Notes under the pieces: generated by a model
Database searches by the model: none
Told to the model about the DNA's origin: nothing
Seen by the model: the letters and a program-made list of their open reading frames with translations, nothing else
Position numbers and translations under genes: made by a program
IMG/VR virus record: IMGVR_UViG_3300025015_000006
Source: a virus
DNA length: 39,945 nt
Reading direction: 5' to 3' (one strand)
Part shown: positions 1-39,945 of the stretch, piece by piece
Numbering within the stretch: the first letter of the stretch is position 1
How the letters are laid out: each line of letters begins with the position of its first letter

Positions 1-127
1 AATTCCATTGTTCTTAAAGTTCCAAAAAAATTCAACTGTATTGAATGTAATAAACCATCTCAAACAATTTCTCGGTCAGGTGGAAAATACTGTTCCCCCA
101 GATGTAACCATCGTTTCCAAGCAAGAG
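1..127. repeat. 127-bp exact terminal overlap, identical to 39819..39945; signature of a circular assembly
   Basis: Base-by-base comparison of the two window ends shows all 127 nt identical, and the repeat runs exactly to both contig ends. Coding frames continue across the junction. Confidence 0.95.
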
Positions 128-388
128 TGTGGAGAAGAAGACATGGTATACAACCTAGAGGTTGAAGATGTTCACGAATACTTCGCTAATGGAGCTCTTG
201 TTTCAAACTGTCACGCAACTAACTACTTTTTAATTGGTCTGAAGAGATATTCTGAAAAGAGGGGTTCGGTGGTTAAAAATTCTTTTTCTTCCCGCCTTCA
301 TGGTGAGCCGTCATTTGAGATAGTTGATGACACCATGCCAGGAAAGCCAATATTTGAAAAAGAACCCAAAGACTGGAGATATGTATGA
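1..388 (+). CDS. terL: Terminase large subunit, C-terminal continuation. The intein C-terminus ends at 208; the C-extein is 209..388
   Basis: Same frame as 37732 once the 127-bp overlap is collapsed (position p corresponds to 39818+p). Reads ...MVYNLEVEDVHEYFANGALVSN|CHATNYFLIGL..., stop at 386-388. Confidence 0.85.
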   Translation, partial: IPLFLKFQKNSTVLNVINHLKQFLGQVENTVPPDVTIVSKQECGEEDMVYNLEVEDVHEYFANGALVSNCHATNYFLIGLKRYSEKRGSVVKNSFSSRLHGEPSFEIVDDTMPGKPIFEKEPKDWRYV

Positions 389-678
389 TAGAACAATACC
401 TGATTAAAATCATAAAAAATATGAGGGTGGAAAATATTTGCCTTGAGTCAACTGAAGACAAAGCCCACTGGTTTTTTTCCTGTCAAATTTGCAGCGACAG
501 GAAATCCCACGAAGTATGGATTGAGGATGACAGTCCATTTATAGTTTTAGAGAAGGCTATTCAATACATTTCCCGATACTTGCGGGGTTGCAGGGTTGGT
601 GCGGAAAAAAAGAGCAAGTGGGATGCAATAAAAAAATTAGAAGAGGAAGAAATAAGGATTGAAGATGCAATCAGTTGA
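385..678 (+). CDS. Hypothetical protein
   Basis: 97-aa ORF whose start overlaps the TerL stop (ATGA). Lies between terL and portal. Confidence 0.6.
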   Translation: MIEQYLIKIIKNMRVENICLESTEDKAHWFFSCQICSDRKSHEVWIEDDSPFIVLEKAIQYISRYLRGCRVGAEKKSKWDAIKKLEEEEIRIEDAIS

Positions 679-708
679 TTTGATAATTTGGAATTTTAGA
701 TTATATTT
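675..708 (+). promoter_or_regulatory. Candidate promoter P1 (AGTTGATT motif)
   Basis: TTGATT at 675-680 overlaps the stop codon of the upstream ORF. TAGATT lies 16 nt downstream and TATATT 22 nt downstream. The portal ATG is at 714, so the leader would be very short. Confidence 0.4.
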
Positions 709-713
709 TACTT

Positions 714-2759
714 ATGGCAGACAAAATAAAAGAAGCTACAGAAGGGAAAGATGAAATACTTGATGAGTTGTCTTTAGATATTGAAGACAAGGAATTAGTC
801 TCCCTTATCAATAAACGGATAACAAAAGCAAAACAGGACTATGATGAGTTGGACAGAATTGGCGAATTAAACCAAAATTATTGGTTGGGGAAACAGATAG
901 ACAGTAAAAAATTGCGGGACTTCAAATCAAGAGTGGTTGAGAATATCACTTTCCAGACGGTTGAGACAATCATCCCCATTATCACTTCAAAAACTCCCGA
1001 ACCCGTAACTAAATCGGAGTCCAATACCCCAGAGTCGGTGTTACACGCCAAAAATCTCCAGAGAATTTTACTGGCTTTGTTTGAAAAACAGAAAATGAAG
1101 GGTAAATTCCAAATGATAACCAGACATAATATGCTTAGAAGGATTGGAATCTTAAAATACAAATACGACCCAGATATTGATGATATTGTAACCGAATATG
1201 TCCTGCCCCAGAATATCCTTATAGATAAGAACGGGGAGTATGTGGTTGAATACTTGGAAGATTCGCTTTCTGAAATCCTAAAGAAATTCCCTGAGAAGGT
1301 TGGTGAGGTAATTAAGGAGTTTGGACTTAATGCCACTCAAGATAAAGATGGAAATTATGACCCAACTACGATTGACCAAAAAGGACTGGCAACAAAAATT
1401 AAATATGTGGAGTTTTGGACATCCGAGTACGTTTGTTGGAAGTACAAGACCTTAATTTTCAAGAAACTCAAGAACCCAAACTTTGATTATACTGGAGTTG
1501 AAAATAAAACGACTGACGAGAACGGTCAGGAAATTGAGGGGGAAGTTTACTACCATAATTATTTTGATAAACCCAAAATTCCCTATATTTTCTACTCCGT
1601 CTTTAATCTTGGTAAAAATGTTTGGGATGATACTTCACTTGTGGAGCAGATTATGCCTTTACAGGACGGGATAAATAAGAGGCAGAGGCAGATTGATGAC
1701 AACTTTTCGGATAACGGAGTCTTGATGGGAAGCGGGGACTTTATCACCAAGGAGGAACTGGCTAAATATACTGGCGACCCAGAAGATAAAGTGTGGGTGG
1801 AACATGGAAACCCAGCTGAAGGGATAGGACGGCTACCTGCCAAACAACTGGCTCCTTTCACCTACGAGTCACTTCAAGGGCTTAAATCTTCAGTTGATAA
1901 CGTAGCGGGAACTCACTCAACAACCAGAGGTGAGAGGCAGGGGAGGGAAACTTTAGGCGGAAGACAGATTTTACGGGAAGCTGATTTTGGAAGAATTGAC
2001 TTACTGGTTCGGGGGCTGGAGGAAGTGGCTGATGAACTTTATAAGGCATGGATGCACATGATGAAAGTTTACTTTACTCAAACCCACTATGCCAGAATTA
2101 TCGGAAAAGACGGAGCTCAACAAGTTATTGAATATTCCCGTGATTCAATTGAACAGGGAATTGAAATCTCCGTTAAAGAAGGGTCAACGTTACCAGTTGA
2201 TAAGGTCTCCCAACGACAGGAAGCATTGGACTTAATGCAACAGGGAAATATTGACCCCATAACGCTTTTTGAAAGATTAGAATGGCCCAATCCCACCGAA
2301 TCCGCCAAGAGACTTTTCCAGTGGAAGAACGACCCAGTTTCTCTCTTCCCAGACTTAAAGGAAGAAGCCGCTAAAGCTGCCGAGGCAAAAACTCCAGAGA
2401 ATGAGAAGAAAAACTACTCAATCACGGTTAAACTTGAAACTCTGCCTCCTGCCGTTCAAGAGGAAATACTTGCTAAAAACTTCGGAATTGAAGCCCCAAT
2501 GCAGGACTCAAAACAAGTTGCTCAAGCAGAGATAGACCGAATGAACGGGGGAGAGAATGTTCCACCTTATGATAAGGCTGACCAACCGCATTTGGCAGTC
2601 CATGAAGCATTTATCAATGGCCCACAATTTGAGGCACTTGACCCGATAATTCAAGCATTGCATCAAAATCATGTCGGGGAGGAACAGGCACAAGGACAAC
2701 AAACCGAACAACCAGTAGAACAATCACAACCACAAGGAGGACAAAATGACCAACCTTGA
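714..2759 (+). CDS. Portal protein
   Basis: 681 aa, in the position after terL. The size and the acidic, Q-rich C-terminus are typical of portals. No search was run. Confidence 0.65.
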   Translation: MADKIKEATEGKDEILDELSLDIEDKELVSLINKRITKAKQDYDELDRIGELNQNYWLGKQIDSKKLRDFKSRVVENITFQTVETIIPIITSKTPEPVTKSESNTPESVLHAKNLQRILLALFEKQKMKGKFQMITRHNMLRRIGILKYKYDPDIDDIVTEYVLPQNILIDKNGEYVVEYLEDSLSEILKKFPEKVGEVIKEFGLNATQDKDGNYDPTTIDQKGLATKIKYVEFWTSEYVCWKYKTLIFKKLKNPNFDYTGVENKTTDENGQEIEGEVYYHNYFDKPKIPYIFYSVFNLGKNVWDDTSLVEQIMPLQDGINKRQRQIDDNFSDNGVLMGSGDFITKEELAKYTGDPEDKVWVEHGNPAEGIGRLPAKQLAPFTYESLQGLKSSVDNVAGTHSTTRGERQGRETLGGRQILREADFGRIDLLVRGLEEVADELYKAWMHMMKVYFTQTHYARIIGKDGAQQVIEYSRDSIEQGIEISVKEGSTLPVDKVSQRQEALDLMQQGNIDPITLFERLEWPNPTESAKRLFQWKNDPVSLFPDLKEEAAKAAEAKTPENEKKNYSITVKLETLPPAVQEEILAKNFGIEAPMQDSKQVAQAEIDRMNGGENVPPYDKADQPHLAVHEAFINGPQFEALDPIIQALHQNHVGEEQAQGQQTEQPVEQSQPQGGQNDQP

Positions 2760-3117
2760 AGCAATTATACGAAAACTTAAAACTTATCAAAAAGAAGTAA
2801 ATCAAAATATAAAAGAACCCTTTTTTAATAAAGAAAATACTCCAAAAGATTGGTTGCTTAAAAAAGTTCCAGCAGAATTTAAAAATAGAGGAACTTATGA
2901 AGGATTACATGGTTTAACTAATCCAATTTTAATGAATCCGTATATTAAACCAGTTGCAGAAAGAGCGGTTAGTAATTTGCGGGTTGCGAACTATAAATCA
3001 GGTAGAAAAAATAAATTAATAAATAATATTTTAGGTCAGACAGATGCAGTAGTGAGGAGACAAGAAAAAGCAAATATTAAAGGAAAAGATTATGGTCCTG
3101 AAATTTATCCACAATAA
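2746..3117 (+). CDS. Hypothetical protein
   Basis: 123-aa ORF overlapping the portal end by 14 nt. Confidence 0.55.
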   Translation: MTNLEAIIRKLKTYQKEVNQNIKEPFFNKENTPKDWLLKKVPAEFKNRGTYEGLHGLTNPILMNPYIKPVAERAVSNLRVANYKSGRKNKLINNILGQTDAVVRRQEKANIKGKDYGPEIYPQ

Positions 3118-3119
3118 CT

Positions 3120-3248
3120 ATGCCATTTCAATCAGAATCACAACGTAGATTTATGTATGCTAAACATCCCAAAATAGTCAAGAGGTGGAGTAAGGAATAT
3201 CCTAACCAAAGGAACCTTCCTGCTATAAAACGTAAATTAAAAAAGTAG
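3120..3248 (+). CDS. Small basic protein, 42 aa, with an SQRRFMYAKHP motif
   Basis: ATG at 3120, TAG at 3246-3248. Not in the ORF track because it is under 60 aa. MPFQSESQRRFMYAKHPKIVKRW resembles a small conserved phage protein family; this is from memory, not a search. Confidence 0.45.
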   Translation: MPFQSESQRRFMYAKHPKIVKRWSKEYPNQRNLPAIKRKLKK

Positions 3249-3282
3249 TTGATTTTACAAAATTTCTTCTTCACTTTATACT
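3249..3282 (+). promoter_or_regulatory. Candidate promoter P2 (AGTTGATT motif)
   Basis: TAG|TTGATT, then 22 nt, then TATACT. The downstream TCATTGTTAGTATTTT resembles the corresponding part of P3. Confidence 0.4.
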
Positions 3283-3342
3283 CTCATTGTTAGTATTTTA
3301 AGGAATCGTCAATCCTTCGTTGTCACATCAACGCTAAAATCT

Positions 3343-4017
3343 GTGAAAAAGGATATGTTAGACGATACAGGATTTGGTGAGATTGGAAAAACCGAAGTGG
3401 GAGATGTCGAAATCTCTGAATCACCAGCAGAGAAGACTCCTGAGACAGCACCTGAACAAGGCAGTCAAGATGAGAATGTTCCTTTCCATGAACATCCACG
3501 ATGGAAAGAGGTTTACTCGAAAGCCCAAAGAGTAGACGAATTGGAGCGTCAGTTGAAGGACTTATCCATAAGGGTAGGAACTCAACCGACTCCAAAGGAA
3601 GAGTGGCAACCCAAAACGTGGGGTGAGGTTCAGCAAAAGATTAAGGAAGACTTAATAGCTGACCTTCAACGTCAACAGGAGCAGTCAACTGCCCAACAGA
3701 GGCAGGAAGACCAAGCTCTTGATAGTGCTCTTTCTCAATTAAAAACTGAGAAGGGTGAGTTTGATGAGAAACGTTTATTAAATACTGCAGTCAAGTACGG
3801 TCTTGGTGACATCAACAAGGCATGGGAAATCATGCAACTGGAGGTGGATGCCGAGAAACGTGGTGAGAAACAGGCTTTAAGAAAGAGGGTAGCCCCAATA
3901 GGCTCGTCCAAAAAAACAGAAGGTGGAGCAAAGGCAACAACGCCATATAAGTCTTTCAAAAGAAGGACTCTTGATGACATTGTAGCTGATGCTGCCGAAA
4001 AAATTAGTGGACAATAA
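3343..4017 (+). CDS. Scaffolding protein (putative)
   Basis: 224 aa, highly charged and coiled-coil-like, between portal and major capsid. The GTG at 3343 may really be the ATG at 3354. Confidence 0.55.
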   Translation: MKKDMLDDTGFGEIGKTEVGDVEISESPAEKTPETAPEQGSQDENVPFHEHPRWKEVYSKAQRVDELERQLKDLSIRVGTQPTPKEEWQPKTWGEVQQKIKEDLIADLQRQQEQSTAQQRQEDQALDSALSQLKTEKGEFDEKRLLNTAVKYGLGDINKAWEIMQLEVDAEKRGEKQALRKRVAPIGSSKKTEGGAKATTPYKSFKRRTLDDIVADAAEKISGQ

Positions 4018-4049
4018 TTATAAATTTATTTTAAAAGGGGTGAAACAAA

Positions 4050-5099
4050 ATGACATTTGATACATATATTACTTCTATCACCAATCATGAAATTGTTCCA
4101 AAAGTGGTAGATAATATTTTAAATTCTAACGTCTTAGCTTTAAGATTTCTTGGAAATGCTAAGCCGTGGAATGGTGAGACTTTAAGGTTTCCTATTAAAT
4201 ACCAAAAATCTACTTCAGGTGGTTCTTTTTCGGGACTCGACACATTTTCAACTGCCAAAGTCAATACAAGACAAACATTGTCTTTTGACCCAAGAGGCTA
4301 CTATCATTCAGTAGTTTTGTCAGGAATGGAAGTTGATGTCAACGCAACCCCAGCTGGAGTTTTGAATTTAGTTAAGGTAGAAATGGAATCAACCCAACAG
4401 GATATGATTGACTCTATCGGAACTTTATTCTATGGAGATGGTACTGGAAACAGCAACAAGGACTTTTTAGGACTTGATGCTATCGTGGACGACACGACCT
4501 CGGTTACAACCTATGGTGGATTGTCAAGAAGCACTTATACAATGTTGAAGGCGACACGCACAGCCAGTGGTGGAACTTTAACAACGGATTTAATGGGTGC
4601 TTTGTATGACAACTGCACACGAGGAGGCAAAAGACCAACTCTTATCGTAACAACTGAAGCTATTTGGACAATCTATGAAGCTCTGCTTCAACCGACAGTT
4701 CAAGCAAATTATAATGCTTCAGGTTATGCACAGGTTACAAGAACTGGCATTGCCAAAGACAGAGGAGCTTTGCAGGGTGAATTAGGTTTTGATGCACTTT
4801 TTTACAGAGGAGTTCCTTTGGTTCGGGATGAAAAGTGCACGGCTCAGACTCTTTGGATGTTAAATGAAGAATATTTGCAATGGTATGGTTTGAAATCTCA
4901 TAAATATCAAACCGTTAGCCTTGCTTCTTCAAACATAGACGGAGTTTATGAAGATGCACCAAAGACAACTGGATTCTCTTGGAGTGGTCTAAAAGAACCA
5001 ACCAATCAGTATTCAGAAGTTGGCCAGTTTATTTTGGAGGGTAATTTAGTTTCTGCAGCTCCAAGATATCATGGAAGACTGACAGGTATCACAGGATAA
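4050..5099 (+). CDS. Major capsid protein
   Basis: 349 aa. Strong SD GGGGTGAAACAAA at 4037-4049. Follows the scaffold gene and is followed by an intrinsic terminator. Confidence 0.7.
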   Translation: MTFDTYITSITNHEIVPKVVDNILNSNVLALRFLGNAKPWNGETLRFPIKYQKSTSGGSFSGLDTFSTAKVNTRQTLSFDPRGYYHSVVLSGMEVDVNATPAGVLNLVKVEMESTQQDMIDSIGTLFYGDGTGNSNKDFLGLDAIVDDTTSVTTYGGLSRSTYTMLKATRTASGGTLTTDLMGALYDNCTRGGKRPTLIVTTEAIWTIYEALLQPTVQANYNASGYAQVTRTGIAKDRGALQGELGFDALFYRGVPLVRDEKCTAQTLWMLNEEYLQWYGLKSHKYQTVSLASSNIDGVYEDAPKTTGFSWSGLKEPTNQYSEVGQFILEGNLVSAAPRYHGRLTGITG

Positions 5100-5166
5100 T
5101 TCGGATTGAAAATTAACCGCCCTTGACGAGTAAAATTCAGGAGGGAAAAATTGCAAAGGGTATAGA

Positions 5167-5195
5167 AACGGCTACCTTTGCGGGTAGCCGTTTTG
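5167..5195 (+). terminator. Rho-independent terminator after the capsid gene
   Basis: The 10-bp stem AACGGCTACC (5167-5176) pairs with GGTAGCCGTT (5183-5192) around a 6-nt loop. The stem runs into a TTTT tract (GCCGTTTTG). Confidence 0.75.
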
Positions 5196-5244
5196 ATAAG
5201 TGGATAGTCATTAAAAGTTACATAAAATGGGGGTGAAATAAATT

Positions 5245-6276
5245 ATGGGAAAAGCAAGTAAATATATGCCAGCTGTTGGAACTTTTGGACATAAGTGGTA
5301 TCCTGAAGATTTAGTCGGAGTAGGATATATGACTAAATCTGCTAAGTATTGGTTTGTAGATGGAGATAGGTCAGTATCGGGAAACGGAAAATCTTGGGAT
5401 AAAGCATTTATAACAATCCAAGAAGGTGTAACGGCAGCAGGGGCAGGAGATGTGGTATTTGTTGCAGAGAAAAAGATTACTGATAATACGGGAGACCCAA
5501 CGAATTATGCTGAAACAATCATAATTCCAAACGGAACTCCTCATTTATCTCTAATCGGAATTTCAAGAGGGCTTACGCAAGGTGGACTCCCACAAATCAA
5601 GAAAGGTTCAGGTTCAACCGCGCTTCTCACAGTGAGAGCCGCAGGTTGTTATATTGCCAATCTTGGATTTAATGGAGCTTCATCAACTGGTGGAGGTATT
5701 CTACTGGATGATGATAATTCTACCAAAACAGCTTTTGGTACAACCATAACAGGTTGTCACTTCAAAAACTGTGTAGGTACAACTGCAACTGATGGAAGAA
5801 CTGGTGGAGCCATAATGTGGAGTGCGGAAGGAAACGCATGGCAGGTACGGATTATAGGAAACAGATTCTATAAAAACGTCTGTGATGTGTTATTAAAAGG
5901 TACTTCAAATTCAGTTCCACAGGATGTTATCATTCAAGACAATATTTTTTCAGGGCCAGCCGCAAGTGTAGATGTAAATTTATACTTAGCAGGAGGTTCT
6001 GGAATGAATGGAGTTGTAATTGATAATAATATATTCCAACAGTTACCAGCAATCGGTTCAGGTTCAGTTCTGAGATTTATTGATGCCACAGGTTGCACGG
6101 GTATGTTGACCAGAAATTTCTTTGGTGCACAATCAAGCAATACGGGAACAACCCTTACATGGCTCGCAGCTGGTACAGCGGCCAAGATTCCAACAACGAT
6201 GCACGTTGCAGGGTGTTATGGTCAATCTATAACGGCAGCGGAAAGTGGTGAGATAAATATTGGTGCAAACACATAA
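5245..6276 (+). CDS. Right-handed beta-helix (pectin-lyase-fold-like) virion protein
   Basis: 343 aa. WFVDGDRSVSGNGKSWDKAFITIQEGVTAAGAGDVVFV is followed by Gly/Asn-rich repeat turns. SD GGGGGTGAAATAAATT. Confidence 0.55.
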   Translation: MGKASKYMPAVGTFGHKWYPEDLVGVGYMTKSAKYWFVDGDRSVSGNGKSWDKAFITIQEGVTAAGAGDVVFVAEKKITDNTGDPTNYAETIIIPNGTPHLSLIGISRGLTQGGLPQIKKGSGSTALLTVRAAGCYIANLGFNGASSTGGGILLDDDNSTKTAFGTTITGCHFKNCVGTTATDGRTGGAIMWSAEGNAWQVRIIGNRFYKNVCDVLLKGTSNSVPQDVIIQDNIFSGPAASVDVNLYLAGGSGMNGVVIDNNIFQQLPAIGSGSVLRFIDATGCTGMLTRNFFGAQSSNTGTTLTWLAAGTAAKIPTTMHVAGCYGQSITAAESGEINIGANT

Positions 6277-6341
6277 TAGTAGTTTGCAAGAATGGTTTAG
6301 GTATATTAAAAATTACATAATTTAGAGGGGGGTGAAACAAA

Positions 6342-7055
6342 ATGGCAAACATAGTAAGTTTAGCGGCAACGGATATTTGGACAGAACACCAATACCAACA
6401 GCACGCATTAGGTCAGAAGGGAGAAACAGCAGACGGTAGAATTTTTAGATATGCTAAGATGGGCGAGGCAATAACCATTGGTTATCTTACTCAATCTCCT
6501 GCAATTGATACGGCTACCATAACAATGGCAGTTACGTCAGCGGCAGTAGTCGGGGCAAAATCTATTACCTTTACTCACGGGGCAACCACTTCTGCGGCTA
6601 ATGAATATGCTGAAGGATTTCTTAGTGTTTCTTATGGAACAGGTATTGGGCAGACTTTGAAAGTAGCCAGTCATTTGGCTTATACTTCAGCTCAAACTGG
6701 AGCAGTTGTAAATCTTGAAGACCCGCTTTTAGTGGCTCTTGATACAACTTCAAAGATTGATTTGGCTCATAATCCTTGGAATGGTGTTTTGATGGATACG
6801 TCAGCAGTTACGCAACCTACTGGAGTTGCACTACGTTCCTTTACATCTGGGTATTTCGGATGGTTACAGACAAAGGGAGTAGTCGGACTTTTTTCTGATG
6901 CAACAATTGCAGCTGGATACACGTTTATCAGCGATGGTAGTGTATCGGGTGGAATTGATGTTATATCAAATGATATACAGCAAGTTAAAGTCGGTGAGGC
7001 AATTCAGGCGGGTGCTCAGAACTATGCACATCAGGTTTATTTAAGAATTGATTAA
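6342..7055 (+). CDS. Virion structural protein, possibly head decoration (DUF2190-like C-terminus)
   Basis: 237 aa, SD GGGGGGTGAAACAAA. The C-terminal pattern GWLQTKGVVGLFSDATIAAGYTFISDGSVSGG is recalled from decoration-type proteins. Confidence 0.4.
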   Translation: MANIVSLAATDIWTEHQYQQHALGQKGETADGRIFRYAKMGEAITIGYLTQSPAIDTATITMAVTSAAVVGAKSITFTHGATTSAANEYAEGFLSVSYGTGIGQTLKVASHLAYTSAQTGAVVNLEDPLLVALDTTSKIDLAHNPWNGVLMDTSAVTQPTGVALRSFTSGYFGWLQTKGVVGLFSDATIAAGYTFISDGSVSGGIDVISNDIQQVKVGEAIQAGAQNYAHQVYLRID

Positions 7056-7067
7056 CAATAATCACGT

Positions 7068-7088
7068 TGGAGAGAAAATTTCTCTCCA
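7068..7088 (+). terminator. Perfect hairpin downstream of 6342..7055; possible weak terminator
   Basis: TGGAGAGAAAATTTCTCTCCA is a 9-bp palindromic stem. No clear U tract follows. Confidence 0.3.
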
Positions 7089-7099
7089 GACGATTGCTG

Positions 7100-7128
7100 T
7101 TGAATTATTCAAAAAAATCTGCTACCAT
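7100..7128 (+). promoter_or_regulatory. Sigma70-like promoter candidate
   Basis: TTGAAT, 17 nt, TACCAT. The spacer contains AAAAATCTGC, the same string as in the promoter candidate at 10924. Confidence 0.45.
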
Positions 7129-7167
7129 AAAATTATGTCTTCTTTTGAAGGGGGTGATTTATAGAAT

Positions 7168-7623
7168 ATGGCTATGTACAATACAATAATCTTCTTTAAC
7201 TATGCCGATACCAATTTTACTTTTTCTTACGAAAAGGAAACTTATATAGTCAAAGCGGGAGAAAGAGAATCATTCCCAGAATTTTTAGCAGAGCACGGAG
7301 CAAAACACTTGGTTGACCGAGAACTTATTAGAGCAGGGCGGGTAAAAGAATTAAATAATGAGGCAGTAAGAAGTGAACTTTATGCAAAAATTTTAGGAAA
7401 ACCAACATCATTTAAGAAAGAGGTAAAACCAGAGGTTGAGGATAAAATTGAAGTTGAGGAGGAATTCCCAGACTTAAAGAAACTTGAACCCGTAGAGGTT
7501 AAACCCGTAGTTGATTTGTCAAGGAGTGAATTATTTGCTAAAGTGAAAGCGTTAGGAATCAAAATTAAAGTTCCAATCACAAGTGATGAACTGAGACGTT
7601 TGATTGCTACAAATAATGGATAA
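7168..7623 (+). CDS. Hypothetical virion protein with a SAP/Rho-N-like C-terminal helix-extension-helix
   Basis: 151 aa, SD GGGGGTGA. The C-terminus reads SELFAKVKALGIKIKVPITSDELRRLI. Confidence 0.5.
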   Translation: MAMYNTIIFFNYADTNFTFSYEKETYIVKAGERESFPEFLAEHGAKHLVDRELIRAGRVKELNNEAVRSELYAKILGKPTSFKKEVKPEVEDKIEVEEEFPDLKKLEPVEVKPVVDLSRSELFAKVKALGIKIKVPITSDELRRLIATNNG

Positions 7624-7771
7624 ATTAACTAAAAAAGAAAAAGCAATTTTAGACAAATTGGCCATTGAAGGTTATGTTTTGGTTAATGATGTTAAAGAAT
7701 TGGAGAAAATTGCTCCCAAGTTAGAAAAGATTTTTGGAAGGGCTACCGAAATATATGAACAAATCAAATAA
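7616..7771 (+). CDS. Small hypothetical protein (51 aa)
   Basis: Hand-found ORF MDKLTKKEKAILDKLAIEGYVLVN..., below the track cutoff. It fills an otherwise empty gap. Confidence 0.35.
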   Translation: MDKLTKKEKAILDKLAIEGYVLVNDVKELEKIAPKLEKIFGRATEIYEQIK

Positions 7772-7772
7772 A

Positions 7773-7901
7773 ATGCCGCCTAAAATGATAGGTGTTGTCC
7801 AGATGGAAAAAGAGGCAAGGGGACTTCAAATGAGAAAACCCACTAATCATGGTAGGGAGAACGGAATGATGATGGCTATGAAAAGACGACTTCGTAAATA
7901 G
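7773..7901 (+). CDS. Small basic hypothetical protein (42 aa)
   Basis: Hand-found ORF MPPKMIGVVQMEKEARG...KRRLRK. Its stop TAG is fused to the TTGATT motif. Confidence 0.35.
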   Translation: MPPKMIGVVQMEKEARGLQMRKPTNHGRENGMMMAMKRRLRK

Positions 7902-7935
7902 TTGATTAGACAATTTTTTAAATCTACCTTATACT
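7902..7935 (+). promoter_or_regulatory. Candidate promoter P3 (AGTTGATT motif)
   Basis: TAG|TTGATT, 22 nt, TATACT (7930-7935), with TACCTT at a 17-nt spacing. The downstream TCATTAGTATTTTG parallels P2. Confidence 0.4.
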
Positions 7936-7965
7936 TTCTTCATTAGTATTTTGCTTAAATAAAAT

Positions 7966-8916
7966 ATGGCTATACCAACTGGTGTAGGAGACAGACAAAA
8001 ACAATCTTTCGTTGAAAGTGGAACAGGTATTGTAGCCCGTCAAGTTCATGTAACAGGTGGAACATTGGCTTCAATTACAGGAGTTGTCGGAACGGTAAAT
8101 GTTATCGCAATTTTAGGAACCATTACTTCAGTACAAACTCTCGGAACGGTACAAGCAGCTACGGTAGACATGATAAAAAATGGTACTTTAAGTATGGTTA
8201 AAGCTGGAACAATAGATAAACTTTCATCGGGAACTGTTAATACCGTTGACACAATATCTATGCTTACAGCTGGAACTGTTGATTTAATAAAAGCTGGTAC
8301 GATAAATACGGTAGAAACTTCAGGAACTTTAGCAATGGTAAATGCTGGTACTTTAGACATGGTTAAAGCGGCAACGGTATCAATGATGACGGCTGGAACA
8401 GTAGACACTATAAAGATGGTTCAGGACGGTACATTAAGTATGGTGAAAGCTGCCACAGTCTCTATGATAACTGGAGGTACAATTGATACGAATAAAATGC
8501 TTCAAGATGGAACACTTTCAATGGTTAAGGCAGCTACAGTCAGTATGGTTATAGCTGGTACTACAGATACGGTTAAGATGATACAAGCAGGGACAATGGA
8601 TATGTTGAAAGCTGGAACAGTAAATATTAACAGTTATGTGGGAGCTGCTACAGTTAATGCAAATGGTTCTGTGGCTTTAACAAATACTTCTGGAACAATA
8701 AGAGCCTCAAATACTTCAAGAAGAGCTTTATTTATGTCAAATGATGGGACTGGAGATTCTTATATAGCTTTTGGAACATTGGCTAATATAAATAGTGGTT
8801 ATAGGCTTAATGCAAATGGAGGGGCTATGGAGATTACAGGCTCAAGTTTATATACGGGTGTTGTCACTGGAATTGTAACTGCTGGGACTTCTGTTATTAA
8901 TTTTATAGAAGTATAA
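7966..8916 (+). CDS. Repeat-rich fibre-like structural protein
   Basis: 316 aa with about 20 short 8-9-aa units of the type GT(V/L/I)(D/S)M(V/I)KA, and three 27-aa super-repeats (AATVSM.T.GT.DT.KM.Q.GT.SMVK). Confidence 0.6.
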   Translation: MAIPTGVGDRQKQSFVESGTGIVARQVHVTGGTLASITGVVGTVNVIAILGTITSVQTLGTVQAATVDMIKNGTLSMVKAGTIDKLSSGTVNTVDTISMLTAGTVDLIKAGTINTVETSGTLAMVNAGTLDMVKAATVSMMTAGTVDTIKMVQDGTLSMVKAATVSMITGGTIDTNKMLQDGTLSMVKAATVSMVIAGTTDTVKMIQAGTMDMLKAGTVNINSYVGAATVNANGSVALTNTSGTIRASNTSRRALFMSNDGTGDSYIAFGTLANINSGYRLNANGGAMEITGSSLYTGVVTGIVTAGTSVINFIEV

Positions 8917-8917
8917 T

Positions 8918-9304
8918 ATGCCAGTTTTTAATCCAGGAGTATTATATTCAGATTCAAGGTTTAAAGTAACAGTACATACTTATGATGTTGCAACAGCATC
9001 AGGTAATCAAACCTTAACTGGAGCGGGTTTTACTCCAAAAGCAGCTGTTATATTTGCTAATATTTCCGCTACCGTAACGCATTCAATTGGATTAACTAAT
9101 GGAACAACTCATTCAGTTGTACTTGGTAATGGTGCAGCTGGTAATTTCAATAGTACAGATGGTTCAGATATTTGTTTACAACCAGCGTCAGGTAACTATG
9201 CACTTGGTGCATTAACATTTAATTCAGACGGTGGAGTTATAGCGTGGACTAAACAAGCTTCTCCAACAGGAACAGCCAACATATATGTTATGTGGTTTAG
9301 ATAA
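8918..9304 (+). CDS. Hypothetical structural protein
   Basis: 128-aa ORF starting 2 nt after the previous stop, within the fibre/tailspike cluster. Confidence 0.55.
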   Translation: MPVFNPGVLYSDSRFKVTVHTYDVATASGNQTLTGAGFTPKAAVIFANISATVTHSIGLTNGTTHSVVLGNGAAGNFNSTDGSDICLQPASGNYALGALTFNSDGGVIAWTKQASPTGTANIYVMWFR

Positions 9305-9325
9305 TGTTAATTTATTAAAAATAAT

Positions 9326-10921
9326 ATGTTATGGACACCTGGAAATAATTCAAATTCTCAAACATTAACTGATGATGACGACATCTATCCTTCTCATGTA
9401 AACGAACTTCGTACAGCGGCAGATATAATTGCCACTGCTAATCCTGCCTCTTTTACTCTTATTAAAAGCGGTTCAAATTACATAGCCTATGATGATACAG
9501 GGACAGCGGTTTCAACCAGTACCGATTTTGCCGTACCACTACAATATGCAATAAATAATCTTCCAACAAGTGGTGGAAAAATAGTAATAAAAGGCGGGAG
9601 TACCTATACCTTTACTGTCGCTCATTATGCCGTAGGCGATACTGTTGCTCAAACAATGAAAATAGGCGCTGACCTTAATAACAATAATATCCATATTGTC
9701 ATTGAAAAAGGAGCAACAATCACGCAAGCCGCCTCTCTACAACTTCAAGTATTTTTTGCAGGAAATATTGCAGGGACTGGAAATGGGGAAGTAATAGATA
9801 ATACAACGATTGAGTGCTATGGATGGATTGATGGAAATTACGCCAATCAAGGTTATTCAGCATCAGGTACAGAATTTCAAGCCTGCCCGATTGCGATGTA
9901 TTCTACAAATGGTTACTTTCCTTATTTACAGGCTAAAAACTTTGGTCAATATAGTGCTTTAGTTTTATATTATGGACCAAATAATAGAATTGGATACATT
10001 AATGCTAAAGACTCCTATACGGCATTAGGTGGAGCTGGATGTTTAGATTTAGAGCGCAATAGCCACGCAACGGTTGGAGTGCTTAACGGAAATTCTTTAG
10101 CTGGTTCGGTTATGACAATTCAGGATGGGGGAGACCATATAAATATAGGAGTAATCAACGCAAAAGACTGTATGTATTCATTACAGTTGGAGACAGCCTC
10201 TTCCTTAGCTTTAACCGATATTCAAGTAGGAGAAGTTAATAGTGATGGATATAAAACAGGTGTTTCATATAAACCGCAAATACGAATTTCTGTGTCTGCT
10301 TCATTTGGCGCAAGTCAGAATATTCAAATAGGAAAAGTAAATATTAAAAATAGTGCTGTTGACGGAATGTATATAGGATTTAGCGGAGATGCCAGTGGTT
10401 CACTTAATCGGGTTCATATTAATAGTGTAATTATTAGAAATAGTGTACAAGTTGCAGATCAAGGTGGTAATGGAGCTATGACAATAGGACTTTGTGATAG
10501 CGTAAGTATTGATAATTTTATTGCTTATGACGACCAAGTCGTAAAAACACAGGCTTGGGGCATAAAATTTGTAACTGGCGTGACTAATTTTCTTTGTTCA
10601 GGGGGAAATGTTACTGGTAATACTGGGGCTATAACTGGATTTACTACCTCAATGGGTAAAATCAAAAATTTAATTGGTTTTGTTACCGAAAATTCAGGAA
10701 CAGGAACTATTGCAAGTGGAGCAACTTCGGCAATTATCACTCATGGACTTGCGGTTACTCCAACACTTGATAATATAAGTATTGTGGGTGGAGAAAATCC
10801 AACAACTGATATAGGAACGATTTGGGTTGATACAATAGGAGCAACATACTTTACTGTTAATTGTGAAGTTGCTCCATCAACATCTAATTTTGACTTTGGG
10901 TGGAGAGCCCAAATATTATAA
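9326..10921 (+). CDS. Tailspike / depolymerase-like beta-helix protein
   Basis: 531 aa. N-terminal YPSHVNELRTAADII is a common fibre N-terminal motif. It is followed by LQYAINNLPTSGGKIVIKGGSTYTF and repetitive beta-helix-like turns. Confidence 0.6.
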   Translation: MLWTPGNNSNSQTLTDDDDIYPSHVNELRTAADIIATANPASFTLIKSGSNYIAYDDTGTAVSTSTDFAVPLQYAINNLPTSGGKIVIKGGSTYTFTVAHYAVGDTVAQTMKIGADLNNNNIHIVIEKGATITQAASLQLQVFFAGNIAGTGNGEVIDNTTIECYGWIDGNYANQGYSASGTEFQACPIAMYSTNGYFPYLQAKNFGQYSALVLYYGPNNRIGYINAKDSYTALGGAGCLDLERNSHATVGVLNGNSLAGSVMTIQDGGDHINIGVINAKDCMYSLQLETASSLALTDIQVGEVNSDGYKTGVSYKPQIRISVSASFGASQNIQIGKVNIKNSAVDGMYIGFSGDASGSLNRVHINSVIIRNSVQVADQGGNGAMTIGLCDSVSIDNFIAYDDQVVKTQAWGIKFVTGVTNFLCSGGNVTGNTGAITGFTTSMGKIKNLIGFVTENSGTGTIASGATSAIITHGLAVTPTLDNISIVGGENPTTDIGTIWVDTIGATYFTVNCEVAPSTSNFDFGWRAQIL

Positions 10922-10923
10922 TT

Positions 10924-10951
10924 TTGAATTTAAATAAAAATCTGCTATGAT
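10924..10951 (+). promoter_or_regulatory. Sigma70-like promoter candidate; would give a leaderless glycosyltransferase mRNA
   Basis: TTGAAT, 16 nt (containing AAAAATCTGC), TATGAT. The ATG at 10958 lies 7 nt after the -10 element. Confidence 0.45.
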
Positions 10952-10957
10952 GAATTA

Positions 10958-13408
10958 ATGGGTAAATATCTCATTTGGACTCCTGATTACCGTAATAACT
11001 CTGGTGGAATACGGGCTCTTCATAGACTTTGTCACTTACTTAACAGACGGGGACAAGAGGCTTATGTTTCAAATCCAATTGTAAATAAAGATTGGAATAC
11101 TCTCTACCTTGACCCAAAAAATATAACTGATGATTTTATAGCGGTTTATCCTGAAATAGTCTGGGGAAATCCTTTTGGGGCAAAGAAGGTAGTTAGGTAT
11201 GTTCTAAACACTCCTGGACTTTTAGGTGGGGCAAAAAGTTACAGCGAAACTGTCTTTACTTGGAATAAGATATCCTATGATGCTCCACTATTAAAGATTG
11301 ATGTGATAGAAAATTTCTTTAATAATTCATCAACAGCAGAAAGAACCAAGAATTGTTTTTGGGTGGGAAAGGGAAAAGATATTCCACGAGTTAAAGAAAC
11401 TAAAGACTTAACGGAGATTACTTTAGACTATCCTAAAACAAGAGAGGAATTGTCTTCTCTTCTTAAAAGTACTAAAGTCTTTTACTCTTATGACGGGTAT
11501 TCTGGCCTTCCTGAAGAAGCCTATCGCTGCGGGTGTGAGGTAAAGATTATAACGGAAAAAGGAATTGAGGAATATAATCGGGAATGGTACACCAAAGACT
11601 TAGATTTTGATAAACAGTTGGATAATTTCATAGAAGTTACCCAGAAAATAGAGAAGAAAGATTTTGTTACGATTATCATCGTTACCTACAATTCGCAGGA
11701 GGTCTTGGATAAATGTTTTGAAGGGTTATCTAAGGCAGGTTATCAGTATAAAATTATTGTAATTGACAATAACTCAAACGATAAAACTTACCTTAATAAA
11801 CAAGGAGTAGATTACATCATAAACGACAGGAATTACAATTTTACCCATGCGGTTAATCAAGGGTTAAAACTGGCTCAAGGTAATGTTCTACTTCTGAACC
11901 CAGACTGCATGGGTAATCTCCAAGACGGGTGGTTGAAACAAATGGTTGATGATTTGGATGGAGTAGCAGGTGCAATACTTAAATTCCCAGACGGTAAAAT
12001 CCAACATGCAGGAGCTTTTGGATTTGGAGCACATACTGGAATGGGTGAAGAGGACAAAGGACAGTACGATAAAGTAAGAGAGGTAGAATGGGTTACAGGA
12101 GCTTGTATGCTGATAAAAAAAGAAGTGATTGATAAAGTTGGACTATGGGATGAAATTAAGTTTCCCCACTACGAATCCGACAGGGAATGGTGTAAAAAGG
12201 TAAAAGAGGCGGGATATAAAATTGTCTGTTCTACAGCAAAACTTACTCACTTAGAAGGCAAAAGTTCAAAGGGATTAAATGTATCTGGGAAAAAGTTACG
12301 GATACTTTGGCACTCCAATTCTGCTTGGACTCCAACAGGTTATGGAAATCAGACAGCTCTTGTTACTCAGGGACTGCAAAAAACAGGTTATCCTATGGCA
12401 ATTTCATCTTACTACGGACTTCAGGGTGGAATACTTAATATGGGGGGGATTATCTGTTATCCCATAATAGCCAGTACTTGGGGAGAAGATAGTATAGTTT
12501 CTCACAGTCAGGATTTTAAGGCAGATATTGTGATTACCCTGATGGATATTTGGCCGATGAATACTTCTCTTTTTGCCAACAAAGTTAAGTGGATAAGTTG
12601 GTGTCCAGTTGACCATGAAGAAGTTCCACCTCCAGTTTTAGTTAGGGCAAGAGAAGCCTACAAGGTTATTGCTTATTCTAAACATGGGCAGAGGGCTTTT
12701 AAAAGAGCAGGAATTGATGCCTTATATATTCCCCATTGTATAGATACTAAAATTTTTAATCCAAGAGATAAGAAAGAAAGCCGTAAGATATTTAATATTC
12801 CAGAAGACTCTTATTGTGTAGGAATGGTAGCTCAGAATAAAAGTCTACCTTCAAGAAAATCATTTCAGCAGTCTCTTGAGGCGTTTGCTAATTTTGCCAA
12901 AGATAAACCTAATGCAAGACTCTATCTTCATACAGCGGTAGGAACTGAACAAGGGGGAATGAACTTAATTGAATATTGTATTCACTTGGGGATAGCCGAT
13001 AAACTTATCCATACGGCATATTATAATTATCTCTTTAAATTTTCCTCAGAGGACTTGGCTAAACTTTATTCGTCTTTTGATGTCTTACTTAATCCTGCTA
13101 TGGGTGAAGGTTTTGGAATTCCCGTAATTGAAAGTCAAGCGTGTGGTACGCCAGTAATTGTTGGTAACTGGACTTCAATGCCCGAACTTCTCGGCTCAGG
13201 TATAGCGGTTGAGTCAAGTGAGAAGTGGTGGACACCTTTAGCCTCTTACCAATATCACCCAAAAATGGAAAGTATTTTAGAAGCGTTAGAAAAAATCTAT
13301 AAAGGAGATAAAGAGGAGTATAAAAGAAAAGCAGTTGAATTTACAAAAGCCTACGATGTTGATAAAATCATTAAAGACTACTGGGTTCCGTACCTGGAAA
13401 GTCTTTAA
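10958..13408 (+). CDS. Multi-domain glycosyltransferase: unknown N-terminal domain, then GT2-like, then GT4/GT1-like
   Basis: 816 aa. GT2 signature FVTIIIVTYNSQEVLDKC...IIVIDNNSNDKT...GACMLIKKEVIDKVGLWDE. GT4 signature LLNPAMGEGFGIPVIESQACGTPVIV (EX7E). Confidence 0.8.
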   Translation: MGKYLIWTPDYRNNSGGIRALHRLCHLLNRRGQEAYVSNPIVNKDWNTLYLDPKNITDDFIAVYPEIVWGNPFGAKKVVRYVLNTPGLLGGAKSYSETVFTWNKISYDAPLLKIDVIENFFNNSSTAERTKNCFWVGKGKDIPRVKETKDLTEITLDYPKTREELSSLLKSTKVFYSYDGYSGLPEEAYRCGCEVKIITEKGIEEYNREWYTKDLDFDKQLDNFIEVTQKIEKKDFVTIIIVTYNSQEVLDKCFEGLSKAGYQYKIIVIDNNSNDKTYLNKQGVDYIINDRNYNFTHAVNQGLKLAQGNVLLLNPDCMGNLQDGWLKQMVDDLDGVAGAILKFPDGKIQHAGAFGFGAHTGMGEEDKGQYDKVREVEWVTGACMLIKKEVIDKVGLWDEIKFPHYESDREWCKKVKEAGYKIVCSTAKLTHLEGKSSKGLNVSGKKLRILWHSNSAWTPTGYGNQTALVTQGLQKTGYPMAISSYYGLQGGILNMGGIICYPIIASTWGEDSIVSHSQDFKADIVITLMDIWPMNTSLFANKVKWISWCPVDHEEVPPPVLVRAREAYKVIAYSKHGQRAFKRAGIDALYIPHCIDTKIFNPRDKKESRKIFNIPEDSYCVGMVAQNKSLPSRKSFQQSLEAFANFAKDKPNARLYLHTAVGTEQGGMNLIEYCIHLGIADKLIHTAYYNYLFKFSSEDLAKLYSSFDVLLNPAMGEGFGIPVIESQACGTPVIVGNWTSMPELLGSGIAVESSEKWWTPLASYQYHPKMESILEALEKIYKGDKEEYKRKAVEFTKAYDVDKIIKDYWVPYLESL

Positions 13409-13410
13409 TT

Positions 13411-13659
13411 ATGTCAAATCAAACAGCTTTTACTCAAGATACTACAAATCAAACTACATTCTCTCAGGGAGACCGTTGGGGACGATATAAATATGGAGGA
13501 CTTAGAGGATTAAGACTTAAATATGGAGGCAGGGTTACTGGAGCCAGATATAAGTATGGAGGGAGAAATCCCAAAGACTCTCACGCTACTTTTACTGGGC
13601 AAACCATTAACCAATCAAGTTATACTGGGGTAACTGCCCCCCAGACAAGTTGGACATAA
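13411..13659 (+). CDS. Small repeat protein (YKYGG x3; NQT/NQS sequons)
   Basis: 82 aa. Contains GRYKYGGLRG, LRLKYGGRVTG and ARYKYGGRNPK. SNQTAF and TNQTTF lie at the N-terminus and INQSSY near the C-terminus. Confidence 0.55.
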   Translation: MSNQTAFTQDTTNQTTFSQGDRWGRYKYGGLRGLRLKYGGRVTGARYKYGGRNPKDSHATFTGQTINQSSYTGVTAPQTSWT

Positions 13660-13662
13660 AAA

Positions 13663-14556
13663 ATGTTAAGCTGGCAAACTTTGAATACAATTTATCAGGA
13701 TGAGACGCAGGATACAGCAACTGCCAATGTGACAAGAGGTGGACGTTATATTAACATGGTTCATAGGAATATTCTTTCCTATTGGAATTGGCCTTTTATG
13801 GAAACTTCGGGAACTTGTTCAACTGTGGCATCTCAACAGGCATATACTTTTCCTTACAATATAAAGAGAGTTAAGTCGGTTTCAGTAACGGTTTCTGATA
13901 TTGTCTATTCTCTTAAGGAAATTTCTGATTGGGATTACTGGACTAAGTTAAATCAGTATGGTTCAGATTATACTTCAAACATAGCGGAATTCTACTTTGT
14001 AAATGATGAAACAGAAATTCAAATCTTTCCCATTCCCTCTACAGCTGGAAAAACCGTTACGATAGTTTACGAAAAATCCGTTAGGGATTTATCAGTTGAT
14101 GACTATACAACGGGAACCGCCTCTATCACTATTACTACAAGTAAATATGCTATAACTGGAGGGAGTACAACTTGGACTGCGGCTATGGTTGGACGATACT
14201 TCAAGTTTGATACTGATGACTGGTGGTACGAAATTACATCCCGTACAAGTAATACAGTTATTACTCTAAAAAGAGCCTTTGGTGGAGCAAGTGTATCGGG
14301 AGATACTTATGTAATAGGGGAAATGCCCTCGCTTCCAGAGGATTTTCATGACCTTATTTGGTTAGGGGCAGTTGGACGATATTGGACTTTGAAGAGGGAA
14401 GATAACCATGCTGCTTTCTATCTTAGACAATTCAAAGATGGTATGGAAAAAATGAAGCAGAGATATGGTTATAAATCTACGGGGCAATATATCTCAAGCT
14501 ATAGATTGATAGGTGTAACAGACCCAAATAATCCACCACCCGTAGCAACTCAATAA
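13663..14556 (+). CDS. Virion structural protein (possible head-tail adaptor)
   Basis: 297-aa ORF in the structural block. The functional guess rests on position only. Confidence 0.35.
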   Translation: MLSWQTLNTIYQDETQDTATANVTRGGRYINMVHRNILSYWNWPFMETSGTCSTVASQQAYTFPYNIKRVKSVSVTVSDIVYSLKEISDWDYWTKLNQYGSDYTSNIAEFYFVNDETEIQIFPIPSTAGKTVTIVYEKSVRDLSVDDYTTGTASITITTSKYAITGGSTTWTAAMVGRYFKFDTDDWWYEITSRTSNTVITLKRAFGGASVSGDTYVIGEMPSLPEDFHDLIWLGAVGRYWTLKREDNHAAFYLRQFKDGMEKMKQRYGYKSTGQYISSYRLIGVTDPNNPPPVATQ

Positions 14557-14569
14557 GGAGGAAAATAAT

Positions 14570-16003
14570 ATAGCACAAAAATATTTTCTTGTAGACCGTT
14601 TCCATTCGGGACTGGCTGACGGAAGTAAGGTAGGAATACCTGGCTCTTTCTACAATGGAGTTTCTTTGGATTACCGCAGCGACCCTGATGTCTTAAAAAC
14701 TAACTATGCTGCCACTAAAAATTCAGGGACAATAGATACCGACCTTATTACCTGGATTTCACCTGTAAACTCTGATGTCTACTTTTATGGGAATACGGGA
14801 AAATTCTACAAGAAAACTGGAGGAACTGGAACATTCTCACTTGTAGGAACAGTCTCTACTTCCCAAGGTCAGGGAATGGAGTTTTTTAATGATTATGTAT
14901 ATCTTGGAGGAAGTGCTGCTGTTTCACGTTACGGCCCAATTTCAGGAACTCCATCATTAACTACCCCTTATGGGACTATTACAAGCGTAGGATATGAAAC
15001 ATGGCTTCCAATGACAAATTTCATAAACTACATCTGTATTGGAAATGGGCGTTATCTCTCAACCTATGATGGGACAACCTATACTTATAATTCTCTTACC
15101 CTCCCGCCTGGTTATCACATCAGATGCCTTACGGCGATAACTGGTAAGTTTCTGGCGATAGGTACTTATCAAGGAGATAGTATCAACGCTGTAGGAAATT
15201 CTAAAATCTTCCTGTGGGACGGGACTGCAACGACTTATAACGATATAATAGAAATCAACGAGGGCGGAGTTAATGCGATGCTCTTTCACCAGAACAACCT
15301 CTATATTTGGGCGGGGATTCACGGCAACATGTATGCCTGGAATGGGAACCTAGTTAAATTAAAACGTATCCCATTTGTCGGAGTGGGAAAGTATATTGAA
15401 GTTTATCCTGGGGCAGTAACAGTCCAAAATGGTATTCCTTACTTTGCCGTTTCAAATGGGGATTCAACTACAGTTTACAGGGGCGTCTACTCTTACGGAC
15501 AGATAAACAAGAACTATTCAAACAGTCTTAATTTTGACTACCCGATTTCAGGAACTACTAATCAGGGAACAGCGGTTATAATCGGGGCAGTTAAGGGAGT
15601 CAGTCCTTCCCAATTTTACATAGGGTGGCAGAATGGGGCGGGAACTGTGGGAGTAGACCAAATCTCAACGTCTCTTTATTATACTTCTTCCCGTTTTGAG
15701 TCTATGGTTTTTGATGACAAACAACCTTATAAAGGAAAATACGCAAAAATAGTCAAGGCTTCTTTCAGGCCTTTGGCGACAGGTGAGTCTGTAGCGGTAG
15801 AGTATAAACTTGATAATGCCTCAAGTTGGACGGCTCTTGGGACTGCCTCCTACACAACTGACGGGGCAATAACCGAGAAGAGATTTACCGTAGACTGGAG
15901 GGCAAAAGAATTTCAATTGGCCCTTGCCAATGTGGGAAACGGAACGACAGCACCACAGATTACCAGTTTAGGAATGTTAATAGATACTGAGGAATTTTTA
16001 TAA
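14570..16003 (+). CDS. Tail/virion protein, probably initiated at a non-canonical ATA (the ORF track starts at TTG 14666)
   Basis: A perfect SD AAGGAGG (14555-14561) lies 8 nt before ATA 14570. The frame is open from there and in frame with the 14666 ORF. The extra 32 codons read like real protein (AQKYFLVDRFHSGLADGSKVGIPGSFYNGVS). Confidence 0.5.
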   Translation: MAQKYFLVDRFHSGLADGSKVGIPGSFYNGVSLDYRSDPDVLKTNYAATKNSGTIDTDLITWISPVNSDVYFYGNTGKFYKKTGGTGTFSLVGTVSTSQGQGMEFFNDYVYLGGSAAVSRYGPISGTPSLTTPYGTITSVGYETWLPMTNFINYICIGNGRYLSTYDGTTYTYNSLTLPPGYHIRCLTAITGKFLAIGTYQGDSINAVGNSKIFLWDGTATTYNDIIEINEGGVNAMLFHQNNLYIWAGIHGNMYAWNGNLVKLKRIPFVGVGKYIEVYPGAVTVQNGIPYFAVSNGDSTTVYRGVYSYGQINKNYSNSLNFDYPISGTTNQGTAVIIGAVKGVSPSQFYIGWQNGAGTVGVDQISTSLYYTSSRFESMVFDDKQPYKGKYAKIVKASFRPLATGESVAVEYKLDNASSWTALGTASYTTDGAITEKRFTVDWRAKEFQLALANVGNGTTAPQITSLGMLIDTEEFL

Positions 16004-16671
16004 TGGACGACAATATTAAAACTCCATCACTTGAGGCTAAAGATGAATTTACCATTATAGATGGCAAGGAAGTCAAGGTGGTTAGAACCCCAGAGATGAA
16101 AGATGAACCCGAACCGACCATTCATCATCATAATAATTTAGACCAACCCGCTATAGATTTAACCCGTGAGGTCACAGGAACAGTTTTACATAATGATTTG
16201 GGTGGAGTAACGTCAGACCAGCATCACACTAAACTTCATGCCGCCTCCCATACTTCAGGAGGGGCAGATGACCTTACAGGAATAACGCTTACAAATATGG
16301 TATATAACGGAGGAACGGCAACCAGTATGAAGTTAGTTACCCCAACAATAGGAACGATGGCTTCAACTGGTGGTACGGCAAATACTCTTACACTTGGAAC
16401 TCCTACCATTACGGGTGGGACATATAGCTTAGGTACTTTTGGAACTCCAACAATAATAGGCGGAACTGCGACCAGTCTTAATTTAGTAACTCCGACTATT
16501 GGTACGCCATCTTTAACAGGGGGTACGGTTAATCCAATAGCATATTCAGTAGGTGGAACAGTAGGAGTTGACGGAACTGTTGTTTATATTAAAACAGTTG
16601 ATTTTGGTGGAACAACAACTACTTCAGGAACTATTGTTTTTACAAAAGGTATAGCAACCAACGTCAGTTGA
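16003..16671 (+). CDS. Tail fibre protein
   Basis: 222 aa. HNDLGGVTSDQHHTKLHAASHTSGGADDL is a common fibre motif. It is followed by repeats of the form (L)VTPTIG(T/G)..GGTA. Confidence 0.6.
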   Translation: MDDNIKTPSLEAKDEFTIIDGKEVKVVRTPEMKDEPEPTIHHHNNLDQPAIDLTREVTGTVLHNDLGGVTSDQHHTKLHAASHTSGGADDLTGITLTNMVYNGGTATSMKLVTPTIGTMASTGGTANTLTLGTPTITGGTYSLGTFGTPTIIGGTATSLNLVTPTIGTPSLTGGTVNPIAYSVGGTVGVDGTVVYIKTVDFGGTTTTSGTIVFTKGIATNVS

Positions 16672-16702
16672 TTTGATTATTTAGATAATAGTAATTATTA
16701 TT
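16669..16702 (+). promoter_or_regulatory. Candidate promoter P4 (AGTTGATT motif)
   Basis: AGTTGATT includes the stop TGA of the fibre gene. TATTAT lies 22 nt downstream. Confidence 0.35.
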
Positions 16703-16728
16703 GGTTCTATTAACATTTCATTATATTT

Positions 16729-18246
16729 ATGTGGAACGCCATAGTTAGAAAAGTACAGTCATTTTTTCAACCTCAACAATCAGAAGCCTCTAAATTGATA
16801 TCTCGTGTAAAACCACCGACAGCTCAACAGCAACAACAATTGTCCCAAATTGATAAATTTATTGGAGAAGGCCCAGTTAAAGATTCTTCAGCACAATTAA
16901 AAACTTCGGCAACCATTGGTGGAACTTCAGGTGGTGGCGGAGGACAACAACCAGCACCGACAGGTGGTTCTGACGCAGATTTAACAAGAGGAAAAAATGT
17001 AGGTGATAAAATTACTATTAGCGGAAGAACTTATAAAATAGTTGACCCTTCAAGGGGAATTTATGAAGCTGAATGGGGAGACCCTTCTTGGAACGCATAT
17101 AAGGCCGAACAAGCAGCACAAGAAGCTCAAAGAAAAGCAACTACTCCAGCAGTAACTCCAGTTCCAACACCAGTTCCAACTCCAGCACAACCTCAGATAT
17201 TTAATATGGGAGCTCTACAGAGAAAATTACAAGAGACAGCCAGTTCAATAGGACAAGGACTTACTAAAGGTGTTGCTGATTTAGGAGCGGCTATTCAAAG
17301 ACGTGGAGAAGTTCAAGCTGGAGATAGGGGAAGTGCTACCAACTTACCAAAGACAGACTGGTTACAAAAAGGTTTAAATATTGCTGGAACATTTCTTCCA
17401 GGAGCTAAAGCTCTTGGAGATGTATATAGTAAGGTTCAAGCTCCAGTTGGAAGTTGGGGAACTAAAGAGATAGGATTAACCGAAAAGTTAAGTGATTTAC
17501 TTGGAAAACAAAGAACTGATAAAGGTGGTTCAAATATCTTTGGAGCTCCAACAACTAAACCTCCAATTAAACCTCCAATTAAAACTCCAGAATTACCTAC
17601 AACTCCTGAGGGTATATTTGCTGGTAGTGGAGGAGGAGCAGTTGGAGAACAAGGACAAATGTTTACAGGACTGCAAAATCAGGAAGTACGGGATATGATA
17701 CTTCAGGAGTTAATGGCTACTTCAAACCAAATAGCTAATATGCCTACAGAAGACCTTGATGCTGCATATACCAAGATGGCTGAAGAACTTGGAGTTACCA
17801 AACAACAGGCAGTTCTTAATGATTTGAATACCCAAGTATTATCTGTAACTGATGAGATTGAAGCCATTGATGGACAGGTAACAAGAGAGGCTGGAAATGT
17901 ATTGATGACTGAAGACCAGAGAAGAAGGCTGATTTCCGCAAGAGCTCAACCACTTAGAGAGCAACTTACAAAGCTAATGCGGTCTGCCCAATATGCAGGA
18001 GTAGGACTTGATAGTTTAATGAAGATGTTAAATGACAGAATGGCAGCTAAGAAAGATACTATTACAACTCAATTCCAAGCGGCCCAGATGGCTCAATCGG
18101 CAGAGGAACAAAGAAAGAACAGATTACTTGGGCTTCTTCCTTACGTTAAACCTACCGCACAGACTTTATCGTCTAATAAAGGATATGTTGGAAATCAAAT
18201 AACACCTGAAACTGGAGAACAAACTATTGCATCATTATTACAGTAA
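16729..18246 (+). CDS. Internal virion / ejection-type protein (putative)
   Basis: 505 aa with Pro/Thr linkers (TPAVTPVPTPVPTPAQPQ; KPPIKPPIKTPELPTTPE), a Gly run and a coiled-coil C-terminus. Confidence 0.4.
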   Translation: MWNAIVRKVQSFFQPQQSEASKLISRVKPPTAQQQQQLSQIDKFIGEGPVKDSSAQLKTSATIGGTSGGGGGQQPAPTGGSDADLTRGKNVGDKITISGRTYKIVDPSRGIYEAEWGDPSWNAYKAEQAAQEAQRKATTPAVTPVPTPVPTPAQPQIFNMGALQRKLQETASSIGQGLTKGVADLGAAIQRRGEVQAGDRGSATNLPKTDWLQKGLNIAGTFLPGAKALGDVYSKVQAPVGSWGTKEIGLTEKLSDLLGKQRTDKGGSNIFGAPTTKPPIKPPIKTPELPTTPEGIFAGSGGGAVGEQGQMFTGLQNQEVRDMILQELMATSNQIANMPTEDLDAAYTKMAEELGVTKQQAVLNDLNTQVLSVTDEIEAIDGQVTREAGNVLMTEDQRRRLISARAQPLREQLTKLMRSAQYAGVGLDSLMKMLNDRMAAKKDTITTQFQAAQMAQSAEEQRKNRLLGLLPYVKPTAQTLSSNKGYVGNQITPETGEQTIASLLQ

Positions 18247-18255
18247 AAACTATGT

Positions 18256-21200
18256 ATGAATTTAATCTCAGCAATCAAAAGAAAATTAGGCAACCTTGCG
18301 GGAGGAGTTAGTTCTTTTATTCAAAATCCTATCAAGACGGCTCAAACTGGTATACAAAATTGGGCAACACAAAACCCACAAGCTTCTCAAACACTTCTTA
18401 AATTTGAACAACCAGTACAGAAAATAAGTTCATTTATGCAGGAACCCTACAAACCAGTTGTACTTCCAAAAATTCAAACAGGATACAAAGGATTAGATTG
18501 GGGATATGACTATTTAGGTAAACCATTACTTGAAGGGTTTGCTAATATTCCGAGAGATATTGTTGGAGGAGGAACAAAGTTGTCGTTAGACTTAGGAAGA
18601 ACAGTAGGAGGACAAAAAGTTCCTATTCAAAAAACTTTAGGAGACGTTGGACAATTAGGAACTGGAATTTTAAACGCAATCATGCTTCCGTTTGGTGGAG
18701 GAGCAGTTAAAACTATTGTTAAAGAAGTAGGAAAAAAAACCTTATTAAAATCTATAGGTAAAGGAGCATTAGGTTTTGGAAAATTTGGAGGTGCTTATGG
18801 ACTGACTGGAGGATTACAAGAAAATCAGGATGAAAAAAACTTATTAGAATATACTAAAAGGGTCGCTGGTTCAACTGCGATAGGTGGGGCGGGGGGAGCA
18901 GTTTTAGGGGGAGGAGTAGGAGCATTGGGTTATACGGCTGGTAAAATACTTTCTTCCATTATAAATGCTTATAAAAAAGTATTTCCTAAGGCAACTGATA
19001 AGGAAGCTATTACTGCTTCAAAAGAATTTTTTAGAAATGAATTAGGACAATTTACTAAACCTAAACCAAGAGAAGAAGTCTTTTATAGCGAAATAGACAA
19101 ATACCAAAAACGACCTATTGTTACTGGAGGAAAGAAAGAGCCTATTTGGTATGCTAAAGCGAGAGAAGATTTAAAGATGCCTAAAGGAGGATACAGGATT
19201 GAAGATATACCAATGGGTCTATCTATCAAACCCATAACCCCAGAAGAAAGATTAAGACTAAAACAACCCCCAGTACAGGGAGGAGTAGAAATACCACAAG
19301 TACCTTTCCAAAAAGACCTTGACAGATTTACTGCCCTTGTCAAGCAGAATGAAAAGTATCAAGTTGGGGTTCCAGCAATCGGAAAACTTCCTTCATCTCA
19401 GGCGGTAGCCGACCAGATGGGAATTCCACACGAAGAGTTGATGAGCCAAGTGCTGGGTAAAGCGGGAAAACCATTACCTAAAATATTGCCGACTACTCCA
19501 GGTGGGGCTATACCACCTGAACCAGTTATTCCTCCACCACCTGAAGTTCCACCAATTAACAAAGTAATTGAAGCTCTTAAACCTTTACGTCAAACGCAGG
19601 AGAGTTTATACACAAAGGAACGTGGAGCAAGAATTGGAGAGTTTACCAAGACAGGAGAAACTGTATCTGGGGAAAAGGGTTTTTATGAACAACTAGTAAA
19701 ACTTAAAGGACAACTCCCGAAGGTTCAATTTGAAACCCTAAGAAAAACTGTTGACCAACCAACCATTGATTCCTTATTTGACCAAGTAAAGACTTCACCT
19801 GTTATAACTGATTGGGAAAAAGTGACAGCCAACAACGCTTTAGTCAAGATGTTTGGCAAAGAGGGAACAGCTCTACCAACCAAGAATGAACTCTCATTAT
19901 TAAGTGATGTATTTGGAGAAGAATTTACTAAGGCGATACTGGATAAAAGACCTGTAATGGAAAAAGTTATGTCGTTTTTTGGAGACGCACTCTCTATCCC
20001 ACGCTCACTACTTGCTGGAGGATTTGATATGTCTTTTGGTCTTAGACAGGGGATATTTGGAGGATATCGTCATCCTAAAGAATGGGCGGGAGCTTTTAAG
20101 GAACAATTCAAGTATTTTTTCTCAGAAAAAGCTGTTAATGAACTTAATGAAAGCATCGTTAAAAGTCCCAATTACCAAATGATGAGGGAGAATAAACTTT
20201 CTATCATGAATTTAGGAGAACAGTTGGAAAAACGTGAGGAACAGTTCAGGTCATCTTTAGCTGAGAAAATTCCTATAATTGGAAAATTTGTAAGAGCGTC
20301 AGCAAGAGCTTATACAGGATTTGCTAACAAAATGAGGGCTGATGTATTCAATAAGATGGTTGAAGTCGGAAAGAGAACTGGGGATATTGGAGACCCAAGA
20401 TACCTGAAAGATATGGCTAAGTTCATAAATGCCATGACGGGGAGGGGAACTTTAGGGCTACTTGAGAAAGTAGGAACAGAAGTTACCTCGGTATTATTCT
20501 CACCACGACTTCTGGCTTCCCGAATTCAATTACTAAATCCTCTATACTATACAAAACTTCAACCCGCTGTCAGAAAGGAAGCCCTTAAAACTTTATTTGC
20601 TTATGTTGCTGGAAGTGCGACTCTACTTGAGCTGGGAAAACTTGGGGGGTTTGAAGTAGTAACTGACCCAACTAATTCAGACTTTCTTAAACTTAAAAAA
20701 GGAAATACGAGAATAGATATCTTAGGCGGATTTCAACAGCCAATTGTACTTTTGGCAAGGCTTATCAAAGGAGAACTTACAAGTTCCATAACTGGAAAGA
20801 AGATTAAACTGGGGGAAGGATATAAACCTTTGACAAGATATGATTTAATTAATACTTATTTTGAAAATAAGACTGCTCCCGTTATGTCTTTTTTTCTTAA
20901 CTGGTCTAAAGGAACAAGTTTTGAAGGACAACCGTTTGACGCCAAACAGGAAATCATCAAGCGAATAATCCCAATGTTTATTCAGGATATGGCCGACCTT
21001 TATAATGACGACCCCTCATCAATTCCTTTTGGAATACCAATGTTCTTTGGAGCAGGAGGTCAAACCTATGGCGGAACGGAGAAAAATAATTTAGACACTA
21101 TGATAGTCCAGTATGACGCAGGGAAAGGGATTAATCCTAAGCTACTTGATAATGTTTCAGTTACCGATAAGGCTGACCTACTGTTAACTGAAATCAAGAA

Positions 21201-21486
21201 GGCTAAGAAAGATAAGACCGTTATAGAGAAAATAAAATCTTCAGGACTGGCAACTGATGAGGTTATTGCTCAGGCGGAGAAGTACAGAAAGTTGGAGAAG
21301 TTGGGAATTATGAAAGCCGATAGGGAACTTTTAACGATTGATGACCCAACGGCAAGGGCACAGGCGGTCTTGGACAGACTTGATAGTTTTGTTCTAAAAA
21401 ACCAACCTAAACATCTTAAACTACTCATTCAGGCTGGGATTGTAACTGACGAGGTAAAGGCCGAGATGAGAAAACTTTATAAATAG
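18256..21486 (+). CDS. Large internal virion or tape-measure-like protein
   Basis: 1076 aa, the largest ORF. It has Gly-rich hydrophobic segments (GSTAIGGAGGAVLGGGVGALGY) and lies before the lysis genes. Confidence 0.4.
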   Translation: MNLISAIKRKLGNLAGGVSSFIQNPIKTAQTGIQNWATQNPQASQTLLKFEQPVQKISSFMQEPYKPVVLPKIQTGYKGLDWGYDYLGKPLLEGFANIPRDIVGGGTKLSLDLGRTVGGQKVPIQKTLGDVGQLGTGILNAIMLPFGGGAVKTIVKEVGKKTLLKSIGKGALGFGKFGGAYGLTGGLQENQDEKNLLEYTKRVAGSTAIGGAGGAVLGGGVGALGYTAGKILSSIINAYKKVFPKATDKEAITASKEFFRNELGQFTKPKPREEVFYSEIDKYQKRPIVTGGKKEPIWYAKAREDLKMPKGGYRIEDIPMGLSIKPITPEERLRLKQPPVQGGVEIPQVPFQKDLDRFTALVKQNEKYQVGVPAIGKLPSSQAVADQMGIPHEELMSQVLGKAGKPLPKILPTTPGGAIPPEPVIPPPPEVPPINKVIEALKPLRQTQESLYTKERGARIGEFTKTGETVSGEKGFYEQLVKLKGQLPKVQFETLRKTVDQPTIDSLFDQVKTSPVITDWEKVTANNALVKMFGKEGTALPTKNELSLLSDVFGEEFTKAILDKRPVMEKVMSFFGDALSIPRSLLAGGFDMSFGLRQGIFGGYRHPKEWAGAFKEQFKYFFSEKAVNELNESIVKSPNYQMMRENKLSIMNLGEQLEKREEQFRSSLAEKIPIIGKFVRASARAYTGFANKMRADVFNKMVEVGKRTGDIGDPRYLKDMAKFINAMTGRGTLGLLEKVGTEVTSVLFSPRLLASRIQLLNPLYYTKLQPAVRKEALKTLFAYVAGSATLLELGKLGGFEVVTDPTNSDFLKLKKGNTRIDILGGFQQPIVLLARLIKGELTSSITGKKIKLGEGYKPLTRYDLINTYFENKTAPVMSFFLNWSKGTSFEGQPFDAKQEIIKRIIPMFIQDMADLYNDDPSSIPFGIPMFFGAGGQTYGGTEKNNLDTMIVQYDAGKGINPKLLDNVSVTDKADLLLTEIKKAKKDKTVIEKIKSSGLATDEVIAQAEKYRKLEKLGIMKADRELLTIDDPTARAQAVLDRLDSFVLKNQPKHLKLLIQAGIVTDEVKAEMRKLYK

Positions 21487-21520
21487 TTGATTTGAAAATT
21501 AAAGTTAATTAGTTAATATA
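21487..21520 (+). promoter_or_regulatory. Candidate promoter P5 (AGTTGATT motif)
   Basis: TAG|TTGATT, 17 nt, TAGTTA. ATG at 21526. Confidence 0.4.
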
Positions 21521-21525
21521 AGAAT

Positions 21526-21654
21526 ATGGTTACATTCATAGAATTCATGTCTTTATTGGATGGCGAATATAAAGAAACCGCCGCCCCTAAACAGAGCAAG
21601 GCATCAAGTATCGTACAAAATGCTATAAATACAGTTAGAAGTTGGTTTAGATAA
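21526..21654 (+). CDS. Small hypothetical protein (42 aa)
   Basis: Hand-found ORF MVTFIEFMSLLDGEYKETAAPKQSK... between P5 and the lysin gene. Confidence 0.35.
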   Translation: MVTFIEFMSLLDGEYKETAAPKQSKASSIVQNAINTVRSWFR

Positions 21655-21659
21655 ATTAT

Positions 21660-22649
21660 ATGAAGTTATTATTACCTATAGACCCATTTCAATTAACTCA
21701 AGAATTTGGAGAAAACCCCAATATGTATAAGAAATTTGGTCTTAAAGCACATAATGGATGGGATATTAAAACAAAATATCCTGATACTCCAGTTGGACAA
21801 AGATATATTATTGCTCCTCAAAATGTTCAATTCTATAAACAAAGTATTGACCCCCCAGGATATGGTATATATTTTGAAGTAATAACTAAAGCCAAAAGTC
21901 TTTGGAAACATACATTCGCTCACTGTCATTCAATAGAAACCTTTACTGAGAAAAAACAAGGAGAATCAATGGCAATTTCTGATAATACGGGAAATTCAAC
22001 TGGAGCTCATCTTCATTGGACAGTTAAAAAAATTAAGATACTTAATAGTCAACACGAAGTTCAAGATTATAACAACGGATATTTCGGCGCAGTTAATCCG
22101 CAGGAATACGTTGATGAAGTTAGAAATTATAACGGAACACAACCTATGCCAAACACAAATATCACGATAGAAGGTTCTCTTTATGAAAAGTTGGTTGGTA
22201 ACTCAACCAAATGGGACGAAATGGTTAAATATTTGGAGATTTCAAGTGACCCAGCATCTACCTCTTTTGAAGATGTTCAAAGGGTAGTGGCAGGCCTAAA
22301 AAGTCGCATTACAGATATCCAAACCCAACTTGGCAATACTCAAGCAGAGTTAGAAAACAGGATGGAACAGGTTAGCAGATTAAAGGAGCAAGTGCTGAAT
22401 AACGATAAATTACGGGGAGAGCTTATACAAAAGCTATCCGACACAGTGTCAGAACAGCAAGGTATGGTAGGGGTATACGAAAAAAGGTTAAAAGAAATTC
22501 AGGGTGGGCTTGAGGCAATCGCAAGAACAAAAGGAGAGCTAAACAAGGCTCTTTTAGAATGTAAATCTCAAAGCACTATTGAACAATTAACTATAGCCGA
22601 TGTCTTAGTCTTGCTTTTTAATAAATTAAAACAAATAAAACTTAAATGA
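21660..22649 (+). CDS. Peptidase M23 (LytM-type) lysin with a long C-terminal coiled coil
   Basis: HxxxD (AHNGWD) and HxH (GAHLHW) motifs. The C-terminal ~130 aa are heptad-like (QTQLGNTQAELENRMEQVSRLKEQVL). Confidence 0.7.
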   Translation: MKLLLPIDPFQLTQEFGENPNMYKKFGLKAHNGWDIKTKYPDTPVGQRYIIAPQNVQFYKQSIDPPGYGIYFEVITKAKSLWKHTFAHCHSIETFTEKKQGESMAISDNTGNSTGAHLHWTVKKIKILNSQHEVQDYNNGYFGAVNPQEYVDEVRNYNGTQPMPNTNITIEGSLYEKLVGNSTKWDEMVKYLEISSDPASTSFEDVQRVVAGLKSRITDIQTQLGNTQAELENRMEQVSRLKEQVLNNDKLRGELIQKLSDTVSEQQGMVGVYEKRLKEIQGGLEAIARTKGELNKALLECKSQSTIEQLTIADVLVLLFNKLKQIKLK

Positions 22650-22900
22650 CAAAACATAATTTACCAATTTGGAGAATTGATAATTTAGTAGCCTTTTCGG
22701 TATCCGTAATAGCATCTATATTCGCTTTTGCTACTCTTTATTTTGGACTTTCAACCCAAATTCAACTGCTTACCCAGAAAGTAGACATAATGAATAAAAA
22801 TCAAGAAATTATTTTACAAAAATTAGTCAGCGTTGAAGCCCGCTATGGAGAGTTAGCGTTAAAAGTTCAAGCCCTTGAAACATTGCAAGGGATTAAATAA
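22646..22900 (+). CDS. Single-TM coiled-coil lysis-cassette protein (holin or spanin-like)
   Basis: 84 aa, one hydrophobic helix (LVAFSVSVIASIFAFATLYFGL). Overlaps the lysin stop. Confidence 0.45.
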   Translation: MTKHNLPIWRIDNLVAFSVSVIASIFAFATLYFGLSTQIQLLTQKVDIMNKNQEIILQKLVSVEARYGELALKVQALETLQGIK

Positions 22901-22916
22901 AAGGAGATGATATAAA

Positions 22917-23144
22917 ATGGAACAATTAACAAGTGTTGCCGTCGTCATTGGTTTCATAAACGGGGTTAAACTCTTTGAGAACCCAGACAAGAAGTCTTTT
23001 ATGTATTTTTGTTTTGCTATAGTTTTAGGAGTAGTGTTTGGGTTTCTCAAGTTATTTGGGATATCGGGTATTGAAAATGGTTTAATAGTTGCATTAACAA
23101 GTTCGGGACTTTATAAAATTTCAACTAAATTAGGTGGAATATAA
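22917..23144 (+). CDS. Holin (putative, multi-TM)
   Basis: 75 aa with 2-3 hydrophobic helices, adjacent to the lysin. Confidence 0.55.
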   Translation: MEQLTSVAVVIGFINGVKLFENPDKKSFMYFCFAIVLGVVFGFLKLFGISGIENGLIVALTSSGLYKISTKLGGI

Positions 23145-23323
23145 TGGAAAAAGCTAAAAGAAAACAGATTGATATTGAATGGAACCAAAGAAAAGAAGCT
23201 AACCGTTTTCATAATTTAGCACTACTTGGTGTAAACCATATATCAAGAGAGACACTGGAGAAGTTGGTAAGGAGAAAAAGCTGGTTCGGGCAACCAAAAC
23301 CGCCAAAGATAAAATCTAAGTAG
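23144..23323 (+). CDS. Small basic hypothetical protein (59 aa)
   Basis: Hand-found ORF with a TAATG overlap onto the holin stop. Last gene of the rightward block. Confidence 0.4.
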   Translation: MEKAKRKQIDIEWNQRKEANRFHNLALLGVNHISRETLEKLVRRKSWFGQPKPPKIKSK

Positions 23324-23495
23324 AATAGTATTTAATAATAATATCAAGCCGCCTTCTATATTTATCTAAAATATCAAATCTTCGCCTAAGAAAAGCTATC
23401 TCACGACATATTCTATTACAGTATTTATTACGGCAGGGTTTTTGACATAGAAGACACTTATTTTTGAAATGAAAGAGTGGTTTTGTTAGTGGCAT
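23316..23495 (-). CDS. Small Cys-rich protein (59 aa)
   Basis: Hand-found: MPLTKPLFHFKNKCLLCQKPCRNKYCNRICREIAFLRRR... Converges on the + block and overlaps it by 8 nt. Confidence 0.35.
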   Translation of the reverse strand: MPLTKPLFHFKNKCLLCQKPCRNKYCNRICREIAFLRRRFDILDKYRRRLDIIIKYYST

Positions 23496-23582
23496 GTTTT
23501 TATCTCCAAATATTGCTAAAATTTTGTATTAAAAGTTTTATATCTCCAATTGAAAACTTTGTTGTCCCGTTAGCTTTTATTT

Positions 23583-24395
23583 TCAATAAAATTTTAATAA
23601 ATTTTTGTATTTCATAATTTCTCTATATTCATTTTGTTGAATTAAGACCATTTTAATATTAGGGAAATATATTCTCATTCTGTTTAATTTAGTTTTAGAT
23701 TTTTTATCCATCCATCCTTTTATTTCATGATATTCAAAAGTTCCATCATTATTAAAAACTTTAAAATCTGGACGATAACTTCTTGTTCCAAACTTTATCT
23801 TTTGGAAGATAAAAACATCTTTTTCAAATAACCAATCTTTAATAGAATTATTTTTCTTTAGAAAATCTAAATAGACAGCATAGTTTGCTTCCCATTTACT
23901 TCTAAAATATATATTTTTGTTTCCTATAAGATATTTTCCATTGAATACTTTTACGTGTCTGTTAGTACCATATCCTATTCTTATAGGAATTGGCATTCTA
24001 CCTACAAAAACATTAGCCATATCTTTTTTATATTTTTTATTTTTATTTTTACATATTAAAGAACAAAAACTACCAGCATTTTTATAATATTTATATTGAC
24101 TTGGGGCTATTGTTTTAATTTTTCCACATTCTTTACAATTATATTCAATTCTTTTTATTTTTCTTATATGACCTTTAGAAAAATAAATAATCAAACCCAT
24201 TCTTGATGCTTTTAAAAAACATTCTCTTGAACAAAAGCGAGAAGTATTTTTTCTAAAATTGTGACATAGATATGATTTCTTACATACTTCGCATATTTTT
24301 TTTACTTTCAAATCATTTCTTAAGCCAATTTCTTTCATCATTTTTCTTAACCTGTCTAATTCTTTTTCAGAACGTTTATAAAATCCTGTAGGCAT
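23583..24395 (-). CDS. PD-(D/E)XK-type nuclease with N-terminal Zn ribbons (homing-endonuclease-like)
   Basis: 270 aa. Contains FCSRECF and FCSLICK. The C-terminal FRSKWEANYAVYLDFL...YRPDFKV...YHEIKG matches a PD...E.K nuclease core. Confidence 0.5.
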   Translation of the reverse strand: MPTGFYKRSEKELDRLRKMMKEIGLRNDLKVKKICEVCKKSYLCHNFRKNTSRFCSRECFLKASRMGLIIYFSKGHIRKIKRIEYNCKECGKIKTIAPSQYKYYKNAGSFCSLICKNKNKKYKKDMANVFVGRMPIPIRIGYGTNRHVKVFNGKYLIGNKNIYFRSKWEANYAVYLDFLKKNNSIKDWLFEKDVFIFQKIKFGTRSYRPDFKVFNNDGTFEYHEIKGWMDKKSKTKLNRMRIYFPNIKMVLIQQNEYREIMKYKNLLKFY

Positions 24396-24398
24396 TTT

Positions 24399-24839
24399 TT
24401 AAGGTCTTAACTTTTTAAATACTTTTTTAGTTAATTCCTTATCATATTCTATAATAAAATGGCAAGAATTACAAGCTAAAATAACTTGATTAAATTCCCA
24501 TAATAGTTCTTTATTGTTTTTACCGAGATACCAATTTCTTTTATGTTTATGGGAAAAACCAAGAGCATTTGTTTTCCAACAATTCTTAAATCTTAATTCA
24601 CAAGATGTTATTCCTTTTTTTTGAAATTCTTTTTTTAATATTTCTCTTTCTTCTTTAATCAACTTACTTCTTGTCTTTTCCTTTGGCAACTTTACCTTTT
24701 TAACCTTAACCCCTTTAGATTTTGATTTTAGCTTGAGTAGTTTACGTGTTTTTATGTAGTCCTTCATTGTTTTTTTAGGTTTCTTAATGGGCTTGGGGAA
24801 CTTCATAAAAGTAAATGTTTTAGTTAGAACTTCGTCCAT
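24399..24839 (-). CDS. Putative HNH/NinG-like nuclease
   Basis: 146 aa. A Lys-rich N-terminus is followed by CELRFKNC...FSHKHKRNWY...NQVILACNSCH. Confidence 0.4.
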   Translation of the reverse strand: MDEVLTKTFTFMKFPKPIKKPKKTMKDYIKTRKLLKLKSKSKGVKVKKVKLPKEKTRSKLIKEEREILKKEFQKKGITSCELRFKNCWKTNALGFSHKHKRNWYLGKNNKELLWEFNQVILACNSCHFIIEYDKELTKKVFKKLRP

Positions 24840-24840
24840 A

Positions 24841-24978
24841 TCAGTTTACTATTCTTTTAACTTTCTTCTTCTTGGTGTTAATTCTATAAATAACTTTACC
24901 ACAATTCTCGCATGTTAGATAACCTATACTTTCTCTTAAGGGGTAACTACAAATCGGGCAAGGATTAGATATAATCAT
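24841..24978 (-). CDS. Zn-ribbon protein (45 aa)
   Basis: Hand-found: MIISNPCPICSYPLRESIGYLTCENCGKVIYRINTKKKK... Confidence 0.45.
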   Translation of the reverse strand: MIISNPCPICSYPLRESIGYLTCENCGKVIYRINTKKKKVKRIVN

Positions 24979-24984
24979 AATTAA

Positions 24985-25197
24985 ATAAGGCGGGGAGTTA
25001 AGTGTCTAAATCGCATCTGTGCCAATCTATAATTTAGAAATGTACTCCAGAGGTAGGATTTTACTCCATCTCTATCGTACTTTCACGGAACTCCCGTGTA
25101 TGTACTTTTATCCGCCCCAAGGAAAGCCCTAGAGCGGGAGATAAGACCCAGAGTCCTCAGTTCTGGTACTTGCTGAACTATCACAGATTATTCAGCG
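24985..25197 (-). ncRNA. ORF-free, GC-enriched structured region directly downstream of the tRNA-like gene; unclassified
   Basis: No ORF on either strand. Several helices are readable on the - strand: GCUGAA/UUCAGC, CCAGA/UCUGG, CACGG-GAGUU-CCGUG flanked by GUAC/GUAC, UCUAAAU/AUUUAGA, and long-range GGGAGUU/AACUCCC. Confidence 0.4.
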
Positions 25198-25329
25198 TGG
25201 TGGTAGCTGTACGACTTGAACGTACATTCCGCCATTCTTTTCTCGGTGACTTCGGATTAGCAACCTGTTGGTAAACTTTACACAACTGTCTTTTGGCGGG
25301 TATTTCCCTTGTTCACATACTAAACTACC
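25198..25329 (-). tRNA. Atypical tRNA-like gene, 132 nt, with encoded CCA and a 59-nt insert in place of the anticodon loop
   Basis: The - strand reads GGUAGUU-UA-GUAU(13-nt loop with GGG)AUAC-C-CGCCA...UGGCG-GAAU-GUACG-UUCAAGU-CGUAC-AGCUACC-A-CCA. TATAAT (rc of 25341-25346) lies 11 nt upstream. Confidence 0.55.
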
Positions 25330-25404
25330 ATAAACCTCCAATTATATACCCTAACAAAACAAACAAACTTCCATAAATAATATATTTTAGTTTTTCTTTA
25401 AGTA

Positions 25405-25749
25405 TTAACATACTTTCTGACATTTCGGACAATAGGCGGTGTACCTTTTATTCGAAGGCACCTGCCACTTATGGCCAAATAAATAACTTTGTCTCTTTAG
25501 TTTACCAATTATTTCCTCCACCACTTTTCTCCTTGTTTTTTGGAGCAATAAATTAACAAATTTTATTAACTTTTTAACTTCATAAGTTCTCCAATCTTTA
25601 TTTTGTAGGTTCATTAAACCTAAAATTATTAAGTCTTCTTCCCAATCTAATTGGGGTTTCTCTTTGGATATTTCTTTCCCACAATTATTACAAAATCCAT
25701 AAGGGTGTCTTGCTATTTTCGGGTGTTTACATTTCTCTTTATTTTTCAT
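25405..25749 (-). CDS. Hypothetical protein with terminal CxxC pairs
   Basis: 114-aa ORF. FCNNCGK near the N-terminus and YCPKCQKVC at the C-terminus. Confidence 0.6.
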   Translation of the reverse strand: MKNKEKCKHPKIARHPYGFCNNCGKEISKEKPQLDWEEDLIILGLMNLQNKDWRTYEVKKLIKFVNLLLQKTRRKVVEEIIGKLKRQSYLFGHKWQVPSNKRYTAYCPKCQKVC

Positions 25750-26054
25750 TATTTCTTCTCTAAATTTTTAACATTATCTCTTAAAGTATTTCTTATGTGT
25801 TTAAATAATCTCCATTCTTCCATTGAGGTTTCACCCATTCTATTTTCAAGTTCGTCTATTTCTTTAATTATTAATTTTCTCTCCCCCTTCTGTCCTTCTT
25901 TGTAGGCACTATTTAAAGTTTTTCTAATATAATAATTCATCCAACCTTGAACACCAGCAATATAGAGTTTTCCTTTTACCAACTCCCACTTTCTAAAGAT
26001 GTAATTCATTTTCTTTTCAACCGCTTCACTCTGTAGTTTATTTAGGTTTACCAT
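25749..26054 (-). CDS. Hypothetical protein
   Basis: 101-aa ORF, abutting its neighbour. Confidence 0.6.
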   Translation of the reverse strand: MVNLNKLQSEAVEKKMNYIFRKWELVKGKLYIAGVQGWMNYYIRKTLNSAYKEGQKGERKLIIKEIDELENRMGETSMEEWRLFKHIRNTLRDNVKNLEKK

Positions 26055-26069
26055 ATTATTTCAGGGCGT

Positions 26070-26228
26070 TTATTTCTTAACAAATAATTGACAAGGTATA
26101 TCCAAACAATATTCGACGAGAAATAAAATATCTTTTTCACTATCTTTCTCACCTTGTGCTATAAAATCAATTTCTTTAATTACTCTTTCTTCTTCAGTCA
26201 GTTTTCTTCTTGATTCATTAGTGGTCAT
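26070..26228 (-). CDS. Small acidic hypothetical protein (52 aa)
   Basis: Hand-found: MTTNESRRKLTEEERVIKEIDF... SD AAAGAGGA upstream. Confidence 0.4.
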   Translation of the reverse strand: MTTNESRRKLTEEERVIKEIDFIAQGEKDSEKDILFLVEYCLDIPCQLFVKK

Positions 26229-26261
26229 ATCCTCTTTATAAACTTCTAATTCCCTATTGGT

Positions 26262-26453
26262 TTATTCACTTTGTTTTTCCCAAATTAGTAAATTAAGAAA
26301 ATTATCCAAACAACCAAGTAATATTTGACCCTGACAGTTAGAACAACCAACCGCATAACTTTTACACTTATCACGACCAACTCCCTTTTCAGCCATTTTA
26401 ATTACAGTTTTAACCGCTTTCATCTTTTTATCTATTGGTTTAGTGTTAGTCAT
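26262..26453 (-). CDS. Hypothetical protein (CSNCQG motif)
   Basis: 63-aa ORF in the leftward operon. Confidence 0.5.
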   Translation of the reverse strand: MTNTKPIDKKMKAVKTVIKMAEKGVGRDKCKSYAVGCSNCQGQILLGCLDNFLNLLIWEKQSE

Positions 26454-26623
26454 TTTGATTTATAACTTTTATCGGGAAACTTCCAATATAGTATTCGTTC
26501 CCACCATTTAAGAGGTGTTATTTCTATACTGTCCTGACCGACAGAACTCGCCCAAAACCAATCATTATTTATATGGCTTATCTGTTTCTTCTTTCCTTTA
26601 TCTATTGATTTAGAGTTTTTCAT
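26450..26623 (-). CDS. Small hypothetical protein (57 aa)
   Basis: Hand-found, with an ATGA overlap onto the next gene. MKNSKSIDKGKKKQISHINNDWFW... Confidence 0.4.
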   Translation of the reverse strand: MKNSKSIDKGKKKQISHINNDWFWASSVGQDSIEITPLKWWERILYWKFPDKSYKSK

Positions 26624-26640
26624 ACTTCTAATTCCCTACC

Positions 26641-26832
26641 CTAACTAATTTTTAATTCTATTGTTGCGTGTTTATCACAATCTTTTTCTGCATCACAACC
26701 TTTAAGAACTATCCCATTCTTTTTAGCTTCCTCAATAAACTTTCGTAGCATTTTTGTTTCTACATCATCGTCATCAGCCTCTAAATCTATAAAAGGAATT
26801 CCGTCATAGTCCAAATCAAATTTTATATTCAT
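26641..26832 (-). CDS. Small acidic hypothetical protein
   Basis: 63-aa ORF (DLEADDDDVETK). Confidence 0.5.
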   Translation of the reverse strand: MNIKFDLDYDGIPFIDLEADDDDVETKMLRKFIEEAKKNGIVLKGCDAEKDCDKHATIELKIS

Positions 26833-26992
26833 ACTTAAAATATTTTAATTTATAATTCCCTAACTAATTAAAGGGTTAAAAGCTGGGGTTTAGTGGGCAA
26901 TATCATGCTTCGCAACCTGATAACCTCTTCAGCACCTAATGTCCCAGCTTTCAATCCTCTAATTTTCAAAGTTCCCTACCCTTGTGAGGGGG

Positions 26993-27400
26993 TTATTTAT
27001 AATATTTTATATAATCTTTTCTTAATTGGGTTTTTGTGTATCTTGGTTTATTATTTTTTATGTATTCAATATCATTAAGTATTCCACAAATTTTACTAAC
27101 TCCATTTTGAAATAAATACTCAAAATCAGAACCCTTTTCTTTTTTCATTCCTAAATATAAATTATCTTGTAAAACTAACTTGTAGGCTAATTTATATGTT
27201 TCTTTTGGAACTCCATAAGTAAAATTACCAAAAGCATCTTTATCTTTACTTCCATGAAAACAACCAGCCCAATAAGTAGGATTGTGAGAATTATCAACTG
27301 TTTTTATAGGAACAATTTTTCTACCACATCTATCACAAACATTATTTACTTGGTCTATATGTTTTTGACATTGTTTTTTTGTAACTTGATACTTTTTCAT
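26993..27400 (-). CDS. Hypothetical protein (CDRCGRK Zn-binding motif)
   Basis: 135-aa ORF. Confidence 0.6.
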   Translation of the reverse strand: MKKYQVTKKQCQKHIDQVNNVCDRCGRKIVPIKTVDNSHNPTYWAGCFHGSKDKDAFGNFTYGVPKETYKLAYKLVLQDNLYLGMKKEKGSDFEYLFQNGVSKICGILNDIEYIKNNKPRYTKTQLRKDYIKYYK

Positions 27401-27404
27401 ATTA

Positions 27405-27599
27405 TTATGTTTGTTTATATAATTTCATAATCCTTTTTGCATTTTCAATTTCTTCTATTTTTCTTAATATCAAACCATAAGAACCATTAAGTAATTCGGT
27501 CGGAACTTCAAGATTTATATCACACAAGATAGATTTCTTGTGAACTTTAAAGAGGTTTCTATCTTTAACTCTAAATTTTATTGACCATTCATTTTTCAT
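27405..27599 (-). CDS. Hypothetical protein
   Basis: 64-aa ORF overlapping the upstream gene by 4 nt. Confidence 0.5.
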   Translation of the reverse strand: MKNEWSIKFRVKDRNLFKVHKKSILCDINLEVPTELLNGSYGLILRKIEEIENAKRIMKLYKQT

Positions 27600-27796
27600 A
27601 TTTTTATGTTTTGGGGGGGAACTTTTAACTTACTATAATCTTCAAACTTAAATACACCGCCTCCACAATAAGGACAAGGTGTATCGGATGTTTCTTTCTC
27701 GCATCTAAAACAAATCCTTTTAGACTGTTTTTCTTGGGGTAATAATAAAGTTCCTTTATTTTTATAAAAAGATTGTGTTTTATTATAAGTATTCAT
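27596..27796 (-). CDS. Zn-ribbon protein
   Basis: 66 aa. CFRCEKETSDTPCPYCGG. Confidence 0.55.
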   Translation of the reverse strand: MNTYNKTQSFYKNKGTLLLPQEKQSKRICFRCEKETSDTPCPYCGGGVFKFEDYSKLKVPPQNIKI

Positions 27797-27835
27797 ATTT
27801 ATAAATCCTCAATATTTTTATAACTTTTAACTTTC

Positions 27836-28030
27836 TCACCTATTTTTATTACCCATTGTTATTTTCATACCATTTTCAAAAGTATATTCTATCCACCCAT
27901 CTGTCGTTTTATACCAATTTTCAGAGGTAATAATTCCTACTATTTTTAATAATTTTCCTTGAAAAACAACATATTGTCCATCCAAACCGTTAATTATATC
28001 CATATAAATAAATAATTTATAAACCCTCAA
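27836..28030 (-). CDS. Hypothetical protein (the ATG at 28003 may be the true start)
   Basis: ORF track. The TTG start overlaps the upstream gene; an internal ATG gives MDIINGLDGQYVVF... Confidence 0.45.
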   Translation of the reverse strand: MRVYKLFIYMDIINGLDGQYVVFQGKLLKIVGIITSENWYKTTDGWIEYTFENGMKITMGNKNR

Positions 28031-28265
28031 TATTTTTTAATAGTTTTTTTCTAAATGATTTCCAATCTTCATGAGAAATAACCAATTCATAATTGCCTTC
28101 TTCCCAACTTCCTAACTTTTCTATTTTGTTTATTTCCTCCTTCATCTGTTGCTTAAAGAGGGAGAGAAGAGTATCAGCCCAAAATCCACATTGTCCTTCA
28201 AACAATTTTCCTTTGAAAACTCCATTACCTAATATCTCAATTATTTCTTCTCTTAAGTTCTTCAT
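28017..28265 (-). CDS. Hypothetical protein (MKNLREEI N-terminus)
   Basis: 82-aa ORF. It shares its first 8 codons and upstream bases with the next gene upstream. Confidence 0.55.
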   Translation of the reverse strand: MKNLREEIIEILGNGVFKGKLFEGQCGFWADTLLSLFKQQMKEEINKIEKLGSWEEGNYELVISHEDWKSFRKKLLKNIEGL

Positions 28266-28429
28266 AATTTGTGTTTTTCAAAAAGTTTTAATAATCTATT
28301 TATACTTTCTTTTGTTAATGTTCCTGAGTCAATTTCGCTAATATCTTTAACTGATTGGGCTTCTTGAAGCACGGTGCGAACTTTGAAAGTCAGTATCATA
28401 TTTTCTATTTCTTCTCTTAAGTTCTTCAT
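28262..28429 (-). CDS. Small hypothetical protein (55 aa, MKNLREEI N-terminus)
   Basis: Hand-found, with an ATGA overlap onto 28265. Its 5' end is a 28-nt exact repeat of the neighbour's 5' end. Confidence 0.45.
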   Translation of the reverse strand: MKNLREEIENMILTFKVRTVLQEAQSVKDISEIDSGTLTKESINRLLKLFEKHKL

Positions 28430-28435
28430 AATTAT

Positions 28436-28585
28436 TTATCCGAATAATAACTTACTCCATTTATAATAGAATTGAAATGCTTGTTTTTCTTTAGGGTTTA
28501 ATCGTTCGTAAAGGTTTTTTGCTCTTATAACGGGTCTATCACAAAGCAAAGTCATTTTCATTTTCCATTCATTTTGTTTCTTCAT
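28436..28585 (-). CDS. Small hypothetical protein (49 aa)
   Basis: Hand-found: MKKQNEWKMKMTLLCDRPVIRAKNLYERLNPKEKQ... Confidence 0.35.
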   Translation of the reverse strand: MKKQNEWKMKMTLLCDRPVIRAKNLYERLNPKEKQAFQFYYKWSKLLFG

Positions 28586-28588
28586 AAT

Positions 28589-28894
28589 TTATTTAGAATT
28601 TATAACTTTTACTAATTCATCTATTAACTGTTGGGGATAGCCTGAATATAATTGCTTACTTCTTTTATCAGTTGTAAAATATTTTGGAATTTCGTTTCCA
28701 ATATAAAGTATTCTATTTCTTAAAACTTCCTCTATTTGCTCCTCTATCCTTACTTTCTTTTCTTTAGGTTTTGGGGATTTATTTAACCATACTTCTGATT
28801 TCGTATGGATTGGACAATCAGTTTTCCAAAATCTTACCTTACCGTCAGACGCATATTTTATTTCACATTTACATTTCTTTTCTTTAGTCTTCAT
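28589..28894 (-). CDS. Hypothetical protein
   Basis: 101-aa ORF (CKCEIKY...DCPIH). Confidence 0.55.
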   Translation of the reverse strand: MKTKEKKCKCEIKYASDGKVRFWKTDCPIHTKSEVWLNKSPKPKEKKVRIEEQIEEVLRNRILYIGNEIPKYFTTDKRSKQLYSGYPQQLIDELVKVINSK

Positions 28895-28915
28895 ATTTGC
28901 TAAAACTAATAATGG

Positions 28916-29101
28916 TTATTTAATATCTTTCCATTTATGACCTTTAGAACATTCATATTCAGTTGTTGTATGGTTTGGGTCTTTATCATGTAAAATTCCG
29001 TCTTTATCATAATATTGTTGCCAACCCAATAAAGTTCTTGTTGACATTCCAATATAAATCTCTGACTTATCTCCTTTTTTTTGACATTCAGGACATTTCA
29101 T
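28916..29101 (-). CDS. Zn-ribbon protein
   Basis: 61 aa. MKCPECQKKG...YECSKGHKW. Confidence 0.55.
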   Translation of the reverse strand: MKCPECQKKGDKSEIYIGMSTRTLLGWQQYYDKDGILHDKDPNHTTTEYECSKGHKWKDIK

Positions 29102-29173
29102 ATTACGCTTTTGACCTCCATGAACTTATAAAAATTAATAATCCAATAGTTATGATAATGGTTAGTGCTTCTA

Positions 29174-29347
29174 TCATTTTAGTATTTTAAGTTTGGTAAC
29201 TTTTAACTTTCTTATTGGTGTTAGGTCAGGTAAATCTGTTGGTATCATCTGGAAACTCTTTAACCAACATTCTGTTCTATGCATTGCTACCCCATCGCAA
29301 TACTTACACTCACGAACTTCCTTTAATTCTTTTTTACTTAGCTTCAT
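29174..29347 (-). CDS. Small hypothetical protein (57 aa)
   Basis: Hand-found: MKLSKKELKEVRECKYCDGVAMHRTECW... Preceded by the TATAATACTGTATAAT motif. Confidence 0.4.
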   Translation of the reverse strand: MKLSKKELKEVRECKYCDGVAMHRTECWLKSFQMIPTDLPDLTPIRKLKVTKLKILK

Positions 29348-29401
29348 ACTTACTATTATACAGTATTATATACCTAAATGTTGTTGATATTATTATAGGA
29401 C

Positions 29402-29935
29402 TCATATAGGAACATCATCAGGATTTACTCTCTCTTCTATAGTTCTAGCCCCAATCCTTTTGTAAGGCTCTGTTCTAGTGTACCCCCTAGTGTCCTTAAC
29501 AATAACAATATCCATATCAATAACAATAACCTCATTACCTTTCTTGTTTTTAATAGTGGGAATGTAGTCTAGTTTAAGAGTGTGGAAGAAATAATTAAGG
29601 ATTTCTTGGGGTATAGCATTGAAATCTTTAAGGTAAGTTTCTAAAACATTAGTAACAGTTGAAAAATGATTATGTTCTGAAAAGTTATTAACAAACACCC
29701 AACCTTTATAGAAAGCATATTTATTGTCTTTTTGTAGTTTCTCTTTCATTATTGATAACTGTTCTATACTAGCCCCTAGACTAGAACAGATTATCACATC
29801 AGGTAATTCATATATACCGACCATATTAACCTTAGAATTAGTAAATAGATACAAGAAGAGTAATTTTTCCTCATTAGAAAGTCCTAGTATATAACCATCT
29901 TCCCAAAAATTAGAATTTATTTTTCGGTATTTCAT
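29402..29935 (-). CDS. Replisome-organizer / replication-initiator-like protein (putative)
   Basis: 177 aa. The N-terminus INSNFWEDGYILGLSNEEKLLFLYLFTNSKVNMVGIYEL resembles phage replisome organizer N-domains; this is from memory. Confidence 0.35.
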   Translation of the reverse strand: MKYRKINSNFWEDGYILGLSNEEKLLFLYLFTNSKVNMVGIYELPDVIICSSLGASIEQLSIMKEKLQKDNKYAFYKGWVFVNNFSEHNHFSTVTNVLETYLKDFNAIPQEILNYFFHTLKLDYIPTIKNKKGNEVIVIDMDIVIVKDTRGYTRTEPYKRIGARTIEERVNPDDVPI

Positions 29936-29955
29936 TAATTTAATTTAATATAAAC

Positions 29956-30228
29956 TTATAGATTATTTTTTCTCATCTCATCTTCTCTTACCCATAAAGC
30001 TAAATCATCAATTTCTAATCCAAACTCTAGATAAGCGTCCAATAATTCTTCATAATGTTGTTTGTCTGTATTTTCAAGCGAGAATTTTTTATCAAATTGA
30101 GTTATACGCCAAGATAATTTTTGAATATCACGAAGAACATTACGAAGTTTTTCTAAATATTTATACTTGTCTATATCGGAAGTTAACTTTTTGAAAGCGT
30201 CTTTTTGGTAGTCTAAATTTGTCGCCAT
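29956..30228 (-). CDS. Hypothetical protein
   Basis: 90-aa ORF. Confidence 0.55.
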   Translation of the reverse strand: MATNLDYQKDAFKKLTSDIDKYKYLEKLRNVLRDIQKLSWRITQFDKKFSLENTDKQHYEELLDAYLEFGLEIDDLALWVREDEMRKNNL

Positions 30229-30345
30229 ATTGAATTTAATTTAATTTATTACTATAGTCGTTCCTCAAACTTAGGGACAAGCTGAAATCAATGAAATCTA
30301 CTTAGCCCCTAAATTTCAATCCCGATATATTATCCTACTCTTTGT

Positions 30346-30711
30346 TTATATTTTTGTCAAATCCATTTGTTTAGGCTTGTTAAGATTTTTCCAAGCCTCT
30401 AACATAGCTAATTTACCGTCCATAGTTGCTTCTTTTGGTACTTCTTTCATTGGCTCCCACTTATAATCCCATAGATAATACTTCTGCCCTGCTTTAATAT
30501 TCTTACCGTCATATTTAGCTGTTTGTACATAGGGAGATATTCTATATGGAGTCTTGCTATTTATTCTCATTTTCTGTCCTCGCATAGCATAAGGAACCAA
30601 ATCCCCGTCTAATGTTATTTCAACCACCTCATGTCTTTTATTAGCCAACTCCATAACAAAAGACCTTACAGACGCAAACCCGTTATAATATTTCTCACAG
30701 GTGTAAATCAT
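30346..30711 (-). CDS. Hypothetical protein
   Basis: 121-aa ORF, overlapping the exonuclease gene end. Confidence 0.55.
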   Translation of the reverse strand: MIYTCEKYYNGFASVRSFVMELANKRHEVVEITLDGDLVPYAMRGQKMRINSKTPYRISPYVQTAKYDGKNIKAGQKYYLWDYKWEPMKEVPKEATMDGKLAMLEAWKNLNKPKQMDLTKI

Positions 30712-31399
30712 TTAAAAACTTTCTCCATTCCTTAACCTTTTCATAAACCTCATCAATCGCTTTTTGGTCAAACTCAAAATCAAATATCTTAACCCTCTTT
30801 TCTTCTGGTATATCTCCAAACTTCATGTTCTTAATAATCTCCTGTTCCTTTTCCTTGTATTCGGCACTCTCTGGGTCGTGTTGGAATGAAAACCTGTACA
30901 GTTCATCTCTTATAAAGCTATCAGGAGTATCCACAAGACAATAGGCAATATGCCCACTCTTAGCCCCAACAAGCGCCATATAACCCAAGAGCTGGTAGTA
31001 GTAGGTCTTTTTAGCTTTATCAAAATCAGATTGAACGTATGAGAGCAAATCCCAACTTGTCTTTATATCCCAAATAGCCGTATCCCTAATATCGGGAGTA
31101 CCAGTAATGTAGTCATTCTTTAATAACTCTGTATTTTTAACAAAACTACTCGCCAATTTCTTATTTAACAAATCAATACTATCCTGTTCACAGATAATCC
31201 CTTTCTCTGTAAACTTTGTAGTTACATCACGGGCTCTGCCATACTCACTCTCTATCCAAATCTTGGTAAGCTCTGTCTTACAGGTTTCAGATAACTCTCC
31301 CTTAACTCTACTCTTTGTGGTCAATAAAGGGAGCATTGAGCAATGAAACAAATATTTATCGTATTTCATATTAGTTTGTTTTCTTTTTCCATTCCTCAT
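30695..31399 (-). CDS. YqaJ/lambda-exonuclease-like PD-(D/E)XK recombination exonuclease
   Basis: 234 aa. ITGTPDIRDTAIWDIKTSWD (D...D-x-K) and YYYQLLGYMAL. Confidence 0.55.
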   Translation of the reverse strand: MRNGKRKQTNMKYDKYLFHCSMLPLLTTKSRVKGELSETCKTELTKIWIESEYGRARDVTTKFTEKGIICEQDSIDLLNKKLASSFVKNTELLKNDYITGTPDIRDTAIWDIKTSWDLLSYVQSDFDKAKKTYYYQLLGYMALVGAKSGHIAYCLVDTPDSFIRDELYRFSFQHDPESAEYKEKEQEIIKNMKFGDIPEEKRVKIFDFEFDQKAIDEVYEKVKEWRKFLNDLHL

Positions 31400-31577
31400 T
31401 ATCTAAGGTTAATGGTGTTTTATAATTTATCTTACAATTTTCACATCTCATAAATCCGCTTAACATTTCTTTATATTCTTTTTTTAGATATTTAACTGTT
31501 CTATCTTTTACAAGCGGAAATCCGCATTTAGGACAAAAACTAACATTCATATTAGAAATTAGGATTATCCGCTTCAA
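31371..31577 (-). CDS. Zn-ribbon protein
   Basis: 68 aa. CPKCGF...CENCK. Confidence 0.5.
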   Translation of the reverse strand: MKRIILISNMNVSFCPKCGFPLVKDRTVKYLKKEYKEMLSGFMRCENCKINYKTPLTLDNEEWKKKTN

Positions 31578-31989
31578 ATGCTGTAACGGTTTTACTTGCG
31601 TTCCATTTAGCTTTTTGTACTTTAGCGTCCTCTAAGTTTTTACCCCAAGCTATAAAATCACAGCCAGAGCTTGTCTTAGTTGTAAAATCATACTTGCTAT
31701 TCTCACACTTACACATATCTTTACCAGTTTTAGTTACCATATGATATAAGCGACCACTATCTTTAGGGCAAATATCTCCTGTGTACTCTTTTTCTTTCTT
31801 TGGAAACCCACCACCAAATGACTTAACCTGTGGCTTAAACCCAACCTCGGTAAAATGTTTATCAACCGCCACAACCAAGCTAACTAAATCCTTAGTAGCT
31901 TTAATATCACCCTCTCTAATTGTAAACAGTACGTTAAACCCACCAAGCGTGGTCATACTGAAAGTTGCGGAATTTTTTGGTTCTTCCAT
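31552..31989 (-). CDS. Hypothetical protein, possible recombination partner (the track start 32019 is probably too far upstream)
   Basis: ATG at 31989 (MEEPKNSATF...) lies just after the stop of the upstream gene at 31991. It has a Cys cluster and is adjacent to the exonuclease. Confidence 0.5.
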   Translation of the reverse strand: MEEPKNSATFSMTTLGGFNVLFTIREGDIKATKDLVSLVVAVDKHFTEVGFKPQVKSFGGGFPKKEKEYTGDICPKDSGRLYHMVTKTGKDMCKCENSKYDFTTKTSSGCDFIAWGKNLEDAKVQKAKWNASKTVTAFEADNPNF

Positions 31990-31990
31990 A

Positions 31991-32332
31991 TTATTTATCA
32001 AATTTATTTTTAATAGCATTTATAATTTCTTCCATTCTATCTCTATAAAAATCTTCAAATGTTCCTTTTTTTCCTCTTTGTTCCCAAAGTATAAAAAGAA
32101 CAGAGCGAAGTCTTTGACTTTGTGTTTTCTGTGATATTTCACTCTTAACTTCGTGTGGAGGCTCTTTGGTTGTTAGTGGGTCAAAAAGAGTTTCGCACTC
32201 AATTCCTTGTAATCTCATAAATTCGGCACTTTCCTCAACTGTTAATTCTGGCGTTGAAATACTGAGTCCAAGAGAATGGTCGACCTTACTTCTAATTGAA
32301 GTTATTATAGTTTTTAGATGAATAGCTTTCAT
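31991..32332 (-). CDS. Hypothetical protein
   Basis: 113-aa ORF. Confidence 0.55.
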   Translation of the reverse strand: MKAIHLKTIITSIRSKVDHSLGLSISTPELTVEESAEFMRLQGIECETLFDPLTTKEPPHEVKSEISQKTQSQRLRSVLFILWEQRGKKGTFEDFYRDRMEEIINAIKNKFDK

Positions 32333-32337
32333 AACTA

Positions 32338-32502
32338 TTATTTATTTAAAACTTTTAATTTTTTCAACTCTTTCTCAATTTTATATTTTGAGAGTATTCC
32401 ATAAACATAGCTTGAATAAGTACCCAATTCTTTTGTTATTTCAATCGGTGTCTTTCCCGCCTCTGTCATCTCTATTATTTTTGATTTCAAAGATTGTTTC
32501 AT
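32338..32502 (-). CDS. Small HTH DNA-binding protein (54 aa)
   Basis: Hand-found: MKQSLKSKIIEMTEAGKTPIEITKELGTYSSYVYGILSKYK, a resolvase/Hin-type HTH pattern. Confidence 0.5.
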   Translation of the reverse strand: MKQSLKSKIIEMTEAGKTPIEITKELGTYSSYVYGILSKYKIEKELKKLKVLNK

Positions 32503-32547
32503 TTCTTTTTTTATTTATTAACTTTTAATTATATAAAGTATACAGTA

Positions 32548-32772
32548 TTATACTGATAATTTCAACTCGTTATACAGCTCAACTAAACCCTTAATAGCGT
32601 TCAATATCTTTTCCCGTATATTTCCCGCAAGGGGGCTTGACAGCTTGACAAACTTACTCTTGCCTGTTAGCCTTAAAGTGTTCTTTTCTTTTTCTCTTTT
32701 TCTTTTGTTTAGGTAATCATCATCAATACATAAATACAATACACCATTTAATAATAAATAAGGATATTTCAT
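32548..32772 (-). CDS. Hypothetical protein
   Basis: 74-aa ORF. Confidence 0.5.
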   Translation of the reverse strand: MKYPYLLLNGVLYLCIDDDYLNKRKREKEKNTLRLTGKSKFVKLSSPLAGNIREKILNAIKGLVELYNELKLSV

Positions 32773-33398
32773 AGATTTTCATAACTTATAGAATAATTAC
32801 ACATTGGTTGTCTTATACCTGTATTCCATAGGCACAAAGCTTCATTCAAATTCTTATCAGGGTTCATCTTAGAAAGCCAAAACTCGGCACGTTCAACAGC
32901 TTTCGTAAAGCTTTCATAACAAATCACTTGCCCCTCGTTCATTACCCCAAACCCTCCCCAACCCTTATTATTTAATCTACAACCGTCAGCCTTTCCCCAA
33001 GTACTTTCAAGTCCGTATATCTTCCATAATATCGCCCCATGTTTTTGGGCTAAAATTTGTTCTTTTTCGGTTAAAGGTACAGGGATAGCTTGACTTAGTA
33101 CAACAGGGCTTTTAACCCTATCAGACGCCTGTATTTTCACGCTTTTAGCTCTTTTCTCTATCCTTACAGGGGCTTGTAATTTAATGATAATCGGGAATTG
33201 AAACAAAACCCTGTTCTCGTCATACCAACGGCTTACGTTCATAAAAGCCAAAAACATACCAATAACAAACAACCCAACACCAAGAGCTACCGCATAAACT
33301 TTCAATCTCTTTATAAACTTTTTCCCTTTTCTCTCTATTTCTCCCGCTTTCTTTTCTACTTTCTTTGTTAAAAAGTTATTCATATGTTCTCCTTTCAT
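32769..33398 (-). CDS. Membrane-anchored lytic-transglycosylase-like protein (putative)
   Basis: 209 aa with an N-terminal TM (VYAVALGVGLFVIGMFLAF). The catalytic-looking segment is ILWKIYGLESTWGKADGC...GWGGFGV. Confidence 0.35.
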   Translation of the reverse strand: MKGEHMNNFLTKKVEKKAGEIERKGKKFIKRLKVYAVALGVGLFVIGMFLAFMNVSRWYDENRVLFQFPIIIKLQAPVRIEKRAKSVKIQASDRVKSPVVLSQAIPVPLTEKEQILAQKHGAILWKIYGLESTWGKADGCRLNNKGWGGFGVMNEGQVICYESFTKAVERAEFWLSKMNPDKNLNEALCLWNTGIRQPMCNYSISYENL

Positions 33399-33400
33399 AA

Positions 33401-33595
33401 TTAATTGCTAATTCTTCCATGAAACTTCATGAAACTTTTAATTACTTTCCCGTATTCGTTCCCAAAATCAATAAAATCATCAGCACTCAAATCCATTAAC
33501 CAATCTTCATAATCATCAGGCATTAAGTCATCAGTACCTGTGTACTGGTCAGCGTGTTTTTTCCGTAAAAAGTCCTCAAAGTCTTTGTATTTCAT
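33401..33595 (-). CDS. Small acidic hypothetical protein
   Basis: 64-aa ORF. Confidence 0.5.
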   Translation of the reverse strand: MKYKDFEDFLRKKHADQYTGTDDLMPDDYEDWLMDLSADDFIDFGNEYGKVIKSFMKFHGRISN

Positions 33596-33837
33596 TTTGA
33601 CACCCCCTCATCAAAAGTGCCATTCTCAAAATTTCTATCAAAATTGTAGTCCATTCGGTCTAATTCTTCCATTCTTGCTTCTTCGTCATTTTCTCTTTTT
33701 ACTTCTTCCATATATTCGTTATCAGTAAAATTATCTTCACTCATATCAAGGACTATTCCCCCGCATTTATCACATCTAAAATCAAACCCAACCTTTGACA
33801 TAGTTGTTATACTATGTTTACATTTTTTTGTATTCAT
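33592..33837 (-). CDS. Zn-ribbon protein with an acidic tail
   Basis: 81 aa. CKHS...CDKCGG, then a D/E-rich stretch. Confidence 0.5.
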   Translation of the reverse strand: MNTKKCKHSITTMSKVGFDFRCDKCGGIVLDMSEDNFTDNEYMEEVKRENDEEARMEELDRMDYNFDRNFENGTFDEGVSK

Positions 33838-33968
33838 ATTTTTTCTGTTAAATCTTTTATAATTTTTTCTAACTTTTTAATATGTCCCATTAATAAATCA
33901 ACCTTACCTTCTAAAATTTCAATCTGTTGTTCAAGATTTTCAATAATCATTCTATCTATTGTTTTCAT
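33834..33968 (-). CDS. Small coiled-coil protein (44 aa)
   Basis: Hand-found, with ATGA overlaps at both ends. MKTIDRMIIENLEQQIEILEGKVDLLMGHIKKLEKIIKDL. Confidence 0.4.
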   Translation of the reverse strand: MKTIDRMIIENLEQQIEILEGKVDLLMGHIKKLEKIIKDLTEKI

Positions 33969-34156
33969 ACTTTTATTCCTGTTACTTTTTCAAGTAACGA
34001 AAATTCTTTGTCATTTAACTTATAATTGGAAACATCAACCGCATTAAACTTTCTCATAATGTAACGACTCCACATTTTGAAACGTAACCCCTTTTGAAAA
34101 TCCGAACAATCATCACTCTTATACAGCCAATCAATCATTTTTTTAGTTGATTTCAT
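33965..34156 (-). CDS. Hypothetical protein
   Basis: 63-aa ORF. Confidence 0.5.
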   Translation of the reverse strand: MKSTKKMIDWLYKSDDCSDFQKGLRFKMWSRYIMRKFNAVDVSNYKLNDKEFSLLEKVTGIKV

Positions 34157-34380
34157 ATTCCATTTAGTTTTAATTTATAATTATCAAACCGTTCTTTTGC
34201 TTTTTCTTTTTCTTCTTTCCTTACTTCCTTTTTCTTTTCTTCCAGGCTTTCAAGCTCTCTAAATACTTCATCAATATCCACCCCGTCTAAGTCGTAAATC
34301 TTCATATATTTTTTGTGAGATATTAATCTCAATTTATAATTTCTAACTTTCAGAGCTTTATGCTTATCCATAAAGCCCAT
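34153..34380 (-). CDS. Hypothetical charged protein
   Basis: 75-aa ORF. Confidence 0.5.
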   Translation of the reverse strand: MGFMDKHKALKVRNYKLRLISHKKYMKIYDLDGVDIDEVFRELESLEEKKKEVRKEEKEKAKERFDNYKLKLNGI

Positions 34381-34390
34381 AAGCTATTAA

Positions 34391-34720
34391 TTAATATATT
34401 GATATGCTATTTCGTGTATAGTCATTATCTACTATCTTTTCTTTGCTTAAATATATTGTGTTCCCTCTTGGGTCAGTCTGAAAATATATTTCAAGTTTTA
34501 AGCGTCTCGCTAATGCCTCCGCTTTTATGTATAACGGTCTTACCTGTTGTTCGTACTCTATTTCGTCAATCTCACCATTACAAGATTGAACATAAATATT
34601 ACATAGCTTCTGACCTAATCGCCTAAAAGCGTTATAGTCAAGCTCTCTAATTGATAACTTTTCACAAACCGCCAACCTATACTCGTTATATTGTTCCCTC
34701 TCAGTTTTAGAGTAGGTCAT
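34391..34720 (-). CDS. Hypothetical protein
   Basis: 109-aa ORF. Confidence 0.55.
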   Translation of the reverse strand: MTYSKTEREQYNEYRLAVCEKLSIRELDYNAFRRLGQKLCNIYVQSCNGEIDEIEYEQQVRPLYIKAEALARRLKLEIYFQTDPRGNTIYLSKEKIVDNDYTRNSISIY

Positions 34721-34837
34721 ATAATTAAAATATAAATTTATAATAACCGAATATCAACCAAGTAAAAATACTTCGTTGATATCTGATTATTAACACCTTA
34801 AACAAGACGGGAATTATTTCCCGCTTGTCCTCTATTA

Positions 34838-35077
34838 TTAAAATGTAAAGAAAAATCCAAGCTCATCCGTTTTAGGAGAAATCCATTTTTCGTGGGTAAT
34901 ATATGGCTCTTTATGATTTTGATTTAATCCCCAACCATTATTACAATGTCTATCTATTTCCCCAACAGGATTACTTTTTACAATCCATTTTTCTTTACAA
35001 CATCTACAAGTTATAACCCAATAACGAGGTTGCTTTTTTCGTTTATGAGAATATAAACAAGTTCTATATTTCCACAT
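34838..35077 (-). CDS. Hypothetical Cys-rich protein; first gene of the leftward block
   Basis: 79-aa ORF (CRCCKEKW...HCNNGW). Confidence 0.5.
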   Translation of the reverse strand: MWKYRTCLYSHKRKKQPRYWVITCRCCKEKWIVKSNPVGEIDRHCNNGWGLNQNHKEPYITHEKWISPKTDELGFFFTF

Positions 35078-35192
35078 AGATAACCAAGACTACGCCAATT
35101 TATAATAAAGGGCGAAGGTGTCTTGTCTAAAGTGTTAAACCTAATTGTTAAAGTGCTTATATTTATTTAATCCTGTACCTTGATGATACAGT

Positions 35193-35222
35193 ATACAATA
35201 TACTTATGTCAAGAGTATTTAA
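35193..35222 (-). promoter_or_regulatory. Leftward early promoter candidate
   Basis: On the - strand, TTGACA (rc of 35217-35222), 18 nt, TATCAT (rc of 35193-35198). The -10 overlaps one of two ATACTGTATCA repeats. Confidence 0.45.
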
Positions 35223-35335
35223 CAAAGAAATTATATAGATTGATACAGTATGAACACTAGCTCTAAAACCATAGGCATGAACCAGAATAACCGCAAGAAA
35301 ACGAGCCTAAAAAACATCATTTGCGGAGAATAAAC

Positions 35336-35368
35336 TTGTACAAAGTATTATACAATATACTATATAAT
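35336..35368 (+). promoter_or_regulatory. Rightward promoter candidate
   Basis: TTGTAC (35336-35341), 21 nt, TATAAT (35363-35368). Alternative -10 elements TATACT and TACTAT lie closer. Confidence 0.4.
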
Positions 35369-35403
35369 AAAGGATGAAAGGTAGCTTAACACTTGATAAC
35401 GTT

Positions 35404-35431
35404 CAACGTGGGGCATTTTACGTTGTTTTTT
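35404..35431 (+). terminator. Rho-independent terminator about 40-70 nt downstream of the rightward promoter candidate
   Basis: CAACGT (35404-35409) pairs with ACGTTG (35420-35425) around a 10-nt loop, followed by T6. Confidence 0.6.
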
Positions 35432-35882
35432 ATAGGCTCAGCTCTTAAAAGTTTATCCGTTTAGCCTTGAACCCCTACACGAGAGAAAATACAACCTTAA
35501 GCAAATAGACAGCAAAACAAAAGCAAACTACAAGACAGAAAGAAAGACCATTATAAGCCATAAAAAAACAGGACAGTTAAAACCCCAAACCATAAAGAAC
35601 CATTTTAATAGACAGCAAGTAACAACCAAAAGGAACAGCAACAAAGCAACAAAACAGGTTTGAGATTGCGTTACGATTATTTCTTCACAGCCTCAAATTG
35701 AAGCTAAAGTTGTAACGTCGTAAATGCTATAATAGACGACGTACTATTCTGACACTTAACTACATCAATACACATCACCCATAAACTATAAGACACACTA
35801 CATAAGTGATACCCTGCCTTTGTTTAATTCAAGTTTAGCTTGATAGGACAAGGTTTAGGACTTCAGACTCCCAGAATTTCAA

Positions 35883-35974
35883 GGGAGGTAGGGTAACTCA
35901 TGGGGGTAGCCTTGTGATTATTGACTATTCCCTCTCCCCCTGAGTGTAGTTTTTAAGTACCCCTCCCTTTTTTT
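35883..35974 (+). terminator. Long interrupted GC-rich hairpin ending in T7 (terminator or structured RNA element)
   Basis: GGGAGG/CCTCCC, GGTA/TACC, ACTCA/TGAGT and GGGGG/CCCCC stack into one arm, followed by TTTTTTT at 35968-35974. Confidence 0.55.
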
Positions 35975-36001
35975 GTTGATAATACGCTCTAAAAGTACAA
36001 T

Positions 36002-36223
36002 GTGTCTACACATCACTTTACAAGTGTCTACAGTTGTGTTATCATGTGTCTACATATGTCTACAGTTAAAGTTAGTATAATTGATTTCAGAAAAAATATT
36101 TATAGGTATATAAGGGAGCTACCCCTTGCCGTAACTGCCAAAGGGAAAACCTTATTTTACATAGTTCCAGAAATAGGGGTTAAAGTTACTGATGTGTCTA
36201 CAGATGATACAGTAGTGTCTACA
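36002..36223 (+). repeat. Six direct copies of (G)TGTCTACA; iteron or operator candidates
   Basis: Copies at 36002, 36024, 36046, 36056 (ATGTCTACA), 36194 and 36215, all in the same orientation. Spacings are 22, 22, 10 and 21 nt. Four precede or overlap the start of the Phd-like gene and two lie inside it. Confidence 0.7.
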
Positions 36224-36472
36224 CATGAAGACGGAGAAAAATTAGAAAAAATTGAAGTTAAAGAAGTTAAGCTGCCTAATTTTGGTGAGTATCATTTCTC
36301 ATTTAAGGAGGGTTGGTGTCAGGGACATTTTGAGCGAGGAGTTACTTACAAGACTTATCTTATTACCTACGAGAATGAAAATGGGGATGTAACCATAGAC
36401 CATAAATGGTACTGTGAAAAGTGTGTTAATATTTTAATTGGAAAGCGGGTGGGAAAAATATATGATTCCTAA
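36056..36472 (+). CDS. Phd/YefM-antitoxin-like N-terminal domain protein with a Cys/His C-terminal domain
   Basis: From ATG 36056: MSTVKVSIIDFRKNIYRYIRELPLAVTAKGKTLFYIVPE, a Phd_YefM-type pattern. The track's GTG at 36002 lies in the iteron array and is probably spurious. Confidence 0.5.
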   Translation: MSTVKVSIIDFRKNIYRYIRELPLAVTAKGKTLFYIVPEIGVKVTDVSTDDTVVSTHEDGEKLEKIEVKEVKLPNFGEYHFSFKEGWCQGHFERGVTYKTYLITYENENGDVTIDHKWYCEKCVNILIGKRVGKIYDS

Positions 36473-36617
36473 TTGGCAGAGGAACGGGTTTAAAAACAAG
36501 GAGGAAGCTATAAAAAAGATTACGGCAGATATATCTAAGATGTATCCTATGGACCCTTGGGCTTTGATGGATGGTAATTTAAGGACAAGGATAAAGAAAT
36601 TTCAAAAGAAAATATGA
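36462..36617 (+). CDS. Small hypothetical protein (51 aa)
   Basis: Hand-found: MIPNWQRNGFKNKEEAIKKITADISKMYP... Confidence 0.35.
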   Translation: MIPNWQRNGFKNKEEAIKKITADISKMYPMDPWALMDGNLRTRIKKFQKKI

Positions 36618-36721
36618 TTAAGATATTTCTATGGTTGATGTTTTTACTGATTATTTACGCATGGTGGTATTTCCTGAATCATGACCTTGGACCACCCTGT
36701 GGTCCGTATTTTTGTAGATAG
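36614..36721 (+). CDS. Small membrane peptide (35 aa)
   Basis: Hand-found, with an ATGA overlap. MIKIFLWLMFLLIIYAWWYFLNHDLGPPCGPYFCR. Its stop TAG is fused to TTGACA. Confidence 0.3.
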   Translation: MIKIFLWLMFLLIIYAWWYFLNHDLGPPCGPYFCR

Positions 36722-36750
36722 TTGACATTTTTTAAATATTGTAGTAGATT
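36722..36750 (+). promoter_or_regulatory. Candidate promoter P6 (AGTTGACA variant)
   Basis: TAG|TTGACA, 17 nt, TAGATT (36745-36750). ATG at 36756, so the mRNA would be essentially leaderless. Confidence 0.45.
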
Positions 36751-36755
36751 TAATT

Positions 36756-37004
36756 ATGTTCCTCTTTATTTTGAGTCTACTGGGGTCTTTCCTTGGGTCT
36801 TTCGTTGGAAGTTTCCTCTTTCTTTATTATGTAAATCCACCTTCAGGAAAAAGTGAGATTCCAAAATTAGAAAAAAAATTAGTAAAAGACGGGATTAAAC
36901 CGAAAGGAACTATTCTGAAATCTGAAGAACCTGACATGGAGCGTAAACGGAAGCTACAGGAGTTTGAGAGGAAAGTTTATAGTCGGAAAGAAACCATTCT
37001 ATGA
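36756..37004 (+). CDS. Small membrane protein with a Lys-rich tail
   Basis: 82-aa ORF. The N-terminal hydrophobic segment is MFLFILSLLGSFLGSFVGSFLFLYYV. Confidence 0.5.
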   Translation: MFLFILSLLGSFLGSFVGSFLFLYYVNPPSGKSEIPKLEKKLVKDGIKPKGTILKSEEPDMERKRKLQEFERKVYSRKETIL

Positions 37005-37303
37005 AATTTGAAGAGCTGATGAGGCCAAAAATCGGACAACTGAAGTGCAATTTTGAGGAAAGACCCCTAAACCGTGAGTGGGTGACAAGAAGTTATTATT
37101 GTGCTAAATGTAGCAAAGTCCATGCCTACTCGGTTGTCGGTAAGACTGGTTTAGGCAAGGTAGATGCCTATACTTTAGGATGGAAACAGAAGAAAGATGA
37201 AATGAGACGGAAACATTACAAGGATTTAATCCAACCTAACAAAGACGGGAGGCCAAATCCTGAGTTTAAAAAAGCCTATGGTAAATACCCTCACGAAAAG
37301 TAA
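37001..37303 (+). CDS. Hypothetical protein
   Basis: 100-aa ORF, overlapping its neighbours. Confidence 0.55.
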   Translation: MKFEELMRPKIGQLKCNFEERPLNREWVTRSYYCAKCSKVHAYSVVGKTGLGKVDAYTLGWKQKKDEMRRKHYKDLIQPNKDGRPNPEFKKAYGKYPHEK

Positions 37304-37730
37304 AGAAATCATTAGGGGAGTAGAAATCAAAGATGGGAAGGTCATCACTCCCTATATGAAAGGAACGGTCGCCAAACAGATTGACTTTGTCAGGGCCTTC
37401 ATTGAAAAAGGAGGATTAATCTACAAGTCCTGCAAAGAGGCCAACATCCGCTACTCCACCTACAGGACTTGGATGAAAGACCCAAAATTCAAGCTCAAAT
37501 TCGAGGAGGCCCAGCAGATAGTCAACGAACAGGTGGAGGAATCCCTTATCCAGAAGTTCAAAAGCAAATCTCCCATACCTGAAATTTTCTATCTTAAATC
37601 AAGGGATGCAAGATACAAACAGATAGCAGTTTTGGAGGGAAATGAAGACAAACCAATCGTAATTACTCATGACACCAAAACTCTGGAGAAAATTAGTAAG
37701 ACAATTATAGATGCCTTAAAAAAAGAATGA
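37278..37730 (+). CDS. terS: Terminase small subunit (HTH type)
   Basis: 150 aa, immediately upstream of TerL. The segment QIDFVRAFIEKGGLIYKSCKEANIRYSTYRTWMKDPKFKLKFEEAQ resembles the N-terminal HTH of small terminases. Confidence 0.6.
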   Translation: MVNTLTKSKEIIRGVEIKDGKVITPYMKGTVAKQIDFVRAFIEKGGLIYKSCKEANIRYSTYRTWMKDPKFKLKFEEAQQIVNEQVEESLIQKFKSKSPIPEIFYLKSRDARYKQIAVLEGNEDKPIVITHDTKTLEKISKTIIDALKKE

Positions 37731-37731
37731 T

Positions 37732-39945
37732 ATGGATAATAAGGAATTCACCAAAGAAGAGTTAACAAAAATAATCTACGAGGCTCAATCAGTTAATCCT
37801 TTGGTCTGGATTTACGCTAACAAAATGAAGAGTGAGAGGGCAATTCCCATCTCTTTCAAGAGGCATAAATACCTTATAGAGCCTTTTTGTGATATGTCTC
37901 CCCGCCAGGTTTACCAGAAATCAGCCCAGATGGGTCTCTCAATCATGATGATTCTAAAAACCTTTTGGATGGCGAAGTTTAGAAACATGAATATTATCTA
38001 CACGCTCCCAACAGTAGAGGACGTTAGGAAGTTTGTACCTTCCAAAGTCAATCCAATCGTAAACAATAATTCCCAGATTTACAAATGGGTTAAGGACAAA
38101 GACTCCATAGAAACCAAGAAAGTCGGGGACTCGTTTATCTTCTACAAGGGAACTTTCACCAGCAAAGAGGCGATTATGTTGTCTTCCGATTTAAACGTTT
38201 ATGATGAGGTAGACCGAAGCGACTTGTCAACGATTGACATTTACTCCTCAAGGGTCAAATTTTCTCCCTATCACGGCGAGTGGTTCCTTTCCAATCCTTC
38301 AGCCCCAACGGCTGGAGTAGGAGCAAAATTCACCCTCTCAACCCAGAACCATTGGTTTATAAAACCCTCCTGTGGACATTACCAGTACATGGATTGGGAT
38401 AATAATGTGGACAAAGCCAATGGCCGCTACATCTGTTTCAGGTGCGGAAAGAAAATAGAGAATTACGACAGGACTCATGGCGAATGGGTCGCTAAATACC
38501 CCAGTCGGGAGATGAAAGGGTACTGGATTAACCAGATGATGGCCGAGTGGATAGATGTTAAAAATCTGATTTTGGAGGAGGAGGATAAAAACAAGGCCTA
38601 CTTCTATAATTTTGTTTTAGGCAAACCTTACATGGGCAGTGACACCATCATTGATGCCTCCCTTATCTTAAAAAACGTGGTTGAAACTCCAAACTCCCAA
38701 ACCAACTGTATTATGGGGGTTGACCAAGGGTTGAAAAAACATTATGTTTTGGGAAATAAGGAGGGAATTTTCCAAGTAGGGAGCACTAAGGAGTGGGACG
38801 ATATTGAGAACCTGAGAAATAAATTTGATGCGGTACTTATCATGGATGCCCTTCCCGACTTGACCGTTCCCCGCCAGTTGAGGGAAAAATATCCTCACAA
38901 AGTCCACCTCTGTTACTACCACAAAGACAAGGACAGGGCGGTAGATACCAAGTGGGGCGAGAACAAGGACTGGGGTTATGTCTGGGCTGACCGAAACCGA
39001 ACTTTACAGACGGTTATAGATTGGCTAGCTTCGGGAAAGATTAAATTCCAGATGAAACCTTATGATTTAGAAGAATTTGTAAAACACTGGTCAACTATGT
39101 ATAAATTGGTGGAGGAGGATTTCCTGGGAGTGCCCAAATTTATCTGGGAGTCAACGGGAAAAGACCATTTTTGTTTAGTTGGTGAAACTTTAATTGAAAC
39201 TTCAAAGGGAGAAATACTTATCAAGAAAGTAAAAGTTGGGGATATGGTTTTAACAAGAAAAGGATATAGGAAAGTTCTTCGTTCTTGGATGACAAGGAAG
39301 AACGCAAAGGTAATGAAAGTTAATTTCTCAAATAGAAAATCTCTTATTGGAACTCCCGACCATAAAATCTGGATTAAAGATAAAGGTTTCGTTGACTTAC
39401 ATTCTACGAACTATGGTGATATAATAGAAACATGCAAGAAGCAATCATATTCAAAGGTATTACTTATAGGAGGTATCCTGATTCTCCTAATCGTTCTGAT
39501 AGGGTGTATTTTAATTCAAATGGTACTGAACATTATAAAGGTAGGAAAAGACTTCATCAGGAAATTTGGATGTCTATTCATGGAAAATTTCCAAAAGGTT
39601 GTGCAATACACCATAAAGACGGTAACTCGCTTAACAATGATATTTCCAATCTTGAATGTATCTCAAGAAGTCTCCATATGTCCCAACATGCAAAAGAAAG
39701 TTTCAAAAATCCACAACGGAGAAAACAAAATAAAGAACATCTTAAAAAAATCAATAAATTATCACATATATGGAGAAGAACACCAGAAGGAAAAGCGTGG
39801 CATTCTAAACATGCTTTTAATTCCATTGTTCTTAAAGTTCCAAAAAAATTCAACTGTATTGAATGTAATAAACCATCTCAAACAATTTCTCGGTCAGGTG
39901 GAAAATACTGTTCCCCCAGATGTAACCATCGTTTCCAAGCAAGAG
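37732..39945 (+). CDS. terL: Terminase large subunit, intein-containing. It runs off the window end and continues at 128..388; the full CDS is 825 codons including stop, about 539 aa after splicing
   Basis: ATG at 37732, with the frame open to the window end by hand translation. Walker A-like QKSAQMGLS, Walker B LNVYDEVD, a Zn ribbon CGHY..CFRCG, and a C-terminal nuclease-type motif GKDHF interrupted by CLVGETLI. It sits directly after terS and before the portal gene. Confidence 0.85.
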   Translation, partial: MDNKEFTKEELTKIIYEAQSVNPLVWIYANKMKSERAIPISFKRHKYLIEPFCDMSPRQVYQKSAQMGLSIMMILKTFWMAKFRNMNIIYTLPTVEDVRKFVPSKVNPIVNNNSQIYKWVKDKDSIETKKVGDSFIFYKGTFTSKEAIMLSSDLNVYDEVDRSDLSTIDIYSSRVKFSPYHGEWFLSNPSAPTAGVGAKFTLSTQNHWFIKPSCGHYQYMDWDNNVDKANGRYICFRCGKKIENYDRTHGEWVAKYPSREMKGYWINQMMAEWIDVKNLILEEEDKNKAYFYNFVLGKPYMGSDTIIDASLILKNVVETPNSQTNCIMGVDQGLKKHYVLGNKEGIFQVGSTKEWDDIENLRNKFDAVLIMDALPDLTVPRQLREKYPHKVHLCYYHKDKDRAVDTKWGENKDWGYVWADRNRTLQTVIDWLASGKIKFQMKPYDLEEFVKHWSTMYKLVEEDFLGVPKFIWESTGKDHFCLVGETLIETSKGEILIKKVKVGDMVLTRKGYRKVLRSWMTRKNAKVMKVNFSNRKSLIGTPDHKIWIKDKGFVDLHSTNYGDIIETCKKQSYSKVLLIGGILILLIVLIGCILIQMVLNIIKVGKDFIRKFGCLFMENFQKVVQYTIKTVTRLTMIFPILNVSQEVSICPNMQKKVSKIHNGENKIKNILKKSINYHIYGEEHQKEKRGILNMLLIPLFLKFQKNSTVLNVINHLKQFLGQVENTVPPDVTIVSKQE
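39432..39945 (+). CDS. HNH homing endonuclease, 183 aa, in a different frame from TerL and the intein; continues to the stop at 163-165 after wrap-around
   Basis: ATG at 39432, preceded by an in-frame TGA at 39417. Hand translation gives RLHQEIWMSIHGKFPKGCAIHHKDGNSLNNDISNLECISRSLHMSQH, then a C-terminal KYCSPRCNHRFQARVWRRR. No stops in between. Confidence 0.8.
   Translation, partial: MQEAIIFKGITYRRYPDSPNRSDRVYFNSNGTEHYKGRKRLHQEIWMSIHGKFPKGCAIHHKDGNSLNNDISNLECISRSLHMSQHAKESFKNPQRRKQNKEHLKKINKLSHIWRRTPEGKAWHSKHAFNSIVLKVPKKFNCIECNKPSQTISRSGGKYCSPRCNHRFQAR
39819..39945. repeat. Second copy of the 127-bp terminal overlap
   Basis: Identical to 1..127. Implies a unit genome of 39,818 bp. Confidence 0.95.

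Follow-up and report, generated by a model that had tools for sequence, protein, structure and literature searches.

A predicted tRNA-like RNA with a two-hairpin insert in place of the anticodon loop in the genome of a groundwater phage

Besides true tRNAs, phages are known to encode tmRNAs or mimics of Y RNAs in a few cases. The bacterial Y RNA YrlA, some copies of which are encoded by phages, mimics the tRNA elbow with its T and D arms. Phage T4 produces two stable RNAs, species 1 and 2 (RNA C and RNA D), of about 140 nt, which have tRNA-like termini and are processed together with the tRNAs. The MALAT1 mascRNA has a tRNA-like fold that serves as a cleavage signal for RNase P and RNase Z. 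To our knowledge, no natural phage RNA has been described in which a complete tRNA body and an encoded CCA are combined with a folded module instead of the anticodon loop.

The TMERs of MHV68 are viral RNAs of 200 to 250 nt that start with a tRNA-like element unable to decode, continue with structured hairpins, and are split by tRNase Z at the 3' end of the tRNA (PMC4838037). The engineered tRNA scaffold contains foreign RNA instead of the anticodon stem-loop; in bacteria, its acceptor, T, and D arms are enough for cellular factors to recognise it and process it precisely, and the chimera is stabilised (PMC3753655). In plant mitochondria, t-elements are tRNA-like folds that act as RNase P and RNase Z signals and define the ends of neighbouring RNAs (PMC1920247).

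The locus described here lies in a window of 39,945 nt (the whole stretch of DNA that was analysed), which represents a complete phage genome, assembled as a circle of about 39.8 kb with a 127-nt terminal repeat. The same phage is found as contig k127_254486 (39,936 bp; ENA ERZ909588) in a Rifle aquifer groundwater metagenome. The overall GC content of the genome is 36%. The late structural genes, on the plus strand, have a GC content of about 40 to 45% and ribosome-binding sites of the GGGGGTGA type; the leftward early genes have a GC content of about 22 to 31% (0.17 to 0.31 next to the RNA element) and mostly lack SD-type sites. The SD sites attributed to this phage in the original prediction are thus a property of the late genes and not of most early ones. 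ARAGORN finds no true tRNA genes in the window. One 396-kb contig from a Candidatus Daviesbacteria genome encodes a homologue of the M23 lysin, suggesting that the host is likely a member of the candidate phyla radiation.

Architecture of the RNA element

The minus strand of the early region contains the sequence of an RNA with the acceptor stem, D arm, anticodon-type stem, T arm, and 3' end of a tRNA, in which the anticodon loop is replaced by a longer insert and which is directly followed by a structured tract (Table 1). This observation is confirmed. The tRNA parts and the CCA listed in the original prediction are all borne out by reading of the sequence and by a scripted pair check, and the stem coordinates give exactly the length proposed for the insert. 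The insert had also been expected to form two hairpins; these appear in the minimum free energy (MFE) fold, flanked by A-rich joining strands, and both have pair probabilities of 0.87 to 0.99 in the full-length ensemble. Finally, it had been noted that no U33-type loop abuts the stem, so that no anticodon can be assigned. Indeed, the insert borders the anticodon-type stem with AAAGAC... on one side and ...AAGAA on the other, every junction base is an A or a G, and no split of the insert gives a U33. A 7-nt anticodon loop with U33 and a purine at position 37, closing a 5-bp stem, is absent. With a two-hairpin module in the place of the anticodon loop, this RNA is unable to read codons and is not a decoding tRNA.

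Table 1. The RNA element, its parts, and the neighbouring genes (positions are those of the window)
Feature	Positions	Strand	Basis or remark
DnaD-like loader and exonuclease	4-6 kb upstream of RNA element		
Zinc-finger-like ORF, 114 aa	upstream of RNA element		
Second, weak promoter-like site, TTAATA-18-TATATT	25408-25379	-	sigma-70 scan
TATAAT, -10-like hexamer	25341-25346	-	sequence; 11 nt upstream of G1
tRNA-like RNA, 132 nt	25198-25329	-	36 of 36 proposed pairs standard (scripted pair check)
Acceptor stem GGUAGUU/AGCUACC, 7 bp, one U.G	25329-25323 / 25208-25202	-	sequence
U8-A9		-	sequence
D stem GUAU/AUAC, 4 bp; 13-nt loop with GGG	25320-25317 / 25303-25300	-	sequence
Anticodon-type stem CCGCCA/UGGCGG, 6 bp	25299-25294 / 25234-25229	-	sequence
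Insert, exactly 59 nt; Y-shaped module in place of the anticodon loop	25235-25293	-	sequence
Insert hairpin 1	25286-25267	-	GUUG.GUAA/UUACCAAC
Insert hairpin 2	25265-25245	-	GGU.GCU, loop AAUCCGA, AGU.ACC
Variable region between anticodon-type stem and T stem, 3 or 4 unpaired nt		-	sequence
T stem GUACG/CGUAC, 5 bp; loop UUCAAGU	25225-25209	-	sequence
Discriminator A; encoded CCA	25201; 25200-25198	-	sequence
Strain-variation island	25087-25262	-	all differences of L013 and L008; flanking coding sequence identical
Structured ORF-free tract, about 210 nt, directly 3' of CCA	24985-25197	-	z = -3.08; helix probabilities 0.73-0.99
Tract hairpin HA	25196-25172	-	robust in ensemble
Tract hairpin HB	25166-25148	-	robust in ensemble
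Tract hairpin HC, 11 bp	25137-25112	-	robust in ensemble
Alternative hairpin D, 5-nt loop	25098-25084	-	competes with MFE long-range helix
Tract hairpin HE	25074-25048	-	robust in ensemble
Tract hairpin HF	25038-25005	-	robust in ensemble
Zinc-ribbon ORF (CxxC...CxxC), 45 aa, right after tract	24841-24978	-	no SD; uncalled in public contigs
NinG/HNH-like ORF, 146 aa	24399-24839	-	only named relative carries PF05766
DUF1064 Holliday-junction-resolvase-like ORF, 270 aa	23583-24395	-	domain likeness

The isolated 135-nt segment adopts the cloverleaf as its MFE fold. The folding z-score of the tRNA-like part alone is only -1.66, and thermodynamic folding of the full-length RNA does not favour the acceptor and D stems. 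Position 14 is occupied by G instead of A, and the D loop is long; both features are non-canonical, which leaves the tRNA-type tertiary fold a prediction. When the insert is swapped in silico for a 7-nt loop, ARAGORN in its default mode calls an 80-nt tRNA, indicating that the scaffold is of tRNA quality and that the anticodon region alone is aberrant. A reduced motif, consisting of a 5-bp T stem with a TTCRANY loop abutting a 7-bp acceptor stem and NCCA, is found once in the real window; among 300 sequences obtained from it by dinucleotide shuffling, 2 contain the motif. RNase P substrates are characterized by a 12-bp coaxial stack of the acceptor and T stems, an elbow formed by the T and D loops, a 3' RCCA, and a favourable base at position -1. 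The sequence contains a 7 + 5 = 12-bp acceptor/T stack, UUCAAGU in the T loop, GGG in the D loop, the terminal ACCA, and U at position -1 (25330), directly preceding G1 (25329).

Within the early region, the stretch of about 350 nt that includes both the tRNA-like RNA and the tract (24985 to 25335) stands out as the main GC island, with a GC content of 0.44 to 0.49 (25000 to 25300) vs 0.17 to 0.31 in the flanking early genes. The folding z-score is -3.13 for the whole element (356 nt) and -3.08 for its 3' 219 nt, and the tract contains no sense-strand ORF of more than 49 aa; its description as ORF-free, GC-rich, and full of helices agrees with these data. Part of its fold is ambiguous. The MFE structure contains a long-range helix, GGGAGUU/AACUCCC, in which 3 of the 7 pairs are broken in one strain allele (L013), whereas the competing local hairpin D pairs in both alleles yet costs 2.8 to 5.6 kcal/mol. 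RNAalifold analysis of three alleles reveals 0 double-sided changes. Hairpin HA, which begins 2 nt after the CCA, is stable and could hinder exonucleolytic trimming of the 3' end. No UGGU motif that could serve as a T-box-like partner for the ACCA end is found in the 3' tract. The tetranucleotide GTAC occurs 6 times in the 357 nt of the element and 84 times in the 39.9-kb genome; GUAC is self-complementary, and at least 4 of the 6 copies are located in predicted stems.

The promoter suggested in the original prediction stands as far as its -10 hexamer is concerned. A recognisable -35 element is missing, and this site is not flagged by the sigma-70 scan, in which a match to the -35 element is required, so that it is the TATAAT alone that points to a promoter. 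A terminator scan of the minus strand finds no intrinsic terminator between the CCA and the next ORF, which suggests co-transcription of the tRNA-like RNA with the tract; read-through from the structured tract into the downstream ORF is expected for the same reason. The neighbouring genes place the RNA element in a replication and recombination region. No genes for a reverse transcriptase, an RNA ligase, or a Ro-like protein are found nearby, and the early region contains no integrase-sized ORF.

Comparison with the known RNA classes does not assign this RNA to any of them. ARAGORN reports 0 genes in its default, intron, tmRNA, and mitochondrial modes and only implausible calls at relaxed thresholds, and there are no Rfam matches at the gathering threshold in the whole window. 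At E ≤ 10, the only Rfam match over positions 24800 to 25500 is tRNA (RF00005), with 16.9 bits vs the gathering threshold of 29. The alternative 5' acceptor strand of that alignment, an internal GGUUGCU, forms 6 of 7 pairs and comes with no credible D or anticodon arm; its use as such is judged coincidental. An intron-tolerant ARAGORN run and an Rfam search had both been proposed along with the original prediction: the former finds nothing, and the latter yields no family other than this sub-threshold tRNA.

Several individual classes have been considered and rejected. A tmRNA is contradicted by the 3:70 pair, which is U3-A70 rather than G3.U70, by the lack of a tag-like frame, and by the empty output of ARAGORN -m even at the 80% threshold, whereas a permuted tmRNA would require a second acceptor 5' strand, which is not found downstream. 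In contrast to a Y RNA of the YrlA type, which in addition has no Rfam match here, the ends of this RNA form an acceptor stem with a free ACCA. Hammerhead, twister, pistol, and hatchet ribozymes have no Rfam match at E ≤ 10. For the hammerhead (CUGAGGA plus GAAA), a CUGAGGA is found at about position 25160 but is located in a hairpin loop and not between stems I and II. Finally, the element could be an attP-type fragment of a host tRNA, an option that had been raised as a possible refutation and finds no support. There is no integrase-sized ORF, and no species-representative genome yields a tRNA with a matching 3' half: a pattern made of the T arm and the 3' acceptor strand has 24 scattered matches, at chance level, in 185,579 species, each represented by one genome, and none of the 24 is a tRNA or comes from the candidate phyla radiation. 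The true host may be missing from this set of genomes.

Relatives and strain variation

Searches for relatives used DNA similarity, sequence patterns both exact and degenerate, and the neighbouring proteins, and covered INPHARED, IMG/VR, JGI metagenomes, GTDB genomes, and the contigs of a large protein collection. No homologue is detected by blastn in INPHARED phages, and IMG/VR searches through the M23 protein, the exact T-arm pattern, and the exonuclease protein retrieve only near-identical strains. The element is absent from the fetched stretches of contigs with M23 homologues (L014 to L022; 44 to 86% identity), from the surroundings of NinG/HNH homologues and 49 JGI loci, and from 80 IMG/VR loci that encode DUF1064 proteins. 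The closest relative shows 82% (DUF1064) and 73% (NinG-like) protein identity, and its contig ends just before the RNA would begin. A covariance model built from the tRNA-like domain and run on the fetched loci matches itself with 170 bits and otherwise only ordinary phage tRNAs, with 21 bits or less. Six-frame translation of the region, compared with 5.8 billion proteins for spurious ORF calls over homologues, also gives no homologue. On the available data, the RNA element appears to be an orphan, with relatives only among near-identical strains of the same Rifle groundwater phage. A search of the phage genome for antisense targets of the RNA or its insert yields only chance-level matches of 9 to 12 nt.

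Variation has been compared among 13 contigs of this phage from several Rifle-area samples and assemblies, most of which are identical to the window across the RNA element. In two contigs, L013 and L008, all differences from the window fall into a single island (Table 1). In an ungapped alignment of 1,207 nt, all 13 differences between L013 and the window are located inside the RNA, from 25262 to 25087. Likewise, all three differences of L008 (ungapped, 1,936 nt) are inside it, at 25223, 25217, and 25171, and are a subset of those in L013. The flanking ORFs are unchanged in both, synonymous sites included. With 13 changes in 176 nt vs none in about 1,000 flanking nt, neutral drift of a dead sequence is excluded as the source of the island, which looks like the result of recombination between diverged alleles or of selection on the RNA. 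Upstream of the promoter, contig L012 departs from the window just 5' of roughly 25375, so that the RNA and its promoter region behave as a module with its own left (5') boundary. Several assemblies break in or beside the variable region, as expected for a polymorphic spot.

The substitutions respect the predicted structure. Three of them affect stems and all produce G.U pairs: one A-U to G.U change in the T stem and two G-C to G.U changes in hairpin D, the 5-nt loop of which is rewritten. The change in the T loop replaces A57 with G57, both of which are canonical, and the sole change in the insert (25262, U to C) affects the only position of hairpin 2 that is unpaired. As the stem changes give G.U pairs only on the minus-strand transcript and mismatches on the other strand, they support a minus-strand RNA. 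Such changes are weak evidence in favour of this RNA, as they include no compensatory double changes; true covariation is lacking because no homologue has been found outside a single phage population. That the variation is concentrated in the RNA would be consistent with an involvement in phage-host conflict.

Possible functions of the element

The interpretation that we prefer, with about an even chance of being correct, is that this early-region locus is a phage gene for a non-decoding tRNA-like RNA, the tRNA body of which is a chassis that provides the insert with processing and stability, and that this RNA is co-transcribed with the 3' tract. A body that cannot decode would be suited to just such a chassis function. 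Leftward transcription would start from the -10-type promoter a few bases upstream, and the transcript would fold into an L-shaped tRNA body with its acceptor stem, T arm, and D arm. Judging from the established substrate rules, host RNase P would cut between U(-1) and G1 (25330/25329), and the role of the encoded ACCA would be to define this RNA's 3' end or to protect it. By analogy to the tRNA scaffold, the body might then display the two-hairpin module, providing it with precise ends and stability. The tract of about 210 nt on the same transcript could be a second RNA released by cleavage at the 3' end of the tRNA or, alternatively, could remain as the leader of the zinc-ribbon, NinG-like, and resolvase genes.

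Both a decoy or scaffold and a tRNA-ncRNA co-transcript released by RNase P and RNase Z are plausible forms of such an RNA. A decoy for anticodon nucleases is unlikely, as there is no anticodon loop. The RNA could possibly act as a sponge for acceptor- or elbow-recognising factors. A more specific proposal, which we consider tentative and rather unlikely, is that the element encodes a natural effector RNA on a tRNA chassis. In a phage with a probable host in the candidate phyla radiation, such an RNA would exploit the processing and stability machinery of host tRNAs, including RNase P, 3' maturation, and perhaps also modification and the CCA end. The payload delivered in this way, made up of the two-hairpin module and perhaps the linked 210-nt RNA, would bind or sponge a host factor, e.g., a defence enzyme that recognises the acceptor or the elbow, and an arms race would have left its mark in the divergence of the alleles.

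It is unlikely, to a degree that still deserves attention, that the element is mainly a cis-acting leader, in which the tRNA-like fold would be an RNase P/Z signal or a 5' stabiliser of the downstream mRNA and the tract would be a regulatory 5' untranslated region. The lack of a terminator and the start of the next ORF right after the tract, without an SD site, are consistent with this possibility, and t-elements show that tRNA-like folds can set mRNA ends (PMC1920247). However, a processing signal requires neither an elaborated 59-nt insert nor an encoded CCA, most early genes also lack SD sites yet have no such leaders, and Rfam contains no matching riboswitch or leader family. A leader role overlaps with the chassis function and does not exclude it.

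The element could also be a functionless relic, that is, a decaying tRNA pseudogene or a tRNA disrupted by an insertion, with the GC island reflecting foreign origin. The failure to find homologues, the higher variability of the element compared to its flanks, and the unusual position 14 and D loop would all be expected of a relic, and an unexpressed relic would be a mere curiosity. We regard this as decidedly unlikely, given that all 36 pairs are intact, the three stem substitutions keep the pairing, the insert forms two high-probability hairpins, and the same sequence persists in most contigs from several Rifle-area samples and assemblies. Furthermore, neutral drift does not explain a cluster of changes next to flanks that have none.

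A functional intron-containing tRNA, which would lose the 59 nt wholly or in part, is highly doubtful. In its favour are the tRNA-grade scaffold and the heptamer UUGCUAA (25263 to 25257) inside the insert, which perfectly fits the YU-NNN-RN pattern, would read as a Ser-GCU anticodon loop, and is found by ARAGORN at relaxed thresholds only. However, this heptamer is flanked by just 3 of 5 (or 4 of 7) pairable bases, with no supporting stem, and its use would need two introns positioned exactly at 31/32 and 38/39. The intron mode of ARAGORN is empty at default settings, the relaxed calls have poor stems and use other acceptor strands, and joining the ends of the insert never yields a U33 loop. 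The original prediction had considered group I and endonuclease-spliced introns unlikely, and both can be rejected. The catalytic core of group I introns (P3 to P9) needs at least about 200 nt; the insert is too short for it, and Intron_gpI has no match at E ≤ 10 over 24800 to 25500, nor does Rfam detect any other intron or ribozyme. The junctions at 25294/25293 and 25235/25234 do not form the bulge-helix-bulge motif (3-nt bulge, 4 bp, 3-nt bulge) of endonuclease-spliced introns, and the GACA that follows the 5' bulge lacks a UGUC partner.

A DNA-level element, such as a replication origin, packaging site, or attP, with an incidental or relic likeness to tRNA, would agree with the frequency of GTAC and the location in a replication and recombination region, but is extremely improbable in view of the absence of iterons, of an integrase-sized ORF, and of a tRNA with the same 3' half in any species-representative genome, the strain changes that keep pairing through G.U on the minus strand only, and the self-complementarity of GUAC and its placement in stems.

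Comparison with known tRNA-like RNAs

Under the preferred interpretation, a non-decoding RNA on a tRNA chassis, the element resembles the engineered tRNA scaffold of Ponchon and Dardel in that the acceptor, T, and D arms are kept and a structured insert is closed by a stem (PMC3753655). In contrast to that man-made construct, the phage RNA is natural, its payload consists of two hairpins, and it has an additional structured tract at the 3' end. The MHV68 TMERs share with it the non-decoding tRNA-like element at the 5' end and the structured hairpins downstream (PMC4838037). Unlike the phage RNA, TMERs depend on eukaryotic Pol III and give rise to Dicer-dependent miRNAs, and their tRNA-like part lacks both a large anticodon insert and an encoded CCA; the two are unrelated in sequence.

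Like the phage RNA, tmRNA has a domain formed by the acceptor stem and T arm that ends in ACCA, with A as the discriminator base, and its anticodon arm is replaced by other RNA. However, the phage RNA has U3-A70, no tag frame, and no ring of pseudoknots, and its replacement part is limited to 59 nt, with the D stem intact. YrlA differs in that its ends form the Ro-binding stem and its acceptor-like stem is closed by a loop without CCA; no rsr gene was noticed among those ORFs of the window that were screened. The T4 RNAs C and D, likened to the phage RNA by description and not by sequence comparison, belong to a cluster of true tRNA genes, whereas the window has none. The t-elements and mascRNA are eukaryotic or organellar and consist of minimal tRNA-like parts, with no elaborated domain on the anticodon side.

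Should expression and processing of the RNA follow the prediction, the tRNA scaffold trick of the engineers would also exist in nature, and the herpesvirus tRNA-linked non-coding RNAs would have a parallel in a bacterial virus. It would also be a tractable candidate for RNA-based take-over or counter-defence in phages of poorly understood groundwater bacteria and, with the strain differences concentrated in it, an obvious starting point in a search for phage-host conflict. If the effector proposal is true, this would be the first natural counterpart of the tRNA scaffold in bacteria or phages and the first member of a new class of phage RNAs for counter-defence or take-over. In its functional resemblance, the RNA is closest to a tRNA scaffold, a TMER-type co-transcript, or a much-reduced mimic of tmRNA or Y RNA, although the features that define each of these families are not found in it. 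It belongs among the non-decoding tRNA-like RNAs and, as such, is not categorically new.

Variation and composition of the RNA

L013 and L008, contigs of near-identical strains of the same phage, show no difference from the window in the genes flanking the RNA (the tRNA-like element and the structured ORF-free tract that follows it). All nucleotide differences, 13 of 13 in L013 (1207 nt compared) and 3 of 3 in L008 (1936 nt compared), lie inside the RNA, at 25087-25262. This distribution marks the segment as an island of micro-diversity or recombination.

The GTAC site is depleted genome-wide, with 84 occurrences in 39.9 kb vs ~132 expected from base composition, yet it clusters in the RNA region, where 6 copies are found in 357 nt (24979-25335). 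A TATAT(T/A)A-type hexamer lies just ahead of each copy of an imperfect direct repeat (listed in the table). This repeat may represent a partial duplication of the promoter and the 5' acceptor region.

Genome ends and the early region

The exact terminal direct repeat matches in length the k-mer with which the source contig (k127) was assembled, which indicates that the window is a circularly closed genome of ~39.8 kb.

Coordinates of features in the window
Feature	Length	Position	Strand
Exact terminal direct repeat	127 nt	1-127 and 39819-39945	
NinG/HNH-like protein	146 aa	24399-24839	minus
Imperfect direct repeat TTTATGG[A/T]AGTTT	13 nt	25365-25377 and 25323-25335	minus
Intergenic gap between two early ORFs	160 nt	26833-26992	minus

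Most of the leftward early genes (23300-33400) have A/T-rich upstream regions without a Shine-Dalgarno sequence; the ORF ending at 29347 provides an example. In at least one early gene, TATAAT is located ~7 nt ahead of the ATG, suggesting mRNAs that are leaderless or have very short leaders. The late genes located at 4050, 5245, 6342, and 7168 carry strong GGGGGTGA sites.

GC content peaks locally in the 160-nt intergenic gap at 26833-26992, which contains a long imperfect hairpin of ~110 nt, AGAGGAUUGAAAGCUGGG...CCCAGCUUUUAACCCUUU, with an MFE of -44.7 kcal/mol (z = -2.70). This predicted fold could be a second structured RNA or serve a regulatory function.

Related loci in other phages and strains

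The phage represented by contig L022 encodes an M23 lysin that is 86% identical to that of the window. Its gene order downstream of the lysin differs from that in the window, and no copy of the RNA is found there. Just upstream of the lysin gene, L022 has a sharp GC peak (positions 76-225, 0.55-0.59 vs 0.34 overall) under a called 96-aa ORF.

In L002, another near-identical strain, a 2.8-kb stretch is identical to the window except for one G>T difference at the equivalent of position 24497; owing to this change, the NinG/HNH-like gene is called at 114 rather than 146 aa in this one strain. In some phages, shorter homologues of this protein (L047-L049 and L051) are encoded immediately upstream of the large terminase; in others, their neighbour is RusA. 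Compared with these homologues, the window's protein contains an additional lysine-rich N-terminal region of ~50 aa.

Follow-up and report, generated by a model that had tools for sequence, protein, structure and literature searches.

The element described here is very probably a mobile class-1 intein that interrupts the large terminase subunit (TerL) of a phage at a nuclease-domain motif, and whose homing endonuclease is a separate gene in the −1 frame of the terL intein's own DNA. An earlier note on this DNA had described an HNH gene as nested in the intein and written over its linker in another frame, while the host frame stays open. That description recurs well beyond the single sequence: the same nested layout was found at 106 loci (93 clusters at 90% HNH identity, 49 at 50%), counted wherever Hint-N and Hint-C lay in one stop-free frame spanning an HNH ORF in the −1 frame.

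The terL reading frame and its intein

The window, that is, the whole stretch of DNA analysed (39,945 nucleotides; IMG/VR record IMGVR_UViG_3300025015_000006), assembles into a circle of 39,818 bp whose ends overlap by 127 bp, because positions 1-127 are identical to 39819-39945; bases 89-127 of Hint-C are accordingly the same bases as 39907-39945. From ATG 37732 the TerL frame stays open for 824 codons across the junction, as far as a stop at 386-388, and the intein and both exteins share this single uninterrupted reading frame. The intein, of 285 codons, occupies TerL residues 481-765 (from 39172 across the junction as far as 208), starting with CLVGETL and finishing with ALVSN ahead of the extein sequence CHATNYF (Table 1). 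The coordinates proposed earlier for the TerL frame, the intein, the junction and the HNH frame were all checked and hold. The 824-aa precursor is identical to P0032, a separate public-database record. The N-extein matched GpA_ATPase (PF05876; 3e-13) and the terminase large subunit family PHROG 675 (1e-83), and it aligned with an intein-less 539-aa homologue (P0033/L009) as far as 39175; the DNA alignment to this homologue picks up again at 220 in the C-extein.

Table 1. Features of the terL intein and the nested HNH gene in the window
Feature	Position	Strand	Remark
TerL N-extein, gpA-type terminase large subunit, 480 codons, ending ...STGKDHF	37732..39171	+	open frame
Hint-N, intein N-terminal splicing half; Cys1 (CLVGETL), block B TPDH, ends with ...YGDII strand	39172..39426	+	
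Promoter-like site CTTACA-18 nt-TGaTATAAT, candidate lead	39396..39425	+	10/12 consensus matches plus TG extension
TGA stop in HNH frame, five codons before HNH ATG	39417..39419	+	
Frame-0 intein linker, about 160 codons, fully overprinted by HNH ORF	39427..39906	+	in precursor translation
HNH_3 homing-endonuclease ORF, first part, −1 frame relative to TerL	39432..39945	+	continues at 128
HNH ORF, last part, TGA stop 163-165	1..165	+	1-127 repeat 39819-39945
Hint-C, C-terminal splicing half; ...VTIVSKQECGEED strand, blocks F/G VYNLEVEDVHEYFANGALVSN, terminal Asn 206-208	89..208	+	
TerL C-extein, 59 codons plus stop, starts at +1 Cys (CHATNYF...)	209..388	+	

Frame 0 matched Intein_splicing (PF14890; 7e-9), with the match split over the N- and C-terminal ends and a marginal score of 36.1 bits against a cut-off of 35.8, whereas its Hint_2 score stayed under the threshold (26.5 against 28.4). 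Local profiles gave 146 bits for Hint-N, beginning at 39172, and 87-90 bits for Hint-C. The residues of the splicing chemistry were conserved throughout the related clusters: Cys1, which directly follows the N-extein in the window (39172-39174), was kept in 91 of 91, the block B TxxH (GTPDHKIW in the window) in 88 of 91, and the terminal Asn (...ALVSN, then CHAT) in all 91, each followed by Cys (79) or Ser (12) as the +1 extein residue. Such invariance suggests an intein under selection for splicing, and splicing itself is what we infer from it. The penultimate residue of block G is Ser in the window and not His; among the 91 clusters it is His in 62, Ser in 20 and another residue in 9. Inteins lacking the penultimate His can splice, and its absence weakens the case for a class-1 intein without excluding membership. 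When the precursor was modelled with AF2, the entire intein came out poorly owing to the shallow alignment in that region, and the model lends no support to Hint folding or to a disordered linker. No Rfam family reached its gathering score anywhere in the window, which gives no sign of a group I or group II intron ribozyme.

The nested HNH frame and selection on the overlap

The HNH ORF extends from ATG 39432 to the stop at 163-165 (183 aa), and because a TGA stands in its frame at 39417, that frame is closed to read-in from upstream. Frame 2 matched HNH_3 (PF13392) at 6.9e-15, with 54.9 bits against a cut-off of 24.8, and the ORF also matched PHROG HNH endonuclease families; in the Pfam scan at E <= 1, HNH_3 was the sole significant match, MrpR_C_cat was non-significant (E = 0.18), and Endonuclease_7 gave no match. 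Together with PF14890 and Hint_2 in frame 0, these profile HMM results bear out the division of frames that the earlier note had read from the letters. The ORF is intact, contains both the HHKDGNSLNNDISNL and the CxxC...CxxxC motifs, has all invariant catalytic and zinc-ribbon residues in place (the invariant HNH residues being H60, H61, D63, N68, N69, N73 and H86), and gave an AF2 model with a mean pLDDT of 94.7; the motif HHxDxNxxNNxxxNL is present in 92 of the 93 clusters. The HNH stop had been placed roughly ten codons before block F, which needed correction: the stop at 163-165 (gtT GAa) falls within block F itself, where V-E of VYNLEVED is encoded, with the last ~6 HNH codons and the stop overlapping that block by about 20 nt and the HNH tail overlapping the start of Hint-C. 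Many homologous HNHs end in ...RVQSDG or ...IQPRG followed by the stop, the −1-frame reading of block F, and family-wide the stop falls 10-23 codons before the intein C-terminus.

Four loci (L001, L004, L007 and L008) combine the same layout and register with TerL proteins 36-44% identical to that of the window, and the nested element has hosts in at least four TerL families (Terminase_3/3C, Terminase_6N/6C, GpA and T7-type). The isolated phages TJE1, phiCDHM19 and Highwayman carry the element inside an uninterrupted terL CDS that is annotated as 'terminase large subunit' only, with the nested HNH unannotated; since these are viable isolates with the element in their single terL gene, the precursor presumably yields a working terminase, an indirect indication of splicing. 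Culturable phages of C. difficile and Acinetobacter are among those in which related genes in free-standing, split, nested or in-frame states occur. The HNH of the window was itself not present in a collection of 5.8 billion proteins. An in-frame HNH was found only at L128 and L155, both with distant HNH domains, and none of the close relatives has its HNH in frame with Hint. When homologous TerL inteins were collected, both frames were seen to stay open in all 93 clusters; an interrupted intein frame occurs at one locus only, L075, a split arrangement with 16 stops, and in two single-indel copies (L172/P0043 and L173/P0018).

The frame-0 linker matched no Pfam family, and the TerL frame across the HNH ORF of the window contains 0 stops against about 5 expected (P = 0.0009-0.003 by codon shuffling, synonymous resampling and the empirical count in the window's other genes), in keeping with the motif-free open linker noticed earlier; the third frame contains 25. 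Across the family, the +1 frame over the HNH is expected to hold a mean of 4.35 stops per ORF and held 0 in all 93 clusters, which share ancestry, so that the pooled stop statistics are not independent trials. The corresponding frame of free-standing HNH relatives holds 7-16 stops. As a consequence of the ban on frame-0 stops, Met in a nested HNH never precedes Ile, Met, Thr, Asn or Lys (0 of 146 in nested HNHs versus 5 of 18 in free-standing ones). Identity between relatives was 14% in the frame-0 linker, 40% in the HNH and 37% in Hint; substitutions at codon positions 1/2/3 of the HNH frame (0.26/0.21/0.53) equalled those of the single-frame Hint and extein regions, and codon periodicity in the overlap tracked the HNH frame. 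By these patterns, the HNH frame is under normal purifying selection and the frame-0 linker is selected only against stops. The dual-frame constraint that the earlier note had raised is thus present in an asymmetric form.

Expression, mobility and alternative readings

We infer separate initiation of the HNH from its conserved start codon (ATG in 90 of 92 clusters), a nearby in-frame upstream stop (family-wide median 4 codons from the ATG) and an enrichment of SD-like 4-mers upstream of nested HNHs (47% versus 17% background). The start in the window has no clear Shine-Dalgarno, only GGTGAT 12 nt upstream. The −10 box of the promoter-like site listed in Table 1 ends 6 nt before the HNH ATG, within the Hint-N codons for 'YGDII'; in the consensus scan the count of promoter-like matches in the region was not above that of shuffles, and the single site is statistically unremarkable. 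In 10 of 92 clusters a perfect TATAAT precedes the ATG of the nested HNH by 4-12 nt, versus a background of 0.4%. The conserved codons for Hint 'GD' may double as expression signals of the nested gene, whether an SD-like element (GGAGAT/GGTGAT) or an extended −10 (TGATATAAT), and use of the latter would give the nested HNH a near-leaderless mRNA.

Close relatives (L009-L011) have a TerL protein 91-94% identical (~83% DNA identity) and a precisely empty site. The flanks of terL covered in these relatives, about 2-4 kb a side (about 3-4 kb for L009), gave no HNH match. Such presence and absence among close relatives indicates recent mobility, as read from the alignments. In the nearest empty allele the +1 position is Val and not Cys (DHF, then VHGL), and for this particular allele to be invaded, extein codons beside the site would have to be co-converted. 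In some pairs the HNHs are 55-64% identical and the exteins only 15-33%, a contrast that bears the signs of intein transfer between exteins.

An assembly or sequencing artefact, in which two compensating 1-nt indels (near 39420 and at 130-160) would hide an in-frame bifunctional intein, has a vanishingly small probability. The window is indeed a metagenome-derived circular contig and single-indel copies do occur in public assemblies, but the same register is found at the 106 loci, across many samples and in independently sequenced isolated phages; an unselected off-frame would carry about 4-5 stops where none was seen in 93 clusters; and an in-frame stop stands 5 codons ahead of the HNH ATG. 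In the two indel copies, L172 and L173, both frames are broken at one point and the 'intein = HNH+1' relation is kept on both sides, so that no in-frame fusion results. Compensating indels, which the earlier note had named as grounds for an ordinary bifunctional intein, thus find no support in an out-of-frame layout that is shared by several TerL families. It is also extremely unlikely that programmed −1 frameshifting from the TerL/Hint-N frame produces an N-extein-HintN-HNH fusion. The TGA at 39417, 5 codons ahead of the ATG, shuts the HNH frame, the 12 nt between them contain no X XXY YYZ slippery heptamer, family-wide a median of 4 codons separates the upstream stop from an ATG that is conserved in 90 of 92 clusters, the HNH of L069 and L073 is in the +1 register, and RNA structure around the site is not unusual (z = −0.33); these observations weigh against frameshifting even though the HNH frame is exactly −1 relative to TerL and −1 frameshifting is common in phages.

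Under a further reading, the HNH is a decaying relic, unexpressed or inactive, and the element now behaves as a mini-intein that has gone to fixation and carries a long loop of junk. The homing-cycle model does predict decay of the endonuclease after fixation, the window copy has no obvious RBS, and broken copies exist. We nevertheless regard this as very unlikely: the ORF is intact in its catalytic and zinc-ribbon residues, the codon-position pattern and 40% amino-acid conservation point to purifying selection on the HNH frame, this frame is open in all 93 clusters although a relic would be expected to have acquired stops of its own, and the distribution among close relatives speaks for recent movement. 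Quite unlikely, too, is an HNH that serves not (only) homing but also the terminase, aiding packaging or cos cleavage and residing in terL for co-expression. HNH proteins encoded beside terminase genes can be required for packaging (PMC11855218), and free-standing relatives of the present HNH directly adjoin terL or terS. Against such a role, the HNH is dispensable in the close relatives, which have neither an intein nor, in the roughly 2-4 kb covered to either side of terL, an HNH match; it turns up sporadically in TerL families that are unrelated, and exteins show signs of having been switched; and I-HmuI, a homing enzyme encoded in an intron, is the sole solved relative. Moreover, its Pfam family is HNH_3 and not the short packaging-type HNH, which we take to be of the PF01844 type.

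On the preferred reading of a terL intein with an overprinted homing endonuclease, ribosomes translating terL would pass through the HNH gene in frame 0 and produce the 824-aa precursor, in which about 160 residues without conserved meaning would join Hint-N to Hint-C. The Hint halves would then fold together and splice out the 285-residue insert, leaving a functional TerL of 539 aa, while independent initiation at ATG 39432 would yield the 183-aa I-HmuI-like HNH enzyme. During mixed infection this enzyme would be expected to cut an intein-less terL near the ...DHF/xHA... site, and repair from the intein-bearing copy would spread intein and HNH together (homing). Selection would keep the Hint blocks working in frame 0 and the HNH in frame −1, with only frame-0 stops forbidden in the overlap. 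The likely origin is the invasion of a mini-intein loop by a free-standing HNH gene at the 3' end of terL, the nested form being the common and stable state of this HNH-intein family. We suggest more tentatively that a large family of terminase inteins, spread over at least four TerL families and many bacterial hosts, may exist mainly and over long times with its HNH overprinted, this state being no rare transitional accident, and, as part of the same tentative proposal, that the out-of-frame layout is itself favoured. Were this so, the layout would uncouple the dosage and timing of the endonuclease from TerL, the HNH would act as a free multi-turnover protein with protein splicing disposing of the nonsense translation, and the free-standing, split, two nested and distant in-frame forms would represent a series of endonuclease acquisition.

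The family offers a clean natural case of one-sided selection on overlapping genes, in which the amino-acid cost to the enzyme is measurable, and the occurrence of free-standing, split, nested and in-frame states among related genes opens the mini-intein invasion model to experiment. Gene callers skip same-strand, fully nested genes, which leaves the nested endonuclease invisible in annotations, and the element flags terL sequences in which naive translation or typing misleads. In practical terms, these inteins would tolerate arbitrary inserts of about 160 residues.

Relation to known inteins and homing endonucleases

The earlier note knew of no such dual-coding arrangement; this has to be amended, since inteins with an endonuclease in another frame or on the other strand, though without an HNH_3 enzyme, were already reported in 2025 by Gosselin, Arsenault & Gogarten (bioRxiv 10.1101/2025.01.02.630785). 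The actinobacteriophage inteins of that preprint resemble the present one in being contiguous, in lying in TerL in some cases, in having a same-strand, other-frame endonuclease between the splicing blocks, and in an in-frame linker without a recognisable fold; the case described as 'frame 3 relative to intein' is apparently in the same register as the window. The preprint proposes that a free-standing endonuclease gene invaded the intein and takes the patchy distribution to suggest ongoing transfer (10.1101/2025.01.02.630785). The enzyme family differs, being endonuclease VII-like (IPR004211) there and HNH_3/I-HmuI-like in the window, and HNH was seen there in frame only, whereas it is out of frame here. 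It describes a few dozen PhagesDB phages and calls the arrangement rare; our survey, with at least 93 clusters in environmental phages, at least four TerL families and non-actinobacterial isolates, suggests in contrast that overprinted-endonuclease inteins are common in environmental phages and some isolated ones. Stop-avoidance statistics, amino-acid constraints and codon-position tests were not found in the sections of the preprint consulted.

The ShiLan-type 'hidden HNH' in a phage DNA methylase (Arsenault et al., Genes 2025; PMC11855218) is likewise an unannotated, homing-like, out-of-frame HNH in a stop-free host gene, with the route of its translation left open. No splicing domain accompanies that insertion, which is presumed to be retained as a loop in the mature protein, whereas a complete Hint domain, its catalytic residues invariant, surrounds the HNH of the window, and the junk translation would therefore be removed by protein splicing. 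Fractured genes (Dassa et al., NAR 2009; PMC2677866), in which split inteins flank a free-standing endonuclease gene, share the position of that gene at the canonical Int-N/Int-C insertion point, a mostly phage distribution with one terminase, and an overlap of the endonuclease 3' end with Int-C (6-69 bp in those loci, about 20 nt of block F in the window). Their endonucleases are GIY-YIG and Vsr-like, HNH being only predicted (PMC2677866). This split arrangement is matched exactly by L075; the intein frame of the window, by contrast, is unbroken, so a single precursor would be spliced in cis. A canonical bifunctional HNH intein likewise has a Hint domain with the HNH at the same structural position, but there the endonuclease is a domain of the intein, whereas in the window the −1 frame, between the TGAs at 39417 and 163, encodes it as a protein of its own. 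Among solved structures the HNH profile matched I-HmuI of phage SPO1 alone (PDB 1U3E; E = 8e-4, across the HNH core), and Foldseek also ranked it first, with a globally weak match at a TM of about 0.2 and E = 0.014; this enzyme has no C-terminal CxxC...CxxxC module, and its gene lies in a group I intron rather than an intein. Taken together, these systems show that the general layout has been known since 2025 with other enzymes, though not with an HNH_3 enzyme.

Architecture of the TerL intein and its overlapping HNH gene

The first 127 bases of the window (1-127) are identical to bases 39819-39945, a terminal direct repeat produced where the assembly of a circular 39,818-bp genome overlaps itself, and both the intein and the HNH ORF span the circular junction. 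The intein starts with CLVGETL, contains GTPDH, and has the C-terminal end VYNLEVEDVHEYFANGALVSN, after which the terminase large subunit (TerL) resumes with CHATNYF. The 539-aa extein obtained by removing the insert matched GpA_ATPase (3e-13) and PHROG 675, "terminase large subunit" (1e-83). Profile searches of the frames detected Intein_splicing (7e-9, the match being divided between the two ends of the insert) and Hint_2 in the intein frame, with HNH_3 (6.9e-15) and several PHROG HNH families in the neighboring one. The frame-0 linker, i.e., the intein-frame translation between the Hint halves, matched no family in the Pfam search; the antisense strand lacks a long ORF, and no further intein or HNH was found elsewhere in the window. 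An intron was rejected as an explanation because an Rfam search of the whole window returned no family. These ORF, Pfam, and PHROG checks bore out the coordinates and descriptions of the overlap in the earlier note, except for the HNH stop, which had been placed about ten codons before block F and in fact lies inside it (gtT GAa, V-E of VYNLEVED).

Features of the TerL-HNH overlap in the window
Feature	Position	Strand or frame	Remarks
TerL precursor ORF	ATG 37732, across junction, to stop 386-388	+	824 codons, one open frame
Intein (TerL residues 481-765)	39172, across junction, to 208	+	285 residues
HNH ORF	ATG 39432, across junction, to TGA 163-165	-1 frame of TerL	183 codons; preceding in-frame TGA 39417
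Promoter-like CTTACA-18-TGaTATAAT (extended -10)	39396-39425	+	ends 6 nt before HNH ATG, inside Hint "YGDII" codons

The exact window precursor is public as NCBI protein P0032, named "Bacteriophage tail assembly protein" and assigned to a Candidatus Woesebacteria MAG; this is a mis-named terminase, probably from a phage contig that binning placed with a CPR bacterium. For an intein-less 539-aa homologue (P0033), BLASTP gave 91% identity and the multiple alignment 94%. The window HNH protein had no exact match in a collection of 5.8 billion proteins, the best match reaching 79%, indicating that it was never called or annotated as a gene.

Among the clusters listed, the HNH motif HHxDxNxxNNxxxNL was present in 92/93 and the CxxC...CxxxC module in 91/93. 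The AF2 model of the HNH enzyme had a mean pLDDT of 94.7. Its sole solved relative, I-HmuI, was recovered by a sequence-profile match (E = 8e-4), on which the relationship rests rather than on Foldseek, where I-HmuI was the top PDB match but a weak one (E = 0.014, TM ~0.2). When the full-length precursor (824 aa; alignment A4) was modeled with AF2, the extein was confident and the entire intein had a pLDDT of ~30-40, a consequence of having just five sequences aligned over it. The splicing residues were nearly invariant in the clusters listed, with Cys1, the terminal Asn, and a +1 Cys/Ser in 91/91 each and TxxH in 88/91; 62 clusters have His as the penultimate intein residue and 20, including that of the window, have Ser.

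Conservation of the open intein frame

Across the window's HNH ORF, the intein frame contains no stops and the third frame 25. Shuffling the codon order of the HNH ORF led to an expectation of about 4.8 TerL-frame stops (P(0) = 0.0009); resampling synonymous codons according to genome usage gave P = 0.0013 for zero stops, and the corresponding off-frame was open in 0.3% of same-length windows in the other long ORFs of the genome. At the window locus alone, these values are suggestive of a TerL frame kept stop-free beyond chance, and the comparative data are decisive: no intein-frame stop occurred across the HNH ORF in any of at least 93 cluster representatives versus 4.35 expected, and free-standing HNH relatives carried 7-16 stops in the corresponding frame. 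Four relatives with TerL proteins 36-44% identical to that of the window (L001, L004, L007, and L008) gave intein Pfam matches without an in-frame HNH, and their DNA had the layout and register of the window, the insertion in L008 lying three residues further downstream. An artefact as the source of the out-of-frame layout is excluded, and the observation of an out-of-frame HNH within the TerL intein is confirmed. The homologous TerL inteins, collected as a test of the two frames, kept both open in at least 93 clusters with the layout retained; this shared layout, together with the selection data, supports the proposal of the earlier note that the HNH is a nested ORF overprinted on an open intein frame.

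Over 1,038 pairs, mean identity was 40% in the HNH, 37% in Hint, and 14% in the frame-0 linker. In 11 closer pairs, the share of sites that differ at codon positions 1/2/3 was 0.26/0.21/0.53 for the HNH frame, 0.26/0.20/0.53 for Hint in the intein frame, and 0.31/0.25/0.58 for the extein. Met followed by Ile, Met, Thr, Asn, or Lys was found in 0/146 instances in the nested HNHs of the clusters listed versus 5/18 in free-standing relatives, such pairs being absent because each would force an intein-frame TGA. Based on the stop counts, identities, and codon periodicity, the HNH frame is under ordinary purifying selection, with the intein frame in the overlap only kept open. The overlap of functional parts is short, comprising the C-terminal helix and tail of the HNH and the strand preceding block F.

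The survey, in which a scan with the HNH alignment added at least 160 loci, classified arrangements by searching stop-free segments with local HNH, Hint-N, and Hint-C profiles. The nested form, a stop-free frame holding Hint-N, an HNH in its -1 frame, and Hint-C, was assigned to at least 106 loci (at least 93 clusters at 90% HNH identity and at least 49 at 50%). This count is a lower bound, because the Hint-C profile, built from five sequences, missed the divergent Hint-C of L069, L073, and L078, which were confirmed by eye; the family itself exceeds the survey counts. In L069 and L073, the HNH is nested at +1 relative to a wholly open intein frame, implying more than one origin, or shift, of the nested arrangement. 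At least 8 loci held free-standing relatives, and among the matches listed, L128 and L155 are canonical inteins in which a distant HNH domain is in frame. One locus (L075:2640-3600) carries a split, or "fractured", version, in which Hint-N and Hint-C share a frame that contains 16 stops over the length of the HNH gene.

Two apparent natural Hint-HNH or HNH-Hint fusions, P0043 (L172:3900-5000) and P0018 (L173:1-1400), were rejected as in-frame relatives because their contigs show single 1-nt indels that shift both frames together. These mid-element indels, which break the HNH and intein frames jointly, represent assembly errors or dead terL genes, and the two "proteins" (Hint-linker-HNH or HNH-linker-Hint) are chimeras of the gene callers. 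At L065:2300-3900, a complete TerL (...DALRYACMF... to its stop) is directly followed by a free-standing HNH and then by a second TerL C-terminal end (...CCDAMRYACMW... to its stop), which lies in a +1 frame without stops across the HNH; Hint motifs are absent. The locus may be an intronless-homing cassette that brings its own substitute 3' end, or what was left after an intein was lost. The TerL homologue P0069 (861 aa) contains a different intein in its ATPase domain (VIY/CVDEET..., the slash marking the insertion point), and LAGLIDADG_3 matches occurred in 2/73 surveyed N-exteins (alignment A2); some terminases therefore hold two inteins of different kinds. Two of the related phages encode Cpn60 and Cpn10 (GroEL/GroES-like) a short distance 5' of terS and terL (L004:351-2206 and L008:468-2205).

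Possible expression signals of the nested gene

ATG is the start codon of the nested ORF in 90/92 of the clusters listed; the median distance of the start is 88 codons from Cys1 and 4 codons from the preceding in-frame stop. The window has no slippery heptamer in the 12 nt between that stop and the HNH ATG. The conserved ATG, nearby upstream stop, and lack of a slippery heptamer argue for an HNH that would be initiated independently and not by frameshifting. SD-like 4-mers precede the nested ATG in 47% of the clusters listed versus 17% in the background, at the positions where the Hint "GD" strand encodes Gly-Asp. In 10/92 of the clusters listed, the ATG is preceded at a distance of 4-12 nt by an exact TATAAT, versus 0.4% in the background; the recurrence could reflect transcription of the HNH gene from a promoter inside the intein, as a nearly leaderless mRNA. 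The promoter scan identified a single good extended -10 site before the window's HNH ATG with a regional count equal to that of shuffles, and the site is accordingly retained as a lead. RNA folding gave no sign of a regulatory hairpin around the HNH start (z = -0.33).

Mobility, insertion sites, and comparison with known systems

Three phages ~83% DNA-identical to the window (L009-L011) match it as far as 39175 and again from 220 onward, reading ...KDHF/VHGLNYF... at the intein position (...GGCAAAGACCATTTTGTTCATGGACTTAAC... in L009), with no HNH match within about 2-4 kb on either side of terL. In intein-less homologues, the residue after DH[FW] was Val in 35, Cys in 35, and Ala in 26. The 73 N-exteins matched Terminase_3 (30), Terminase_6N (29), Terminase_6C (16), Terminase_3C (15), GpA_ATPase (4), and the T7 type (1). 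Among the loci listed, the insertion always adjoins a conserved acidic motif close to the C-terminal end of TerL (...DH/C; ...NH/C...CIDALRYA; ...HDDx/C...CDA), which we infer to be the TerL nuclease active site. Some pairs exhibited extein switching, with 55-64% HNH identity yet 15-33% extein identity, and free-standing, split, and other-register forms were dispersed among nested ones in the HNH distance tree, with ~10 state changes. Of the six free-standing copies checked, four (L093, L066, L080, and L089) immediately follow the 3' end of a gene matching terminases; L074 sits just before a portal gene, and L086 shows no terminase neighbor. Acinetobacter phage BP10 (L175, OP585104 9764-10405) carries a free-standing HNH just 5' of terS and an intein-less TerL of 469 aa, and Acinetobacter phage Highwayman (L177, OZ038341 10078-12360) has a related HNH nested in a TerL intein. 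The records of isolated TJE1, phiCDHM19, and Highwayman each present one uninterrupted terL CDS (728-799 aa); the HNH lies concealed in its frame 2 and is annotated in none of them. From conservation and the viability of these isolated carriers, we infer splicing, separate HNH translation, and homing, and the interpretation of an out-of-frame HNH nested on a TerL intein is supported.

Among the papers searched, none linked inteins to TJE1 or the C. difficile phages. The earlier note named no precedent for the dual-coding arrangement, but the concept had been reported: a study of actinophage inteins describes antisense LAGLIDADG (known since 1998) and antisense VSR-like endonucleases, a same-strand "frame 3" endonuclease VII-like endonuclease, and some non-canonical inteins located in TerL, and proposes that free-standing endonuclease genes invaded inteins (Gosselin, Arsenault & Gogarten, 10.1101/2025.01.02.630785). 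In that study, HNH endonucleases were seen in frame only and out-of-frame architectures are deemed rare (10.1101/2025.01.02.630785). An out-of-frame HNH with an open host frame has been described where the splicing domain is absent (Arsenault et al., PMC11855218), and a split counterpart with GIY-YIG and Vsr-like genes was accompanied by the prediction of an HNH equivalent (Dassa et al., PMC2677866). The window element shares the architecture, and presumably the logic, of the inteins of Gosselin et al., but its endonuclease belongs to a different family (HNH_3), and its family of at least 106 loci is far larger and more diverse than the one described there. Although the concept is not new, our data add quantitative evidence for how the intein/HNH overlap is maintained, their value lying in the size of the family, in how cleanly selection shows, and in the range of intermediate forms.
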